The notes under the pieces: generated by a model
Database searches by the model: none
What the model saw: the letters and a program-made list of their open reading frames with translations, nothing else
What the model was told of the DNA's origin: nothing
Program-made: the position numbers and the translations under genes
Assembly: GCF_018350175.1 (NCBI RefSeq)
Contig: NC_058368.1
Coordinates: 80,540,001-80,604,000, forward strand
Source of the DNA: Felis catus
Lineage: Eukaryota
Length of the DNA: 64,000 bases
Direction: 5' to 3'
In this document: positions 1 to 64,000 of the stretch, piece after piece
How the letters are laid out: every line of letters begins with the position of its first letter
Position numbering within the stretch: position 1 is the stretch's first letter

Positions 1-700
1 TCTCTCCTGGAGTATTCTCTCTCCTGGAATTGCTCTCTCTTCTGGAGTAGGCTCTCTCATGGAGTATCCCTCTCTCCTGGAGTAGTTGTCTGTCCTGGAA
101 TAGCCTTTCTCCTGGAGTATCCATCTGTCCTGGAGTATCCCTCTCTCCTAGAGTATCCTTCTCTTCCTGGAGTAGCTATCTCTTCTGGAGTAGCTGTCTC
201 TTCCAGAGTAGCCTCTTTCCTATAGTGTCCTCTGTCCTGGAGTATTCCTCTCCCCTGAAGTATCCTTTTTCCTGGAGTATCCCTCTCTCCTGGAGTAGCT
301 GTCTCTCCTGGACGAGCCTCTTTCTTGTAGTATCGTCTGTCCTGGAGTATCCCTTTCTCCTGGAGTATCCCTCTCTCCTGGACTATCCATTTCTTCTGGA
401 GGATCCTCTCTTCTGGGCTATCTCTCTATCCTGTAGTAGCCTCTCTCCTGGACTAGCCCTCTCTCCTGGAGTTTCTTCTCTCTTAGAGTAGCTCTCTCTG
501 CTGGAGTAGCCTCTCTCCTGTAGTATCTTCTCTCCTGGAGTATCCCTCTCTCCTGGAATAGCTTTCTCCCCTGAAGCAGCTCTCTTTCCTTTAGCACCCC
601 TCTTTCCTGGAGCATCCCTCTCTCCTGAGTTAGCCCTCTCTCCTGGAGTATCCTCTCTCCTGGATTACCTCCCCCCCTTCTTGGATTACCCTCTCTGCAG
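1..700. repeat. Degenerate 18-bp minisatellite (TGGAGTATCCCTCTCTCC)n, truncated by window start
   Basis: 18-nt periodicity visible directly; the spurious ORF shows 6-aa repeats (LLEYPF/LLEYPS/LLDYPF). Confidence 0.9.
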
Positions 701-915
701 GATGCTTCTTCTAAGTGTACAACAGCATGGCTCTAGAGCCCCTGTCCATTATTCCTGAGGCTCTCTGTAGAAGGTGGGCAACTAGCAGGTGATCTTGAGC
801 TTGGCTGTTTTGAATAGTTCTGAACAAGGACGATTTTCTTCACGTATGTTATGCAAATGAGCGGTTTGCTTCAGATTCCAACATAATTAACTCTCCACCC
901 CTTATGTTTCCAGAA

Positions 916-1063
916 CAGGGTGTCTAGAGGATTTTTGCCGGGTCTTTGACTGTCGTGGGGCTGTCCTGGGCACTGTGGGGTGCAGGCAGCACCGTGAGAC
1001 TAGTTTGGCAACAAAGGATGTCTCCAGGCACTGCCATGTGTTGCCCCTGGTTGAGGCCACTGC
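916..1063 (-). mobile_element. MER20-like hAT non-autonomous element
   Basis: GGGGCTGTCCTG...ATGTCTCCAG.CACTGCCA...GCCCCTGGTTGAG.CCACTG matches the recalled MER20 in reverse. Confidence 0.7.
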
Positions 1064-1358
1064 TCTGGAAGGAGCACTGCTTCTGGTAAATAAAGAAGCA
1101 TGAGGACCCACCTCTGCCTGGCTTGCACTCTGTTTTCAAAATCACCCTAATTCCATAGTATTTCTGTCTGTACGCACACACAACACACGGGATGCTACGT
1201 GTGTAGAGCCAGATGGAGCCCTGCTGACCATGTGTGTGGGAAATATATTCCAGGCTATCATGATAAAATGAGGTCACCATCATTTACTTACAGTGTTAAA
1301 AATGCAAGATTTTTCTGGCAAAAAGTTTTCTTGCAAATTTAAAACTCAGTGACTTCTT

Positions 1359-1584
1359 GGGGCTCCTGGGTGGCTCAGTTGGCTAAGTGTCCTGCTTTGG
1401 CTCAGGTCATGATCTCGCAGTCTGTGAGTTCGAGCCCCGCGTTGGGCTCTGTGCTGACAGCTCAGATCCTGGAGCCTGCTTCGGATTCTGTGTCTCCCTC
1501 TCTCTCTGCTCCTCCCCCGCTCACACTCTGTCTCTGTCAAAAATAAATAAACAGTAAAAAAGTAAAAAACACAAAACAAAAAAA
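1359..1584 (+). mobile_element. CAN-SINE (feline type) with TSD
   Basis: GGGGCTCCTGGGTGGCTCAG head, (CT)n and A-tail; TSD CTCAG(T/C)GACTTCTT on both sides. Confidence 0.93.
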
Positions 1585-3469
1585 CCTCAGCGACTTCTTT
1601 AAAAGCCCAGACAGACATCACTTAGTCTTGGTTTTAACTTGAAACGCAGCTGAAACAGTGACCCTTCCCTCGATTTAAAAAGAACGATTAAAGACAGGAC
1701 GTGTACGTGGTGTGATGGACGAGGACCTGCCCACACGTACTGACGTCTCTCGTGCGTGAGGCCCAGACTGGACAGAGAGAGAGGACCCTCCAGAGATGTC
1801 AGACTATAACCTTCCTTTCGGTGAAGCCTTTTCAATGTCTTATTCCGATAAACTTCCTCACGTGATCATGTAAAGGGCTTTGTGAAAAGCAACCTGTCTA
1901 CCCTAAAAGGCTTGCTCTGAACGTGGTTTCCACCTGGGGATATGGTCCTGGGTGGAATTTTATTGTCTTAATTGTTAGTTTACTGTATTTTCCCCTCCAG
2001 CCTTCATGTGTTGTTATCGATTCAAAAGGAGACGATAAAGGCTTGCGGACAGGGGTGCAAACTCAGTGGCTCTAAGGACCAGTGAGGTGAGATGAGGTGA
2101 GGTGGAAGGGCAGGGACTTAGGGACAGCTTTGGCGACAGTGGAATTTTCGCACATGTGCCGGCCCGGGATGGCCTGATGGCTCCATTTTTTTAGGACACG
2201 TCAGAAATCTATATCTTATGTGGACTCTTCCTATTCTAAATGTGTCCGACCAAACCAATTGAAAAGAGATTAAAAACACGCTGTCATTCAAACAAAACCT
2301 TGCCTGGGGCCGGTCTGAGTCGCGCCAGGTGTGTTGGCCCCATGTGTTTGGAGGAGACCTAAGTGCACTTTCTGTCGACGCCTGTCAGCAGCCCTCCAGA
2401 TGGAAACGCTCAGCATCCAGGTGTGGTGGCCTCCTGCCAAATCAGACTTCGGACGACCGCAAACTCCGCTCCTCTAAAGGGGACCGGTGCAGACCCCGCT
2501 TCTGGACAGGTCCCGACCCCCACGGCGCACCGTGCACTCCGCCCGGCTCCCCCGTTGGAGCTCACGGAGAGGCAGGCAGGCTTGAGTTTGCTTTAACTGC
2601 GGACTCAGGTCCACCTGTCTGCCCTGCAGATGGAGCTTCCGGGGATCTCTGCCACCAGCGGGGTCAGGGAGCGTACCCTCCACCAGAGCCTAGCGCTGTT
2701 GATCTGGTGCGACTGGAAATGGAAGCCTAACTCCAGGGCAGCCCCGGTTCCAGGCCTGAGGCGGAGGAAAGCTGCAGCCGGATGGACCTGCTGCGGGCTG
2801 ACCCCTTCTTAGTTTGGCTGCTTCCCGAGTTCCTCGCAAGAACTACAGCTTATTAGCTGATGTTGACATCACGCTTAAGTGATGATCGCATTCAAACTCA
2901 CACCTCGAGATCTTCAGAGAGGAAAGGAGTATACACAACACCCAGCAACCTGGAGCTGGTTCCTAACCTCGGCTGGTAGTTGGATGGGTTCTGATCACGT
3001 TGGTTGGTGCAGTGAGGACGTGTGGATGGGCCGGCACGGTGAGGACGACATCTGGACGGGCAGGTGCGGTGGGGACACGTGGACGGGCTCTCGGGTGAAG
3101 CGTCAGCAGGAGCCCTTTGGGCTCTTTGTGCAACATTTCTATAAGCTTGAACTTGCTTCAGAATCAAAGTGAAAATAGTCTTGGAACAAATCGAGGCCTC
3201 GGCGTGTGGCAGCGCCGTGCAGGAGAGCCGGCAGAGCGTCGGCCTGGCGCGCCGGGACTCGGCTTGCTCCACGGCTTGCTCGTAGTGTGCCTCTGGGCAA
3301 GTTCCTGAGCCCCCCGGAGGCCCCCCTTCACCCACATGCCTAAAGTAGGAATAACGTTAGCACCTTCCCACAGGGTTCTAGGAGGGTTAAGTGTGGTCAC
3401 TCACGTAACAGCTAAGCTCAGCGGTCGACACAGCAAACACGCGATAGACAAAGGCTGTGATGAACAGTG

Positions 3470-3848
3470 GTTAGTTTCCTGGGGTGGCTGTGCCAAGTAG
3501 CACATGCTGGGTGGCTTGCCGTCTGGAGGCCTGAAGCCCGAGGCCGGGTTGCTTCGTCCATGGCCTCCCTCCCGCCTCCCGTGTTGCTGGGCACCATTGG
3601 TCTCGTTGGCTTCCGCTGCCCCACCCGTGTTTTCCTCTTCACTCGGAGTTCTCCCCATGTCCTCGTCCCAACGTCCCCTTTTGGTCAGGCGCCGGTCACA
3701 CCGGCTTAGGCCCAGCCTGTTCCAGCACGACGTCGCCCTACCTGGTTCTATCTGCACTGGCCCTGCTCTTCTGCACAAGCTTCTGTTCTGAGGTCCTGGG
3801 GATCAGGACTTTAGTTGAGGGATCAGGGGGCACAATTCAGTCACAACA
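3470..3848. mobile_element. MLT1-type MaLR LTR remnant
   Basis: TTAGTTTCCT...CTGGGTGGCTT...TCTGGAGGC start and TTCTGAGGTCCTGGGG..AGGAC...GGGGCACAATTCA...AACA end. Confidence 0.65.
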
Positions 3849-4929
3849 AGCAGTGTGATTATAAGCCGCATGTAAGAGAAACCCAGTCCTTCTCCCTGGG
3901 TCAGTAACTCCAAGCGGTTCTTGCAGTGGTGATACTTGGTCATCAGTTGTTTGATTTCCTAAAAACATTTCACAAAGCACTCAAACAGGGCAGTTTGACC
4001 TTTCAACAAGACTAATTCAAATGATCTGTGTTTCGGAGAATTTGCAACACTCACTCCAGGTACCGGGAGATAGGAGACACTCTAGCTCACCATGAAAGTC
4101 TCACTACAGGTCACTGGCCTTGTGTCCCTGATCAAGACAGCAAACATGAATCTTATGGACAGATGGGTTCCTTTGGGCTCTATCACTGGAGTGGTTTGTT
4201 TCTGTCTAGTTTAGAGCAAGAGTAAATTCTAGGTGGGGTCTAAAAGAGTGAGGACAGCCGCTGGGTCTCTGTGATCTGGATGGTGCCATGTTCCTGGTGC
4301 AGGGGGCTGTGGGCACAGAGACTAGAGGCTTAGGATCCCCAGGAGCGATCGAGCATCTGGTTTGGCCGAGAGTTGGGAGTGTTGTCCAGGCCAAGGCACG
4401 GCCTCCTGGGCCCACACTTGCCTGTTTGACACCCTCCGTGCTGGATACAGATTCAGCCTCCAAATGTGAAGGTGCAGGGGAGGCCGACTCCCCAGATGCA
4501 TTTGCCCAAAGCGGGAGGTGTAAGCCAGTGGTTCTCAGCCCTGCCGGCAACCTGTGTGCCCAGGAATGTGTGTGTAAGCCCTTGTGTGTTCCTATGGCCT
4601 TTCATTTCAAGGTCACCAAAGAAAAAAAAAAAAGAGAGAGACTGTTCCCTACCTATTTCCCTTCACTAGCCTGTTGACAATCCCTGACATTTTTGCCCAA
4701 AGTGATTTCTTCTCTGGTTGAGCTGTCCCTATATTCCTGGAAAGCATTGCTCACCTGCTCCCCATCAAGCACTTACTGAGGTCTTGTTTGCACAGAGCAC
4801 AGTGACAGACGCCGACACAGATGATTAAATCACAGGCCTGCTTTTAATTAATGTATGGTCACCTACAGGACGTTACTCACAAGACTATGAACACAAAAGA
4901 GAACTACAGTAAATTCCATGAAAGAGGTG

Positions 4930-5560
4930 TGAGTAAAACAAAAGTTTACTCTCAGTATGTACACATTAACTAGCCGCATTGTAAATGATTTCCAATTTAA
5001 TTCCATTGTAGTCAGAGAACATACTTTTGTAAGAGTTGGATCTTTTGACATTTATTGAGAGTTACTTTATGTCCCAGCATGTGGTCTATCTTGGAGAACA
5101 TTCCCTGTGTACTTTACTTTTTTTTTAAGTTTATTTATTTGTTTTGAGGGGGGAAGGGGTAGAGAGAGAGAGGGAGAGAATCCCAAGCAGGCTCTGCACC
5201 GTCAGCACAGAGCCCGATGTGGGGCTCGACCCCGTGAACCGTGAGATCAAGACCTGAGCCGAGATCAAGAGTTGGACGCCCACTAACTGAGCCCCCCAGG
5301 CGCCCCTCCATGTGTACTTTAAATGAATGTGTATTTGGCAGTTGGTAGGTACAGGGTTCTACTCCAGTAAGGTCAAGGTGGCTAGTCGTGTTATTCCGAT
5401 CTTCTGTGTCCTCATGGATGAGTTGTCTAATGGGGCCACCAATTACTGAGAGAGGATGTGAGAATCTACAACCACAAAGGTGGATTCGTCTCCTTTTAAT
5501 TCCATCAATGTTTGTTTCATGGGTTTGGAACTAACACTGTCATACATTTTGCATCCCTGG
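4930..5560 (-). mobile_element. Old L1 remnant interrupted by a CAN-SINE (about 5115-5305, minus)
   Basis: T-rich L1 ORF2-like antisense sequence (AGAGAACATACTTT...TGTGGTCTATCTTGGAGAA) flanking a SINE; TGTGTACTTT repeated on both sides of the SINE. Confidence 0.7.
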
Positions 5561-5657
5561 TCGGGGCACATTGGGACTGAGGATGTCAGAGATGGGAGCG
5601 TGAGAAAGTCAGTGTAGCAGATGAACATCAGTGGGCACTCATCAAATTATATCCTCA

Positions 5658-5872
5658 AGGGGGCGCTCGGCGGGCTCAGTCAGGTGAGCGCCCCACTGCG
5701 GCTCAGGTCACGATCTCATGGTTCGTGGGTTCGAGCCCCACATCAGGGTCTGCACGGACGGTGGGGAGTCTGCCTGGGATTCTCTCTCTTCCTCTCTCTG
5801 TCCCTCCCCTGCTGGCATGCTCTCTCTCTCTCTCTCTCACTCTCTCAAAATCAATAAATAAGCTTAAAAAAT
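5658..5872 (+). mobile_element. CAN-SINE
   Basis: tRNA-derived head, (CT)n and AATAAA/A tail. Confidence 0.85.
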
Positions 5873-6289
5873 TATATATACTTAAATACGGTATATATAT
5901 GTAAATTACATGTTAGTAAAACTGACCAAATATGCATATGTATGAATGACTACAAGCCTGGTGTTTATCACATTTGGGAACTACAGCCAACAGCTATAAT
6001 ACTTTCAACTCACCATCATTAAGGAAGGGAAAAAGTGTTTTAATGGCTGTAAGCAAGGAACTGAGTTGTTCAAATCAGTAAATATACACACAAAATTAAG
6101 TCTTCTGGGACATACACGAGATCCCCCACCCCCAGCCCTGAGCACGCTGTCCACCCCCCCTACTGACACCGCCATTTACCGGCCGCCCAATTCCAACCTC
6201 CTTTCCTTCCTCTCCACGTCCAACCAACCGCTCGGTTCTGAAAACGTTGTTCCCTGAGAGGCCGTGCAGGGTACCGCTGACTCTCTCCC

Positions 6290-7350
6290 ACCCCTCTTGG
6301 CTTCCAGACCTAAACTGGGCTCGAGTCTCCAAGGGACCCGAGGGAACCAAGTGACCAGAAGGAGATGTGCCACTGCCAGAGGAGTGAATGGAATACACAG
6401 AAGAATATTGGTGGAAAAACCGTGTGGTTTTCCCCATGTATATGGACAGGAATTCAGGGACTATATGTGGACATGGCTATTAAGGGTATGGGATGGTGGT
6501 GGAAGGAACATAACGTCGGATCAGGTTGAATATATGGATATGGGCCTGCTAGGTGGGGATTGTTTGATGTCTTAGTTCGAGAGGTCAGCAGGGGCTTGTG
6601 TGGTTGGTTGGTGACGACGGACCACACAGTGACCTATACTTAATGAGGTCACAATGCCAGAACTGCCTTGGTGTGCTCTAGAAGGTGTCTGATGGCTTGG
6701 GGAGACTGGACCGTTAAGTGGCTTCACCGTGTAAGACCCGCTCGTCCTGCGGGCGTCACCGTGACCGGGGGAGATCGATTTGTGAAGGGGCACAGCCAGC
6801 TGGAGAGCCCCGACGTCGTTCTTGCGAAGGTCCGACCTCACTGGATTCTGGGGCTCGGGGCCACGTGGGGGCACTACACCACCAAAGGCAGAGTGGGTGC
6901 GGTCACCGTGGTGGACAGCAGAGTCAAGGCGGAAACCAGAACAGTCGGACCCCTGGGGTGTGGGCCGGCTGATCGCAGCGATCCCAACGTGGAACGGGAG
7001 GGAGGCCTCCTCGGTCTGAGTGAGCACAAGAGCTGCAGATCCATGAACGGAAGCCTAACCTGAATCCCGACACCAGAGTCACGGCCCCTCCGTCACTTCC
7101 CAGACTTGAACAGGTCTTCCCACGCTTGCCTGTTCACAGAACCCCTGGAACGAAGGGGACGCCGGGTCCCTCCCTGGTCCATGCCGGAAGTGTCTGCTGG
7201 CCACCCTCCTCCTGGCCTCCTCCCAGGGCGACCGTGTCCTGGGGAAAAGAAATAGACGCATCGGGGACTCGCGGCTCTGAGCTGACACCGATTCCGGGAG
7301 ACCCCGGACCTCACTGCGATCACCCATCAGGGAAGGGCTCATGAAGGTGG
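6290..7350 (+). mobile_element. Degraded ERV-L-type internal region (gag and protease remnants)
   Basis: YGQEFRDYMWTWLLRVWDGGGRNITSDQVEYMDMG resembles ERV-L/Fv1-like gag (W.W.LRVWDNGGRNI.LDQAEF.DMG). WGK...GSELTPIPGDP.PHC resembles ERV-L protease (DTGSELTLIPGDP). Multiple frameshifts and stops. Confidence 0.75.
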
Positions 7351-8420
7351 GCGGTCAGTGGGGCTTCGGCTCAGCTACCTCTCGGTGCGGGTCTGTGGCT
7401 GCACCCCTGGTCCCGGCTGCGAAGCCACCGCCAGCAGAGTCCGCAGCTACTCAGCCGGCAGCTGGGAGCGCCCCGCACGCCTACACGCACACGCCGGGGT
7501 GGAAGGTGACCCCGGAGCCTGCGATGCTCCTGAGAAGGACGGGCGCCCAGGGACCTGCTGCTGCTGGGCTCTGCCTGCGGCTGGAAGTGTCCTGGCTTTG
7601 GTTCTGCCTTGTCTTGCTGACCTTGGCGCCTTCCCTCACTGAGCGTCCCACATGTGGCGGGAGGGCTCCTGGCACCTCGGTGGCCCAGACTGTGGCGAGG
7701 CCACTCCGTGCTCAGCGTGGCGGCTGTCACAGCTGCTGCCCCTGCTGCCGCGTCTGTGGCTCAGCACCCTTTGTTCATATTTTAGGATTTGTCACCAAGT
7801 CCCCAAACGCCCCCGGTCAAATCAGGTCAGCATAGAACATTCGGTGCTCTTTCTCCACGATTCGCTGGGAAAGGTTCTGAGGCGATGACCTCGCTTGGAC
7901 CCTACTTTCCCTGTTTACTGGCTCCCTCTCTCTCTGCGTGGGGTGCCACCCAGTGCTCTCGGGTCCCGGTCTGCACGACAGTGACTCACCCCGCTTTGAG
8001 CTCCTCTCGTGCTGGCACCGGACTGAGACCGAGGTCATGTTCTCTAGCGTCATCGCCTCCTCTTGAAAGGAATAAACAGGTTTAAGCTGAAAGAAGGCAA
8101 GTTTAACAGTTTATTTATATTTCTTGCTTAGTCCATAAAATGGAAGCCATCACATTTTATCTCTTCACTTATCATGGGCATACTTTTCCAATCATCTATA
8201 ACTAGTTATAGACCTTCATTAGAAATCAAATATGAATTAACGTTTGGGGGTAATATCTCCAAGATGCTCTCAATCTTGCCGTCAAAACCAGTAAGCATCG
8301 GACCAACTCTCGTCTTACGATAAATTGAAACCTGGAAGAGGGTAACTTGTCTAAGATTATGTAAACCATGGTGTAAGACCATAAATTAGACCATTAATTA
8401 GATGTGACGTAAGACCATTA

Positions 8421-8449
8421 ATTTTTTTTACATTTATTAAATGTTTATT

Positions 8450-8483
<34 letters not shown>

Positions 8484-8632
8484 GGGAAGGGGCCGAGAGA
8501 GGGCAAGAAAGAATCCCACGCAGGCTCCACACTGTCAACGCAGAGCCCGACGTGGGGCTTGAACCCACAAACCATGAGATCATGACCCGAGCTGGAGTCA
8601 GACACTCAACCGACTGAGCCACCCAGGTGCCC
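8421..8632 (-). mobile_element. CAN-SINE
   Basis: polyT, (GA)n, ...GAGCCACCCAGGTGCCCC. Confidence 0.9.
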
Positions 8633-9153
8633 CATAATTTTTAAAGCACTCAGTTTACGTAGGAAATAAAGACAAATGCGCTGTGAGTAAAGTGAGCTCT
8701 GCACGGGCACAGGCCACATGGGTCTTGTCTGTCAGGATGCTCCCAGCTCTTGGCCCCATGCCTGACACACAGTAGGTGCTCAAGAAAGATTTGTTAAATT
8801 GCTACTTGAAGAGAGAAACAGCCCAGTCACCGCCTCAGCTGCTTTTGCGCATGTAAGAGTTGACTCTGTAAAATAGAAGATCATATGTCGTCCACAGGAA
8901 AATGCCAATTCATTGCCATAACTTGGTTGCATAAATAGAAGTATGAGGTGAGAAAATGCAAAGTACAGCAAGATGACCTGGAGCTCTTCGTATACGTCTT
9001 CCCTGCTTTGCTGTTTAAGACAGGAGTTTCTAAAAGGTCTTTAGCTTTTTGTCTTTGCTGGGAATAGAATTTAAACCTCAATATACATGGTGGGGGGGAA
9101 CCTGAACTCACTTTCCACACAAGATCCCGTAGGGTTTAAAAGGGAAGGACCGC

Positions 9154-9380
9154 GGGGTGCCTGGGGGGCTCGGTCGGTTAAGCGTCGGACTTCGGCTTGG
9201 GTCATGATCTCACAATTCGTGGGTTCGAGCCCTGCGTCAGGCTCTGTGCTGACAGCTTGGAGCCTGGAGGCTGCTTCGGGTTCTGTGTCTCCTTCTCTCT
9301 CTGCCCCTCCCCACTTGCACTCTGTCTCTCTCTGTCTCTCTGTCTTTCTCTCAAAAAGAAATAAACATTAAAAAAAATTT
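9154..9380 (+). mobile_element. CAN-SINE
   Basis: Head, (CT)n and tail; AAAGGGAAGGAC flanks both ends (TSD). Confidence 0.9.
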
Positions 9381-9409
9381 TTTTTAAAGGGAAGGACAGG
9401 GTTTCAGGA

Positions 9410-10790
9410 GTATGTTTGTGCCTGTGCCTGTCTGTGTACATGTGTGTATGTGTGTGGAGTGGGGGTGCTGAGGTGTGTGCCGGCATATGTGTGTGCACGT
9501 GTGTATATGTGTGTGTGTACGTGTGTGGAGTGGGGGTGCAGGGGGTATGTGGAGCATGCCTGTGTGTGCATGGGTCTTCATGCTGTACACATGCATGTAC
9601 ACATGCATAGTAGTGGGGGCGTGGGTGTGTGCACACGCGTGTCTGTGTTGGAGTAGGGGTGCTGGGTGTGTGCACACACGTGTGTGTACATGCGTGCGGA
9701 GAGGCTGAGCTCACGGGAGAAACTGGAGGGCATTGAGGGGAAGGGCCCAGAGCTGGGGCGGGGAGGTGGCGGGGCCGGGGAGTCACTGCTCTGGAGTTCT
9801 AAGTGCACAGTTGGCGTCCCGTCCCAGGCGGGTTCTGGCACCTGTTTGCAGAACTGGGGGAGAATGCAATTACACCCGGGCGCCCTCTGGTGTTTCCCTT
9901 TCTTCCAGACTCCAAGTTCACCCACTTAAGAGAAGTGCCCGCCGCCGGGAGGGGCCAACATGCCTGCTGTGGGCTGGCAGTGAGGCCAGGAGCGTCCTCT
10001 GTCCAGAACCTGCTCAGTGCAGGTGGGAGACACGCGGGGGGCGGGGGGTCAGTTTCTGCCACGGGCCATTCACCTGCTGGCCCTGCTAGCCAGGTGGGTT
10101 ACGTACCAGGCCACCGTCCTCTTCCTCCTAAGTAAGGGTGGCCTGAGCCCCTGTTGCTCAGCTCTAGGAACGTCTGACTCTCCTCTCAGGGCTCCTACTC
10201 CTGTGACGGCCCCAAACCTCTCTCCTACAGAGAGCCATGGATGGTCACCACCCGCCGGAGAGCCTGGTCACCAGCTGCCATGGCTCTGTCCCCCCCTGCA
10301 GGGATGCCCTGAAAGACCCGCCCCTGGTCCCGTCCACTCTGGCTGTCAACAAGGCCACCAGAACTGGCCATGAACAAGGCCACCGGAACTGGCTGCTGGC
10401 GTCAGAGGAGAGGGAAACAGGAGTCTCTCCCTGTGGCACCTCAGTTTCTGTGGCACAGGCTCACAGTGGTCCAGCTCCTTCCTCACGCTCCTGGGGGTTC
10501 CTGTGCACCCAGGCACACACACACTCAAACATACACCCACTCCCACACATGCACACACAAGCACACACTCTTATACACACATCCACTCCCGCACACGCAC
10601 ACATACATGCACCTTTTCACACATGCACCCACTCACACAGGTATACACTCTCACACATGCATTCCCCACCCCGCCCGCCACATGCACACAAACACATACA
10701 ACTGGAGGTACACTGTCATACAGGCACCCTCATCCACATGCACACACACATGCACACACATATGCATGCACACCCACACACACATGCCCA
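9410..10790. repeat. Two degenerate alternating purine-pyrimidine tracts: (TG)-rich 9410-9700 and (CA)-rich 10513-10790
   Basis: Imperfect TG/CA dinucleotide runs in opposite orientation about 800 bp apart. Confidence 0.85.
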
Positions 10791-11318
10791 TGACCCACAG
10801 GCCCCTGGGTTGTGCCCACAATGACAGGACAAAGGAGAAGCCAGAATCCAGATGTTGGAAGGACATCTGGCACGCCAGGGCCTTCTGAGAAGATGTGTGC
10901 AGGAGGAGCCACGTGTATCCTTCCAGAGACACCCCCCGCTGGCCTGTTTTGGGAATGGCCGCCCCTTCCTGGGAGCGCCTGTTTTGTACCGAGCATTACG
11001 AATGCAGAAGTGGATCCGGGATAGAGTGGGGTGCTGCCTGAGGCTCTGCCTCACACTGCACCCCTCTCAGGAGCTGTGCACTGAGACGGAGGGGTCCGGT
11101 CCCTGAGCACCCGGAGGGCTAACCGACGGACACATGGGGTACAGAGATGCTCGGAAACAAAGCCGCAGTCATCATGGCTGTGCCCGCTACGGGACCCAGT
11201 GATTACAGCTCCAGCCTCTTTCCCACTCTTCTACTGGACCAAACGCCCTCCGTAAGGCTGGTGAGCCAACAGGAGCGACGGAGCCGGCAACCCCTGACCT
11301 GAGGTCATTGATTCTGCC

Positions 11319-11353
11319 CTGCAGTTACTGCTGATGGCCAGTAGGGGGTGCTA
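11319..11353 (+). promoter_or_regulatory. Candidate CTCF site with upstream (U) motif
   Basis: Core TGGCCAGTAGGGGGTGCTA (11335-11353) is close to the consensus TGGCCACCAGGGGGCGCTA. It is preceded after a 6-nt spacer by CTGCAGTTAC, resembling the ZF9-11 upstream motif. Confidence 0.7.
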
Positions 11354-11429
11354 ACCAACAGCTTTATTACCGTTCTCATTGATGCCTCCACAAGTCCTAA
11401 GGTCTCAAATTTCAACTTACATATTTAAA

Positions 11430-11622
11430 AACATATGTATTTATTCATTTTGAGAGAGAGGGAGAACAAGAGGGGGAGGGGTAGAGAGACAGAGGGAGGG
11501 AGAGAATCTTAAGCAGGCTCCACACTCAGCACACAGCCCGTCCTGGGGCTCAATCTCACGGCCGTGAGGTCATGACCTGAGTCGAAATCAAGGGTCAGAT
11601 GCTTAACTGCGCCCCCAGGCAC
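11430..11622 (-). mobile_element. CAN-SINE followed by old L1 3' remnant (to about 12260)
   Basis: SINE motifs in reverse; downstream GGATTGCTGGGTCAT...CCAAAC.G.TTTC...TACATTCCC is L1 3'-end-like. Confidence 0.8.
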
Positions 11623-12763
11623 CTCTCTCTGTATATTTTTAAGTCCGCTTCTAAGCTGAAGCCTAGCCTAATTCACAAATCATAAATGTGCAGCTAGAAG
11701 AATTCTTACCACGGCAACATGTGTGTGGGACCACGCCCTGGGGCACAATCTAGAATATTCCCAGGAGATTCCCTCCTCCTCTTTCCAGTCCCTGACCCCT
11801 CAGAGGAAGTGCTCCCCCTGGCTTGTTCCGTCATGAGTTTGTCTTGCTGTTTTTAACGTTTACAGTATCCAGTTATACCCACGTGTCTGGATTCCCGGGC
11901 TCGATATTAGTTCACGAGATTGTTCGTGTTTGGCAGGAAGCACAGTACACGGGCAGTGCGTCACTGCCACATGGAGTCCCTCGGTAAACGTCTCGGACTC
12001 TTGCCAGGGGGCCTCGGGGTGGCTCCCCGCGCACGTCTATGACGACCGATGCGGTTTTGAACGTCCTCGTCCGCGTGTGTGGTGCACACGTGTGGGCACT
12101 TCTGATAGGTGCGTATTCAGAAGTGGGATTGCTGGGTCATGGGGCGTACACGGGGTGAGCTCTGGGAAATACCGCCAAACAGGTTTCTGGACAGTTGTAA
12201 CAACTTACATTCCCCTGGCCAAATGGGAGAGTTTCTGTCGCTTCACAACCTCACGTCATGTGATTGGCTAGCATTACCTTGTTTCTCCTTGTCTGAGGCA
12301 TTATGGTGCTTGGTGTTCAGGTTCTCAAGGGTAGTGCCAAACAGCATCACGTTAGCTAGATGCTGGGGGAAGAGGAGTAAAGGTACAAGGCCTGTGTGCA
12401 TTGCAAGCACTCAGGGGCGCACTTAGCGCGCAGATTGTTCTGATGGAAACAGATGCTTCTCGAGTTTGGGAGTCTCTTCTTGACGGATGAAAGGTGTCGT
12501 GGACAAAGTTCTTTGGTCTCGCACATCTCAAAGTCGTGGTACATTTAGACCGCTGCACCGAGTGATCTCCAGGCCCTAACCGCACGTCAGTGTTGGGACC
12601 ACAGAGGTAGCCTAAGCCCCCACGGCGGAGGTCACTCTTCCTGGGACCCGGGAAGTGCCTTCTCAAAGCTCTGCAACGTTTCCGTCCCGCCTCACCAGCC
12701 CAGGGGCGACCAGCGTGGTACCAACTGCAACATCTTTTCAATGCTGTTTGAAGATGAAATCAG

Positions 12764-12920
12764 TGGCGCCTGGGGGGCTCAGTCAGGTAAGCATCCGACT
12801 GTCGGTTTTGGCTCAGGTCATGACCTCATGGTTCGTGAGTTCAAGCCCCGCGTTGAGCTCTCTACTTGCTTGGGATTCTCTCTCTCTCTCTCTCTCAAAA
12901 TAAATAAACTTAAAAATATA
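12764..12920 (+). mobile_element. CAN-SINE (internally deleted)
   Basis: GGCGCCTGGGGGGCTCAGTC...GGGATTCTCTCTC...AAAATAAATAAAC. Confidence 0.85.
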
Positions 12921-13559
12921 TATGAAATAAGAGGGTAATGAAAACGGGAAGGGGAGAGCATGGAGGTTAACAGCATGTAGGTAGAACTGACTCTGCCTTT
13001 TCTTCAGACCTTTGCACTGAGGGTGTGAACACGGGAGGCCGTTTACTGCGTGAGCGTCGACGAGTCGCAGATGCTTCCAGAGTGAGCAGAATCGTGGCAC
13101 TCACTCTTCTTTTCTGGACTTCAGGAGACAAATGCTGCTTCCACAAACCATCTTCCTGGGGGATTCTGGGTTCTCTCTGGCGCAGGAAGCACACCTGCCC
13201 AGGCCTCTGAGGGACACAAGGGCTGCTTGCCCCTACCTTTCTGGAGCTTGGAAGCCGGCGGATAAGCCCAACAGCACCCGTGACTCCCCAGGGGCCCGAG
13301 GCCGCTTTCCTGGGGTAAGTTGTGCTTCTCAGATGCACCTCGAGGCCACAGCCAAGTTCACAGGGTTCCCAGCGCAGAGGTGAGGGGCAGACTGTGGCCA
13401 TGGGACAGAGCTGCTGGCTCCACAGAGACCCCATCTATTAGGAGCAGGTCCCACCTGATGAGCTGACTGGACACAGAGCTTGCTTTTTGGAACCAAAACA
13501 CAAGTTTTTCCTATTTTCAAAATGTTAGTTGTAATGAAGAAGTGTTTATCTATCGTAGG

Positions 13560-14500
13560 AAAACATAAAACATAAAACTTAGCACTGTAGCTACTCATGA
13601 GTGTGCGGCCAGTGGCATCCAGCACGTTCCTAGCGCTGTGCAGACACCCCCACCGTCCATCTCCAGAACATTCTCATCTTCCCAGTGGGAGCTCTGGTCC
13701 GCCTAGTCACCAGCTCCCCACCCCTCCCCCAGCCCTGGTGACCTCCATTTTGCTTCCTATTTCTATGGATTTGGTGACTCCCATGAGCTCATACGACTGG
13801 AATCACACGGTATTGGTCCTTTTGTGTCTAGCTTATTTCAACCAACATAATGTCTTGGTGCATTCATGTTGAGCATGTGTTAGAATCTCCTCCCTTTTTT
13901 TTCTTCTTAAAGTTTATTTATTTATTTTGGGGGGGGGGCAGGGGCAGAGAGAGGGAGAGAGAGAATTCCAACAGGCTCCGAGCTGTCAGCGCAGAGCCCA
14001 ATGTGGGGCTCAAACTCACAAACCGTGAGCTGAGCTGTAACCAAGAGTTGGATGCTTAACCGACGGAGACACCCAGGTGTCCCTGTTTTTTTTTCTTTTT
14101 AATGTTTATTTATCTTCAGAGAGAGACAGAGAGACAAAGAATCTCAAGCAGGCTCTGTGCCGTCAGCACAGAGCCCAACATGAGGCTCAAACCCATGAAC
14201 TGTGAGGTCATGACCTGAGCCAAAATTAAGAGTCGGACCCTTAACTGACTGGGCCACCCAGGTGCCCCAGGTTCCTTCCTTTTTAAGGCTGAATAATATT
14301 CTGTTGTATGTATTCTGTTGTATGTAATATTTGTTTATCCATCATCGGTTGATGGACACTTTCATTCAGCCGTTATGAATAATGTTGCTATGAACACGTG
14401 TGTACCAATGTCTGTTTGAGTTCCTGCTCTAAGTTCTCTGGGGTACAAGTTCAGTCACAGACTTGCTGGGTCAGGCCGTCATCCTGTGTTTCATTCTTCA
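13560..14500 (-). mobile_element. Old L1 3' region with two tandem minus-strand CAN-SINEs (about 13895-14082 and 14087-14268)
   Basis: L1M-like CATCTCCAGAAC..TTCATCTTCCC...TTTTAAGGCTGAATAATATTC...GATGGACAC flanks two SINE bodies. Confidence 0.8.
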
Positions 14501-15061
14501 GGGCACCTCCATGCTGCCTCCCATGGACAGCTGCACTGTTTTCCCTTCCTGTGCTGAGAATTCTAATTTTTTCTTCGTCAGAAGGTTTTTAACTATAAAT
14601 GCAATTTAATAGATATAAGCCTATTTGGCTGATCTCTTCTCAAATGGGCTTTGTTAGTTTCAGTCTTTCACGTACTTTGTCTGTAATATAAGTTCTTTCT
14701 GGCACGTACCTCCTCCATTGCTGGCTCTGGCTGTGAACAAGGTCTCACAGCACGTACATAGATAAAACTTTAAAAGGGATGAACTCTGTGCTTGCAGTGG
14801 TCACAGGGGGTCACCTTGGGCTCAATGACATGCTTCCACTCGTGTGAGTGCCTGGGCCGCACCCACGACACAGGCAGGGGACACAACCTGCCATGGGGCA
14901 GAGGCTGGCACTTTGTTTGTGGGAACCCAGTCCATGCAGAGGTTTGGGGACCGTGGCCTGGCATCCCCAGGGACAGGTCAAGTATGAAGAAACCAGACTC
15001 ACACAGGTAGGGATGTGGAGCAGCCCCTGATGGGAGACCCAGGTTCTAAATAAATGCTGCT

Positions 15062-15492
15062 GGGGCACCTGGGTGGCTCAGTCGGCTAAGCATCCAACTT
15101 CGGCTCAGCTCATGATCTCGGGGTTCACGAGTTCGAGCCCCACGTCAGGCTCTGTGCTGATGGCTCAGAGCCTGGAGCCTGCTTCAGATTGTGTCTCCCT
15201 CTCTCTCTGCCCCTCCCCCGTTCATGCTCTGTCTCTCTGTCTCTCTCTCTCAAGAGTAAATAAATGTTTTCTTTTTTACTTTTTTTTTCAACGTTTATTT
15301 ATTTTTGGGACAGAGAGAGACAGAGCATGAACGGGGGAGGGGCAGAGAGAGAGGGAGACACAGAATCGGAAACAGGCTCCAGGCTCTGAGCCATCAGCCC
15401 AGAGCCTGACGCAGGGCTCGAACTCACGGACCGCGAGATCGTGACCTGGCTGAAGTCGGACGCTTAAAGAAACAAATAAATGTTTAAAAAAA
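15062..15492. mobile_element. Nested CAN-SINE pair: plus-strand SINE whose tail is split by a younger 5'-truncated minus-strand SINE
   Basis: TSD AAATAAATGTTT at 15258-15269 and 15474-15485. Confidence 0.9.
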
Positions 15493-15867
15493 TTTCAAAT
15501 AGGCACCGCGATTTCTTGTGACACCTGCTAGCAGTAGTTTCCAGGCTGTTCTGGCTTCCTTCTGCACACCTTGCTGGTGAGGACAAGGCCCCCTGCCCGA
15601 GATGGTGGGCACATCAGTAGCTCATAGTCCCGGGTGTTTGCAGCACACACACTGAATGTTCTGGACGCTGAGAGCTTCATGACCACACTGAAAAAACAGG
15701 TCCACGTTTCTATTTATATATGTGTTTTGTCTGCAGAGGAGTGTCCTCAAATGATTAATAAGTCCGTCTAATATAAAAGTAACACTACGTTTAGGTAAAT
15801 TCTGTGGAGATACTATATGAAAAATACAATTTGAAGGGGAAGAAGTAAAATGTAAAATGATAGGCTT

Positions 15868-16068
15868 TTTAAAAAAACGTTTATTCATTTTTGAGAGACA
15901 GAGTGTGAGCAGGGGAGGGGCAGAGAGAGGGAGACACAGAACCTGAAGCAGGCTCCAGGCTCTGAGCTGTCAGCACAGAGCCCGATGCGGGGCTCAAGCC
16001 CACGAACCGTGAAATTGTGACCTGAGCCGAAGCCAGATGCTTAACCGACTGAGCCCCCCAGGTGCCCC
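15868..16068 (-). mobile_element. CAN-SINE with TSD TAAAATGA(T/C)AGGCTTTTAAA
   Basis: SINE body in reverse; duplicated flank at about 15853 and 16069. Confidence 0.9.
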
Positions 16069-19000
16069 TAAAATGACAGGCTTTTAAAGAAGAGCTTGTC
16101 AGTGCATTTTTGAAGGGATAACAGTGGGGTGAAATTGTTACGGGGTATGGATCCCACCGGAGACCGTTAAGGGGTGATGTGGGTTTGTTTCTAGGTCAGT
16201 GTATTTAGTACCCTGAAAATTACATCCTTTGCAACCATTTTAACGTACAAACAAAACTTGTAGATGTCAAATTAAAAATATGCAAGGCTAGAATAGCTTT
16301 TCATGACTAAAAATACTTGAAAGTCACTGCCGTAACCGCAAGCGTGTAACCGGCAGGGTGGTGCATTTTGGGGGTCAAGCAGGGCAGGCATCAAATACTT
16401 CAGACACCTGGCTGAATGCCTCTATCGTAATAGTTTTGTATTGGTAATATTAATAGTTTGCTTTGGTCATGGTGACTGTTGGCCGGAAGACAGAATGTTA
16501 AATATTATTAAGATGTACGATACACAGTCCCATGAATAATAATTTTAATGCACCAATAAGAATGAATTTAAAGTCTTCTTCTCGGTTTTGGAAAGCTGGG
16601 TTGCTGATAAAGTCCTTACGTAAAAATGGGTGTGAAATGCCTTAACTCGGCTAAGTCCTCATTGCAGAAAGGGTCCACAGAGCTTGAGTTTCTTCTACCA
16701 AAAAACCCTCGAGCTGAGGAGCAGGTCGCGCCTTTACACATCTGATCGGTCCGTTCAGAGCTGCGGTAATAATGACGCGCACAATAAACTAGGAAGCCGG
16801 AGGGACTGAAACTCAGTTCTGCTGCATTGCGACCTGCGAGTCCCACGCCTGCCTCTGAGACCTCATCTCCACTCGCCACCTGCCCTCCCAAAGCGCCAGC
16901 CCCGAGGTGGCAGGTGACGGGAACTTGGCTCTCTTCACTGTCCCAGCCACAGGTGCGCGTGTGGTCTGGCCTGTGGTCGACCCACAAAACCCGTGTCGAC
17001 ATTGAACTGATGGGGAGGAGACACAGGAGGAGGGAGGCCCTTCGCAGACCCCGGCGGAGCGGGGAGCTTTCACCACCGGAAGGTCGTGACTTTCCTGTAG
17101 AAATGCTGTCTGCCGTCTGGACCCAGACTTTGTGGGACAGCAGGCCGTGGGGAGGCCGAGGTGGGCTGAAGTGAAACAAGCCTGCCGTCGGTCTGGACTC
17201 AGGCACCAGCCCATCAACGACGGCAGAGAAAGGCGGCAGGTGAGGGGACTGGGTGTCCGAGTCTCCCAGCCAGCACCCGTGCCCCCCAGGGGTTCTGCAA
17301 GGGAAGCCCGGCCTCGACCTCGGGGTGGCCCACCCGCTCTGACAGCCCGGAGCCCCTACCACCAAGGCTCCCGAGGGCTGAGTCTGTTCACCTGGCCTCT
17401 CTCCCCTCCCCATCTCCGGGGTCCAGGCTGCTTCCCGCCCCTGGGCCCCGTGTTCTGGCTTCACGCTGACTGCCCCACGTGCCAGAACGTTCTTGTCACA
17501 GAAAGGTGCCTCCAGTTTATTAATAAGCCGGCCTCGGCAGGCTGAACACAGAAAGCATCTTTATTCCCTCTGTCCACAGGCCGCTTTGAACACCCCTGTC
17601 CACACTCTCTTTGCGGGCGTCCCAGAAGAGTGGTGGAGGAGATCTAGGGCAGAAGGGGAGGCTTTTCTGGTCGTTTTCAGGTTTTAACAGAGAAGCACGT
17701 TTTGGGGCATAAAAAGGTCCTAGTGCATTCTCGTTTGAAACCTTCATTTCTCGGTCGGTTTTACACTCCTCTGGTGCCCAGCCCAGTCCCAACCGTGACC
17801 TAGGACGCGACGAGGCTGGTGGGCATCCTGCTGGCTCCCACCTGGACCCTCTCCTGGCCCCGAGGTCATGTGCTGGCCCAGCTCCTCCAGCATGGAGAGT
17901 GGGGAGGTGACCGGCGGGGACGGCAGGGTCAGGGTCACGGCCTGTGCTTGTGTGTCCCTTCTGAATCAGCCCCACGGGCCTCCCGGCTGCGGCTCGCTGG
18001 TGTGCACAGAGCCTCCTGCAGCCATAATGGGCCCTGAGCATCAGGGGACCTCCACGCACCCTGCTTTAGGTGTCACATCCCCTCTCCAGGAGCCTGCTCC
18101 TGAGGGGCCCTTGCCGGGGTGTCTGGATTCAGGGTCCTTGTCCAGCTGTGGGGAACTGTGAACGCTCCCTGTCCTCCACACTCAGGGTGCCAGCCATCCC
18201 CGAGGCCGCTGCAGGCTGCCAGGAACCTGTCTCTGTGCCCCACCAGCCCGGGGAGCCACATGATGCTCTGAGGGGGTCCCCCGAGCTCCCCTCTTGCTTG
18301 GGTGGGGTGAAGCACATGCTTCCCGCTCTGTGGTGGGACCCCTTCCAAATGAGCCCCCCCTCTATCCCCAGCAGATTCCCTACCTTCTCTCGTTTGGCCT
18401 GGAGCTGGGTGATGGGGACGAGCTGGCAGAACCTTAGCTTGGGGGCATCCCAGCACCCTCTTTTACAGCGTGGGCTCCCTCAATCTCTCTCTTCATTAGC
18501 ATAACTGGAGGCAGGCAGAGTGTCTGTAGCCGCGGGGGCACCCGGGGTTCCGCTTTTGTGACTGTTCCCTGAGGGCAGGGCCGCGCGCCCCCAGCCGGTG
18601 GCATCAATACAATTGCTTGGAGGTGTTGGGATTTGACTTGGTTCACACAAACACTGTGTCAGACTCCATCCTCCACCTGTGTCTTCTATCAGCACCCGAA
18701 CCCCGGGTGTTTAGGGGCACCGACAGCCGGAGACGCAAGCACACCCAAAACTTTCCCACTTACGTCCACTTCCAGAAGGGGGTGTTGCAAAGGTAGTTTT
18801 CCTTAACTCGGGGCCGGGTGACAGCCTCCTCTGCCTCTCTGCATGGCCCCCAGAGGCCAGACTGCCCACCGGGACCCCCAAAAAATGCCTGAGTGTCGTG
18901 CCCTCCCAGGTAAGAAGAGTAGGGGCTGGCTGATGCCTGCTCCTCCCCCAGGCCCTCCTTGGGGATAACAGCCAATCGCTGCTCCGTCAGTCCTCCCGTC

Positions 19001-19089
19001 ACGATGGAAACACCCGGCCCGGTGGTGCCGCTAACCTGTGGCAGGACTAACGCGTCGGGCACAGGACGGGCAGATGCTGTGCGTGCAGG

Positions 19090-19600
19090 GCATTTTAGAC
19101 TTTATACCACATTCTTGAGAACGGTTTGAGTCGGTTACTCTCTGCTTCCTCGGTGTCGCTGACGGGCCAGTACTTGTTATCCTTTGTGGCATCTCCTGGC
19201 TGTGCACCTGCTGTCCTCGATGAGGGCCCTCTCCTTTGACCAGCGCCGAGGCCTCTTTCTGCCTTCCCCGACTTTGGGCTCTGCCCTTGGCCTGTTTAGT
19301 CCAGTTTTAACAAGAATCCTGTGAGGTCAGTTTAGGGAGCGTCCCTACCTTGATGTCGGATGGAATCCCTCCTCCCTGGCCAACATGCCCTGTTGGTTGC
19401 TCCGGCCCCTGTGCCCCCGATGTGTCCTCCCAGGGACTGTGCACCCACTGGCCACACCTGCTCCTTGGTACGGATCTCCATCCATCCTTGCCGCGTTTGG
19501 AGTTGGGCCTGACCTCTGTCCCGCTCTGCAGCCCCTCTGGTAACCTCCCCCAAACACTACCTTCCTTCTGTCTTTAACAAGTGCGTGGATAGCTTCTCTG
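19090..19600. mobile_element. ERV1-type (MER34-like) LTR remnant
   Basis: CAGTTTTAACAAGAATCCTGTGAGGTCAGTTTAG...CCCTACCTTGATGTC resembles recalled MER34-family LTRs. Confidence 0.5.
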
Positions 19601-20671
19601 TTTAACCCCCTTTCTGTTCTATTGTTTCTGCCTTTTGTTTAATGACTTTTGCAGCCGGTTGATTATCCCACCCCCCATTCTCACCCCCTAATGTGAACTG
19701 GATTTTCCTCCGCTCTGGGCACCTGTGCCTTCTCTCACCCGGCTCCACCCGACAACGACCAGCTGTGCGGCTCTATGGGGTCCTGTGTCAGCCGCACTGG
19801 TTGTTTGAACAGATGGGCCATTGTTGAAGCTGAGGTATTGGGGGGCCACCAAGGCAAAGGGGTGCTGAGGTTTTGGGTCTGTCCTGTACAAAGGTCTGCT
19901 GCCAGGCCTGGGAAAAGCAAGGGAGAGGCTGGGCTCTCAGGATGGAAAGTGGGGGATGGCCTCGATGAATGGGGCCCAGACTGCCACAGGGAGGGGACAC
20001 CAGGCTGCTGGCAGCTCAGGGGCTCCAAGGACGCTGCTCTGAACCTGGGGCTCGGCCCTCTGGAGGGGTCTGCCCAGGGTGTGCTGGAGCCTGCTGGCGG
20101 CCACAGAGGGCTTGCTTCAGCGGTGTGGGGACAGGCTGAGGACGGAGTGAGCAGCCAGGTGGAGGGGTGACGGGGACGGCGAGCCTCCCCTCCTGCCTCC
20201 GGGCCCCCCGTGTGTGCAGGCAGCCAGGTGCAGCAGGTGAGAATTGAGATGTGTGGGGCTTGGGTCCCAGCGCACCGAGCAGGGGGGGATCACGGTGGTA
20301 GAATTTGTGCAGCTCAGGCCTGCAGGTCAGGGTGGTCAGCGTCCCTCTGCGGGAAACACCTGCATTATCATCTCACCTTGGAAAGCTATAGCTTAGGGAA
20401 CAAAGTCCCTCTCCATTCGGCCCTGCCCTCATGGCTCCTTCCGCCCTTCTGCTGGTGTCCGGGGATGGTTGTATGCAAATTCTGGCTCTATTTTACCTCT
20501 ACTAGCTTCACACTCTTCACGTGTGCCAGCTCACGGAGTTCATGATGTTGATGCTCTAACTTACCAAGCTCTTTCCCAAAGATATGAAAATGTCCCCGTT
20601 TCCCATAAGAATAAATAATGTTGCTATGGAAACACATATGCATATTATTTTTCTTCATTTGATGTACTACT

Positions 20672-20858
20672 CTTTTTTTAATGTTTATTTATTTTTTGGG
20701 GAGGGGGCGGAGGGGCAGAGAGAGAGGGAGAAAAAGAATCCCAAGCAGGTTCTGAGATGTCAGCACAGAGCCCGACGAGGGGCTTGAACTCACAAACTGC
20801 GAGATCGTGACCTGAGCTGAAGTCAGCTGCTCAACTGCCTGAGCCACCTGGGAGCCCC
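20672..20858 (-). mobile_element. CAN-SINE
   Basis: SINE in reverse; TGATGTACT duplicated on both sides. Confidence 0.88.
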
Positions 20859-22183
20859 TGATGTACTTCTTTATCCGCACACTTTGCTTCTAGATCACCT
20901 TCAGCCCTACACTGCACACGCTTGGTCTCCCACATGCACGTTTCACAGGCCATCCCCACCCAGCCTGCTCTCTGCCTTCCTAGGCTTTCTGCCTTCCTTG
21001 TTAACCCTTATGACCGACTGCTTTCTACTGGGTTCGTTATTCCAGCCCTCATTTCTTTAACTTTTCTTGGAACCCACATTTTACTTGGTCACCTTCATCT
21101 CTGCTCGGTTTCCCCTCCACTAGTAACTGTTCTGTGGGGAGAGAGGCTTTACACGCCTGACAAATGGGCTCACAGTCCAGGCAGAATAATAATGAAATGT
21201 AGTCCTTGGACAAGATCACAAGGCCTTGTTCCCAAGGGACATCTCCATTTCCAGTAATTTGTGGCTTCCAAAGATTAGGTTCCATAATTCATTTGATGTG
21301 CTGGTTTCCGGAGTAAATCAAAAGAACAGAAAACGAGGCCGTTAAAAATGTTTCCCTTTGGAAGTAGACTTTATATCCAAATGGATAAAGCTGTTTATAA
21401 AACAAAAAATATCATGGACGATTGATTCTACTGCCCCCATATGAGATATGGCAGGGTATAATTACATCAACAAATATTTATTTGTTGATATCTGCCTCTG
21501 TTGTTTTTAAAAAGGTACTTCCCCAACAGAATTTTTTTTTTTTAAGTTTTGAAGGGAATATAGGTAAAAAAAAAAATACAGTGGGTATTTTTAAAGAAGA
21601 AGAAAAGTGCCTCCCACTTTTAAAGCCAACGTTTATTTCAGGCTTTACTGCAGATCAACAGAGTTCTATTGCTATCTGTTATTTTATATAACGTGCAGGC
21701 AAGGGCACTGAGAATAACACTCGGCGGTATCCCCCAAGGTAAACACACATGCAGGAGAACACACATTTGTAAGAAATTTTGTTCCTGGAAGCCTTGTCTC
21801 ATGCCTTGTTATGACTTACACAAACCAAACTCACTGAAAGAGTTTACTCTTCCAATGCCTATTGCTTTTTAGAAGCAGCTTTATGTGACCCTAGAACATG
21901 TTAGGTTTGTGTATCTCCTGCTCACGCTTGCTCCTGAGCTGGCAGGGTCTAACTCCAACGCCTGCCTATGGATACACTCTGGGGAGTCTAGGAGCCTCTA
22001 GAAATCAGTGCCTCTGAGGAGGATTTTCTTAACTTCCAGCAGATTCTCAAAGGGTTTCTTAGTCCAACACTGGAAAGAACAGTGTGAAAAGCCTGCCTCA
22101 GAACTTCCTATTCATGCCCTTGCCGGAAATAAAAAAAGGCGTGGGAGTCTTTCCCAGGCAGCCCTGCTGTGGTTGTGGTAGCA

Positions 22184-23155
22184 GCCAGGTGGGGCCAGAT
22201 GGGGCCAGGTGGGGTCAGGTAAGGCCAGATGGGGCCAGGTGGGGTCAGGTAAGGCCAGATGGGGCCAGGTGGGGTCAGGTAAGGCCAGATGGGGCCAGGT
22301 GGGGTCAGGTAAGGCCAGATGGGGCCAGGTGGGGTCAGGTAAGGCCAGATGGGGCCAGGTGGGGCCAGGTAAGGCCAGGTGGGGTCAGGTAAGGCCAGAT
22401 GGGGCCAGGTGGGGTCAGGTAAGGCCAGGTGGGGCCAGGTGGGGTCAGGTAAGGCCAGATGGGGCCAGGTGGGGTCAGGTAAGGCCAGATGGGGCCAGGT
22501 GGGGTCAGGTAAGGCCAGATGGGGCCAGGTGGGGTCAGGTAAGGCCAGATGGGGCCAGGTGGGGCCAGGTAAGGCCAGATGGGGCCAGGTAAGGCCAGAT
22601 GGGGCCAGGTGGGGCCATGTAAGGCCAGATGGGGCCAGATGGGGTCAGGTAAGGCCAGATGGGGCCAGGTGAGGCCAGGTAAGGCCAGATGGGGCCAGGT
22701 GGGGCCAGATAAGGCCAGATGGGGCCAGGTGAGGCCAGGTAAGGCCAGATGGGGCCAGGTGGGGCCAGGTAAGGCCAGATGGGGCCAGGTGGGGCCAGGT
22801 AAGGCCAGGTGGGGCCAGGTGGGGTCAGGTAAGGCCAGATGGGGCCAGGTGAGGCCAGGTAAGGCCAGATGGGGCCAGGTGGGGCCATGTAAGGCCAGAT
22901 GGGGCCAGGTGGGTCAGGTAAGGCCAGATGGGGCCAGATGGGGCCAGGTGGGGTCAGGTGGGGTCAGGTAAGGCCAGATGGGGCCAGGTGGGGTCAGGTA
23001 AGGCGAGATGGGGCCAGGTGGGGCCAGGTAAGGCCAGATGGGGCCAGGTGGGGTCAGGTAAGGCCAGATGGGGCCAGGTGGGTCAGGTAAGGCCAGATGG
23101 GGCCAGGTGGGTCAGGTAAGGCCAGATGGGGCCAGGTGGGGCCAGGTGGGGCCAG
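22184..23155. repeat. G-rich 10-mer minisatellite (GGGGCCAGGT / GGGGTCAGGT / AAGGCCAGAT) with 30-bp higher-order unit
   Basis: About 970 bp of near-perfect decamers in mostly triplet order; a few 1-nt deletions near the 3' end. Confidence 0.97.
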
Positions 23156-23997
23156 TCACTATAACCTAGCTGCATGTAAGTCTGCTTTGCTCCCAGTTCA
23201 GAGGTGTGTTTCCATAGGCCAGCGGCAGAGTTTTACTTGGTGCAGGAGTGACTGGGTGAGGAGCTGGTGGGATAGGGACTGCAGGAGAAAACAGGGCTGT
23301 GGGAGCTGGGGCTGGGGTGAGCAGGGGAGGCGGGGGAACTGGGAATTTGTGAGCAGAGTGGGGGCAGAGGAGAGGACAGAGTGGGCAGCAGAAAGCCATT
23401 GGAGGATAGGGCAGGAGTTCTGCTGCAATAAACTGACCGAACGGGAATCAGGCAGAGCACGCATGTTCTGGAAAGCAACGACTGCAGAATGAAGGTCTGA
23501 ATGGCTGTGACGTGAGCAGGAAGCCTGCCAGGTCCGGGTTTTCACGGGTGCCCATGCACCTCCCTGTCAGGGCGTAAAACAGTGGGACAGCCGTTTTAAC
23601 CTCCACCAAACCCCTCACTGTGAAGGGGAGCAGTTTTCGTCTCAAAATACACTTTCTTCCCTAAAATTATAAACACACTTAGGATTTAGGTGCAACACAA
23701 GAGAAGGCTTTCTGCAGCTAAAAGAAAACTGTACTTGCTGATCTGGACTAGAATACACCCTGGAAGCCCTACCTCAAAGCACAGAGTAAGAATATAGAGA
23801 TATCACGAGGGGAACAAAGCAACGTAAAGAAGAATTCACAGGAAAATAACACAGGTTCCAGGATGTTAAGAAAAGAAGAGACGGAGAAGTATTAAATCCA
23901 AGACGCCGAAGACTTCCCTCAACTGAAGAGAGACAGGAGCCGGGAGTTTGGAGAGGTTCATCAAGTCCCAGGCAAGGATGATGACAAAGCTGAGCAC

Positions 23998-24465
23998 AGA
24001 CACACACACGCATATGTGTGCATACACCATCACACACATGCACGCACAAGCACATAGGCACACAGTCACACATGCGTACATGTGTGTTACACACACGTGC
24101 ACGCACACACAGTCACAGGTGCACATGCACATGCACGCACATAAGGGTCATATGCACACGTGTGCACACAGTCACACACGTGCACACATGGACAAGTCAC
24201 ACGTGTGCATACATACACACTCACAGATGTGCACATGTGTGCACACACATACAGATCACACACGCGCGTGCACACATGCACACAGGCAGACTTGCACACA
24301 TTCGTGCACACACACCAGCACACATAAGCCACACACTGACACATGTGCATGCAATGCACACACAAGGGCACATGCTCACACACATGTGCACAATGCACAT
24401 ATGAGCACATGCATGTGTACACACACAGTCACACAGTCACATATACGTGCACACACAAACACATC
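23998..24465. repeat. Degenerate (CA/TG)-rich tract
   Basis: Imperfect CACACATGCAC/CACGTG repeats. Confidence 0.85.
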
Positions 24466-24552
24466 ATGATCATACCCTGATGAAAGTGCTGATCTCTAAC
24501 AATAAGGAAAAAATTCTACAAGTCTCTCGACTAAAAGAACAAGTTATCTGCA

Positions 24553-25356
24553 CATCCACATGGCAAATAGACACATGAAAAAATGTTAACATCACTCATC
24601 ATCAGGGAAATGCACATCAAAACCACAATGAGATACCACCTCACACCTGTCAGAGTGGCTCACATTAACAACTCAGGCAACAACAGATGCTGGCGCGGGT
24701 GCGGAGAAACGGGAACCCTCTTGCACTGTTGGTGGGAATGCTAACTGGTGCAGCCACTCTGGGAAACTGTGTGGAGGTTCCTAAAAAAATTAAAAATAGA
24801 TCTACCCTATGACCCAGCAATTGTGCCAGTAGGTATTTATCCAAATGATACAAAAATGCTGATTTGAAGGGACACATGCACCCCCATGTTTATGGCAGCA
24901 CTATCAACAATAGCCAAAGTATGGAAAGAGCCCAAATGTCCATCAATGGATGAATGGATAAAGAAGATGTGGTCTATATATACAACGGAGTATTACTCGG
25001 CCATCAAAAAGAATGAAATCTTGCCATTTGCAACTACATGGATGGAACTAGAGGGTATTAAGCTAAGTGAAATTAGTCAAAGAAAGACAAATATATGACT
25101 TCACTTATGAGGAATTTAAGATATAAAACAGATGAACATAAAGGAAGGGAAGCAAAAAGGATTAAAAAACAGGGAGGGGGACAAAACATAAGAGACTCTT
25201 AAATAAGGAGAGCAAACAGGGTTATAGGAGGGGTTGTGGGAGGGGGGAATGGGCTAAATGGGGGAGGGGCGCTAAGGAATCTACTCCTGAAATCATTGTT
25301 GCGCTATATGCTAACTAACCTGGTTGTAAATTAAACAATAAATAAATTAAAAAAAA
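24553..25356 (+). mobile_element. 5'-truncated carnivore LINE-1 (ORF2 C-terminus, 3'UTR, polyA) with 15-bp TSD
   Basis: MFMAALSTIAKVWKEPKCPSMDEWIKKMW...ILPFATTWMELEGI is the L1 ORF2 C-terminus. AATAAA and A-tail present. TSD AACAAGTTATCTGCA at 24538-24552 and 25357-25371. Confidence 0.93.
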
Positions 25357-26183
25357 AACAAGTTATCTGCAAAGAATAAAAGCACCACATTATTGTGGGA
25401 CTCCCCATCTGTATACCTGCAGCTGGTGGACAATGGGGGACACTCCCACCTGGTGGGAAGGGGAGTTGCAGTCTGCTAATTCTCTGCCCCGCCAGCACAC
25501 TGTTCACTGGTGGGGGTGATGACAGTGTTTTTACAAGCATGGGAGAAAGAAAATAGTTTACCCCCCCCCCCCACCACTACGCGCTGCATCACAGGTAAAT
25601 ATCTTCTTTCCCGGGGAAATGGTGGGGAGCAAGGTGTATAGACAACCACACACACATGTACACGCAGTAGAAGTGCCACATAAAAACTCCCGGGGAAGAA
25701 GGTACATTCTGCAAATAAGATACTAATAATGGTTGAAAACTAAAATACCTAACTAATTGCAAAGTGTAGGAGTTTGGGGTAAGAAAGGGGTGGGAGCAAG
25801 GCCCACTGATGAGGATCTGGAGATGTGGGCCTGTGGGCCGGTGAGGAGAGGCCAGCACCTTCCGGAAGCTTCACTCAGCCCCAGCCAGCAGCAGGTGGTG
25901 GTACACGCTGGTGGGGAGTTGTCATGGTATATCTCACCTTTCAGCGTAGGATTTGTGTCCCGCTATAAGCTAAGGAAGGAAAGACGACCATTTATTAAAT
26001 GGAAGACTACGATTCAGTGTTTAAATGTTAAAAAGGGACCAAAAATGGAACGCAGAGTGATTTGAACATTTTTTTTTCAAGACCAATCAATTTGAAAACC
26101 AGAAAAGGAAAATAGAAAACATCAATGTAAAACAAAAATTTATTTGAAGTAAAAGGAGTACTTTTTAAGTGAAAGGGTTTCTT

Positions 26184-26415
26184 TTTTTTTTTTTTTTAAA
26201 TTTTTTTTTTAACGTTTTATTTATTTTTTTGAGACAGAGAGAGACACAGCATGAATGCGGGAGGGTCAGAGAGAGAGGGAGACACAGAATTGGAAGCAGA
26301 CTCCAGGCTCTGAGCCATCAACCCAGAGCCCGACGCGGGGCTCGAACTCACGGACTGCGAGATCGTGACCTGGCTGAAGTCGGACGCTTAACCGACTGCG
26401 CCACCCAGGCGCCCC
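26184..26415 (-). mobile_element. Young feline CAN-SINE with perfect 14-bp TSD
   Basis: TSD TGAAAGGGTTTCTT at 26170-26183 and 26416-26429; long T tail; CpGs retained. Confidence 0.95.
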
Positions 26416-28302
26416 TGAAAGGGTTTCTTAAACAGAAAACAGGAATGGAAAATACTCGTTTCCATCCAGACAAGCTGAAATTCAGGATAAAAGAAGTAAT
26501 CCGGAGAAATCAGGAGAAAGATGAACATTATGAATTAATTTACAACATAATTTGTGAAAAAGATAAAAGTCTTCACTAACCTGTGCATTCATTCAACATC
26601 ACATATAACATGTTGACGTGATTCAAATTCTAGGGAAGCTTCATTTACCATTTATGTCTCTGAGAAGCAGACACATCTAAGTGACACAGAGGTGAGACAG
26701 GATTCAGAAGCTTCGGGGGGGGGGGGGGGGAGGCTGTGACCGCAGAGCAGTGACACCGGGAAGGACCGTGCTGGTGACACAGTGCACACATGTGGTGAAC
26801 TGTACAGATGTATGTTTCTGGTGAACCTGAACAGCATCTGTGGGTCAGTGAACAACACCACACCCGTGTCAGTGCCCTTGCTTTGAGATGCGCTCTGCTT
26901 ATGTGGGCCATCGTCACTGAAGGAGGCTGCACAAAGTCTACATGGGAGCTCTCTGTACTATTTTTGAAACCCATTGTGGTTCTAAAATTATTTTGGAATA
27001 AAGTGTTCTTTTTTTAAAAGAAAGCACAAAACCTGCACATAATAAATATAAGTATATAACCTCTTGAGCAGGATACGTGCATTCTTTCGTACGTATGATC
27101 GTGGAACGTTCAACGTCTTAGCAAATTTCAAAACGCTGAGATTTCTGGGTTCAGTTGCCTAATCACATTCAATGGCCAACAAAGTCTCAGTTTCTTGGTA
27201 ATTAGGAAACATATTCCTTGATAAATATTTGATGGAAGAGGAAATCAAGAGGGAGATTGCAAATCTCCTTGGAGGCGATGAAAAAGAAGCACTTCCTAAT
27301 AAAACTCCCGGGACACAGTGAAAACTGTGTTCAGGAAGAAGAAAGTAATTGATCGCTCTTCTGGGGAAGCCAGTGTGGGCCTCATGGAGGCTCACCTACT
27401 GGGAAGCTAAGGGCGTCAGCCAGAGGTCGTGGGAGCTGGCAGAGGACACAGGCCGGCGTGGACACCAGGGACCGTGTGACTCACGGCCGAGCAGGCAGCA
27501 TAAGCTTGTTTCCCACCAGTGCTCCTTGGTCCCAAATCCAAGGCCATGCAGGGGCGGACCCTGGGTGGGGGGTTGGGGGTGCTGCACGCACGGTGGGTCT
27601 GTGTCACACATGAGGAGCCCCGAGATTAGCAAACCCCAATCTTTAAAGGGAGAGCAAACCAACCGACCCCAACTTTGTCCCACAGGAGACATTATTTTTT
27701 TTTATTTATTTTTTTTTTAGGAGACATTATTTTTAATCTGTAGGTCAGGGAGCAAATTTGTCCTCTGCCCAGGAGGGGATGATAGCCCTACCTTTGACGA
27801 CTGTTGGCTCCACTCTGTCATCTTACCTCTGCTCAGATATTCAGAAACATGAGAGACTATTTCCAAACCCACGAATTCATAATGGCACTTAGAAAACTGC
27901 CCGGTCTCCTTTGGAGGATGCCGGAGCACCGACTCGTGCTGCCAGATGCCGGTAAACACGGAAGATGCGTGTACGTCTCTCTCCCCGTCCTGGGGGAACT
28001 CTGTGTCCGGGCACCCATGTGTCGATAAGAACTCTCTGCAGAACTCCAGCTGACAGGCACCGTAGGGACTGTCAGGCTCCAGCAATTCCAAGTGGGACAT
28101 CAAAGCTGATAGCTGCTGAAACCCACAGATGACGATGGGCCAGGACGGCACCACCAGAGCCACTGATGGGTCTGAGCCCACGAAGAGAGAGACACGGAGA
28201 CTTCACACCTGTTCTCACGCCACGTGGTGGGCCGCTGGTGCCCCTTCCTCTGTGGGATATTTCTGAGGCAGGGAGGGTCCTGGTGGTTTCTCAGAAGTCC
28301 CT

Positions 28303-28772
28303 GTTGTGCGTTGAGTTGTGTCCCCCAGAAAGATATGCTCAAGTCCTCACTCCCAGGACCCGTGGATGCGAACTTATTTGGAAATGGGGTCTTTGCGGAT
28401 GTAATCAAGTTAAGATGAGGTCATTCTGGAGTAGGATGGGCCCTGATCCAGGGTCTGGTGTCCTTATGAACAGGGAAATTTGGGTACTGGCAGAAAGGAA
28501 GACAAGGCCGTGTGAAGGCAGACACAGACATTAAAGCAATGCACCTGTGAGCCGAGGAAGGCGTGTCAAGGGTTGCCAGCCACCCCCGGGGGTCTGGGAG
28601 AAAGGCCTGGAACAAATTCTCCTGCTGCCTCAGAAGGAACTGACCCTCTCTCCTCCCCTCTCCCGTCCCCCTTGATCTCAGACTTCTGGCCTCCAGACTG
28701 AGAGAGAAATGTCTGTGGCATATAAGTCCCCCAGGTGGTGGTGCTGTGTTAGGTCAGCACAGGAAGCTACTA
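28303..28772. mobile_element. MLT1-type MaLR LTR
   Basis: TGTGTCCCCCAGAAAGATATG...TTATTTGGAAATGGGGTCTTTGCGGATGTAATCAAGTTAAGATGAGGTCAT...GACTTCTGGCCTCCAGACTG. Confidence 0.85.
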
Positions 28773-29055
28773 CAGGGCCCCAGAGGGACCCAACCTCAGC
28801 TCCTACTGTGGCCCCCACCCACTAGTGTACCCTTTATCATAGACTTCCTCCCTGCCTGCCTCATCTTCCCCACTTTCTCCTTTGTGTTTCTTGTCATCAA
28901 CCCCCAAATACGCCTCCTGCACTGAGGCCCGGTCTCAGAGTCTGCATTTGGGTTTAAAAAGTAGGTTTAAAAAGTGACCTTGGGAAGCAGACAACACACA
29001 GGCAGGGAATCTACACTAACGTCTCTCACCAGCCGGACCGCCCAGCCACAGATGC

Positions 29056-29474
29056 TGTGTCAGGCAGGGTTCTGCAGACAAACACAACCAACAGGACATG
29101 TGTAAAGAGATTTATAGTGAGAATTGGCTCATATGATTATGGAGGCTGGGGAGTCTGATCTGCAGGGTGGGTCTGCAGGCTGGACACCCAGGTGGAATCC
29201 ATGTTCCAGTTCAAAGGCATCTGCTGAAGAAATCTCCCTTAACTCAGGGGAGAAGGTTGGTATTTGTGGTCTACTGAGGCCTTCGACTGATTGGGCGAGG
29301 CCCACCCACACTGGGGGAGAGCAATCTGCTTTACTCATTCCACCGAGTAAAGTATTAATCTCAAGGATTAATACTGTGACTCAAGTATTAATCTCAGCCC
29401 AAAGCACCTAGAATCATGTTTGACCAAGTATTTGGGTGCTCTGTGGCCCAGTTGAGTTGGCACATAACTGTCAC
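29056..29474. mobile_element. MLT2-type (ERV-L) LTR remnant
   Basis: CAGGGTTCT.CAGA.AAACA.AACCAA.AGGA...TTGGCTCATATGATTATGGAGGCTG...TGTGGCCCAG...TGGCACATAA. Confidence 0.75.
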
Positions 29475-32400
29475 AGATGTTTCGCGGGTGCCACATGATG
29501 GGCTGCTAACTCCTCCCTCCTCTTCTGGCCCTCACCACGATCATGCTCCCACCTGTGCTGAATGGAATGCAGAGCAGGTGCAAAGGAAGTGTTAGTTTAT
29601 GAAACAACTCTCATGCCTGAAGGGTGTGGAGCGATGGCAAGTGTAAAGGCTGTGGGGTCAGCTGACTCTCGCTCACTGCCTGAGAAGCTCACCAGCTGAA
29701 GCCTCCATGGCAGGTGTGTGGAATCATCCACCCCCTGTAGTGAGGGGGTTCAGCTCTTGGTGTAGATACGGCCAGTTTGCAAAGCAGTGGAGCTCACCAC
29801 GTGGGCAGGCCTCCTTGGCTGAGTCCAGGGCTAGGCTGGGGGGAAAGAGCCCCTGAAACCTGGAAGGGGGGCACTGGGTAGAGATTTTGAGAAACTTGGA
29901 CTCCTGGTTCCCTGGCTCTCCACGCCAAGAGAAATGGTCCTTCTCCTTTGCTAGGGATGCGCAGCCTTCCATCGCCTGGGGATGTGCAAATGCCCTGTGG
30001 TGTGGGGTGTGGGCCGTAGCCGCTCAAGGCCTCTAGACTAACAGCTGGGTGAGCCTCAGCAGGCCTGGAGGGCATACCACAGCGGCGGCAGGAGGAAGGC
30101 CCATTCATCAGAGGAGCCTCGGGCGTATGCTGAAGCCACCACTCATCTGACGGTGGGTCGCTGGACAGGGTGGGAGAGGCAAATGAGGCTGAGAGTCTGG
30201 CCTACGATGGTGCTCCTATCTCAGGATTAACATCCTGGTGCTCAGAGGCAGGCCTTAGTCCCCACAGGGATGGCTCCTTCGGCTGGGCCTCAGTGAGGGG
30301 GCAGCCTGGGCAGGGTGGAGGGTCTGAGAGAGGGCGGGCGGCTGTGAAAGGGCCCATGCTGGAGCACCAGAGGGCGCTCTTCTCTACAGCAGCTGGAGCG
30401 CCCTAGCGAGGGGTGCCCAGAAGACATTCTGGGGACGGGGTGAAAGGCAGTGTCCCCGGAAGGAGCGCTGAGTGACAGGGAGCTGGCACTGTAGCCATCC
30501 ACCCTGCTGGGCGCAGTGGCTCAGGGCCGGGCACGAGCTGGTCTGCAGGGCCCAGGTGAGCTGCTTGACACAAATGGCCCAGACCTCCAAGTCACCTGCC
30601 TCCACTGGCCGGGTTCCCAATGCCACTCAGCTTGCACCTGTGACGTTGCTAATTTGGTGTGAACCACAAAAGGACACGTGGGCCGCTGCCACGGTACAGC
30701 CCAGCCCCAGGGCGGGCTGCGGGACAGGGGAGAAGCTCTGTGGTCAGTGAAGCTTCGAGCCTATCCCCTGTCTTCTGCTTCAGGTGCTTGGTTGGTGGTG
30801 GGCAGCAGGGCCCCTGGTCCGGGGGCCTGGGAAGGGCGGGTGGGATGGGTGGAGGGGAGGCGGAGGGGTGCTGTGTGTCTCAAGTCCTACGTCGGTCTCC
30901 GGAGGGCGGCCACCGGCACCTGTAGCTTCTGCAGCACCCCCCCTCCCCCGCCCCAGCACCTATACAAGAGGCCGTGGCCAGCACAGCTGTGGTGACAGAG
31001 ACAGAGCTGTGCAGGGGACCTGTGGCACGGGCTCCCTCTCACCAGCGCTGCCCTACTGCCCACGGTCGAGGAGGATTCTAACCTGCTAGTTGTTAACACC
31101 CACTGCTTGGTGGCCAAGTTGATGACATCGGGGCCCTGTAGTCCTGGAGGGAGAGGCAGTTCACCTCACCGGCTGGGCCTAGCAGGAAGCCTGCTTGCTG
31201 GTGACTTCCGGCCAGGTAGCGGTCTGTGCTTCAAGATGCGGCATGTATGTGGGACCAGTGGCTCCTACAAGGTGCGTCCCCACTGTCTGAGAAGCAGGTC
31301 CCACACCGAGAGGCGCAAGCAGCATTGGCACTGCTTCCTGGCACTGCCAGTGGTCCATGCAGGGCCTGTGTGCTTCCTGCCCCAACAGCTGGAGGCTCTG
31401 CTGAGCTGGGGGCCGCTCCCCGGGGGAGACCCGCAATCACGGGAGTCGGGGGTGGAGGGACAAGTCTTAGCCCGATGGCGCCCCTGTCAGAGGACTCCGA
31501 GACCTGCCCCACGTGGCTTCTCAGAGGCCCCCAGGGGAGCTGCCCCCCCTTTCACACCTCTGATTCTCAATTTTTGTCCCCCCTACCCCATTTGACTCTC
31601 CCTTTCTTCATTTGTTCTTTCTGGGACTGCGTCCCAAACACATTGCTTGTTCCCAATTGTTGGCTCGGGACCTGTTTCTGGGGGATCCCAAACTGGGCTA
31701 AGTTTCTGGTTGACGTCATGTTTCATAAAACACTGTATTGGTAAAATGTCTTCCAATCCTGAGTAATTTTCAGCCATGTATGTTTACAAACTATTTTTTC
31801 CTGCCTTGCGCCCTCAGTGTTTAGCATTTGAGCATATTTATACCAAATAAATAGGACGCTGCTTGATAAAATGAATGCCTTCAAGAACATACTTAAGAGT
31901 AGTTCCAATGAGCTGCTCCTTAGTACATTTTTCACTGTAGATGTTGGTCTAGTTCAATAAAAGCACCCCCACAGGGAGTGATCGCTGTAACTGCTAGGTC
32001 GACAGTCATCTGCCTGTCCGGCTTCAGGTTGGGGTGGAGTTACCATGTTTGTAGGACCATCCTCCAAGCAGCAACAAGCTAAACAGCTGACTCAGCACAG
32101 TTCAGCAGAGCTCGGGGGAATCACTGATGGCAGCTGTCTGGGGGCCCGCCCCAGCAGCGACAGGGATGTGGCACTGAGGCCTTAACAGGGAGCCAACCGG
32201 GACGTGAAGCTGCAACCCTGTCGTGGGAAATGAGGCCACCGGAGGCCACGCGCCTGCATCGAGAGCTGTTCCACATTTTTCTGAGGTGAGTCAAAGGGCA
32301 TCCGCAGACAGGACTCAAATCCTCTGTTGACAACGGCCTGGCTCCGACCCAATAGAACGGTGAGTTCTTCCCCATGGCTCATGCCTTCTGTAATAGGAAC

Positions 32401-32599
32401 TTGGAAAACTGGAAAGTTTAACCATATGCCCACCTTGGATACTAAAGTCATTCGGTTAAACACCTAAAAACACCTAGCTGTGAACAGTGTTACTTTCTAG
32501 AATGAATCCCTTCCAAATAAAGTTTTTTGAAATTAATGTGTATCCAAGGTAAAAGAATGCCACTAGTAGCCACAAAACATTGAAATGTTCAGGGACTTC

Positions 32600-32897
32600 T
32601 TTTTTTTTTATTAAAAAAAATTTTTTTATGTTTATTAATTTTTGAAAGACAGAGACAGAGCACAAGCAGGGTTGGGGTGGGAACACAGAATCTGAAGCAG
32701 GCTCTAGGCTCTGAGCTGTCAGCACAGAGCCCGTCGCGGGGCTCGAACTCACAAACCGCAAGATCATGACCTGAGCCGAATCAGATGCTCAACCAACTGA
32801 GCCACCCAGGGACCCCCTTTTTTAAAATTTTTAAATGTTTGTTTCTTTCTTTATTTTGAGAGAGACAGAGAGAGCATGAGCAGGGGAGGGGAGAGGC

Positions 32898-32936
<39 letters not shown>

Positions 32937-33064
32937 ATCCCAAGCAGGCTCTGAGCTAGCACTGCAGGGCCCAACACAGGGCTCAAACCTACGAACTGTG
33001 AGATCATGATTTGAGCCGAAACCAAGAGTTGGACACTTAACTGGCTGAGCCACCCAGGCGCCCC
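32600..33064 (-). mobile_element. Two tandem minus-strand CAN-SINEs sharing one degenerate TSD
   Basis: TGAAATGTTCAGGGACTTCT (32581) and TGAAATGGTCAGAGACTTCT (33065) flank the pair. Confidence 0.88.
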
Positions 33065-33806
33065 TGAAATGGTCAGAGACTTCTAAGATTAGTCATGGTA
33101 GGTGGCCTGTGGGCCTCCCTTCTGACAATAATTGACTGTCCAGTGATTGGTCACCTCAGGCCGCTCACTAGAGCTGCCTTTCTTTAGGGTCATTTGATTG
33201 AGTCAAGTTCTTACTCTTGTTTACCAGATTGTAAGCACCAGACCTAATCTGAATATATTATAATAATAGAATCTGAAATTGTAATGGCTGTATTCTGATT
33301 TCTTCAATTCAGCAGTAATGAGCATAAACAGAAATCTCAGTGAAAAACTACCCTTAGGTCAATACCCTTCTGTTGATCAAGGGTCTTTGGGCACAAACCT
33401 TAATGGAAGTCTTAACTGCTCTGTTCCCTAGAAAGCGTAGAGAAGTAGTCTGGAAAGCTGGTTATGTGTGGGTCCTGGAGACCCACAGTCCAGGCTTCAG
33501 TCGCTTCTCCACCACCTGGGTGTGTGACCGTGGGAACAAGGGGACAGACTTGGTAAGACTGTGATAGTGATGGTGTGATGCAACACAGGGAGGGAGTTCT
33601 GGCAGAGATGGGTGAGCTCCAGAAGTGGTAGCTATGACCAAGTATGTGGCCCTTGTGTCTAGACTCCATGCTGTCCTTTCCATGACTGTGTATTTGCATT
33701 TGAGAAGAAAATGTAACTGCTTAACTCAAAGCTGGAAATAGCTGCAATTCAGGATTGACACAGAAGTATGCCGGATGAAGGCAGAGGAAAAGGGAGTGAA
33801 GCTTCT

Positions 33807-33840
33807 ATTTTTTAAAAAAATTTTAAATGCTTATTTATTT

Positions 33841-33871
<31 letters not shown>

Positions 33872-34040
33872 CAAGAGTAGGGAAGGGGCAGAGAGAGGGA
33901 GACACAGAATCTGAAGCAGGTTCCAGGCTCTGTCTGAGCTGTCAGCACAGAGCCCCATGCCGGGCTCCAACTCCTGAACTGTGAGATCATGACCTGTGCA
34001 GAAGTTGGAGGCTTAACTGACTGAGCCACCCAGGCACCCC
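33807..34040 (-). mobile_element. CAN-SINE
   Basis: SINE in reverse; AAGC(T/C)TCTATTTTTT flanks. Confidence 0.9.
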
Positions 34041-34559
34041 TTAAGCCTCTATTTTTTTTTTTTAAGTTTTATATGGCTTCTAGCTTTTGTCATTAACTGG
34101 ACTATACGTGCCTGGCATACCGTCAGCTCTCTGTAGGTGACTACTAAGCTGTTGTAAACTGCCACAGGCCACCATGCAAGCCAGCAGGGAAAGCACTTGG
34201 GGGCTGTGGAGGGAGTAAAGGGACACATGTGTTCAAGGGACTCTCCTTTACACAGTGCTCTTGTAAGAAGGGGCTCTCTTCCTTGGTCAGATGCATGTGT
34301 CAATGTCATTCCATGTTCGGAGAAGCTTGTTCATTGCGGGACACTTGGAAGTCCGAGTTCTTCAAGTCCGGCCTGCGCGTTGCCAGGGCCATTGCCAACC
34401 GACCATGTTCTGCCCAAGTGCGATGAGGGCTGAGAGGTCGGTTTGGTTGGGGCCGTTCTCCGTCCTTCCTTCCCCGTCGTCGTCACCGACACAGACCCAG
34501 TTCAGGCTCTGCTGCTTTCCTGATACCCATGGTTTCTGAAACGTCACCATCAGTTAAAG

Positions 34560-36430
34560 TGGAGTCGCTCCAAGGTTTCTGGTCCTGCAGAGCGGGCCGG
34601 CCTGGCGGGTGGTGAGGTCACGCGCCGGAGCTGGCCTCCCGGCAGGGGGCACACCTGACACCCGCGCGCCACGCTGGGGGTGGGGGTGCGGGCGTCCACG
34701 TCCCCAAGGATCTCAGCAGCGCCGGGGAAATCAATTCCTCTCCGAATTAGGCCCATCTGCTCACAGATTTAATGATGATTTGTGTTCTGTAATTGCTGGC
34801 TTACAAAGTGGCGGGGAGAAGCGAACGTCTCGTTTTCAGCACCCCCCACCCCCCCACCCCCGCCCGAAATAAAACTGGCAAAAATCAAAAGAGCATTCTG
34901 GGAAGCACTTAATAGTTGCAACGCTGGTGAATTCAGAAAATCAATGACGGGCTCCGCGCCCTCTGAGGAGGGGCCGGCGCGAGGGCAGCGCCGCGCGCTC
35001 CGGCGTCCGCGGGGCGTGCGCGGGGGCCCGCGGGGCGCAAACGGTTAAGGCGGCCGGCGCCTCCGGAGGTCACGGCGGCGCAGGTGGGCGCGCACGGCCG
35101 GGCCGGGGCGGGGGCGCGCGGCGGGGCGCACGGCGGGCCCGAGCGCGGGGTGCGTGTGCGGCCGGCCGGCGCGGGGCTGCTCCAGCGCCGCGTCTTTTCT
35201 TCTCCTCGCGGTGATGTCATCGGCGGCGGCGGCTGGGAGCCGGGAGGCGGCGGCGGGGGCGGCGCCGGGCGGCCGCCGCAGGTTCATGTGCATCTAATGA
35301 AAAGGCACTTGACAGTCGGCCAGGACGCACGCGAGGGAGCGCGAGCCGGCCGGACCGCGGCGCCGCCCGAGCCAATCGCGGGGCCGGCCTCTCCATGGGC
35401 GACCCGGAGGGGGCGGGGGGCGCAGCCGGCCGGGCCGCGGCCGCTCCGAGGTGAACGGCGCCCAGACGGGCTCGCGGCGCGGGGAGGCCGGGCGCGCCGC
35501 CGCTATGAATTCCGCCGAGCAGACCGTTACGTGGCTCATCACCTTGGGCGTGCTGGAGTCGCCCAAGAAAACCATCTCGGACCCGGAGGGCTTCCTGCAG
35601 GCGTCTCTGAAGGATGGGGTGGTCCTCTGCAGGCTGCTGGAGCGCCTGCTCCCCGGGACCATCGAGAAAGTAAGTGCCGCCCCGGCCCGCGCCCCCACGG
35701 CGCACAGGCCCGGGCGGCGGGCGCCCCGCCTCGTTCCCGCCGCGGCCCGGGATGCGCGGAGACGTGCGGGCGCGGGGTCGCAGGCGCCGGCACCTGGCGG
35801 CCGCGCGGGGCGCGGAGGAGCCCACGCGCCTCCTTTGTGCGCGGACCCGGGAACGCGGCCCGCGCGGGGGGCGCGCAGGCGGCGCGAGGCCCGGGCGGCG
35901 GGAGCTGGGGGCGCCATTGTGTGCGCTGCGGCGGGGCCCGGGGTGGGGGTGTGGGGGTGGCCCGGCCGTGTCCGAGGGGACCGGCCCCGGGGAGGCCGCA
36001 GGGAAGGGGAGCGGCGGCTCCGCTCCGCCCCAAGGTGGAGTCGCCCCTGTCGGTGACCCGAGCGGAGAGCCGCGCTCCAGCGCCGCGCACAGCCTCCTCG
36101 AGGCTTTGTTTGAACAGTTTTTGTTGGTGGTATCGTAGGAGAGTTTCACCTCTGCTTAGTCGACCAATTGTTGGGCGTTTTTCAAAGGCATTGATCGATA
36201 GCCGAGGGCCGGGCTGTAAGATGACCGACTGCCCTCCCCGCCAGAGAATTCCTCGTGTCTCCAAGCCCCGAGGATGGCCGACCCCACGAAGCCAAGGCAC
36301 TCTCCGAGGCTGGCTTAAAATTATCGATTTCATTTTCGGGTCCGTGCCTGATTCTGAGCACAATCACCGGGCCCACAGACCCTGCCTGCTTCTGTGTTGG
36401 TGGCCGGTGGTTTCCCCGGGGCGGGGGTGT
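34560..36430. promoter_or_regulatory. ARHGEF7: CpG island / ARHGEF7 promoter with GC boxes, CCAAT box (35372-35376) and CRE/ATF-like TGATGTCA (35212-35219)
   Basis: Very high GC and CpG density spanning the first exon; GGGGCGGGG boxes; GCCAATC about 130 nt upstream of the ATG. Confidence 0.9.
35505..35669 (+). CDS. ARHGEF7: Rho guanine nucleotide exchange factor 7 (beta-PIX), first coding exon, N-terminal part of the calponin-homology domain (55 codons, phase-0 intron follows)
   Basis: Translates [55 protein letters not shown], recognised as the ARHGEF7 N-terminus. ATG context is GCCGCCGCTATGA. The exon ends AAA|GTAAGT (consensus donor) and lies in a CpG island. No exon 2 was recognised in the window. 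Confidence 0.96.
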
Positions 36431-36564
36431 GAACCCTGACCCTCATCTCTGCCAGTGATTAAAGTTTGCTTTCCTCCCACACAGGCTGACAAAGCCAGGG
36501 CTGGGGGTAGAAGTGCTTTTAAAAACGATGTGACCCTGTGTTTCAAAAACACTGCAATTTTATC

Positions 36565-36572
36565 CTTTTTTC

Positions 36573-36628
<56 letters not shown>

Positions 36629-36671
36629 TTTTCTTTTCTTTTTTCTTTTTTCTTTTTTCTTTTTTCTTTTT
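36565..36671. repeat. (TTTC)n/polyT microsatellite
   Basis: Direct reading. Confidence 0.95.
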
Positions 36672-38989
36672 GCCAGCGTAGAATCTTAAGCTCAACCAGT
36701 TACTTAAAAGGTGTTAAGTGTAGAAGCTGAAGCACACCGTAGTTAGGAAAAAACTGTTTAATTTTTTAAATGGGGTTGTTTTAGCCCTAACGTACAGTGA
36801 TGATTTGCTGATCAAATGTTAATTAGGTCACTTGAAAAAGTAAAACGTTTAATCTTACAAGTTTGTGCATGTTTTGGTGCTGCATTTTAAAGGTCAGAAA
36901 AGGTTTTGTTTTATATGAATTTGCATGCCTGCTAGTTTTAGGTATTTTTTCTTACTTAGAACATATGTATGAAAACAGAATCTGGATGAGGCTGAAGGGC
37001 TGTCTGCCTGGCCAGGAAATAAAAACGTTGCTTGTAAACCAACCTGATGTCACAATAAAATTATGATTTAAGACAGGCTTAAGGAGCAGAATCTAACTTT
37101 CAAGGCCCTCGGAACAGTTTGTTGTCATCTGGATACGAGGACCTATGGTAATAAAAGTCAGATGTTGGAAAGCAGTGCAAATGCACGCTAAGTTCACCAA
37201 CACAGGCTTCTATAAAACGTTGTTCCGTGACTAAGAGTGAAGTTTTAGGAAACTCCCTGCGCTGTCTGGATAAAATCATGTCACCATCGAAGCGTGCTAT
37301 TTGGCATATTAGCTGCATTCATGTGATTGGCAGACTTGAATAATCATTTTCTTTTACATTCTCCAAAGGGTTTCTTTCCAAACTGTAGCACTCCTTCCAT
37401 CCCTAAAACAAAGAGAGGAAATGTTTAGCTTGTGGGAGCTGGACTGAAGCCCGACATGTTCTGCAACCAGGGTCCCCCAGAAATGTACTCTGCTGCCACT
37501 GTCCTTCCCTACCACCGACCCCCCTGTGGCCCCAACTGGTTGGTTTTCCGCTGACACTGCCAGAATGCAAGTGGCACAAATTAGAGACAGCACTACCGGT
37601 TCTGTGTGGTTCAAAGGTAGGTTTTTGGAGTAAAATATTAGCCAGTCTCTGCCTCTAAAAACCACAGGTTTCCGCGTCTCCCGAGCTTTCCTGTCTCTTT
37701 AGCAGAGGCATTGATTTGGGCTCCCACACCGCGTAGCGCGAGCCACAAGGCAGACGTGTGCGACAGCTCTCACTTGGCCCTGCGGACGTCGGTCTGGGGA
37801 CGGCTTTCTTTTACACAGGAGCGTTTGGAAACTTCGTCGAACGTTCATGTGGAACCCAAAGAGATTTAACTTTACCCTAGTTGGCCACCTGAACACGCTG
37901 GCAGCTGGGCAGGGTGCTGGAAGCAGCATGCCACGTGTGCAGATCCACGACTCAAAACGGACCGTTAGGCTGGGGAAAGCGCAGAGGTGGCTCGGGTTTC
38001 CCACATGCCTTTGGTCAAGAAGACACGTGCCGGTGTGTTCCTTGTATTCTGTTATTTGTTCTAGTTGGAGCCAGTGAAAGGGCGGAGAACCACGGGGACT
38101 CTCAGACTGTAGATGTTTTCGCCCAGGTTCCCCTGGATGCAGGCTGCCCTTCGCAAGGCGGGGGTGGGGGCGGGGATCATACACCTCTGTGAGCAGCTCA
38201 GAAAAGAGACACTTTTCATTATCGCCACCGGCAGGTCGTCTGCTGTCGGGGAGACAGAGTGGGGATTACGCGGTTTCCTGGACCTTCGTGTGTGAGGCAC
38301 TTCCGCTTTGATTTTCTCCAGCAATGGCCCTGGTGTTTTGCTGGCCTGCTCACCCTTCCTGGGATGGGAGCGGGCAGAGGCCCCGAATCCAGGGGCCCCT
38401 GCCACCCTGAGCTCGTGAACTCACACTTGAAGCCCCTCTGGACTGTTTAGTCACAGGGGTGAAATGAAGATTCAGACGTTCTAGAAGGAGGAGCACCTGT
38501 AATGAGCACACAGAAGTGGCAGGGGTCATGAAAGGAAATGCTGCTTCAGTTTTCCTTGTTGGTGCGGCCCACGGGGCTGCTGGATCCAGTGTGAGAATCT
38601 CCTGGAGCCTGGTTCTGTCTTCCCCGAGCCAGGAGAACAGAACACACTGGAATCGGTAAAGTGCTTCCCTGGGGACGCTCCCATCGATCCACACTTGTGG
38701 ATCACAGTTGAGAAAGTCCTGCTACCCTTCTGGCCTTGCTGGATGTCCTGGGCGTGTATGTTGAGTTGAGATGGGGTTAAGCTGCTGGGCTGGGTTCCTG
38801 TGTCCTGGGGCGGTGACAGAGCCCCACCCCTGGCTGGCTGCACTGAAGATGTTCTCTCCCAGGCCTGGAGGTGCAGGCCTGGGATAGGGGTATGGGCCGG
38901 GGATTGGGGTGCAGGCCCGGGACTGGGGTACGGGTTGGGCCATGCTCACTCTGAAGGTGCTCGGGAAGGGGGTCCCGCACATGCCCAGA

Positions 38990-39201
38990 GTCCCCATGAA
39001 GTTCCCCCAGTCTCTGCTGTGCCCAGACCTCCCCTTTTATGAGGACACCGTCCCTGGATTAGGGCCACCCGACCCCTGTATGACCTCAACTTAACCAATT
39101 ACATCTGCAGCAACCGTGTTTCCGAATAAAGTCACATCCTGTGGTTCTGGGGGTCAGGGCTTGGACATACACATTTTGGGGGACACAATCTAACACATAA
39201 C
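38990..39201. mobile_element. MLT1 LTR fragment
   Basis: GGATTAGGGCCACC...TATGACCTCAACTTAACCAATTACATCTGCA...TTTCCGAATAAAGTCACAT...GGGGGACACAAT. Confidence 0.75.
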
Positions 39202-42200
39202 GGGTTACATAATGAATTTGAATCCAGTCAACTTATTGAGTACATACCTGCTTGGAGGATGCCAGGTGCTACGGGAGATAAAAAGAGTAACTGTTCTTAG
39301 AGGTTTGAGTGCAGGAGAAAACTGTCAAAACAGGAGCAGCGTGAGGAAATAAAGTCAGCTATGGAGGAAAAGGAACAGGAATTAAGGGGTTCCAGGCAAC
39401 CAGCGTCTGAGCAGGCCAGCCTCTGATGATTTTCCTGACATGTGGATTACGACATGGTTTGTGTTTCCTCAGACTATCCTCGGGCAGCCCTTAGGTGGTC
39501 CTCTGCAGGCTTGCGGGCAATCAGCGAGTTCGGATATAACATAGGAGGAAAAAGTTGCTTTTTCCTGGTTGATTTGTGGCTTGCGTTTCCGGTCAGTCCT
39601 AGGATTTCTGGGGCCGGTGGCGGGAGAGAAGTGAGGTGTCAGTGGCCCCTGGACAGCGGCTCTGAGGGCCCGCCGTGAGCAGCTCGCGCTGAGGATGAGG
39701 TCAGCGATGGCAGTGTGGTGTGATGGCGAGGGTCTCGCTCACACCGGGCCAAGACTCGGAGGCCCATGCCCCGCAGCTGTCGGTACATACTTGGCGGTCT
39801 CGTGGGAAAGCGTTCTGAGAGAAGTCGCAGGGCACGTTACATCCCGACTGTGTGTTTCGGGAGACTTCTTTAAACTTTGCAAACTGAGCAAATTCCTTGT
39901 AATGAAACGAAACTTTCAGAGGAGTTAAAATGTAATGACAAACATCTGCTTTTGAAGCATATGATTTTGAAGTCCTGCCTCAGCCCTGCACGAGGGGGAT
40001 TCGTGTTGGGGGTTTCAGGCCCTGAGGAGGGGGAAGCCCACTGCATTTGCTGGCTGATTCGCAGTCAGGCAGCCTCCTGGCAGTTTAGATGGGGGGACGC
40101 CCAGAGTGGCTCGCTTTAGCGAGTGTGCTGGTGCCGTGCGTGGTGTGCTTGCTCCGGCAGGTGTGACATAGGGGTGTGTGTGGGGGGGGGGCAAGAGGGC
40201 CTTCCCCACGGGCAGCTGCCCCTTGTCCTCCAGCAGAGTCTGGCGGTGGTGCTGTCCCAAGACCTCATTCTATTAATAGAAGCAATGCCCGCGGTGGCTT
40301 CCTTTCCCGGTTCCCTTAAGCACTGCCCGCCTGTGTCCGTATCTTTTACAGAAATAGCGCGTGCCCCAGGTTGCAGGCAGCGTGCCGGGCACCGTCGCCC
40401 CCATCTCCCAGGTGAGAACACTGAGGCCCAGCAGTGCCTCATGCCATGCCCACGTTGCCCAGTTAGAGCCCCGGGGGCAGAAGAGCCCAGGTGTGCCTGT
40501 CGTCCGCGCTGGGCCTGCTCACGTGCGCTAGATCAGGAGGACGTAGGCAGTCCCTGCCTTCAGGAGTTACAGACCAGCTCAGGACACCAGACTGACAATG
40601 TGAGTGACCACAGTGACAGAACAGACTCCAGGGTTACATCGTGGGCACAGACTGCCGTTCACCAGGGGTCCTAAGAGGGAAGGAGAGGCCGTCAGGATGT
40701 GAGCCACACGCCTGCCTGGTTATCTGGGGGCTCAGAAATAGCTGGAAGCAGGACAGGTAGCTCTAGAGAGTGTTGTGCTCGGGCTGTGACCCTGGTCGGG
40801 ACGCTCCTCTGCCCCTTTTCCCTCCTCTCTCCTGGAGGACACCCCTGAGGAGTCTGGCGAACTGTTGCTCTGGCATCGGATCGTCCTCCGGGGGACTCGA
40901 GGGCCTTCCTGACTCTGTGCTTACTGAGGTCCATCTGTGCTAAGATGTAGAACAGTGTGCTGTCCGTGTACGTACATACATACACGTGCACATGTCTAAT
41001 ACTTCTCGAGAGGCCCGGCTCTGGTCTTGGACTGGAGCCGCCCATGTGTTTGTCATTGTCGGTAGAAGGTGGCAGAAGCCCACCATCCTCTGGGCACCCA
41101 ACTCTGTCATGGGCGGTGCCACCAGCTGGGGCAACCGGTTGTCCCCAAGACCCACTGGTCCCTCCCATAGCCACCCTAAGAAGGGGCGGTCCCCATATAT
41201 GCTCCAGAGTCACCCAGTTGCTGTGTGACGTGTGGCAACTTCTCCAACTTCTCTGAGTCTCAGTTTCTCCCCTAAAAAATGAGATTAATGACCCCCTCCC
41301 CCCCAGAGGGAATGGCCTCTTGGGGCAGAAGGGTTGCTAAGAGGGTAAATGGGTAGCCCTGAGGGGTTTCTTGTGTTGTCAGGCACAGAGTAGGGTCCTC
41401 GGGACACAGAAGTTGTTATTATTTTACGGACTGACCCTGGAAACTTTCTCTGCTGGGAAAACTCCAAGCCAGGATTTGAACCTCAAGGCCAACGCCAATC
41501 CAGGAATACTTCCTTATTCTCACAACCAGCCAGAGTCTTGCAACTCCAGGGGGCTGGTGGCCCCTCCCTTCCCGCCCTGACAGACCACCACTGTCTGGGT
41601 CGGCGGGACCACTGAGTTTGGCTTCCAGGACCCTCTGCTCAGCGCCAGGCCCTGAGCAGCTGCAGAGCACACACAGCTGCTGGAGGGCTGAGCTGGCGGG
41701 CTCGGGTTTCACATTTGTAGAGTTTCATGCATGGGAAGGGCGTCCGCAGAGGGAGGGTGTTGGGGCTGGCTCTGGGCCCTGGGTGTGACATCTGACCTTT
41801 TCCTCCATCAGTTCTACCCAGTTAGGTTAGGAGAATGCATTTCCTGATGTTTTCACATTTCTAACTTTAGCTCTGAATTTTAAAAGTTCTATGAACCAGA
41901 CTGGTCGTTCTCAGCCCTATTTTTGTAGACAGTGCTGTGTCTGCTGTAGTCTAAGGGCCAAGGAGCAAGGTGGGGATGTTTAAATGGGATGTGTGGAAGT
42001 ACGTTTCAAACACATATGTCACAATTATTTAAACCACTGTAGTTTTGGGTTCCTACTATGTGTGTGCTACTGTCCACATCATACAGAAACACATGCACAC
42101 ACATGCACCTGTTCCATATCACCTTTTTAGGCAGGTCATAAGGGAAACCATGGGGTCTTAAGTGTAGTGCATTTGTGAATTCTCAGTGTGAAGGAATTCT

Positions 42201-42442
42201 CAAGAGGTTATCCAATCCAAACTCATCATTTTACAGATGGGTTAACTGAAGACAGCTGCATCCGGTTGTGTAAGTTGTGCACTGCACAGTCTAGGGTAGG
42301 TCACTCATAGTGTACATGAATGGTGTCTTAAGACTGTGCCGGGCAGGGGCTCTGGGGCAATGATGCATAGAAGTCAGCCTCCACAGAGGTCAGCGTCCTC
42401 AGAGGTCAGCCTCCTAGGGTACAAGACAAATTAGAGACGGGT

Positions 42443-42957
42443 TGTGGTAGATTACAGAAGTGGCCCTAGCTCTTCACTCCCCGTAGACCTGCCTTCAAAG
42501 AGGGAGCCTGTTTTCTCACTTCTTGAATCTGAGGCTGGCCTCGACTCGTGTTGGCCAATGGGATGTGGCGGAAGTGACAGGTGTTAGTACTGGCTGAGGC
42601 TTCAAGAGGTTTTGCGTGTTTCTGCACTCTCTCAGACCTGCGTCTACTCTGAGGACAGGCCCAGGCCCTGGATGCTGAGGGATTGGAGAGCACGTGGCAG
42701 AGAGCTTGACTGTCCCTGCTGAGGCCTCCTGGACTCCCCTCCTGCCTGCTCACACTGGAGAGAGCCGCGTGCAGATCAGCAGTGCTGCTGCCCAACACAG
42801 ATGACCACTGCTTCGCGAGCAAGCCCAGTTGTGACCCGAAGGACCGGCCAGCTGACCCGTAGCCCACGGACCAAAGTAGATGCTTCCTTCTGCCCGCCAC
42901 TGAGGTTCCGTGGCTGTTTGTTAATGCAGCCTCACTGTGGCAGTAGACGGCAGGTAC
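42443..42957. mobile_element. MLT1-type LTR remnant
   Basis: TGTGGTAGAT...TTGAATCTG.GGCTGGCCT...TGGCCAATGGGATGTGGCGGAAGTGAC...GCCACTGAGGTT...TTTGTTA. Confidence 0.65.
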
Positions 42958-43049
42958 AAGGCTAGGGAATGCAGCTATTATTTTGTACGTAATTTTACCT
43001 TTTATTACACTTGGAGCAGCTTTTTACAAAGGGTCCATAATACCCCCCC

Positions 43050-43920
43050 CCCTTTTTTAATGTTTATTTTTGAGGGAGAGAGACAGTGTGAGCAGGGGAG
43101 GGTCAGAGATAGAGGGAGACACAGAATCAGAAGCAGGTTCCAGGCTCTGAGCTGTCAGCACAGAGCCCGACACGGGGCTTGAACTCACGGACTGTGAGAT
43201 CATGACCTGAGCCGAAGTCGGATGCTTAACCGACTGAGCCACCCAGGCGCCCCAATAATACCCCTTTTTAAAAATTTTATTTTCGAGGGGTGCCTGGGTG
43301 GCGCAGTCGGTTAAGCGTCCGACTTCAGCCAGGTCACGATCTCGCGGTCCGTGAATTCGAGCCCCGCGTCAGGCTCTGGGCTGATGGCTCAGAGCCTGGA
43401 GCCTGTTTCCGATTCTGTGTCTCCCTCTCTCTCTGCCCCTCCCCCGTTCATGCTCTGTCTCTCTCTGTCCCAAAAATAAATAAACGTTGAAAAAAAAATT
43501 TAAAAAAAAATTTATTTTCGAGAGAGTGAGCATGAGTGGGGGAGAGGGGCACTGGGAGAGAGAGAATCTCAAGCAGGCTTCATGCTGGGTGTGGAGCCTG
43601 ATGTGGGACTCCATACCATGACCCTGGGATCATGACCTGAGCTGAAATCAAGAGTCGGATGCTCAAACCACTGAGCCACCCAGGTGCCCCAATAATATTC
43701 TTTTTTTTTAAATTATTTTTAATATTTATTTATTTTTGAGACAGAGAGAGAGCATGGACAGGGGAGGGTCAGAGAAAGAGGGAGACACAGAATCTGAAAC
43801 AGACTCGAGGCTCTGAGCCATCAGCACAGAGCCCGACGCGGGGCTTGAACTCACGGACTGCGAGATCATGACCTGAGCCGAAGTCGGACGCTTAACCGAC
43901 TGAGCCACCCAGGCGCCCCC
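43050..43920. mobile_element. Cluster of four CAN-SINEs (three minus, one plus nested)
   Basis: Minus about 43052-43253; minus about 43265-43690, split by plus 43288-43510 (TSD TTTATTTTCGAG); minus 43703-43920 (TSD CAATAATATTCTT). Confidence 0.92.
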
Positions 43921-45109
43921 CAATAATATTCTTAATATAGTCTTCAAAGAAAGACCAAAAAAAGTGTAGCAACTTAAACCTCTCCAGTTTATATTAAATT
44001 GCTTTAGCTTAAGATGGGAATCCACAGTTCCAAGTTTGCTTTGGCTTTGTGTAGTTTTCTTACAATGCAGTCTTGTTGTGGCAGGATGATTTTTGTTAGC
44101 AACACCTTATTTAAAACAGTCTAGTTCTGGATTATTTGTAAATACTCTGGCCTGTGATGGCCTTTCTCCCTCAGTTCTGAGTGACTCACTACTAAGTTCC
44201 TGTGCCAAGAAGATGTGTGCCCAACCTATTTCCTGTCCGTAAAGTACTTTGTTTACAAGAGATGTTTTAGTACCCATCTGCAGTTAGCAAATTCATTCAG
44301 AAGTCTTTTGTCAGGAACACTGGTTTTCTGAAAAAGCCTGTTGCTTTCTGAACGCATGCCAAAAGATGATGACTTTGTTCTTCACGTTAAGGAGGAATGT
44401 TATAGTGCTTTTGACAGAGAATTAGGTTCAGAGAAGTATTCCTGGTCCTCATCGCCTCTGCTGGTGCTCCAGGAGGAGTAAGAGACTCTCAGGACATAGA
44501 GAGTTTTATTCCAGGCCTTTATTTCTTGAGTCACCTCATTGTGATCTCTGTGGTGCTGCAGAAATTGCCTTGTTCAGGGAATCATAAACACTGGTGCTGG
44601 TAAGGAGATTTCTTCTCGTGGAAGCATGACATTTTCTGGTCAGAGTCTTCCTGTTTGTTAATGCATTTTTGTTTCTGTTGAAAACAAGCGCTATAAATAG
44701 GATGTGGTCAAATTCTGGACAGATTTGCGATGGAGTGTAAACTTCCAGAAAGTACCACAGAAACCATGCTTTTAAGTGACAAGAGACCGGAGTTGAGTGT
44801 CTTCCCCACTTTATCGACTGATGACAGATGGAGAAGAGTCAGGGTTCACGTATCATGCCTCTGACAGAGCAGTTACTCAGACAGAGCCAGAATAGCTGCC
44901 ACATTGACAATCTAAAATAGCTGCCATGTTGGTGATCCAAAATAGCTGCCATGTTGGCGATCCAAGGCTGATTCTTCAAATGACAATAGTAACTCTACTT
45001 CAGTGGGTGTGAGTCTTGATTATCTGTTTATGAATTGTTAAAATAATAATACGGGAGCGAGCTACTCACCCTACCCGTAATTCTTCTGTTGTCTGTAATG
45101 AAATGTCTT

Positions 45110-46296
45110 CCTAAGAAGCTAGAAAAATAAGAGCACTGGATGTTACATGTAAGTGGTGAATCACTAAATTCTCCTGAAATCATTATTATACTAGATATTA
45201 ACTAACTTGGACTGAAATAAAATTAAAAGAAATTTAAAAAAGAAAGATAACGGCAAATGCAACTCTAAGTAGTAGGTGAAAGAAAATAAATAACTTAATG
45301 GGAATCAGTGACAGAAAACAAATTTACTAGAGAAAATCAACAAAACCAAAATCTGGTTCTTTGGGAAAATCAATGAAATTGGTAAGCCTCTTAAACTGGC
45401 CAGGAAAATGGCCAATATGAGGAATCACTATGGGTTCCACAGACACTAAAATGACCATAATGGGATAGTATGAACGTTTTTATGCTAGTATATTCTACAC
45501 TGTAGATGAAATGCATAATTTTCATGGAGGACCTTCCCAGCCCTACAGGTATAGAATTCAAACCAGTTAAAAAGCTTCTCATAGAGGGGGCACATGGGGT
45601 GCTCAGTCGTTTAAGCATCCGACTTCAGCTCAGGTCATGATCTCGTGGTTCATGAGTTCGAGCCCCATGTCAGCTGTGCTGACAGCTCAAAGCCTGGAGC
45701 CTGCTTCGGATTCTGTGACTCCCTCTCTCTCTGCCCGTCCTCCGCTCGTGCTCTGTCTCTCTCTGTCTCAAAAGTAAGCAAACATTAAAAAAAAAAAAAG
45801 CTTCTCATAAAGAAAATTCCAGGCCACATGGCCTCATGGGCGAACTTTACCAAAGAATTCAGGACTTCTGTCCAGAATACATAAAGAACTCTCAACACTC
45901 AATAATAAGGACACAAAGAGTCCAACTTGAAAAATGGACAAACAGCTTGAGCAGACGCTTCACGGAAGAAGGTGTGTGAGTGACAGGCACAGGAGAGACG
46001 CTGGATGCACTTGGCAGGAGGGACATGCAAACAGAAGCCACCGCGAGGTGCCGCTGTGCACGTGTTAGAATGGTCAGAATTTAAGCCTGGTCATACCGCA
46101 TGTGGATGAGGATGTGGAGGGGCCAGAGCCCCCATCCACTGCTGGTGGGAACCGAAAACCATGTGACTGAGCAGCTTGTCAGTTTCTTGAAGTAGTGAAC
46201 ATCCACGAAGTGGCTGAGCCATCCCGTTACTAAGTGTTGACTCGGAAATGGAAGTATGCCCTTAGCGTGTCTCGTGCACGTGTGTTCATAGCAACT

Positions 46297-46351
<55 letters not shown>

Positions 46352-46745
46352 TTCGTTCTTTGCAACTTTATATTTGATAGCCACAAACTGGACACAACCC
46401 AGATGTCTTTCAACTGGTGAATGGATAGAGTGTGGTATATCCACGGAATACTAAGCAATAAAAGTGACTACTCTGTGACAGGAATGAAAATTATGCTGAG
46501 GAAAGAAGCCAAAGTACACATGGTACTTCACGAACATAAAATTCTAGAAAATGCGGCGTGGTCTACAGTGACAGAAGGCACATCAGTGCTGGCTTAGGGA
46601 TGCTTCATGGGGCACAAGGAGACTTTTGGGGGTGAGGGGGCGTTCGTCTTGATTCTGGTGATTGTTTCAGAAGGGTACACGTGTCAAAACTTGTCAAATC
46701 GTACGCTTCAAATATGCGCATGGCACGTCTGTTACGTCCCAGTAA
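45110..46745 (+). mobile_element. Old L1M remnant carrying a short carnivore L1 3' tail (about 45136-45240), a CAN-SINE (45586-45795) and (TTTA)n (46297-46353)
   Basis: AAGAAGCTAGAAAAA...GAAAATCAACAAAACCAAAATCTGGTTCTTTG, AAAATGGACAAA and CTGGTGAATGGATA are L1 ORF2/3'UTR-like; SINE TSD AAAAAGCTTCTCATA. Confidence 0.8.
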
Positions 46746-48960
46746 GTCTTACGCGGCAGTATTCACTCTGCGGGTGATTAAGATTTTGTTGTGCGTACTG
46801 GAGCTTTAGTTCATTTTACCAGCAGTCCCTTTTGAACCTAATTGTGAACCCAGAAAACATGTATGGAATTTCAATGTATAAAGGTGTAAATAGCGAACTT
46901 ACATTTTATGTGGGTGGGGGGAAGGGACTCGCTGCCAGACCTCATTTATTCGCGTGTTTGTTTTCTCATCAGATCCTTCCTGGGTATCTATTACACGGAT
47001 TATGCTGGGCTCTGGAGATTTAATGATTAGCCAAAATACACTCGCATACTGTCCCATGGGGAGAGCATTAAAGACATCGTATGAATTTGTTTTACAGATT
47101 GAGACATGTGCTCGGGGGGTGAGGAACGGGTTTTAGCAGAGGGACCTGGTTTCCACTTGGCAGGTGGGTCAGGTCACGTCTTGGGGAAGGCTCTTCTCTG
47201 GAAGTACTACTTGAGTTGAGTGTTGATGGACCAGTGCACTGTTAATTAGAGAGGGGAACAGGGAAAGTTTGTGATGTTTTCAAGGGAAGTCTTGGTTGGG
47301 TGCGGATTTGGAAAACAATATTCCAGGCACAGTGTGGAAACAGACTGGATGTGGCCTGGGGAGGTGGTTATTAAGCTCTCAGCCTTGCCCGGCTGAGAGC
47401 TGCTGGGAGCTGGGTCTGGGACGGGGTTGGGGAGACCGCTCCCGGGGTGCTGGCCACACACAGGGTAGATGTGGTGTCCCGGTGCGAGAGGGGGCCCGGG
47501 GGCTGCCTGAGGCTCGGTATCAGGTCCAGAAGGGATGCTGTGGTGAGTGTGAGGAGTCAGGGCTCAGACAGGATGCTGGGCTGTAAGATAAATTTGGGAG
47601 TCACCCAAGAGAGATGGGAGCTGAGGTGTAGGAGTGGTGAGCTTCCTGGCGGCCGCAGCAGCAGCAGCAGTGGGGCTCAGGAGGCTGGCAGCAGGTGGTT
47701 AGGTCAGGTCAGGAGTGAGCCTGGTGACTGGCAGGGGAAGGGCACGGCCAGTACGCTGCAGGGGCGAGAGATGTGCCTTGGAGGACCAGAGGCTCTGGCG
47801 GTGTGCTGGGAGGGTGGGGGGGGGGGGCACGGTCACTCCCCGTCCCCAGGTGGCAGGCATGGCGGCGACCGTCCCAGGAGAGCCAGCAGAGCACGCACCC
47901 GGTGGCCGGCCCCTGAGCAGGTGGCCAGGGTGAGAGCGGCTCTGATGGAGGGGAGCAGGCGATGTTGGGGGCAGAGCTGAGCGGGAGAGGCTGGATTCAG
48001 CAAGAGGGCGGCCGGGCTGGGGCCTGCCGCGTGCTGGGCGTGTGGATTCCCCGAGATTGTTCGGGGGGCTGAGCAGGGCCTGTGGTGCTCATCAACTCTC
48101 GTCAGAGTTTGGTGGGAGGAAGTTGACTTTGAGCCGATTTTGCCTTTAGAAGACTGTGTTCTTGTCCGTGGCTTAGGGAAGTACAGCTGTCATGGGTTTC
48201 CTCCTTCCTTTCCAATGTGTTTTCCCAGGTGTTTGTAAGAATCCAGTGAGTGAGTGGAGTCTGCCTGGTTGTCGCTCTGGGTGCTCCCGAGATTTGCATC
48301 TTACCATAACGTATTAATGTCTGGTCTTTGACGCGCCCCCTCCATCCATTTTATGACGAGCCGCTGGAAACCACCTGCTGTCGGCCATGTCCGTTTTGCA
48401 GCTGACCTGTGAAAGTCCAGATCTGATGTAGTTAAGGCCTTTTAGGGGTGTCTGTATGTAATTTTTAGAAAGTTCTTGTCCAAGCTGAGGACTTTCTGTA
48501 TTCCGTTACAAAGTTATGAATATACACGTGTCTCCTGGGACTGCTGTTCCTCCTTTGGAAAATGCTCACAATTAGCTACATGTCATGATACATACGTGGA
48601 GGAGATGAAAGTAAATCAGTGCTGTTCAGTGGGAATCTCACGTAACCATTTGGTTACCAAATGTGTAGCATTTGGGTATTAATTTTCCGATTCACAGCAG
48701 TAAAACATGCGCTTTTCAGGTCTGTCTCCACGTGTGGGAGAAGCAAGCCCACCAATTATTTTTTTCTCCTTAATCCCTTTTCTTCGAGAGGATGTTGGGA
48801 GATGCAGGGGTGGGGGTGTGGAGGGAAGGAGTGTGGCACGCACACACGTGCTCCCTCACTGAGGAGCTTCTGGGCTGACGGCTCCTGGGTTGGTCTGGTT
48901 TTCTTCTCTCACGGCTGGAGGTGGCACAAGTGCCCGACACTGGTTCTCGTCCATCACGCA

Positions 48961-49488
48961 CAAAATGTTAGCAAAAACAAAACAAACAACAAAACCCCCC
49001 AAACCCCCAAAATGTTAGTGAGCAAAACAAAACAAAAAAACAAAATAAAAAAACCAAAAATGTTAGTGAGCAAAAAAACAAAACAAAAAAACCAAAATGT
49101 TAGCAAAAAACAAAACAAAACAAAAAACCCAAAATGTTAGTGAGCAAAACAAAACAAAAAACAAAAAAACCCAAAATGTTAGCAAAACAAAACAAAAAAA
49201 ATAAAACAAAAAACCCCAAAATGTTAGTGAGCAAAAAACAACACAAAAACCAAAAAAAAACCCAAAAAACCCAAAATGTTAGTGAGCAAAACAAAACAAA
49301 AAACAAAAAAACCCAAAATGTTAGCAAAACAAAACAAAAAAAATAAAACAAAAAACCCCAAAATGTTAGTGAGCAAAAAACAACACAAAAACAAAACAAA
49401 AAACCCAAAATGTTAGTGAGCAAAACAAAACCAAAAATGTTAGCAAAACAAAAAACAAAAAACAAAAAAACCCAAAATGTTAGTGAGC
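48961..49488. repeat. A-rich VNTR with core AAAATGTTAG(TGAG)CAAAA, about 13 copies separated by variable (A/C)-rich spacers
   Basis: Core recurs every ~30-55 nt in two variants (with or without TGAG). Confidence 0.9.
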
Positions 49489-49577
49489 ATCTCAGGTTGT
49501 CTCCAAGTGATGCAAGGCTTCCTGTCGTATGTGTCTTTGGTTGAGGTGGCGATGTGGGCCTTGCAGGGAAGTGTCCT

Positions 49578-49733
49578 CAGAATCACCTGATGGCTTGTGA
49601 AAATAGATTGCCAGGCTGCACTTCAGAGTTTCTGGTTTTGTAGGTCTCCGTTGGAGGTGAGAATTTGCATTTCTGACAGGTTCTCAGGTCATGCCAATGC
49701 TGCTGGTCCAGGGACCACATTTGAGAACCACAG
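49578..49733. mobile_element. MER5A-like hAT element
   Basis: AGAATCACCTG...GAGAATTTGCATTTCT.ACA.GTTC.CAGGT.ATGC..ATGCTGCTGGTCCAGGGACCACA.TTGAGAACCAC. Confidence 0.8.
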
Positions 49734-52169
49734 CCCCCTGGGCTCATCTGCCCAGCAACACCATAGCCTGGACCAGCCAGATTGTATGCAAGCCCCTTTA
49801 AGAAGACAGGAGACCAAGATGTGATCACCTGGGGACTTTCCCACAGGTGGGCACTGGCTGCTTGCCTCCCTTGGCTTACAGACCCCCCCCCCCCCCCCCC
49901 CCCGCATGCTTGGAAAGTTTCCTAACTGGTGCCTTTTAGTTTAATACAGAACAGACCCCATGCTGCTTTCCAATGGGCTTTTGAAACGTGGAGGTAGAGG
50001 GAGGTTGGAAAGAAATCCTGCCTTGGGTTGGAAGGGGCAGTTGGAATATATCTCAAAAATGGAATCCCTCACCTGTTTCTGTGCGTCCAGGAAATCCCTG
50101 CATAAAATGGAAGACAAACAGAATCTCTTTGAAGAGACCAAGCTCAGGAGGTCCGTGGAATCGCTACTTAAATTGAGGTGCTTGAGGAGACATCCTCGGA
50201 ATAGTGACATGAGCCCCACATAGAGGGGCTGTGTCTAAGCAGGACTCCAAGTCACGAAAAGCTAATGAAAGGCACAGATGCCTCAGGCAGGCTTCTCTGT
50301 GACACAGGCTTTTAAAGGGAAGTAAGTCCCCGAGTTGGGTTGCGGGGTCAGGGAGTCGCCTCTGGGAGGGGGTGGTGCTGGGTCCAAATGGCAGCACAGC
50401 CGCTGTTCCTTAGTGAGGGAGCTCCACCGAGCTGTGACTCGTCCTAACGCTGCTTCTGGGGGTGTGGATCTGTGGTCCTTAAACTGGGGACCACGTGTTC
50501 TCTGAAGGTCTGGACACGCTGGCTTTCCACCAACACTGAGGACGCACACCTTGATTTCATTCCAACTTAAGCTTTTCCATTCAGTAGCCAGTTAATCGTT
50601 TTGTTACTGAATATGGAGAGAACAGTGACAGTGCTTGCCACCCCCTCCCCACCCCAAGGCTGGCGGCAGGAAGCTGCTTTTCTAGACGCCATTGCTCAGG
50701 TGACCTTCAGCGGCCATCTCTCCTTCCAGCGAAGGCTGTGGGGGTGGCTGGCAACCATTTTCAAGCAGCCACCACGAAAAGGCTTCAGAAGGCAATGACA
50801 CTTTCTCTTGAAACAAACGAGAAAATAGGAAATCTCAGCAAAGAAACAGGACTCATGGAAAAGAAATGGGAATTGCAGAAATGAAAACTGCAATAACAAA
50901 ACTCACTGGACAGGCTCAAAAGCCGAGGGGAGACGGAAGGCAGAAGAAGAGAATGCGAGGCCACACCAGCGGAGTCTTCTAGGCCCGGGGAGCCTGCCTG
51001 ACGGAGCTGGGAGGAAGCCGCGGGCCTGTCACAGAGCAGGCAGCAGACGCACTCAGAGTCACAGCTGCAGGTGGGCGGCTGCCCACATCCATTCCCTCCC
51101 TCCCCTCCTCCTGTGTGAGCCTCTGTCCCCGCTGCCTGTCCCCTTCAGCTGTGAAATGTCTGGGTCACACCACCTCACCGTTGGCTTCTTTTGGCCCCTT
51201 TGTGACAGGAAACTAGAGTAAGGCGACCCTACTAAACGTGCACGTCTGTGGATGACCATGGAAAGTGCTGGGCAGCGGGAGCCTGAAGAGGCCCAAGGGA
51301 GCAGGCCAGCTGGTTAGGGGAGCCCAGGGCGGAGCCAGTGATTTTGCTTCGTGATAGAGATGAGGGCTGAAACCAGAGTGCTGGCTCTCGGCAGCTCCCG
51401 GCTGACCGCACTGGAGAAAGCAGGGGCCCCGGTCACTGAGCGTGGGCAGCCCTGGAGAGAGGCGTGACAGAAGGGGTTAAGGTGAAGGCTTACAGATACA
51501 CCCAAGGCTGTTTTGCATTTCTCTGTCTATGGGGATTATGCTTCCAAGTGTTTTCTAGAATGGCTCCTGTCTCAAAAGTTCGATTCCCATATTTGACCAG
51601 TTATGTTTACTTGTTGGTTCTAGGTGCTCCGTAAACATTACTCAACATCCCTTTTACGGAACAAATAATACATTGGGTGCTTGTGTCTGCCGGGTGCTGA
51701 CACAGCTCTTCTCTAGACCAAATACTCTGCACACTGAATGTCTCTTCCATGGTGCAGGAAGATATTCCATGAACTTACTTAGTACTAAGTACACTTAGTA
51801 CAGCAGATAGTATATTAGACAGTGATGAGAAGGGATGGGGAGTGCCAGCAGTTAAGGCAATACTGCAGTTTTATATCTGGTACTTAGGGCAGGCGTTACT
51901 GAGAGGTGACATTTCAATAAAGACTCCATGAATATAAGCAAAGGAGTGATGTGAATATCTGGGAGATGGAATTTCAGGTGATGGGAATAGCTTGTGCAAA
52001 GGTCCCGAGGTCCCTGAATAGCCTCTGCAAACTTGCCTGGCAAGTTTGGGGAACAGCAGAGGCCACAGTGAGCTGGGGGAGGGTAGTTGGCTGATGGGTT
52101 CAAGGACGGAACAAGGGAGCCTTGTGCAGGGCCTGCTTAACCATCATAAGGATTTTGACTTGAAAACAG

Positions 52170-53375
52170 ATTAATAGGCTTTATTTTCTAGAGCAGTTAA
52201 GGTTTCCAGAAAACTGGGCAGAAAGTACAGAGAACCCCATACACCCCCACCCTCCCCTTTTAACATTTTGCATTAGTGTGGTATACTTGTCACAATCGAT
52301 GAACCAGCACTGATACAATAGTAACTAAAGTCAACAGTGTACATTAGGGTTCGCTTCGTTGTGCACTCCGTGGGTTTGGACAAATGTATAATGACATGTC
52401 TCCCCCATTACAGTGTCATGCAGATTGCTTTCACTGCCCTAAAAATTCTCCATCTTTTAGGGGTTGCCAACCCCAGGCAACCACGGATCTTACAGTCTCT
52501 ATAGTTTTGCCTTTTCCAGAATGCCATATAGTTGGGATCATACAGGATTGGCTTCTTTCACTTAGAAATACGCATTTAAGTTTCTCCTCCGTGTCTTTTT
52601 GTGGCTTAATCACTTCTCTTCGTCACTGAATGATTTCCCACTGTCTAGATGGACCACAGTCTATTTATGCATTCACGACTGAAGGTCATCTTGATTACTT
52701 CCAGGTTTTTGCAAAGAGATTCTTGTAGACATTTGTGTTCAAGTGTTTTCATGGACGTGTTTTTAGCTCTTGGGGAAGCACCTTCAAGAAGCAAGATTGA
52801 GGGGCACCTGGGTGGCTCAGTCAGTTAAGCATCCGACTTCGGCTCAGGTCATGATCTCACGGTCGTGAGTTCGAGCCCTGCGTCGGGCTCTGTGCTGACA
52901 GCTCAGAGCCTGGATCCTGTTCTGGATTCTGTGTCTCCCTCTGTCTCTGCCCCTTCCCTGCTCATGCCCCATCTCTCTCTTTTTGTCTTGCAAAAATAAA
53001 TAAAATGTTAAAAAAAAACCCAACAAGATTGCTAGGGGTGCCTGGATGGCTCAGTCGGTTGAGTGTCTGATTTCGGCTCAGGTCATGATCTCAGTTTGTG
53101 TGTTTGAGCCCCCGCATTGGGCTCACTGCTGTCAGTGCACAGCCCACTTTGGATCCTCTGTCTCCCTCTCTGTGTCCTTCCCCTGCTCACGTGAGCTGTC
53201 TCTGTCTCAAAAGTAAATAAACATTATATGTATATATATATATATATATATACACATACACATATACACATATATATACACATATATATGGGTATATATA
53301 TATGTGGGTGTGTATATATATATAAAAGGTATATATGTATATATATACGTATATATGTATATATATGTATATATA

Positions 53376-53428
<53 letters not shown>

Positions 53429-53820
53429 GTATATATAAAATAAGTTTGGTAAGAAACCACCAAACGTCTTCCAAAGCGGCTGTGCCCTGTTGCATTCCCA
53501 CCAGCAGTGAATAAGAATTTCTGTTGCTCCGCATCCTGATCAGCAAATGGTGTTGTCAGTGTTGGGTACTGGCCGTTCTAATAGGTGTTTAGTGGTGTCT
53601 TTTTTTAATTTGCATTTCCCTGATGACATATGATGTGGAACATCTTTTCACATGCTTACTTGCCATCTGTGTCTCTTTGGTGAGGTGTCTGTTCAGGTCT
53701 TTTGCTCATTTTTAAATTAGGTTGTCTACTTACTGTTGAGTTTTAGGAGCATTTTGTATATTTTGGGGACAAGTCCTTGATTGTATATATATTCTTTGCA
53801 AATACTTTCTTCTAGTCTTT
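52170..53820 (-). mobile_element. Old L1 3' region interrupted by two plus-strand CAN-SINEs (52801-53022, 53035-53225) and a (TA/TG)n expansion (53226-53437)
   Basis: TTTTGCCTTTTCCAGAATG.CATATAGTTGG...TTGCATTTCCCTGATGAC...GAACATCTTTTCA are L1 3'-end motifs in antisense. Confidence 0.82.
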
Positions 53821-56800
53821 TTTTTCTTGTCTTTGATTATCCTAAAGGACTTTGGCTTTTACTCTGAGTGAAACTGGGAGCTTTTGAGGGTTTTGAACAG
53901 AGGAGTCATGCGACAGGCACTTTATAAATATGCAGGGAAATATTCTAGTTATAGTAATATGGAAGAAATAGAATTTCTGAGTATACATTGGCGGCCTTAG
54001 GCGGTGACTAATGAAGGTCACTTTTTCTAAGTGAGGTTTTGAAAATATATTTCCCAACAACAGACATGACACATCTTATTAGCAGCTGTGACCCATACCC
54101 TGATTAAGGGTTTCAGGAGATAAGTAGCAACCTGTCTATCACCTTTTTATTATTTGTAGTTAACAGGAAACTCTCAACTGGCTATGGAATTCTGTGAGCA
54201 TTCCAGGCTGTGACTGCCTCCTTCCCCCACCCGATGCCTTTCCCTCTAGGAAGGGTCTCAGCTGCTATTTATAGAGACGCGTGCTCACCAGTGAACCACC
54301 TCAGCTGTTTTCTATCCCTTTAGTCAGGTTTCTTCCTCTGATGAAGGCTCCCTTTTGCTTTGCAGTCTCTCTCTCCAAAATCATCCGGCTCTTTCTCTCT
54401 GTATGCCTTAAACCTCCCACATGCTATCAAATGGATTAAAATAGAATGTGTTCTCAGGTGGTCACTGTCCAGTCTTCTGACTCTGAGGCTTTGACTTGCC
54501 TTCAATACAGCTTCTCCAGCAGTTTAAAAATGAAAGTTTCCGCAGCTGGAGGGATGGGCAAAGGGCAGTGCATGGCTCTGTAGCTCCCACTATGGCCCTT
54601 CAATTTCCCTGTGTGTGGGAAGGGACATTCACAAGACTACTTTGGAAGCAAGAATGAGTAGCTAAGGTAAACAAATGGGGAGCAGCAGGGCAAAAAAAAA
54701 AAAAAAACCCTCTGAGACATCAGAGGACACAGATTTAAACAGTGGAATGCCATTGGTGGCTGCAGGGACAGGAGAGGACATTTCAGCCTGAGGTGTCTTG
54801 GTCAAAGGTAGGCCCTTGTGTTGTCTGTGCGGCCAGGAGCAGACCTGTGAGACCAAGCTGCCACTAGTGCCCCATTCAGGGAGCAGAGTGCATGGGCTCT
54901 CGGGGAAACAGAATTCTGCTGTCCCAGCAGGTTTTCAGCCCTGTTTGCTGCACTGATGCTGCAAAGAGGCACAGCAAATATCCACTTGGGATTTATTTAG
55001 CCTTTTTCTGGCAGGGACCACAAACCTTCTCCACAGGCTTTTCCATCGATGGACAACAGGAGGAGGTATCCTGAACAATTCTGAAACATGTTCAGTAGGA
55101 GCGGAAATAGATGTCAAAGGTCGGAAACAACATAGGGAGGAAGCTTAAGAAAAAAAAGCAAGCAGTGGCTCAGGTGTGCAAAATGCTGTGCCATAATTCA
55201 CAGGTGGTTTTCATCAGGTCGCAAGCGTGAGAACAAGGGAAGGACGATTCTTCCATATGATCTGAGAAAAACCTTAGATAAGAACAATTGTTGGACCATA
55301 AGGCCCAGTTTGAGTTGTCTTAGGGATTTGTCCTTTTCTGTTTTCCTGTATCAAGAGCCTTCAAAGGCATAAAAAAATGGCATCCGCTTACAGCATGTAA
55401 TGAGACATGAAATTAACAATGGCCCGTCCCATGCACCTCTGCTTCTCTGGTGTCCGAATCACAGCCAGGCGGAGCACATGCTGTTTTCTGTATTGCTCTC
55501 CCCTGACGATTAATACACACCCACCTGTTTTGATCTAACATTATTGAGGGAAGAAAGTACCTCAGTGGAGAAATTTATTCTAGGCTGTCTGATGAATGTT
55601 TTTTGTTCATACTTTTTAAAATCCATTTTTGGCATGAATTTTGGATGGTTGCCACCATCTCTGTGTCCTAAAAATGTGCTTCTGGAGTTGGTGGGAAGTA
55701 AGCCTTAGGGGACACATGAGTTAATTTAAGCCTTGCAGTCTTGCTGGTCCTCCCCTTGACATTCCACACGTCTTGGGTATATGAATTTGGTTCGGGAACT
55801 GGAGATTTTGGACATTCAAATTTGTTTTTGCCTTTTCTAATTTGGCTGGTTCCATACTAAGGGAGCACATTTTCCTTTTCCCCAGATGATTGTAGCATCC
55901 ATACAAGAGTTGGGCTTTGGAATATGTTAAGGAAGGAGAGCAAAAGAAAAATACTTTATTAAAGGCTTAATTTTTTTTTCCAGTAAACTACTTCTAATAC
56001 AGACTATACATTTTTGGGAGATAATTTACTTATCTGGTATTTGGCAACCAAGTCCATAATTTCTGCTGGATGCTTCATTTGTCTTCCAGTGGGTTTGGAG
56101 GAGAGATGCCCGGTAGACTGCTAAGTGAGCTCTATCGACCTATATTTTCAGTCCACTGACTGTCATTCACAGTAGAATGAGCACAGAGTGCTGAGGAGGA
56201 GCACAATCCCTGATCAGCAGACAACTGCAGTTTAATTATAATAAAACGGTGGCTATCAGGTAATTAGAAGTTGGAGGAATCATGAAGTGCTAATTAAGAT
56301 GACCTTAGGACTTTAATCATAGCATTGCATCTTGGCACAGGGTGTATGGGGCGGAGGGTTCTACAAGGACCCCAACCCGCTGGCGGATGGGCTCTCCAAG
56401 GACTGTTTCGTAATGGGGACGATGTCTTGGCCTGAGGAGAACACTAGATTGGAGCATTCACCTTTTGTCTTCTTTTTTAAAAAAATGTATATTCATAATA
56501 CTTACATGTTGTATAAAATTCACAGGGCACAAAAACATACAAAGTGAAAAGCAAGTCCCCTTTCTTTCCCTCTCCTCCAGGCCCCCATTCCTTTTGCAGG
56601 AGGTAACTCCTGTTAAAAGTACCTGGCATGTACTTCCAGAGAGGTACCACGCATTTCTAAACACCCATGCACGTTTTCTTCTTGTCCTTCTCTCTCTTTT
56701 TTTTTTTTAACACTGAAGGTAGCATGTTATGCATACCATTCCCCATGTTCCTTTCCCCCACTGATTATCACTAGGAGATTGTAGTGTATCGGTAATTAAA

Positions 56801-59800
56801 GCTGCCATCTTTTTAAAGGCTCTGTGATGGGTGGTGCTCTGTGGAAGTACTGTACCATAATGGACTGAATCCTTTCTCCAAATTGGTTCCCATCTTCTGC
56901 TGTCAGCGTGGGCACTGTTCTATTTTTAACTCTACTGCCAGGCAGTTCACTGGGTTAGGGTCCCAGCAGCAAAGGGACGGTGCAGTAGTAGAGGTGGTTG
57001 AAGAGTTTAATGAAGAAGCTGTTGACAGAGTGTGGGCAGGAGTAAGGACAACCAGTAAGAGACGTGGAAGCACCCCAGGAAGCCACAACTCCCCCTAAGC
57101 CTGAAGGGAAAAGTGGGGGAAATGTGTTACTGGAGCTGGTGAGAGCTCCCAGTGGGAGCCGTGGTCTGCAGCCAGTGGTGTTTTGGTAAAGACTTAACAA
57201 TGGGCTTCCTGTGGTGTGGAGCCCTCATTTGTAGTATCTGCCAATTTCTGCGGTGTAAATACTTGTACTGTGGCCGATTCCAGCGACAGATATGATGTTA
57301 CTGAACACAGAGCTGGCGGGGCTGGGGGTGGGGGGTGCACATAGGCCCTTTTGGGAGCAGCTCCAGCATGTCACTGTGGCTGTCAGGCAGCTGCCACCTG
57401 GCTCCCGTAGTGCTTCTGGTTGGCCAAATCCCCACAAGTGAGGGCAGGGGAGCCGGGTTCCTGCAGTCATCAGAGGTCTGCCTCCTCGAGCAGGCTGGTG
57501 AAGTACGCGGGCTGCATAAACTCGGGCAGGTCATTTCTTCTCAGCCTCTGCTTCCTCGTCTCTGAAGAACGGAACTGCCTCATGTTCTCTGACTTTCTAC
57601 GCTGAGGTCCTCTCACAGATCAGTGAGTTTAGTGACCTAAGCGGGCAGTATGCTATTTAATAGGGAGCTCATGTCTAACGGGAGAGATCTGCACAAGCAA
57701 ATCTGGCTACAGGGTGGGGGCTGGAGACAGAGCCACAGGTGTTCAGAGGAAGTGATTCTTGGTAGCTGTGGTCATGAGGCTGTTGATGTTCTGTGGCTGG
57801 GAATTTGTTTTCCCAGTGGGGGGAATAAACAAGATTTCTTGATTAATGGTTTAATCTACATCTGCCACTAGTTCTCTGCGTATGGTCCTGCTACCATCAG
57901 CATCTCCTAGGAATGTCAGAAAGCCACGTCCTTGGGTTTCACTCCAGATCTACGGATGGAACTCTGGCAGGATGTAGTAATGTCACTCTAGATGATTCTG
58001 ATGCATGTGTTTGTTTGAGAAACACTGAATTATACCATACCAGTGTTCCAGACTTGGGTGAAAATCAGGCAGATGGGGAATTTCAGACACCCACCCTGCC
58101 CTCAACTTCTGGAATATACTTGAAACCTACTCAGTCAGAATCTCTGGGAAGTACAACCCTGGGCAGTTAAGCATTTCCCAGATAGCATACGCTGTGACAG
58201 TTTTCTATACTCTTGATCCTAATTGTTGTGGTGCGTGGAACCTGCTTAAATTAGATGTGTTGCTACAAGTGCCTATTCTTTCCTAGGAAGGTTTGTGAAC
58301 TCAGACTCTCGAAACACTTTCAGTTGGAGAGAAGGCAGCTAGCTGCCTCAGTTGGCACTTTGCTTGGACCAAGGGTGGAGCTGGTTGTTCCCAGCGTGGA
58401 GTGGGTGGTAGAGAAGAGTTGAGAGGGAAACTGGACAGCTGTGGAGGTCCCTGAAGTGTGACTGTGATATTGCTGTGATTTAGTTTATTGCCAGTTCTCA
58501 GAGCATCTGACACATTCTTTATCAAATATGAAGTACAAAAGCCGTATTTCAAAAGGAAGATCACAATGGTTTTGGGACTCTGTGCCTTTGACTGATTAGA
58601 GTTCTTGATTGGAAAGCCTGGAGCTAATTACTGTGGGGAACTTGGGACAGGATTTCTGGGGAGTGAATTGGGCTCTTGTTGGTCATCGGAAGGTGGTCAC
58701 TGGTGATTGCCCTGAGGAGTGTTCGCCTTTAGGTTGTGAGGCATTGGCAATTTTATGTAAGGCTCCTGTGAATGTTCTTATACGTGGCTTTTTGTGGATG
58801 TGTTTTCATCTCTCTCAGGTAAGTACCTAGGAGAGGAATTGCTGGGCTTAGGTATGCTTAACTTTTTGAGAAGCTGCCAGTTTTCCAAGTGTATGATTTT
58901 ACACTCCCATCAGTCACGTGTTGGGCTCCAGCTGCTTTCCATCCTCACCAACACTTGATACTGTTGACCTTTTCCACAGTATCCATTTTGGTGGGTGTGT
59001 AGTGTTGTCTGAGGTTTTAATTTGCATTTACCTGATGATGCTCACTGTTGTTCACGTAGCTTCTTTACTGAAATATGCAGGGGACCTTAAATGTCTTTTA
59101 CATCATCATCTCATATGTAGCCCTTCCACTGCAGGCTGTGCCCCATGACCTCAGCTGCCCCTGAGGGCTCATCATCCTCGAAAATACCACGGGCTTCTCA
59201 AATGTCACACCTTTGAAAATGCAGTTCCATCTGTCTCTTCACCCTTATAGCTCTAACTCAGATGTCCTTTTTGTTGGTTAGGCCTCTGGCCTCCCGTGTC
59301 CCCCATAGAACTCCCGTTTCTTTTCTCCGTGCTTCTATGGCCCCTTGCCGTGTTGTGTGCGATTCCTCCCTCCCTCCCTGAGGGCAGGGCCTTGTCTCTC
59401 TCTCCTTTGCAGTCACAGTGCTTATCACGTGCTCTGGCATGGAGTCCAGGTCCGTGTTGTTGAACTAACTTGGTATCCATTTGATCCTGCCATCAGTTCT
59501 GTGAGAAAGGCTGAGCCTCAAATTGGGACGATGAGGGCATAGACCCAGAGGGGTCAAGTGTCGTGTCCAAGGTCAGTATGTATGTTACAGGGTCAGGCAG
59601 TACTTAGTCTGTACAGTATTCTTTGAATGAGCCAGCTCCATGCACCCACATGCATGCAAGTGGAGACTTTTAAAGGAGTTCAGTTCCTCGGCTTGCACAT
59701 GCACTCACTTGTAACTGACTTGCCTGAGAAGGTGCCTGAGGTCTGGGAATGCAATGAGTGGGTTCAGCTGTCCCAACACCCGCTTCTCCCAGTTCACATA

Positions 59801-60240
59801 AGAAAGGCAGACCGTACACTCATTTGTTGTCTCCCTGAGGCACACTGCTGCAAGGTGGAAAACCTCCCAGCTGTGTAACCAGTAGGTATCCATGGTGTTG
59901 AGACGTGAATGACCCTAACGTCTGGAATTGTGCAGCTCAGGGGTTTCTACTTGCTAGCTTTCATAGAGATTGCAGGAGACCCGAATCATGCTGTTAACTG
60001 AGGATTTCAAAATTTTATTTAGGATAGATTATGTCTAGACTTTGGCTATGTCATTCAGAAGGCATCAAAAAATCCAGTTACATAACAAAACCCTTTCCAT
60101 TTCTTATTTACTTATTTTTAGGAACAAGGTTTCTCAGTGTTTGCATACAACCCCCGCCCAAGACAGGACCAGAACTAATGCTGGACTGTACCTCCTTCTA
60201 GCAATAAGTGATAGTTGTCCATAGGTAAATGAGCTAATTA

Positions 60241-60278
<38 letters not shown>
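60241..60278. repeat. (AAC)n microsatellite
   Basis: About 12 AAC units. Confidence 0.95.
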
Positions 60279-60453
60279 CAATGCTATACATTTCATTAGG
60301 ACATACATTTCCAAATAAAGTTTTACTTTTACATTTGATAAATTTTCCTCAGAAACTTGAAGGTATTGTTCCCATTGTTTGCGTGCTCATAATAGTTGTG
60401 TTTAATTTAGAAGAACAATTGTAACAATTAGATCTTTACTAACCTTAAAGGTA

Positions 60454-63038
60454 GAGTTGATTCTCGTTACTTGTGGTAGTTGTGTCCTACAAAGTCACTG
60501 TGAACACTGAATTAGCAACTACTGAACCACTCTTCCTAGGGCAAATACCTGGTTAATTTCCTTCCAGATAGACATTGCAAGGTTTTGTCAACCAGTCAAC
60601 ACATAATCTTGTTTTAGTGTATTTCCACTTGGAGACGGCTTATTTAATACATGTTCCTTACAAATAATTAGTTGCATGCAGGGTTTCTTCATAGTACAAC
60701 ACAATTTCAGTTACAGCACCATGAACTGTTTACCTCTTCAGTTCAGTTGCACACGGTGCACACTCAGCAAACACATACTGTATGCTGCATAGTACGGTAA
60801 TGTAAGAAAGCCAGCCCTGAACACAGCATTATGCGAAGCTTGAACGCTTGAAATTTTGTGAAAACATTAAAACCTTACTTGTGGTGGAGCTGTGGGCTTT
60901 GTGATGGGGCAGTGGGCAGTGTGGTTAAATCTCTAGACCTTGGCTTGCCCCACAAAAACCAAGACAGAGTAGGTGTTGTACTCGGCAGAAGAGGAAGAAG
61001 TCAGTGAGGGTGACACGTGAGATCGGACAGCTCTACCTCAGGAGTTCGGCTTTCACAATGTGTTGATGGTGTCGGCAACTCTCCCTCCCAAACTGGCTTG
61101 AAAAATTCCTTCAGCCTTGTCTGCTTGGCTTTTCGCCTCAAATCTTTAAGTGTTTCTGCATAAGGGACGAATGCAGTGGAGGTGAGGCGCTTAAATGTGA
61201 GGCTCCGTTCGAGCACGGGGTCACACTCTTCCATGTCATGGAAAATTTTTTCCAGGGCAGAATTCCATTCTGCTATTTTGGCTGCCGTGAGAGGGACAAT
61301 TCTTGGACTCTTAGGCTGACCTTCATCACTGCCATCATCATCGCTGACGCCAGTGCCATGCTTTGCTATCTCATCCAGGTCTTTGTTGGTGGGTTCTACT
61401 GCCATTTCTGCCAAAATGTCCTCCACATCTCCCTCCCTCATGTCTCTGAAGCCTTCTCCACTTATTTGCTGTGCAATATGCATTATGTTTTCCACACTGT
61501 TCTTTATACTTTCTCTAACACCTTCAAAGCCTTCAAAAGTTTTCACGCAGTCTGGCCAAACATTTGCCCAACAGTTATTAATAGTAGCCTGCCTGATGCT
61601 GTCCCACGCTGTGCTGATATAATCTATAACGTTGCGTATCGTGACGGAATTCCAGTAGTCCATCATGGTGGTTTCCTCGTTGGCATCAAGAGCCTCAAAA
61701 GCCTTGCTATAAAGCTCCCTGGTGTAGTGGGCCTTGAAAGCTTTTATTATCCCCTGACTGAGGGGTTGGATGAGAGAAGCAGTGTTTGGGGGCATGAAGA
61801 GAACTTCTATGTCAGGGTGGGCATTTTCAAGTTCTTCATGGCAATGAACTGGGGCACTATCCAAAATTAGTAAAATCCTGAAGGCAAGGTTTTTGCTATG
61901 GAGGTAGCGTTCAGCTTCTGGGATGAAGCAGTTGTGGAACCAATCCCAGAATATTTCAGATGCCATCCATGCCTTTTTGTTCCACCTCCAATGGACTGGC
62001 ATACGGTTCAGATTTTTCCCTCGAAGTGCTTGAGGGTTTTGTGCTCTGTGTACCATGAGGGGTTTGCACTTAAAGTCACCCTTGGCATTGGCACATAATA
62101 GCAAGGTTGCACGGTCTTTGAATGATTTAAAGCCAGGAGCCTTGGAGGCCATTTGCATTATATAGGTTCGTCTGCCAACATTCTTGTAAAACAAGCCTGT
62201 CTCATCAGCGTTGAAAACCTGCTCTTCCATATAACCCTTTTCATGTATAATGCTTAGCAGATACTTTTTAAATTCTTCTGCAGCTTCCTCATCTGCAGGA
62301 CCTGCCTTCTGTCCAAGTTTAACGTTTTTCATGTGGTATCGCCTTTTGAAACGTGCAAGCCAGCCTGCACTAGCTGAGAAGGGTTTAACCTTTTCCTGAC
62401 CCTGGGTAACATGACTGTAAATTTCCTTGGCTTTCAGCCTCACAACAACACTGTCTACCATGCTCTTTTTATTGGTTGTCATCTCCTGAATCCACAAATT
62501 TAGCTGCTTTTCCATCTTTTCCATAGCCGCATCACGCACTATAGATGTTACTTTAGCACTTTCTGGAGCAGCCTCACGTACAGATCGGCGAATATCGTCT
62601 TCCTTTTTCTGGATGTACCGTATTGTTGATTCATTAACGTTGAACTCACGGCCAACAGCACTGTAACTCAGGCCTGAACGAAGCTTATCTAACACACGTA
62701 TTTTCTCTGTAAGGCACATCACAGCCTTCTTGCGCTTAGGAACATTAGACAGTGCTTTAGCGCTACGCTTGGGGGCCATTTAAAATAGCAAAGTCACCAA
62801 GAAGAACCACAAAAATGTGAAAAACGTGATGCCAGTAGAGAGTGAAAAGGACATCTGCTTACCTTAGGAGCTGAAGCAAGAGGGCAGAGCACAGTCTTGT
62901 TCAAGTTTAGCTGGGAATGTGTGTCATGTCTGTGAATGACTGGGAAAGTGCCACCAGTATTGATTTTGGGGTTACAAACAAATTTTATCAAGTAGGTGAA
63001 TTTGCACAGAATCCGTGAATGAATGAGGACGTGGACTG
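60454..63038 (-). mobile_element. Full-length TcMar-Tigger DNA transposon (about 2.6 kb) with degenerate TIRs; termini MER82-like
   Basis: Left end TA|GAGTTGATTCTCGTTACTTGTGG (TA at 60452-53). Right end CCGTGAATGAATGAGGACGTGGACTG|TA (TA at 63039-40); its reverse complement CAGTCCACGTCCTCATTCATTCACGG is an imperfect inverted match to the left end. TA duplication is typical of Tc1/mariner/pogo. Encloses the transposase ORF. Confidence 0.85.
61001..62779 (-). CDS. Tigger/pogo (TIGD/CENP-B-like) transposase-derived protein, 592 aa, single uninterrupted ORF, antisense within ARHGEF7 intron 1
   Basis: N-terminal psq-type HTH (LTEKIRVLDKL...VGREFNVNESTIRYI), Tc5/CENP-B-type HTH (MEKQLNLWI...FSASAGWLARFKRRY), DDE_1 domain motifs VFNADETGLFYK, AWM, LILDSAPVH and MPPNTASLIQPLSQGIIKAFK, acidic patch, C-terminal QTRLKEFF. 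Confidence 0.9.
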   Translation of the reverse strand: MAPKRSAKALSNVPKRKKAVMCLTEKIRVLDKLRSGLSYSAVGREFNVNESTIRYIQKKEDDIRRSVREAAPESAKVTSIVRDAAMEKMEKQLNLWIQEMTTNKKSMVDSVVVRLKAKEIYSHVTQGQEKVKPFSASAGWLARFKRRYHMKNVKLGQKAGPADEEAAEEFKKYLLSIIHEKGYMEEQVFNADETGLFYKNVGRRTYIMQMASKAPGFKSFKDRATLLLCANAKGDFKCKPLMVHRAQNPQALRGKNLNRMPVHWRWNKKAWMASEIFWDWFHNCFIPEAERYLHSKNLAFRILLILDSAPVHCHEELENAHPDIEVLFMPPNTASLIQPLSQGIIKAFKAHYTRELYSKAFEALDANEETTMMDYWNSVTIRNVIDYISTAWDSIRQATINNCWANVWPDCVKTFEGFEGVRESIKNSVENIMHIAQQISGEGFRDMREGDVEDILAEMAVEPTNKDLDEIAKHGTGVSDDDGSDEGQPKSPRIVPLTAAKIAEWNSALEKIFHDMEECDPVLERSLTFKRLTSTAFVPYAETLKDLRRKAKQTRLKEFFKPVWEGELPTPSTHCESRTPEVELSDLTCHPH

Positions 63039-64000
63039 TATTTGTATGGGTCTCTTGCCAAAACAAAAAAACCCAACCAAACAAAAACAGTGATCAGTAA
63101 AAATGGTTTAGTATAAAAATGTCTTACTTTAGCATACTGTTTTGTTGCAGGAAGTGGAATGGAAAGACGCTGAAGGAGAACAGAATGTAAAATGTCTGAC
63201 TTTTAAACAAGGAATTTGTTCATTAATTTTTTAAGATGGAGAATGGCTATTTCTACTGTTTTTTGAGCTACTGGACATAATTTTAAAGCATATTTAACAG
63301 TTTCAAAATGTCCTCAAGACATCAGAAATTAAAGCTTTGCAACTACTTAAAATTATTAAGCATGCATATTTGGTGCATACTTTTTCAAAATTCTTTTATG
63401 GAGAGGAGCAAATGGACCAGGAAGCAGCTTTGGTTTATCTGTTCACAGAAAAAAAAAAAAAATCCGTTCAATTTGGAGGAAATATGTTGGCAATTTCTTC
63501 TAAGGATTTTTAAATTGTAGGAAAAAAAGGGTCTGATTTTTGCCCTCTTTGTACTTCTTAACACCCTTGTTTTTCGTTTTGATTTATAACTTTAAAAGAC
63601 CCAAGCTTGAAATGAAACCAGAGTATTCCTGTAAGGCCTGATGGAATGCTGTGATATCCCCATACAAGGACAAAAGTGCCCTGAATGTCCTTAGATGCTA
63701 GAGTTCTGGATGATGCTGTAGTGTAGCTCTCAAAACTTAGTCTTCTTATGTGTCAGAACGACAAAGGGCCCTTCTCATGTCTCCGGCTTCTCTCTTGATT
63801 GCTCTCGGTTTTCTTGACTTTTCTGGTCCGGGAGGCTGTCAGTAACTCCTCACAGGTGTGGCAGGTGGCCCTCAAAGTTCTCTCTTGGCAGCCTGCACCG
63901 GGCCCTCCTCGACGCTCTCCGCCCGTGGTAGAGGCCGCAGACAACTGCTTCCTAGCTGACTTGCTCACTGATATGTAACTGGCTATTCTGGTTAATCATT

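Follow-up and report, generated by a model that had tools for sequence, protein, structure and literature searches.

The question raised by this locus is whether a long open reading frame (ORF), carried on the minus strand by an old and decayed Tigger transposon in the cat genome, is a gene that serves the host or simply what remains of a transposase. To answer it we analyzed a window of 64 kb, i.e. the whole stretch of DNA under study, together with the other copies of the element in the cat genome and the related proteins of other mammals. The data make it very probable that the ORF is a domesticated pogo/Tigger transposase gene within intron 1 of ARHGEF7 whose frame has been kept open by purifying selection. 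We refer to it as the clade A gene, or A, after its position in the protein tree, and to its single intact relative among the matches listed from the cat genome as paralog B.

The Open Reading Frame and Its Host Gene

Stop-to-stop frames of at least 150 aa number 35 in the window, and two of them reach at least 400 aa. One holds the minus-strand frame under study, which in the ORF scan runs from ATG to stop over 592 codons without a stop or a frameshift, exactly as the original prediction described it. The other (34967-36439) is an artefact of a GC-rich CpG island (GC 0.68) that contains the first CH-coding exon of ARHGEF7. Pfam scans of six other long frames in the window gave nothing, as did scans of the ARHGEF7 exon-2 frame and the exon-1 island frame, each scanned whole; the CH-coding exon itself was located in a genome-wide family search. 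The following ARHGEF7 exon lies 904-990 nt past the end of the window, and the 3′ end of the gene, also on the plus strand, is found ~102 kb further on. These plus-strand exons support the placement of the frame as antisense within intron 1 of ARHGEF7.

Anatomy of the Element

The frame sits in a Tigger element of 2,585 nt (60454-63038) whose ends were set by alignment with 10 other copies of the family (Table 1). Homology to these copies ends at window positions 63037-63047 for the 5′ end and 60451-60455 for the 3′ end. The terminal repeats of the family read CAGTnnATCCTCATTA..., and both hallmarks of pogo/Tigger elements, CAG... terminal repeats and a TA target-site duplication, are present at this locus, the repeats in decayed form. 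Compared with the 3′ terminal inverted repeat (TIR) and with other copies, the 5′ TIR shows several substitutions and an insertion of 2 nt. An alignment of the two 34-nt termini requires a 2-nt indel and contains many mismatches. A TA-flanked element with ends that have diverged by substitutions and indels had been proposed from the letters of this DNA, and that description is accurate in both respects. The 5′ non-coding part of the element can be aligned to paralog B in patches only, at ~75% identity, and looks neutral. Beyond the coding region, an ATTAAA at 60643-60648, 353 nt past the stop, is a possible poly(A) signal. An inverted-repeat search did not detect the TIRs of the element and returned one unrelated pair only; the TIRs were recovered solely through the alignment of family copies.

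Table 1. Positions in the window of the element, the clade A ORF, its domains and catalytic codons, and the first CH-coding exon of the host gene
Feature	Position	Strand	Basis
ARHGEF7 first CH-coding exon	35514-35681	+	PF00307 positions 4-55, 27.1 bits (genome-wide family search)
TA target-site duplication, 5′ side	63039-63040	-	read from sequence; family alignment starts the element directly after
Decayed 5′ TIR, begins CAGTCC... (TA, then CAGTCC...)	63005-63038	-	family-copy alignment
5′ non-coding part of element	62780-63004	-	in-frame TAA immediately 5′ of ATG
592-codon ORF, clade A gene, RefSeq label 'TIGD1-like'	61001-62779	-	ORF scan, Pfam, selection, tree
CENP-B_N helix-turn-helix DNA-binding domain, aa 15-66	62582-62737	-	Pfam 3.4e-8
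HTH_Tnp_Tc5, second DNA-binding domain, aa 87-153	62321-62521	-	Pfam 1e-12
D192 codon, first catalytic Asp, kept	62204-62206	-	sequence and ortholog alignment
DDE_1 RNase-H-like catalytic core, aa 221-404	61568-62119	-	Pfam 3.5e-46
D307 codon, second catalytic Asp, kept	61859-61861	-	sequence and ortholog alignment
S341 codon AGT, third catalytic Asp position, lost	61757-61759	-	sequence and ortholog alignment
3′ non-coding part of element	60488-61000	-	sequence, comparison with paralog B
Decayed 3′ TIR, ends ...GAATCAACTC (...CAACTC, then TA)	60454-60487	-	family-copy alignment
TA target-site duplication, 3′ side	60452-60453	-	read from sequence

Domains and Catalytic Residues

The protein has the three domains of a pogo/Tigger transposase (IS630-Tc1-mariner group), each with a Pfam E-value beyond the curated cut-off. 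The CENP-B_N region is related to the DNA-binding domain of CENP-B (1hlv) both in sequence (E=1e-4) and in fold, and is modeled with a pLDDT of 85-92; 1hlv is the sole solved sequence relative and covers aa 14-147. The AlphaFold model as a whole (mean pLDDT 79.7) contains well-folded helix-turn-helix domains and a beta/alpha core, with residues 499-552 forming a helical hairpin. In fold it is matched best by Mos1 transposase, by the DNA-binding domain of CENP-B and by the catalytic domains of SETMAR/Metnase (3k9k, 3f2k) and Sleeping Beauty, with E-values from 1.5e-3 to 5e-2 and a probability of about 1.0. Constraint is strongest around the catalytic core (omega 0.16 for aa 161-410). Among 15 full-length A orthologs, 47 of the 67 columns of HTH_Tnp_Tc5 are invariant, and the last 47 residues are weakly conserved, with 7 invariant columns.

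The complete D-D-D triad of an active transposase is absent from this ORF. Asp-192 and Asp-307 are present in all 22 A-clade proteins, and the third position, separated from Asp-307 by 33 residues, is Ser in 16 and Asn in 6 of these and Asp in none. B-clade proteins retain the third Asp in 25 of 31 cases. Because this residue has been replaced, the A protein is not expected to carry out cut-and-paste transposition.

The Parent Family in the Cat Genome

A DNA search of the cat genome, in which 40 of 1,241 candidates were scored, gave 48 matches. The family is represented by at least 40 broken copies with 68-82% DNA identity to A, most of them internally deleted. Among the matches listed, only one other copy is intact, namely paralog B on contig C39, which is 78% identical in protein and 82% in DNA. 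The sole near-full-length decayed copy contains 16 stops across aa 197-591, and in the family's other copies a stop occurs roughly every 25-35 codons. A 12-row DNA tree built from the first 720 nt of the family is star-shaped, with end branches of 0.16-0.28 for the 10 decayed copies and 0.084 for each of A and B; the A branch is thus 2.6 times shorter than those of neutral copies of equal age. By the state of its copies, the element family is dead.

These data bear directly on whether the locus is an active or recently active transposon, possibly one acquired by horizontal transfer, whose ORF serves its own transposition. The full-length transposase architecture, the TA flanks and the remnants of the TIRs are all what such an element would have. 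However, the many near-identical full-length copies that the original prediction had named as the sign of recent activity are missing from the matches listed, where the best other copy is paralog B and the rest are broken. The star tree with its long neutral branches, the decay of the TIRs, the lack of the third Asp in every A protein and a gene tree that follows the species tree (see below) all run against this explanation, to which we attach almost no probability.

Purifying Selection on the Reading Frame

Over 588 aligned codons, A and B differ at 79, 59 and 146 sites in codon positions 1, 2 and 3, respectively, and all indels between them are in frame. The corresponding rates (dN=0.122, dS=0.462) give an omega of 0.265 (bootstrap interval 0.20-0.35). 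To separate the two lineages, the 10 decayed copies were used to polarise the changes, although past codon 224 mostly a single one of them. Of the changes on the A lineage, 50 are synonymous and 56 non-synonymous; the fraction of non-synonymous changes is 0.53, where 0.79 is expected (binomial p=1.2e-9). These counts correspond to an omega of ~0.29 as an average over ~100 My. On the B lineage there are 60 synonymous and 75 non-synonymous changes (p=5.5e-10). Ka/Ks is therefore below 1, as in a domesticated gene, and these values (~0.27-0.3) are higher than the Ka/Ks of 0.093 given for TIGD2 by Gao et al. (2020).

The codon-position asymmetry, the omega of 0.27 against B and of ~0.29 on the gene's own lineage, the short branch, and an ortholog tree that resembles the species tree and includes intact orthologs in four orders (see below) together argue for purifying selection on the protein. 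It had been reasoned from decayed ends around an intact ORF that such selection must be at work, and the measured rates uphold this reasoning; a dN/dS near 1, which would have spoken against it, is not what is observed.

With thousands of Tigger fragments in the genome (3,353 first-look candidates), some long frames could arise by chance, and one could suppose that this is a neutral relic which has escaped stops and frameshifts by luck. At the synonymous divergence of the A lineage (d=0.16), the probability that no stop arises is ~2e-5 when substitutions only are counted and indels excluded, and in simulations at the same divergence, again with substitutions only, the frame stayed open in 3 of 20,000 runs. 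The density of stops in the other family copies and an omega well below 1 point the same way, as does the fact that the frame is open in orthologs of at least 558 aa from at least 14 other species. Luck as an explanation is refuted by these observations and has a negligible chance of being correct.

Orthologs, Age and Retention

Intact orthologs of the clade A gene are found in felids, seals, bears, raccoon dog, equids and colugo. Its protein cluster includes three species each of Ursus and Equus, and further orthologs come from Prionailurus, Phoca, Leptonychotes, Nyctereutes, Cynocephalus and others. In a maximum likelihood tree of 35 protein rows, support is 100/99 for clade A and likewise for clade B. 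Both clades comprise one branch from Euarchontoglires and one from Laurasiatheria, arranged as in the species tree. Within clade A the colugos branch first, followed by equids, cetartiodactyls and carnivores. An AU test rejects the grouping of the Euarchontoglires A and B sequences (p=2.5e-46). The protein tree with orthologs in several species thus supports vertical inheritance and, as far as these sequences can date it, a split between A and B that is older than Boreoeutheria. No primate or muroid protein occurs among the 117 matches of the protein search. An armadillo copy may belong to A, to B or to a third locus. On this sampling the clade A gene is patchily retained and at least Boreoeutherian in age. 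The suggestion that the gene is lineage-restricted consequently stands in part: its retention is patchy, but it is not confined to Carnivora, its age is at least Boreoeutherian and it has a paralog.

Some lineages appear to be losing the gene. The dog models are truncated (340 and 425 aa), as are those of camel (300 and 329 aa), and camel, Mirounga and blue whale are represented by partial models. Canids and camels would on this evidence be losing the clade A gene, whereas bears, seals, cats and horses seem to be keeping it. It might then be asked whether the gene, functional in the ancestor and still so in some lineages, is drifting in the cat, so that we are looking at a dying gene whose frame has not yet been hit. 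Shortening or loss in relatives and an accelerated canid branch (stem 0.095 in the 35-row tree) lend this some plausibility. The cat protein, however, is 99% identical to that of Prionailurus and 90-92% to those of seals and bears, and the felid stem (0.046) is comparable to those of seals and bears (0.034-0.035), not to that of canids. Omega along the cat's own lineage also speaks for constraint, although as an average over so long a time. We consider a dying gene in the cat improbable, and a gene that selection still maintains the better description.

CpG Islands and a Putative Promoter

A CpG island lies 5′ of A at the window-equivalent of 64201-65300. Read along the minus strand, it precedes the element by 1.16-2.3 kb, and it encloses the next ARHGEF7 exon. 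Paralog B also has an island on its 5′ side (3601-4400 of locus L024), 40 nt from the terminal repeat. None of the 10 decayed copies has a CpG island in flanks of ~1.5 kb, a range in which the island of A, at 1.16 kb, is only partly visible. Islands are likewise found 5′ of cat CENPBD1, JRKL and TIGD2, and A and B would be two further cases that link CpG islands with transposase domestication. From its position, the clade A gene is probably transcribed divergently from the island surrounding the next ARHGEF7 exon.

The same islands raise the possibility that constraint acts on the DNA and not on the protein, either through an adjacent unmethylated CpG island or through intronic regulation of ARHGEF7, with a reduced mutation rate or direct constraint on the DNA as the result ('maintenance of sequence integrity', Kalitsis & Saffery 2009). 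Shielding of this kind is proposed in the abstract of PMC2777200, and islands do accompany both intact copies and none of the decayed ones. Neither a reduced mutation rate nor constraint on DNA predicts the excess of changes at third codon positions, the deficit of non-synonymous changes or the restriction to in-frame indels. The non-coding parts of the element, moreover, align to B only in the patches described above, and the CpG observed/expected ratio within the ORF is just 0.46. We therefore think it very unlikely that the DNA rather than the protein is what selection has preserved.

Relation to Known Domesticated Transposases

The ORF is no closer than 29-33% to the named cat genes of this group, which lie at other loci: TIGD1 (30%; L004, contig C17), TIGD2 (31%; L009), JRKL (29%; L008) and CENPBD1 (33%; L003). 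The view that it is none of the named human TIGD genes is in keeping with these comparisons, and identity with TIGD2, JRKL or CENPBD1 is ruled out. So is orthology to TIGD1, the exact-named cat TIGD1 being a separate locus. Its 30% identity, together with the lost third Asp, means that the RefSeq label 'TIGD1-like' denotes similarity and not orthology. The two proteins do share the three-domain Tigger architecture and a similar length (593 aa in cat TIGD1), but TIGD1 is reported to be DD32D (Dupeyron 2020) and the A protein lacks the third Asp. For L005 and L007, which are also long ORFs of the cat, exact protein look-up found no name.

The nearest parallels are TIGD2 and TIGD6, which like A are domestications of a whole pogo transposase (CENP-B_N, HTH_Tnp_Tc5 and DDE_1, with no extra domain) in which the first two Asp residues are kept and the third catalytic residue is replaced. 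TIGD2 has been described as 'DD34S' (Dupeyron 2020; Gao et al. 2020) and TIGD6 as 'DD30N' (Dupeyron 2020). Cat TIGD2 is also a single-exon ORF with a 5′ CpG island. TIGD2, however, is kept across mammals including primates, whereas the clade A gene is patchy and still has recognisable TIR remnants. As the two are only 31% identical, the clade A gene was domesticated separately, from a different Tigger family.

CENPBD1 is pogo-derived too and, according to Gao et al. (2020), is continuous in Laurasiatheria and absent from most primates and rodents, a retention as patchy as that of A. In the cat it has a 5′ CpG island and resides on contig C39, as does paralog B, but it is an accepted named gene of 541 aa. 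CENP-B, JRK and JRKL are likewise pogo-derived DNA-binding host proteins; the A protein differs in that it lacks a CENP-B-type dimerisation tail, and we found no evidence here that relates the clade A gene to centromeres.

SETMAR/Metnase is a domesticated transposase of the Tc1/mariner superfamily that has an altered third catalytic residue and has retained binding to the repeats of the family from which it came. Its catalytic domain is among the fold matches of the A protein; unlike A, SETMAR is derived from mariner and not pogo, carries a fused SET domain and is specific to primates.

Golem/Tigger3, with an ORF at 463-2307 of its consensus and no intact copy reported from horse, is another family (Hellen & Brookfield 2012).

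The operational filter of Gao et al. (2020) is the loss of recognisable TIRs and target-site duplication. The decayed TIRs and TA flanks that persist at this locus would lead it to be classed as a transposon, and this persistence may explain why such loci are set aside as transposons or 'TIGD1L'. Literature searches by RefSeq label, host gene, ortholog accessions and Tigger domestication in Laurasiatheria did not return a description of the clade A gene. It is a further domesticated pogo/Tigger transposase, one without a counterpart among the named human genes.

A Model for the Clade A Gene and Its Paralog

We suggest that, before the Boreoeutherian radiation, one ancient Tigger-type copy inserted at a TA site, antisense in intron 1 of ARHGEF7. 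The terminal repeats of this copy would then have decayed and the third catalytic Asp been replaced, by Asn and then, in several lineages, by Ser, while purifying selection on the protein kept the 592-codon frame. By this account the frame would have been maintained by selection, as a gene of the host, for some 100 million years. The protein is predicted to be a sequence-specific DNA-binding factor that uses both of its CENP-B-type helix-turn-helix domains to bind. Scaffolding or interactions could be the part played by the crippled RNase-H-like core and by the helical hairpin near the C terminus, as has been assumed for TIGD2 (D-D-S), TIGD6, JRK and CENP-B. The anatomy, age and selection, the loss of the triad and the location of the island are shown by the data; DNA binding of this kind, the use of the island promoter and any cellular role are what we infer.

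A and B are old selected transposase genes of carnivores, equids, cetaceans and colugos that have no human counterpart and are hidden under the label 'TIGD1-like'. For annotation, loci of this kind are neither TIGD1 orthologs nor repeats to be masked. The apparent loss in canids and camels, set against retention in bears, seals, cats and horses, offers a natural gene-loss experiment.

Tentatively, and with a chance that we would place a little short of even, A and B may be independent domestications from one Tigger burst. Each would have landed a short distance 3′ of a CpG island and been kept for ~100 My, the third Asp of A having been lost before Boreoeutheria. They would then form a eutherian pair ('TIGD8', 'TIGD9') that has gone unnamed because it was lost in primates and muroids and because 'TIGD1-like' models are discarded as pseudogene-like. 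If this were true, B, with D-D-D in most of its proteins, could remain a nuclease or recombinase, and A could be a catalytically dead partner or competitor at the same relic binding sites. The two make a matched pair in which the catalytic triad is lost in A and kept in B.

An intact transposase frame inside ARHGEF7

The 64-kb window has 35 stop-to-stop frames of 150 aa or more. Two of them reach at least 400 aa, and one of these is the 592-codon Tigger-type ORF, here called A. The other (34967-36439) was set aside as part of a GC-rich island (34000-36500, + strand, GC 0.68) that is open in all six frames and includes the first CH-domain exon of ARHGEF7; its overlapping long frames, up to 490 aa, gave no match in a Pfam search and look like compositional artefacts. 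Opposite the transposase ORF, a + strand frame at 61067-61870 (267 aa stop to stop, 210 aa from ATG) is most likely a shadow of the long ORF and no gene.

The Pfam domains of A make up a complete pogo/Tigger transposase architecture. Sequence comparison links it to just two solved structures: 1hlv, the CENP-B DNA-binding domain (E=1e-4, aa 14-147), and a CENP-B_N domain from fly. An AlphaFold model (mean pLDDT 79.7, input alignment of 93 rows) predicts two helix-turn-helix (HTH) bundles, a beta/alpha core and, at 499-552, a helical hairpin of high confidence. In the PDB the model best matches Mos1 transposase, the CENP-B DNA-binding domain and the catalytic domains of SETMAR/Metnase and Sleeping Beauty, with probability ~1.0 and E of 1.5e-3 or weaker, none reaching E <= 0.001.

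The window spans C1:80,540,001-80,604,000. The betaPIX coiled-coil family, which we take to be specific to ARHGEF6 and ARHGEF7, matches the + strand at C1:80,705,430-80,706,978 and, elsewhere in the genome, only contig C47, presumably at ARHGEF6. Further + strand matches are those to RhoGEF67_u1 (C1:80,637,128) and to the first half of the CH domain (window 35514-35681). An 87-nt exon lies just past the window end. Its sole other genomic match (E=0.086, 55% identity) is found 1.2 kb downstream from the CH exon of ARHGEF6, so the 87-nt exon appears to be ARHGEF7's second CH-coding exon. These anchors place the ORF antisense between the first two CH-coding exons, in agreement with the original prediction of a gene antisense in ARHGEF7 intron 1.

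The element termini were missed by an inverted-repeat finder. A search of the cat genome (2.43 Gb, 71 contigs) with the element gave 48 matches, with 40 of 1,241 candidates scored, and homology to other copies ended at 63037-63047 on one side and 60451-60455 on the other. End alignment of ten copies gave the family terminus TA/CAGTnnATCCTCATTA..., and numerous substitutions and a 2-nt indel separate the two 34-nt termini of the element; the TA-flanked element with diverged terminal inverted repeats (TIRs) had thus been correctly described and delimited.

Coordinates of the window's gene, its paralog and other cat pogo- or Tigger-type loci (window-equivalent, window numbering carried past position 64000; identities are to the window ORF)
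Feature	Location	Strand	Details
Transposase ORF	61001-62779	-	592 codons, ATG to TGA, zero stops, zero frameshifts
CENP-B_N	aa 15-66	-	Pfam E=3.4e-8
HTH_Tnp_Tc5	aa 87-153	-	Pfam E=1e-12
DDE_1	aa 221-404	-	Pfam E=3.5e-46
Element	60454-63038	-	2,585 nt, set by family terminus alignment
TA flanks	63039-63040 and 60452-60453	-	both element sides
87-nt exon	window-equivalent 64904-64990	+	pyrimidine-tract/AG acceptor, GTGAGC donor
CpG island near A	window-equivalent 64201-65300 (C1:80604201-80605300; L023 6201-7300)		1.1 kb, GC 0.72-0.76, o/e 0.75-1.02
Paralog B ORF	C39:49823734-49825515	+	593 aa, 78% amino-acid identity to A
Paralog B element	L024 4440-7073	+	2,634 nt, own TIRs, TA/AA flanks
TIGD1	L004, C17:170726836-170728533		30%; exact protein so named; felids, meerkat
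TIGD2	L009		31%; exact protein so named
JRKL	L008		29%; exact protein so named
CENPBD1	L003		33%; exact protein so named
Another 'TIGD1-like'	L006, C31:91284872-91286491		33%; felids, hyenas
Tigger-type ORF	L005, C39:98023-99387		678 aa; no name by exact look-up
Tigger-type ORF	L007, C17:106031536-106032954		548 aa; no name by exact look-up

Age of the copy and survival of its frame

Among the 40 candidates scored, the best non-self match is a second intact copy, paralog B on contig C39 (82%); the remaining listed matches have 68-82% identity and are mostly derivatives with internal deletions, and the sole near-full-length decayed copy carries 16 stops across aa 197-591. The scored matches thus contain no set of near-identical full-length copies, and the reading of A as a young element was rejected. 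A maximum-likelihood DNA tree of A, B and ten decayed copies (first 720 nt, 12 rows) has the star shape that a single transposition burst should give. Its end branches measure 0.16-0.28 substitutions per site in the decayed copies versus 0.084 in A and 0.084 in B; the decayed copies are a neutral control of the same age and genome, evolving ~2.6 times faster than A and B. At d=0.16, counting substitutions only, the window's frame would remain open with a chance of ~2e-5 analytically, and 3 of 20,000 simulated frames did so; given these odds and the faster neutral copies, survival as a lucky neutral relic was also rejected.

The element of paralog B ends in separate termini (TA/CAGTTGACG... and ...GAATCAACTG/AA) and has flanks unrelated to those of A, so that an origin of the pair by segmental duplication was rejected in favour of two insertions. 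A and B, which the star tree does not resolve as sisters, are separate insertions of one Tigger family.

Purifying selection

The alignment of A and B covers 588 codons, all of its gaps are in frame, and 79, 59 and 146 differences fall at codon positions 1, 2 and 3. The Nei-Gojobori estimates are dN=0.122, dS=0.462 and omega=0.265 (bootstrap 95% interval 0.20-0.35), with omega of 0.33 in the DNA-binding part, 0.16 in the catalytic core and 0.40 in the C-terminal third. Polarising the differences with the ten decayed copies as outgroup gave 50 synonymous and 56 non-synonymous changes in the A lineage (omega ~0.29, p=1.2e-9) and 60 and 75 in the B lineage (p=5.5e-10), against a neutral expectation of 79% non-synonymous, the weak point of these counts being that past codon 223 the outgroup is mostly one copy. 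The first 223 codons, with at least four outgroup copies, gave 17/23 for A (p=0.0015) and 20/24 for B (p=0.0002). Invariant columns among 15 full-length A proteins number 47/67 in the second HTH domain, 112/184 in the core and 7/47 in the last 47 residues, and conservation thus peaks in the first two and is lowest in the last. These data place the window's gene under moderate purifying selection; the original prediction had proposed purifying selection from the intact ORF between decayed ends.

Relatives in other species

UniRef contains this exact protein, and its 90% cluster there includes Ursus maritimus, U. arctos, U. americanus, Equus caballus, E. asinus and E. quagga. A homology search found 117 proteins at E <= 1e-20 among 7,999 scored, and these, with the cluster listings, form clade A and clade B, with an armadillo protein outside both and no primate or muroid protein among them. 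Clade A includes Felis, Prionailurus, Phoca, Leptonychotes, Mirounga (413 aa), three bears, Nyctereutes (586 aa) and dog (truncated models of 340 and 425 aa) among carnivores, and beyond them three equids, Balaenoptera musculus (442 aa), camels (300 and 329 aa) and two colugos; further members are two sequences of 591 aa that cluster with B. musculus and one of 561 aa. Clade B comprises many felids, a bear, seals, sea lions, walrus and otter, together with equids, rhinos, many cetaceans, hippo, camelids (partial), a colugo and a marmot.

In a careful maximum-likelihood protein tree (35 rows, LG+G4) both clades have support of 100/99, and within each the Euarchontoglires and Laurasiatheria sequences form sister branches, their orders following the species tree. 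A topology that groups the Euarchontoglires A and B sequences is worse by 97.7 log-likelihood units (AU p=2.5e-46). Because each clade repeats the Euarchontoglires/Laurasiatheria split and the alternative is rejected, both genes are, on this tree, older than Boreoeutheria and vertically inherited. The canid A stem branch is 0.095 versus 0.034-0.035 in seals and bears (~2.7 times longer), and with the truncated dog models this suggests relaxed constraint; the gene seems to be in decay in canids. Dog proteins P0021 and P0182 carry many Arg-to-His changes; the raccoon dog ortholog is P0183.

Loss of the catalytic triad

A retains D192 and D307, and in cat a Ser (S341) occupies the third catalytic position. 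Of 22 A-clade proteins, 16 have Ser at this position, 6 have Asn and none has Asp; in 31 clade B proteins it is Asp in 25, His in 4, Asn in 1 and missing in 1. Cat paralog B keeps D-D-D, and armadillo and coelacanth relatives have Asp at the third position. Since colugos and Laurasiatheria share it, the loss is as old as clade A; the protein is probably catalytically disabled, its frame having persisted with an incomplete triad for about 100 My. The accepted domesticated genes TIGD2 and TIGD6 show the same pattern, with Ser and Asn, respectively, according to Gao 2020 and Dupeyron 2020. Within clade B, His at this position occurs in otarioids (sea lions, walrus; P0133, P0135, P0139) and independently in the Cynocephalus colugo (P0017), the Asn belongs to the marmot, and one fur-seal protein has Ala at the second Asp.

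Selection on the ORF, a clade older than Boreoeutheria and triad loss with the frame kept make the original reading of domestication essentially right. The window's gene appears to be a domesticated pogo/Tigger transposase gene of a well-known rather than a new kind.

Naming and prior descriptions

TIGD1, TIGD2, JRKL and CENPBD1 occupy separate cat loci at 29-33% identity; the window ORF was rejected as any of them, and its predicted distinctness from the named TIGD genes holds for cat. The RefSeq name 'TIGD1-like' is thus misleading. Further intact cat Tigger-type ORFs (L004-L007) have 30-35% identity, and because such ORFs bear TIGD1 or 'TIGD1-like' names, the label is a mixed bag of unrelated loci. 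Gao et al. (2020) list twelve pogo-derived genes, and Dupeyron et al. (2020) work with a broadly drawn 'TIGD1' clade. Searches under the label, host gene, ortholog accessions or Laurasiatheria found no published description of the window's gene in the literature available, and the supplements of both papers may include its sequences as TIGD1. It is best described as a mislabelled gene of at least Boreoeutherian age, patchily retained, with an equally old paralog.

CpG islands and candidate transcript signals

The A element itself holds no CpG island (CpG o/e in the ORF 0.46). In minus-strand terms, the nearby island begins 1.16 kb upstream of the element 5' end and surrounds the 87-nt ARHGEF7 exon; that of paralog B ends 40 nt ahead of its 5' repeat. 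By the same criteria, islands are absent from all 10 decayed-copy loci (~1.5-kb flanks). In cat CENPBD1, JRKL and TIGD2 an island lies on the 5' side of the ORF; of the other intact ORFs, L006 is accompanied by an island on the downstream side only, and the 1.5-kb flanks of L004, L005 and L007 contain none. These positions fit the proposal of Kalitsis & Saffery (2009) that antisense placement beside CpG-island promoters favours transposase domestication. The island near A is a candidate promoter that likely drives the window's gene, and it may be internal or bidirectional.

A possible poly(A) signal, ATTAAA, lies at 60643-60648, 353 nt past the ORF stop. In the 5' non-coding part of the element, 62861-62880 (- strand) reads pyrimidine-rich ...CTTGCTTCAG and, eight bases on, AAG/GTAAGC, acceptor-like and donor-like motifs that could be relevant if a transcript begins upstream in the CpG island.

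Follow-up and report, generated by a model that had tools for sequence, protein, structure and literature searches.

The window analysed here, a stretch of 64,000 nucleotides of the genome of the cat (Felis catus), contains the first coding exon of a host gene and, about 25 kb downstream of it and on the opposite strand, an uninterrupted open reading frame (ORF, P0001) derived from a pogo/Tigger-type transposase (Table 1). The calponin-homology exon lies in a CpG island at 35001-36000, with a GC content of 0.80 and a CpG observed/expected ratio (o/e) of 1.09, and belongs to a gene that we take to be ARHGEF7. The ORF lies within a 2.6-kb element with putative boundaries (60454-63038) and a TA at each presumed end, and a candidate acceptor for a minus-strand transcript is located at 63170. 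The element may be MER82-like, a label likelier than Tigger4/Zombi, which was dropped as doubtful.

The presumed termini match in 16 of 31 alignment columns, and this pair is absent from the 25 longest inverted repeats of the window. Moreover, a search for a second copy or a MITE within the 64-kb window returned only the match of the element to itself. Since a complete DDD triad is absent and the terminal inverted repeats are poorly matched, the element lacks two features by which an active Tigger transposon is recognized.

Table 1. Features of the transposase-derived element and of the neighbouring host exon (positions in the window).
Feature	Position	Strand	Remarks
First coding exon of host gene, calponin-homology start, in CpG island	35506..35670	+	Pfam CH E 2.7e-6; GT donor
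Probable decayed 3' terminal inverted repeat with outer TA	60452..60482	-	
Pogo/Tigger-type transposase-derived ORF P0001 (clade A gene)	61001..62779	-	592 aa, uninterrupted
C-terminal two-helix hairpin, residues 496-540, predicted homodimer interface	61160..61294	-	
DDE_1 / RNase H-like domain, about residues 185-404	61568..62227	-	Pfam PF03184 E 3.5e-46, residues 221-404; fold match
S341, at third catalytic position	61757..61759	-	codon AGT, in QPLSQG
D307, second catalytic Asp	61859..61861	-	codon GAT, in LILDSA
D192, first catalytic Asp	62204..62206	-	codon GAT, in FNADETG
HTH_Tnp_Tc5 helix-turn-helix 2, residues 87-153	62321..62521	-	Pfam PF03221 E 1e-12
CENP-B_N helix-turn-helix 1, residues 15-66	62582..62737	-	Pfam PF04218 E 3.4e-8; CENP-B 1hlv match
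Probable decayed 5' terminal inverted repeat with outer TA	63009..63040	-	

The combination of CENP-B_N, HTH_Tnp_Tc5 and DDE_1 domains detected with Pfam is the pogo/Tigger architecture and places the protein in this family. Its fold is known as a prediction, namely an AlphaFold model of the 592-aa protein (mean pLDDT 78, pTM 0.57), in which the first strand carries D192, D307 follows closely on a later strand and a short helix contains S341, while a low-confidence acidic stretch (residues 474-494) precedes the C-terminal hairpin. The closest folds to the catalytic domain are those of SETMAR (3k9j; Z 13.7, rmsd 2.8, 183 aligned) and Mos1 (Z 13.3, rmsd about 3 Å), and the DNA-binding domain of CENP-B (1hlv) is also matched (E 1.8e-21). 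A weak search for longer, fused forms among 7110 candidates gave no mammalian case and three distant invertebrate matches.

The third catalytic position in clades A and B

The original prediction held that the first two catalytic Asp residues of this protein are intact and that the third one has been lost. Both D192 and D307 are indeed encoded by GAT, the proposed spacer of 33 residues between D307 and position 341 was recovered on counting, and Ser, encoded by AGT, replaces the third Asp. In an alignment of 84 rows (A2), Q338 and P339 are invariant in all 64 homologues outside the mammalian A, B and armadillo group described below, and position 341 is occupied by Asp in 55 of these 64 proteins (the others carrying N in 5, E in 2, Q in 1 and A in 1); therefore, S341 corresponds to the third catalytic position. 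No substitute acidic residue, either Asp or Glu, is present within residues 326-354, so that the alternative acidic residue named at the outset as a possible refutation does not appear in this interval. An assembly error had been named as another, and this explanation, or that of a sequencing error or a private change, can be dismissed with near certainty, since the same Ser is found in named orthologue records from Prionailurus viverrinus, three bears, three seals, three equids, the dog, the raccoon dog and two camels. All sampled words of the interval 60900-63100, as distinct from codon 341 itself, are present in 20 of 24 listed sequencing runs from 10 studies.

A protein search provided 119 matches, to which cluster look-ups added named members. 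The two main alignments leave out 35 of the 119 matches and most of the short cluster members. The mammalian proteins form two clades, A and B, each with 100/99 support and each branching like the species tree. Clade A, which includes the window protein, is composed of felids, bears, seals, canids, equids, camels, whale-clustered proteins, colugos and a further group sister to colugos, and its members are 99% (a Prionailurus viverrinus protein), 91.9% (polar bear) and 89.7% (horse) identical to the window protein. Clade A has orthologues with an intact ORF, and its tree follows the host phylogeny, as expected of a domesticated TIGD-type gene. Clade B is marked by a four-residue deletion near 276-279, its full-length members are 77-81% identical to the window protein, and the cat itself has a paralogue in this clade (XP_044901792). 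The armadillo protein is basal (87/84 support) and shows no clearly derived A or B mark at 14 diagnostic sites; its placement in A or B was dropped, as these sites fit neither.

Among the 19 near-full-length clade A proteins, a set that leaves out truncated members, position 341 is Ser in 12, Asn in 7 and Asp in none, many of these rows being close relatives and, thus, non-independent, and nine further clade A proteins, mostly truncated, carry Ser (7) or Asn (2). The examination of this codon in orthologues, as originally proposed, therefore yields only Ser or Asn in clade A and never Asp. Ser is found in carnivores, equids and camels, and Asn in the whale-clustered proteins, the colugo and further clade A proteins. 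In clade B, where only proteins of at least 550 aa were considered (n = 38), the triads are DDD in 32, DDH in 3, and NDD, DAH and DND in one each. A protein frameshifted at the site (P0025) was left out of all triad counts. Asp is also present at the third position in the armadillo protein and in two fragments with no or almost no A/B marks. These residue states and the clade structure are observed directly, and the occurrence of Asp in the armadillo, in 32 of 38 clade B proteins and in the two unmarked fragments indicates that Asp was the ancestral state.

The most likely order of loss is a change of Asp to Asn on the stem of clade A, before the split of colugos and laurasiatherians, followed by a change of Asn to Ser. 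The description of AGT as two changes away from GAT is true of the codons and can be refined, since an Asn intermediate survives in relatives. For the second step, a single change followed by a reversion to Asn in whales is as parsimonious as two separate changes. Replacements elsewhere at this site (N, H, Y) all alter the first base of an Asp codon, and the codon before position 341 ends in C in the window, two observations that make a mutable CpG a plausible cause of the recurrent loss of the third Asp.

Constraint, gene loss and the predicted dimer

Constraint on the clade A ORF was gauged by two proxies, a neutral simulation of the ORF and the distribution of CpG by codon position. For a neutral distance between cat and horse taken as 0.25, the simulation gave 60% identity, 13 stops and no stop-free pair out of 300, with similar results when CpG mutability was boosted. 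The 89.7% identity observed between cat and horse was reached at a simulated distance of only 0.05. The resulting ratio of about 0.2, which is rough and rests on the neutral distance assumed, is like the Ka/Ks values reported for TIGD6, JRK or CENPBD1 and compares with a range of 0.06-0.21 for the catalogued pogo genes (PMC7386202). For codon positions 1-2 of the ORF the CpG o/e amounts to 1.07, versus 0.22 at positions 2-3, 0.33 at positions 3-1 and 0.29 in the non-coding parts of the element (Fisher p 0.0016). Thus, by proxy, both approaches give signs of purifying selection on the clade A ORF. The CpG distribution is independent of the value taken for the neutral distance.

Identical residues between cat and horse are 206 of 220 in the DDE domain versus 109 of 119 in the DNA-binding domains, and the positions invariant in clade A are 34 of 46 and 48 of 67 in the two helix-turn-helix domains, 144 of 220 in the DDE domain and 43 of 60 in the C-terminal hairpin. 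All folded parts are, therefore, similarly conserved, so that constraint on the DDE domain has outlasted the loss of the third Asp. Neither D192 nor D307 varies in the 19 near-full-length clade A proteins. A special constraint on these two residues was considered and rejected, as their invariance equals the background, with 19 of 24 acidic positions and the 144 DDE positions counted above being invariant too; since invariance is so widespread in the domain, that of D192 and D307 is uninformative on catalysis.

The gene is intact in felids, ursids, two phocids, equids and the colugo, and it is truncated or frameshifted in the dog, the otter, otariids, the elephant seal, camels and further records. 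The branches of cat, bear, seal and horse are short, and that of the raccoon dog, at 0.12, has about three times the length of those of bear or seal. This repeated breakage, together with the long raccoon dog branch, indicates that the clade A gene is dispensable in many lineages. A metagenome scan for orthologous DNA yielded one weak locus, with 17 pattern matches.

The dimer, like the fold, is a model prediction. Residues 410-560 obtained a homodimer score of 0.71, versus 0.01 for the best of three controls, and the runs have at least 25% of contacts in common, with a pLDDT of 56-60. In microbes, 21 of 30 solved homodimers and none of 23 single chains attained the mark used for calling a dimer; in eukaryotes, 17 of 29 homodimers (7 of 16 in animals) and none of 30 single chains did so, and only one out of seven eukaryotic test cases without an older solved relative passed. 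The predicted homodimer may echo a fold already solved, for instance that of the CENP-B dimerisation domain. At the sequence level, residues 490-560 have no significant match in the PDB, the Pfam family CENP-B_dimeris has no match in the 592-aa protein, and an atlas search with residues 410-560 retrieved TIGD1-like clusters only, with no common Pfam family. Within the hairpin (residues 496-540), 19 of 24 interface positions are invariant across A, B and the armadillo protein, versus 6 of 21 other positions, and dimerisation through this hairpin is supported by the model. Buried residues stay conserved with or without dimer formation. Furthermore, no difference is seen in either putative recognition helix among the eight A, B and armadillo proteins displayed, suggesting that their ancestral DNA target was a common one.

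Comparison with known transposase-derived genes

It had been stated beforehand that many domesticated members of the family lack an acidic residue, and this agrees with the catalogue of Gao et al. (2020, PMC7386202), where the third Asp is missing from TIGD2 (DD34S), TIGD7 (DD34N), TIGD6 (DD30N) and CENPBD1 (DD32G); TIGD4 is DD30K and TIGD1 is DD32D according to Dupeyron et al. (2020, PMC7325037). The second and third catalytic positions of Tigger proteins are separated by 29-36 residues (PMC7386202), a range that includes the spacer of the window protein. TIGD2, TIGD6, TIGD7 and CENPBD1 share with the clade A gene the CENP-B_N, HTH_Tnp_Tc5 and DDE_1 domains of a whole transposase and the loss of the third Asp, whereas the clade A gene differs in its transposon lineage and in its spacer of 33. 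CENPBD1, which is an accepted member, has a patchy, Laurasiatheria-centred range (PMC7386202), as does the clade A gene. The name 'TIGD1-like' given to these proteins in databases is an automatic label, and sequences so called were set aside as pseudogene-like by Gao et al. (PMC7386202); the comparison with TIGD1 (DD32D) and TIGD2 is one of motifs.

The clade A gene is probably an uncatalogued mammalian gene, encountered in publications solely among the leaves of one supplementary tree. No published description of it was found in a search that left most subscription journals, bioRxiv supplements and picture supplements outside its scope. Motifs of the window protein and three clade A accessions are absent from eight supplementary files of PMC7386202, and six motifs gave no match in the supplement of PMC9219625. 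Clade 53 ('Tigger 1') of a tree in the supplement of PMC7325037 has among its leaves the bear, horse, donkey and colugo orthologues of clade A, the armadillo protein and clade B proteins; they are treated there as transposase sequences, TIGD1-7 being discussed as domesticated.

SETMAR resembles the clade A gene as a single intact transposase copy that has lost the third Asp, and it is the best fold match of the catalytic domain, but it derives from a mariner element instead of pogo, is fused to a SET domain and is primate-specific. This DDN protein has lost transposition, although some cleavage is reported to be kept, and transposition did not return when the third Asp was put back (PMC4036204); POGZ has an intact triad and does not transpose either (PMC9976928). 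Therefore, the triad alone predicts neither cleavage nor transposition, and the label 'non-cutting' originally applied to this protein is not established. The SETMAR dimer binds about 5000 TIR sites (PMC4036204, PMC9062482) and serves as a model for the mechanism proposed below. CENP-B, in turn, shares with the clade A protein two helix-turn-helix domains, a DDE remnant, an acidic stretch and a C-terminal helical element, which dimerises in CENP-B (PMC4231638) and is predicted to do so in the clade A protein, but it derives from pogoR and shows no sequence likeness in the dimerisation domain. As regards the clade B paralogue, its recognition helices are those of A and its hairpin interface is almost unchanged, whereas the deletion near 276-279 sets it apart, as does a triad that is DD33D in most members and shows H, N and other changes in scattered ones.

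A probable retained DNA-binding protein and its rivals

The best explanation, to which a probability of roughly 0.72 is given, is that clade A is a domesticated Tigger gene whose product is a non-transposing dimeric DNA-binding protein, like the transposase part of SETMAR or CENP-B. A single DD33D Tigger copy would have inserted before colugos and laurasiatherians split, its ends decaying and its ORF being retained, and its third Asp would have been replaced by Asn on the stem of the gene lineage and later by Ser in carnivores, equids and camels. The lost carboxylate would have crippled the second metal site of the RNase H-like fold and, hence, abolished transposition, the DDE domain being kept as a scaffold. 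The protein would dimerise via its C-terminal helical hairpin and bind DNA through its two CENP-B-like helix-turn-helix domains, its probable target being the inverted-repeat sequences left by its own transposon family. In this scheme, we infer the order of the changes, the loss of catalysis, the DNA target and the expression of the gene. As for the function originally predicted, that of a DNA-binding or dimerising factor, it is in agreement with the intact DNA-binding helices and the predicted dimerisation hairpin of a protein that looks host-retained.

An unlikely alternative in this context is a gene that was domesticated and no longer transposes, and whose product is still a weak or altered nuclease, in which one metal held at D192 and D307 would permit nicking or single-strand work with Asn or Ser at position 341. 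The conservation of D192 and D307 in 19 of 19 near-full-length clade A proteins, with only Asn or Ser at 341, is consistent with such an activity, as are a DDE domain as conserved as the DNA-binding domains, the closeness of the SETMAR and Mos1 catalytic folds and the precedent of SETMAR itself as a DDN protein (PMC4036204). Less probable still is a formerly domesticated gene on its way out, on which selection would have acted at an early stage and which would now lack a function, its felid copy being intact by inertia and S341 being one of many tolerated changes. The repeated breakage in other carnivores, camels and further lineages points in that direction, together with 17 positions at which the window protein deviates from a residue shared by at least 80% of outgroups, but the gene remains intact in felids, ursids, two phocids, equids and the colugo, the cat, bear, seal and horse branches are short compared with the long canid branch, and the CpG pattern by codon position argues against decay.

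That the protein is an active or recently active transposase, with another acidic residue replacing S341, is very improbable despite the presence of all domains and two of the Asp residues, given that residues 326-354 contain no acidic residue, that the ends are decayed with no second copy or MITE match in the window, and that inheritance has been vertical over the whole of clade A. With an incomplete triad, decayed ends and vertical inheritance, the protein is very probably not an active transposase, as originally predicted.

The loss of the third Asp is by itself ordinary, since it repeats what is found in TIGD2, TIGD6, TIGD7, CENPBD1 and SETMAR. The novelty lies in the gene, in which a two-step decay of the active site (Asp, Asn, Ser) can be dated. 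Moreover, the predicted C-terminal dimerisation hairpin, which is outside Pfam coverage, appears common to these Tigger proteins. The A/B pair offers a natural experiment with which to separate two causes of the loss of the third Asp, namely selection against it once a transposase is domesticated and the mutability of its codon. A more speculative proposal, which we regard as rather doubtful, is that the same Tigger family was domesticated two to three times in placentals (A, B and armadillo) and that the products act together, their recognition helices being identical and their dimer interfaces nearly so, with the third Asp lost on the stem of A and DDD mostly kept in B. Heterodimers of A and B could then form on the inverted repeats that the family left behind, in which A would be the partner with blunted catalysis, or a brake. 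If this were true, A and B would be an unrecognised, transposon-derived pair of transcription factors of carnivores, horses and whales, missed by work centred on human and mouse.

Upstream frame, transcript signals and repeats

On the minus strand, an in-frame ATG begins a run of 24 codons closed by a TAA immediately 5' of the ATG of the transposase-derived ORF (62780-62854). This in-frame TAA in the window contrasts with the N-terminal extensions annotated in the horse and armadillo proteins. The putative splice sites and the ATTAAA and AATAAA motifs listed below are candidate elements of transcript structure only. Elsewhere in the window, long tandem arrays at 51-488 and 22111-23100 produce repetitive stop-free frames, and CpG is nearly absent from 22001-23000 (observed/expected 0.02) despite a GC content of 64%.

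Candidate transcript signals and repeats in the window
Feature	Position	Strand	Remark
Candidate splice acceptor	63170	-	strong-looking; ~130 bases upstream of the Tigger element
Candidate acceptor/donor pair	62871/62862	-	closely spaced; within the 5' part of the element
ATTAAA	60648		downstream of the ORF stop
AATAAA	60019		downstream of the ORF stop
A-rich tandem array	48970-49469		inside the presumed intron
Long TA repeat	53225-53437		inside the presumed intron

Mixed N-termini in clade A

Two proteins of clade A (the mammalian orthologues of the window protein), P0136 and P0132, carry residues of the sister clade B at their N-terminal end, roughly as far as residue 40-56, and the first 56 residues of P0136 match a whale clade B protein. 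These mixed N-termini may be assembly chimeras, formed via the near-identical first helix-turn-helix; alternatively, the A and B genes may have exchanged sequence by gene conversion.

Relatives outside clade A

The human fragment P0275 (XP_047290975; 265 aa) is nearest to clade B and has Asn at the third catalytic position, which suggests that the clade B gene is broken in humans. The armadillo protein P0011 (XP_004451066) is intact and DD33D, and none of its residues is a derived feature that clearly ties it to A or B; it may be an orthologue that branches basally, or it may stem from a third domestication event. Finally, five proteins (P0023, P0202, P0203, P0026 and P0272) constitute a sister group with 47-57% identity, a DD33E triad and an altered first motif, and these are possibly additional copies from this lineage that other animals have kept.

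Follow-up and report, generated by a model that had tools for sequence, protein, structure and literature searches.

The window, the 64-kb stretch of DNA that was analyzed as a whole, contains the first coding exon of ARHGEF7 on its plus strand (positions 35505 through 35669; match to PDB 2l3g, E = 1.3e-30), placed in a CpG island and followed by a GT donor. About 25 kb downstream of this exon, inside an intron and antisense to the host gene, lies a Tigger/pogo element of 2,585 bp (60454 through 63038) between two TA dinucleotides, read as the left (60452 through 60453) and right (63039 through 63040) copies of the target site. The right copy stands close to where homology to the ORFs of a short derivative family, described below, stops. 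The product of the element's ORF is 99% identical to a protein of Prionailurus viverrinus (XP_047724566.1), which identifies the stretch as felid. The assignment to Tigger/pogo reflects the CENP-B_N, HTH_Tnp_Tc5, and DDE_1 domains of this product together with the TA flanks; no second copy of the element was found within the 64-kb window.

The terminal motifs quoted by a first-pass annotation of this DNA stand in the sequence at the positions it gave. The terminal inverted repeats, at 60454 through 60478 (the element's 3' end when read along its ORF) and 63014 through 63038 (the 5' end, near which homology to the derivative ORFs ends), are decayed and match each other weakly. Among random TA-anchored pairs, the alignment score of the two ends has a P of about 0.11, which leaves traces of an inverted repeat at chance level, and the termini are absent from the 25 longest inverted pairs listed by the repeat finder. 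Since the inverted repeats by themselves are at chance level, the left boundary is tentative, being placed by the TA dinucleotide and by the first-pass annotation. The CpG observed/expected ratio is 0.46 in the transposase ORF versus 0.29 in the element's non-coding parts; 22, 6, and 15 CpGs start at codon positions 1, 2, and 3 of the ORF, respectively.

The ORF is intact and uninterrupted, runs on the minus strand from 62779 to 61001, and encodes a Tigger/pogo-type transposase of 592 residues, as defined by ORF scanning and Pfam domains. On the same strand follow HTH 1 (CENP-B_N, PF04218, E = 3.4e-08; aa 15 through 66, positions 62582 through 62737), with a basic KRKK motif at aa 15, HTH 2 (HTH_Tnp_Tc5, PF03221, E = 1e-12; aa 87 through 153, positions 62321 through 62521), the DDE_1 domain (PF03184, E = 3.5e-46; aa 221 through 404, positions 61568 through 62119), and a C-terminal helical hairpin that structure prediction marks as a homodimer interface (aa 494 through 540, positions 61160 through 61300). 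The AlphaFold model of the whole protein has a mean pLDDT of 77, with both HTH units well formed and the hairpin at the C terminus; its closest structural matches are Mos1 transposase, CENP-B, and SETMAR, and HTH 2 also matches the CENP-B structure 1hlv (E = 1e-4). The claim that both HTH domains are intact is thus borne out, as they are present by Pfam, confidently modeled, and among the most highly conserved parts of the protein. A donor-like site stands at 62862. A 267-aa plus-strand ORF at 61067 through 61870 was discarded as the antisense shadow of the transposase ORF. Fusion of the transposase to ARHGEF7 is ruled out by its antisense orientation, Pfam finds no fused host effector domain, and no longer mammalian form appeared among 7,110 candidates, which is a weak test.

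Homologous proteins carry the database name "TIGD1-like", and RefSeq models exist. Orthology to TIGD1 itself is ruled out, as the gene is felid, lies in an ARHGEF7 intron, and has a different catalytic spacing, D-D-(33)-S. In a listing of sequencing runs, 20 of 24 rows contain the stretch or part of it and 6 are recorded as RNA, a signal that intronic ARHGEF7 pre-mRNA would equally give. Scans for related loci turned up no relative that could be used, with 0/1 and 1/47 stretches in viral contigs (the sole match, L001, is weak and 21 residues long) and 0/590 and 1/17 in metagenomes (L002, likewise weak, 22 residues).

The first-pass annotation had proposed that the two ends of the element are joined directly in a short derivative. 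We examined this join through translated ORFs called on public contigs, in place of DNA alignment. Two short ORFs, P0292 and P0290, match transposase residues 1 through 53 and break exactly at 62621. Of 127,762 frameshift-aware positions scored across the window, the tail of P0292 (17 residues and a stop) fits best at one on the minus strand that ends at 60596; that of P0290 fits the left block but ranks 85 and is alone not significant. A profile built from these two junction-type ORFs retrieved 2,778 proteins at E ≤ 0.001, of which 757 reach 1e-10. The 150 matches listed were analyzed, without merging orthologous copies from different species, and, as the profile derives from junction-type ORFs, ratios among them are not abundances. 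Of these 150, 28 end before residue 53 or are ambiguous, 61 stop no more than 4 residues beyond it, 8 have tails of 5 to 7 residues, 9 have tails that score best at the left block, 7 run on into the transposase, and 37 have tails that score best elsewhere in the window. Tails of at least 12 residues after residue 53 occur in 46 of the matches listed; 15 fit the left block from ~60652 and 7 continue into the transposase from 62620 (p < 0.01 each). Pooling these long tails puts 60655 first among 127,242 sites (z = 5.4), followed by 62626 (z = 3.9). Pooling all 105 tails of at least 3 residues among the matches listed places the junction second (z = 5.0), after an AT-repeat at 53429 (z = 5.1); 52 of the 105 start with x-[IVTMSFN]-K, the beginning expected from the junction, and 8 start like the full ORF.

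The upstream parts of 98 of 124 matches (from the 150 listed) align to the minus strand to the right of the ATG, and their coverage falls to background near 63040 through 63050, which supports the right boundary. Short derivatives thus keep a right terminal block (62621 through 63038, minus strand), made of the 5' non-coding part and ORF codons 1 through 53, and a left terminal block (60454 through 60652, minus strand), in which a poly(A)-like ATTAAA signal occurs at about 60648. The left block was compared with the derivative tails from ~60652 to ~60570, which covers all but its outer ~115 bp. Joining the two blocks gives a length of about 617 bp. Judged from these translated ORFs, a MITE-like internal-deletion derivative family of this size exists; its junction at ~60652/62621, recovered from P0292 and the 15 of 46 long tails, agrees with the proposed join and supports the assignment of the element to the parent family of the derivative. 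The copies have diverged by about 0.2 substitutions per site and have largely lost their CpGs, so that most derivative ends are probably poor binding sites.

This derivative family may be MER82, whose consensus would have the same two blocks and the same junction. MER82 is placed in the Mariner/Tc1 group of Repbase (PMC5753468), and one MER82 copy provides a CTCF site (PMC6979391). No paper linking MER82 to a parent transposase was found in the literature searched, mostly outside subscription journals and the Dfam and Repbase entries, and Dfam may already hold an autonomous consensus.

The catalytic triad consists of D192 (62206), which lies slightly upstream of the Pfam-matched region, D307 (61861), and S341 (61759); the third Asp has become Ser, with 33 residues between it and the second, giving D-D-(33)-S. 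Going by DDE/D transposases in general, loss of this Asp would abolish strand transfer. Across homologs, carnivores, equids, and camel have Ser at this position, the whale clade, colugo, and most of one further group have Asn, and armadillo and most proteins of a second clade (clade B, below) have Asp. Because its ends are decayed and its triad is D-D-S, the copy at 60454 through 63038 is non-autonomous, one immobilized descendant of its family. The description of the element as the autonomous parent of the derivative consequently holds for the family, which is parental to an abundant deletion derivative, but not for the present copy.

Quick maximum-likelihood trees, with SH-aLRT support and no bootstrap, separate the homologs into two clades, each with a support of 99. 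Clade A comprises the window gene and proteins from bears, seals, canids, otter, equids, camel, the whale clade, colugo, and a 561-aa group, and shares the loss of the third Asp. Clade B, with members in cats, pinnipeds, bears, equids, rhinos, cetaceans, hippo, camelids, colugo, and squirrels, shares a 4-aa deletion. These trees leave the position of the armadillo protein unsettled. Both clades track the species tree, and both occur in colugo, horse, and carnivores. The branching in species-tree order and the shared lesions are compatible with orthology within each clade, as would be expected of two single loci that predate the colugo-Laurasiatheria split. On the protein sequences, clade B is a second intact paralog derived from the same transposon. 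Full-length clade-A proteins come from Prionailurus, three bears, two seals, raccoon dog, three equids, and Cynocephalus. Those of dog, otter, dromedary, elephant seal, sea lions, and blue whale, and the Galeopterus record, are truncated or partial, in some cases perhaps through annotation artifacts. Among the named proteins that homolog searches returned, non-exhaustively, none was from human, mouse, cattle, pig, or bat.

The decayed derivative copies provide a neutral yardstick for codons 1 through 53; 126 of 148 copies were used, the others being 12 that run into the transposase and 10 that cover the region incompletely. Compared with their own majority sequence, these copies (from the matches listed) have a median identity of 0.67 and a maximum of 0.82, and the window gene matches the same majority at 44 of 53 codons (0.83). 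In the adjacent 25 non-coding triplets, the window matches at 11, versus a median of 0.62 for the decayed copies. Five of the nine differences in the coding part are CGN Arg codons (5, 16, 28, 34, and 44). Each is kept in 3 to 10% of decayed copies and at least four are kept together in 0 of 129, counts biased low by a profile that lacks Arg at these codons. All five are present in the window, bear, horse, the whale clade, colugo, and armadillo, and in three of the four clade-B proteins compared. The truncated dog and otter proteins, which were found independently of the profile, have lost four of the five; hence the locus itself gives CpGs no protection. The raccoon dog has an open frame, yet three of the five Arg codons are lost.

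In a substitution-only neutral simulation, none of 300 runs kept the ORF stop-free at an identity of 0.67, which corresponds to about 0.2 substitutions per site; at 0.83 it stayed open in 2 of 300 and at 0.90 in 10 of 300. Intactness of the ORF across lineages, a criterion for domestication, is seen in felids, ursids, phocids, raccoon dog, equids, and colugo. HTH 1 and HTH 2 are identical to those of bear at 50/52 and 66/67 positions and to those of horse at 49/52 and 60/67; the DDE domain is identical to that of bear at 174/184 (~94%) and the C terminus at ~84%. By these protein- and codon-level proxies, the transposase ORF is under purifying selection. The DDE domain equals the HTHs in conservation, so selection may act on functions besides DNA binding.

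A homodimer of aa 160 through 565 is predicted to form via aa 494 through 540, with a score of 0.42 (best of three controls, 0.00), a run agreement of at least 36%, and a pLDDT of 75. Among solved structures, 21 of 30 homodimers and 0 of 23 monomers attained the score mark used; for eukaryotes the figures are 17 of 29 and 0 of 30, with 1 of 7 among homodimers that have no older solved relative, and the prediction may reflect the method's memory of solved structures. The 27 interface residues are identical at 26 or 27 positions in six of seven clade-A proteins, including all 27 in bear, seal, and colugo, versus about 75 to 82% for the rest of the C terminus. In clade B and armadillo, 24 to 26 of the 27 are identical; across clade A, clade B, and armadillo the rest of the C terminus ranges from 65 to 82%. 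A C-terminal dimer module is also a trait of CENP-B (PMC7386202).

No description of the clade-A or clade-B proteins as genes was found in the literature searched, mostly outside subscription papers. Gao 2020 counts 12 domesticated pogo genes and leaves out TIGD1-like sequences as pseudogene-like; none of six clade accessions (0/6) occurs in the first 400 characters per cell of its supplements (PMC7386202). All six are unlabeled tips of clade 53, "Tigger 1", in the tree of Dupeyron 2020, and the text consulted contains no discussion of them (PMC7325037). TIGD1 shares this clade and an intronless transposase ORF (PMC7325037); it differs in being DD32D, primate-specific, and located at EIF4E2 (PMC7325037, PMC2777200), whereas the ARHGEF7-intron gene is D-D-(33)-S. 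As in TIGD2 through 7, JRKL, and CENPBD1, the whole transposase is kept, with CENP-B_N, HTH_Tnp_Tc5, and DDE_1, and altered triads are also reported in TIGD2 (DD34S) and TIGD7 (DD34N) (PMC7386202, PMC7325037). Unlike these genes, the one described here has a separate origin, still sits within a full-length, TA-flanked element, and is outside the 12 counted by Gao 2020.

JRK and Tigger15a offer a closer parallel in arrangement, an unfused Tigger-derived protein with two N-terminal HTHs beside dispersed fossils of its own family. In the accessible portions of two studies, enrichment on the cognate family is reported for JRK on Tigger15a alone among TIGD3, 4, 5, 7, JRK, and POGK; its binding was seen by ChIP-seq and GHT-SELEX, and JRK is therian-wide and keeps DD32D/E (PMC13538051, PMC11601254). 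The ARHGEF7-intron gene, in contrast, is younger and patchy, has a D-D-S triad and a twin paralog, and its binding is putative. PGBD3/MER85, SETMAR/Hsmar1, and KRABINER/Mlmar1 likewise pair a retained transposase with dispersed cognate ends, but they are fusions to host effector domains and belong to other transposon families; here no fusion was found, by a weak test. MER85 is likewise an internal-deletion product, and CSB-PGBD3 occupies 363 of 889 MER85 copies with no correlation to expression changes (PMC3459987); the effect of SETMAR hinges on its methylase (PMC6326780), and KRABINER binds its cognate ends, with a minority of regulated genes being direct (bioRxiv 2020.05.07.082677). Precedents for binding and a regulatory network are thus mixed: JRK is enriched on its own family but alone among the six, CSB-PGBD3 binding shows no correlation with expression, and SETMAR and KRABINER have effector domains that are absent here.

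The ORF in the ARHGEF7 intron is likely, on sequence grounds, an undescribed domesticated transposase gene with a twin. We consider it probable that the element is an immobilized full-length Tigger-type transposon in which selection has preserved the transposase gene, and that the product now acts as a DNA binder, likely catalytically dead and predicted to be dimeric, which likely still recognizes a motif resembling the terminal repeats of its family. The family would have been active before the colugo-Laurasiatheria split, scattering short derivatives, and two full-length copies would have been retained as genes, A in the ARHGEF7 intron and B elsewhere. Clade A would have lost the third catalytic Asp early, with Asn and later Ser in its place, and its protein would be nuclear and catalytically dead and bind a long motif. 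It may dimerize through aa 494 through 540 and so occupy or bridge two sites, as in CENP-B or JRK. The sites would be the minority of well-preserved derivative ends or look-alike sites, with chances about even that the bound sites are derivative ends, and the clade-A gene would be dispensable in some lineages.

The intact frame could in principle belong to a transposon that is still or was recently active and mobilizes the derivatives, since it is full length and TA-flanked; a third Asp replaced by Ser, ends at chance level, relatives that form two single-copy clades tracking the species tree, and heavily decayed derivatives make this extremely improbable. It could also be a pseudogene-like relic whose ORF survived by chance or in a hypomethylated, slowly mutating locus, in keeping with its patchy distribution and truncations, with ends fairly near a gene's regulatory region, and with the pseudogene-like view of Gao 2020 (PMC7386202). 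We regard this as very unlikely, given that the ORF is intact independently in several orders, that the element's non-coding parts are decayed and CpG-poor (0.29 versus 0.46 in the ORF), that Arg codons have been lost from the same clade's truncated copies in dog and otter, and that neutral simulations are rarely stop-free.

Rather more weight goes to a domesticated protein that works away from its old ends, at unrelated genomic sites, on RNA, or with partners (possibly paralog B), like most TIGD proteins. In its favor, out of six human factors of Tigger/pogo descent with newly found motifs JRK alone is reported on its cognate family, the DDE and dimer regions match the HTHs in conservation, and the element's own ends have decayed; the gene is, however, younger than the TIGD genes and its first HTH is little changed from the ancestral state, and on balance we find this reading doubtful. 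The regulatory network envisaged by the first-pass annotation, in which the protein binds many MER82-type derivative ends genome-wide and thereby regulates nearby genes, draws on a derivative family that is real and numerous in protein databases (the 757 matches at E ≤ 1e-10 to the two-ORF profile), on a DNA-binding region near the family's ancestral state, and on the precedents of JRK, SETMAR, and KRABINER. Against it, divergence of the copies stands at about 0.2 substitutions per site and at least 90% of them show decayed CpG codons; the protein is without an effector domain, no longer mammalian fusion being among the 7,110 candidates (a weak test); CSB-PGBD3 on MER85 is uncorrelated with expression and KRABINER-regulated genes are mostly indirect; and the gene has been lost repeatedly. 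Such a network is accordingly unlikely. Similarly improbable is its extension, in which the boreoeutherian ancestor would have recruited a single transposon family at least twice, yielding a pair of effector-less dimeric DNA binders, possibly heterodimers, that still occupy and bridge dispersed MER82-type ends and shape chromatin or expression.

The immobilized transposon with a selected, predicted DNA-binding transposase would lengthen the short list of domesticated pogo/Tigger transposases by one mammalian gene, and probably by two. The source group is one that a survey set aside as pseudogene-like, and it is tied here to an abundant derivative family for which no parent paper was found in the literature searched. 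The derivatives are older than the orders and the gene is kept or lost by lineage, which asks whether the protein preserves its dispersed sites; JRK, SETMAR, and PGBD3 do not permit such a kept-versus-lost comparison. If the network were true, it would have been overlooked by human- and mouse-centered surveys, and the natural losses in dog, otter, and camel, set against cat, bear, and horse, would provide an evolutionary test of a transposase-plus-binding-sites network.

The two breakpoints of the internal deletion that yields the short derivative family share a short similarity: TAC-ATC-CAG at 62615 through 62621 is matched by TGT-ATT-AAA at 60641 through 60652, or, in translation, Y-I-Q by C-I-K. 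This resemblance suggests that the derivative arose by a microhomology-mediated deletion.

The 5′ non-coding part of the element carries a strong splice-donor-like sequence on the minus strand (AAG/GTAAGC, with the exon/intron boundary after AAG; 62857 through 62865). Except directly afterwards, no AG occurs between this site and the ATG; splicing from this donor, if used, could remove the start codon and the first helix-turn-helix (HTH) domain. Several database products begin at an internal Met. Two sea lion products of clade A (P0195 and P0465) lack the entire catalytic region and have the second HTH domain and the C-terminal hairpin; the absence may reflect a deletion, a frameshift model or splicing. 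On the plus strand, an acceptor-like pyrimidine run with an AG at 63149 through 63150 is followed by short open frames (63140 through 63200), which may mark an alternative ARHGEF7 exon or have arisen by chance. Tandem and simple repeats (1 through 500, 22100 through 23100 and 60245 through 60280) yield spurious long open reading frames or a (CAA)n run.

Clade B (P0007, P0011, P0012, P0178, P0466 and relatives) is a second intact paralogue of 593 residues from the same transposon, marked by a four-residue deletion and usually retaining the D-D-D triad; its hosts are carnivores, equids, rhinos, cetaceans, colugo and squirrel. In the tree, five intact proteins with 48 to 58% identity (P0018, P0303, P0304, P0021 and P0464) form the sister group to the mammalian clades, P0018 and P0021 having a D-D-E triad. 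The intact armadillo relative P0006 (triad D-D-D) is placed firmly in neither clade A nor clade B, and its sequence could represent a third retained copy.
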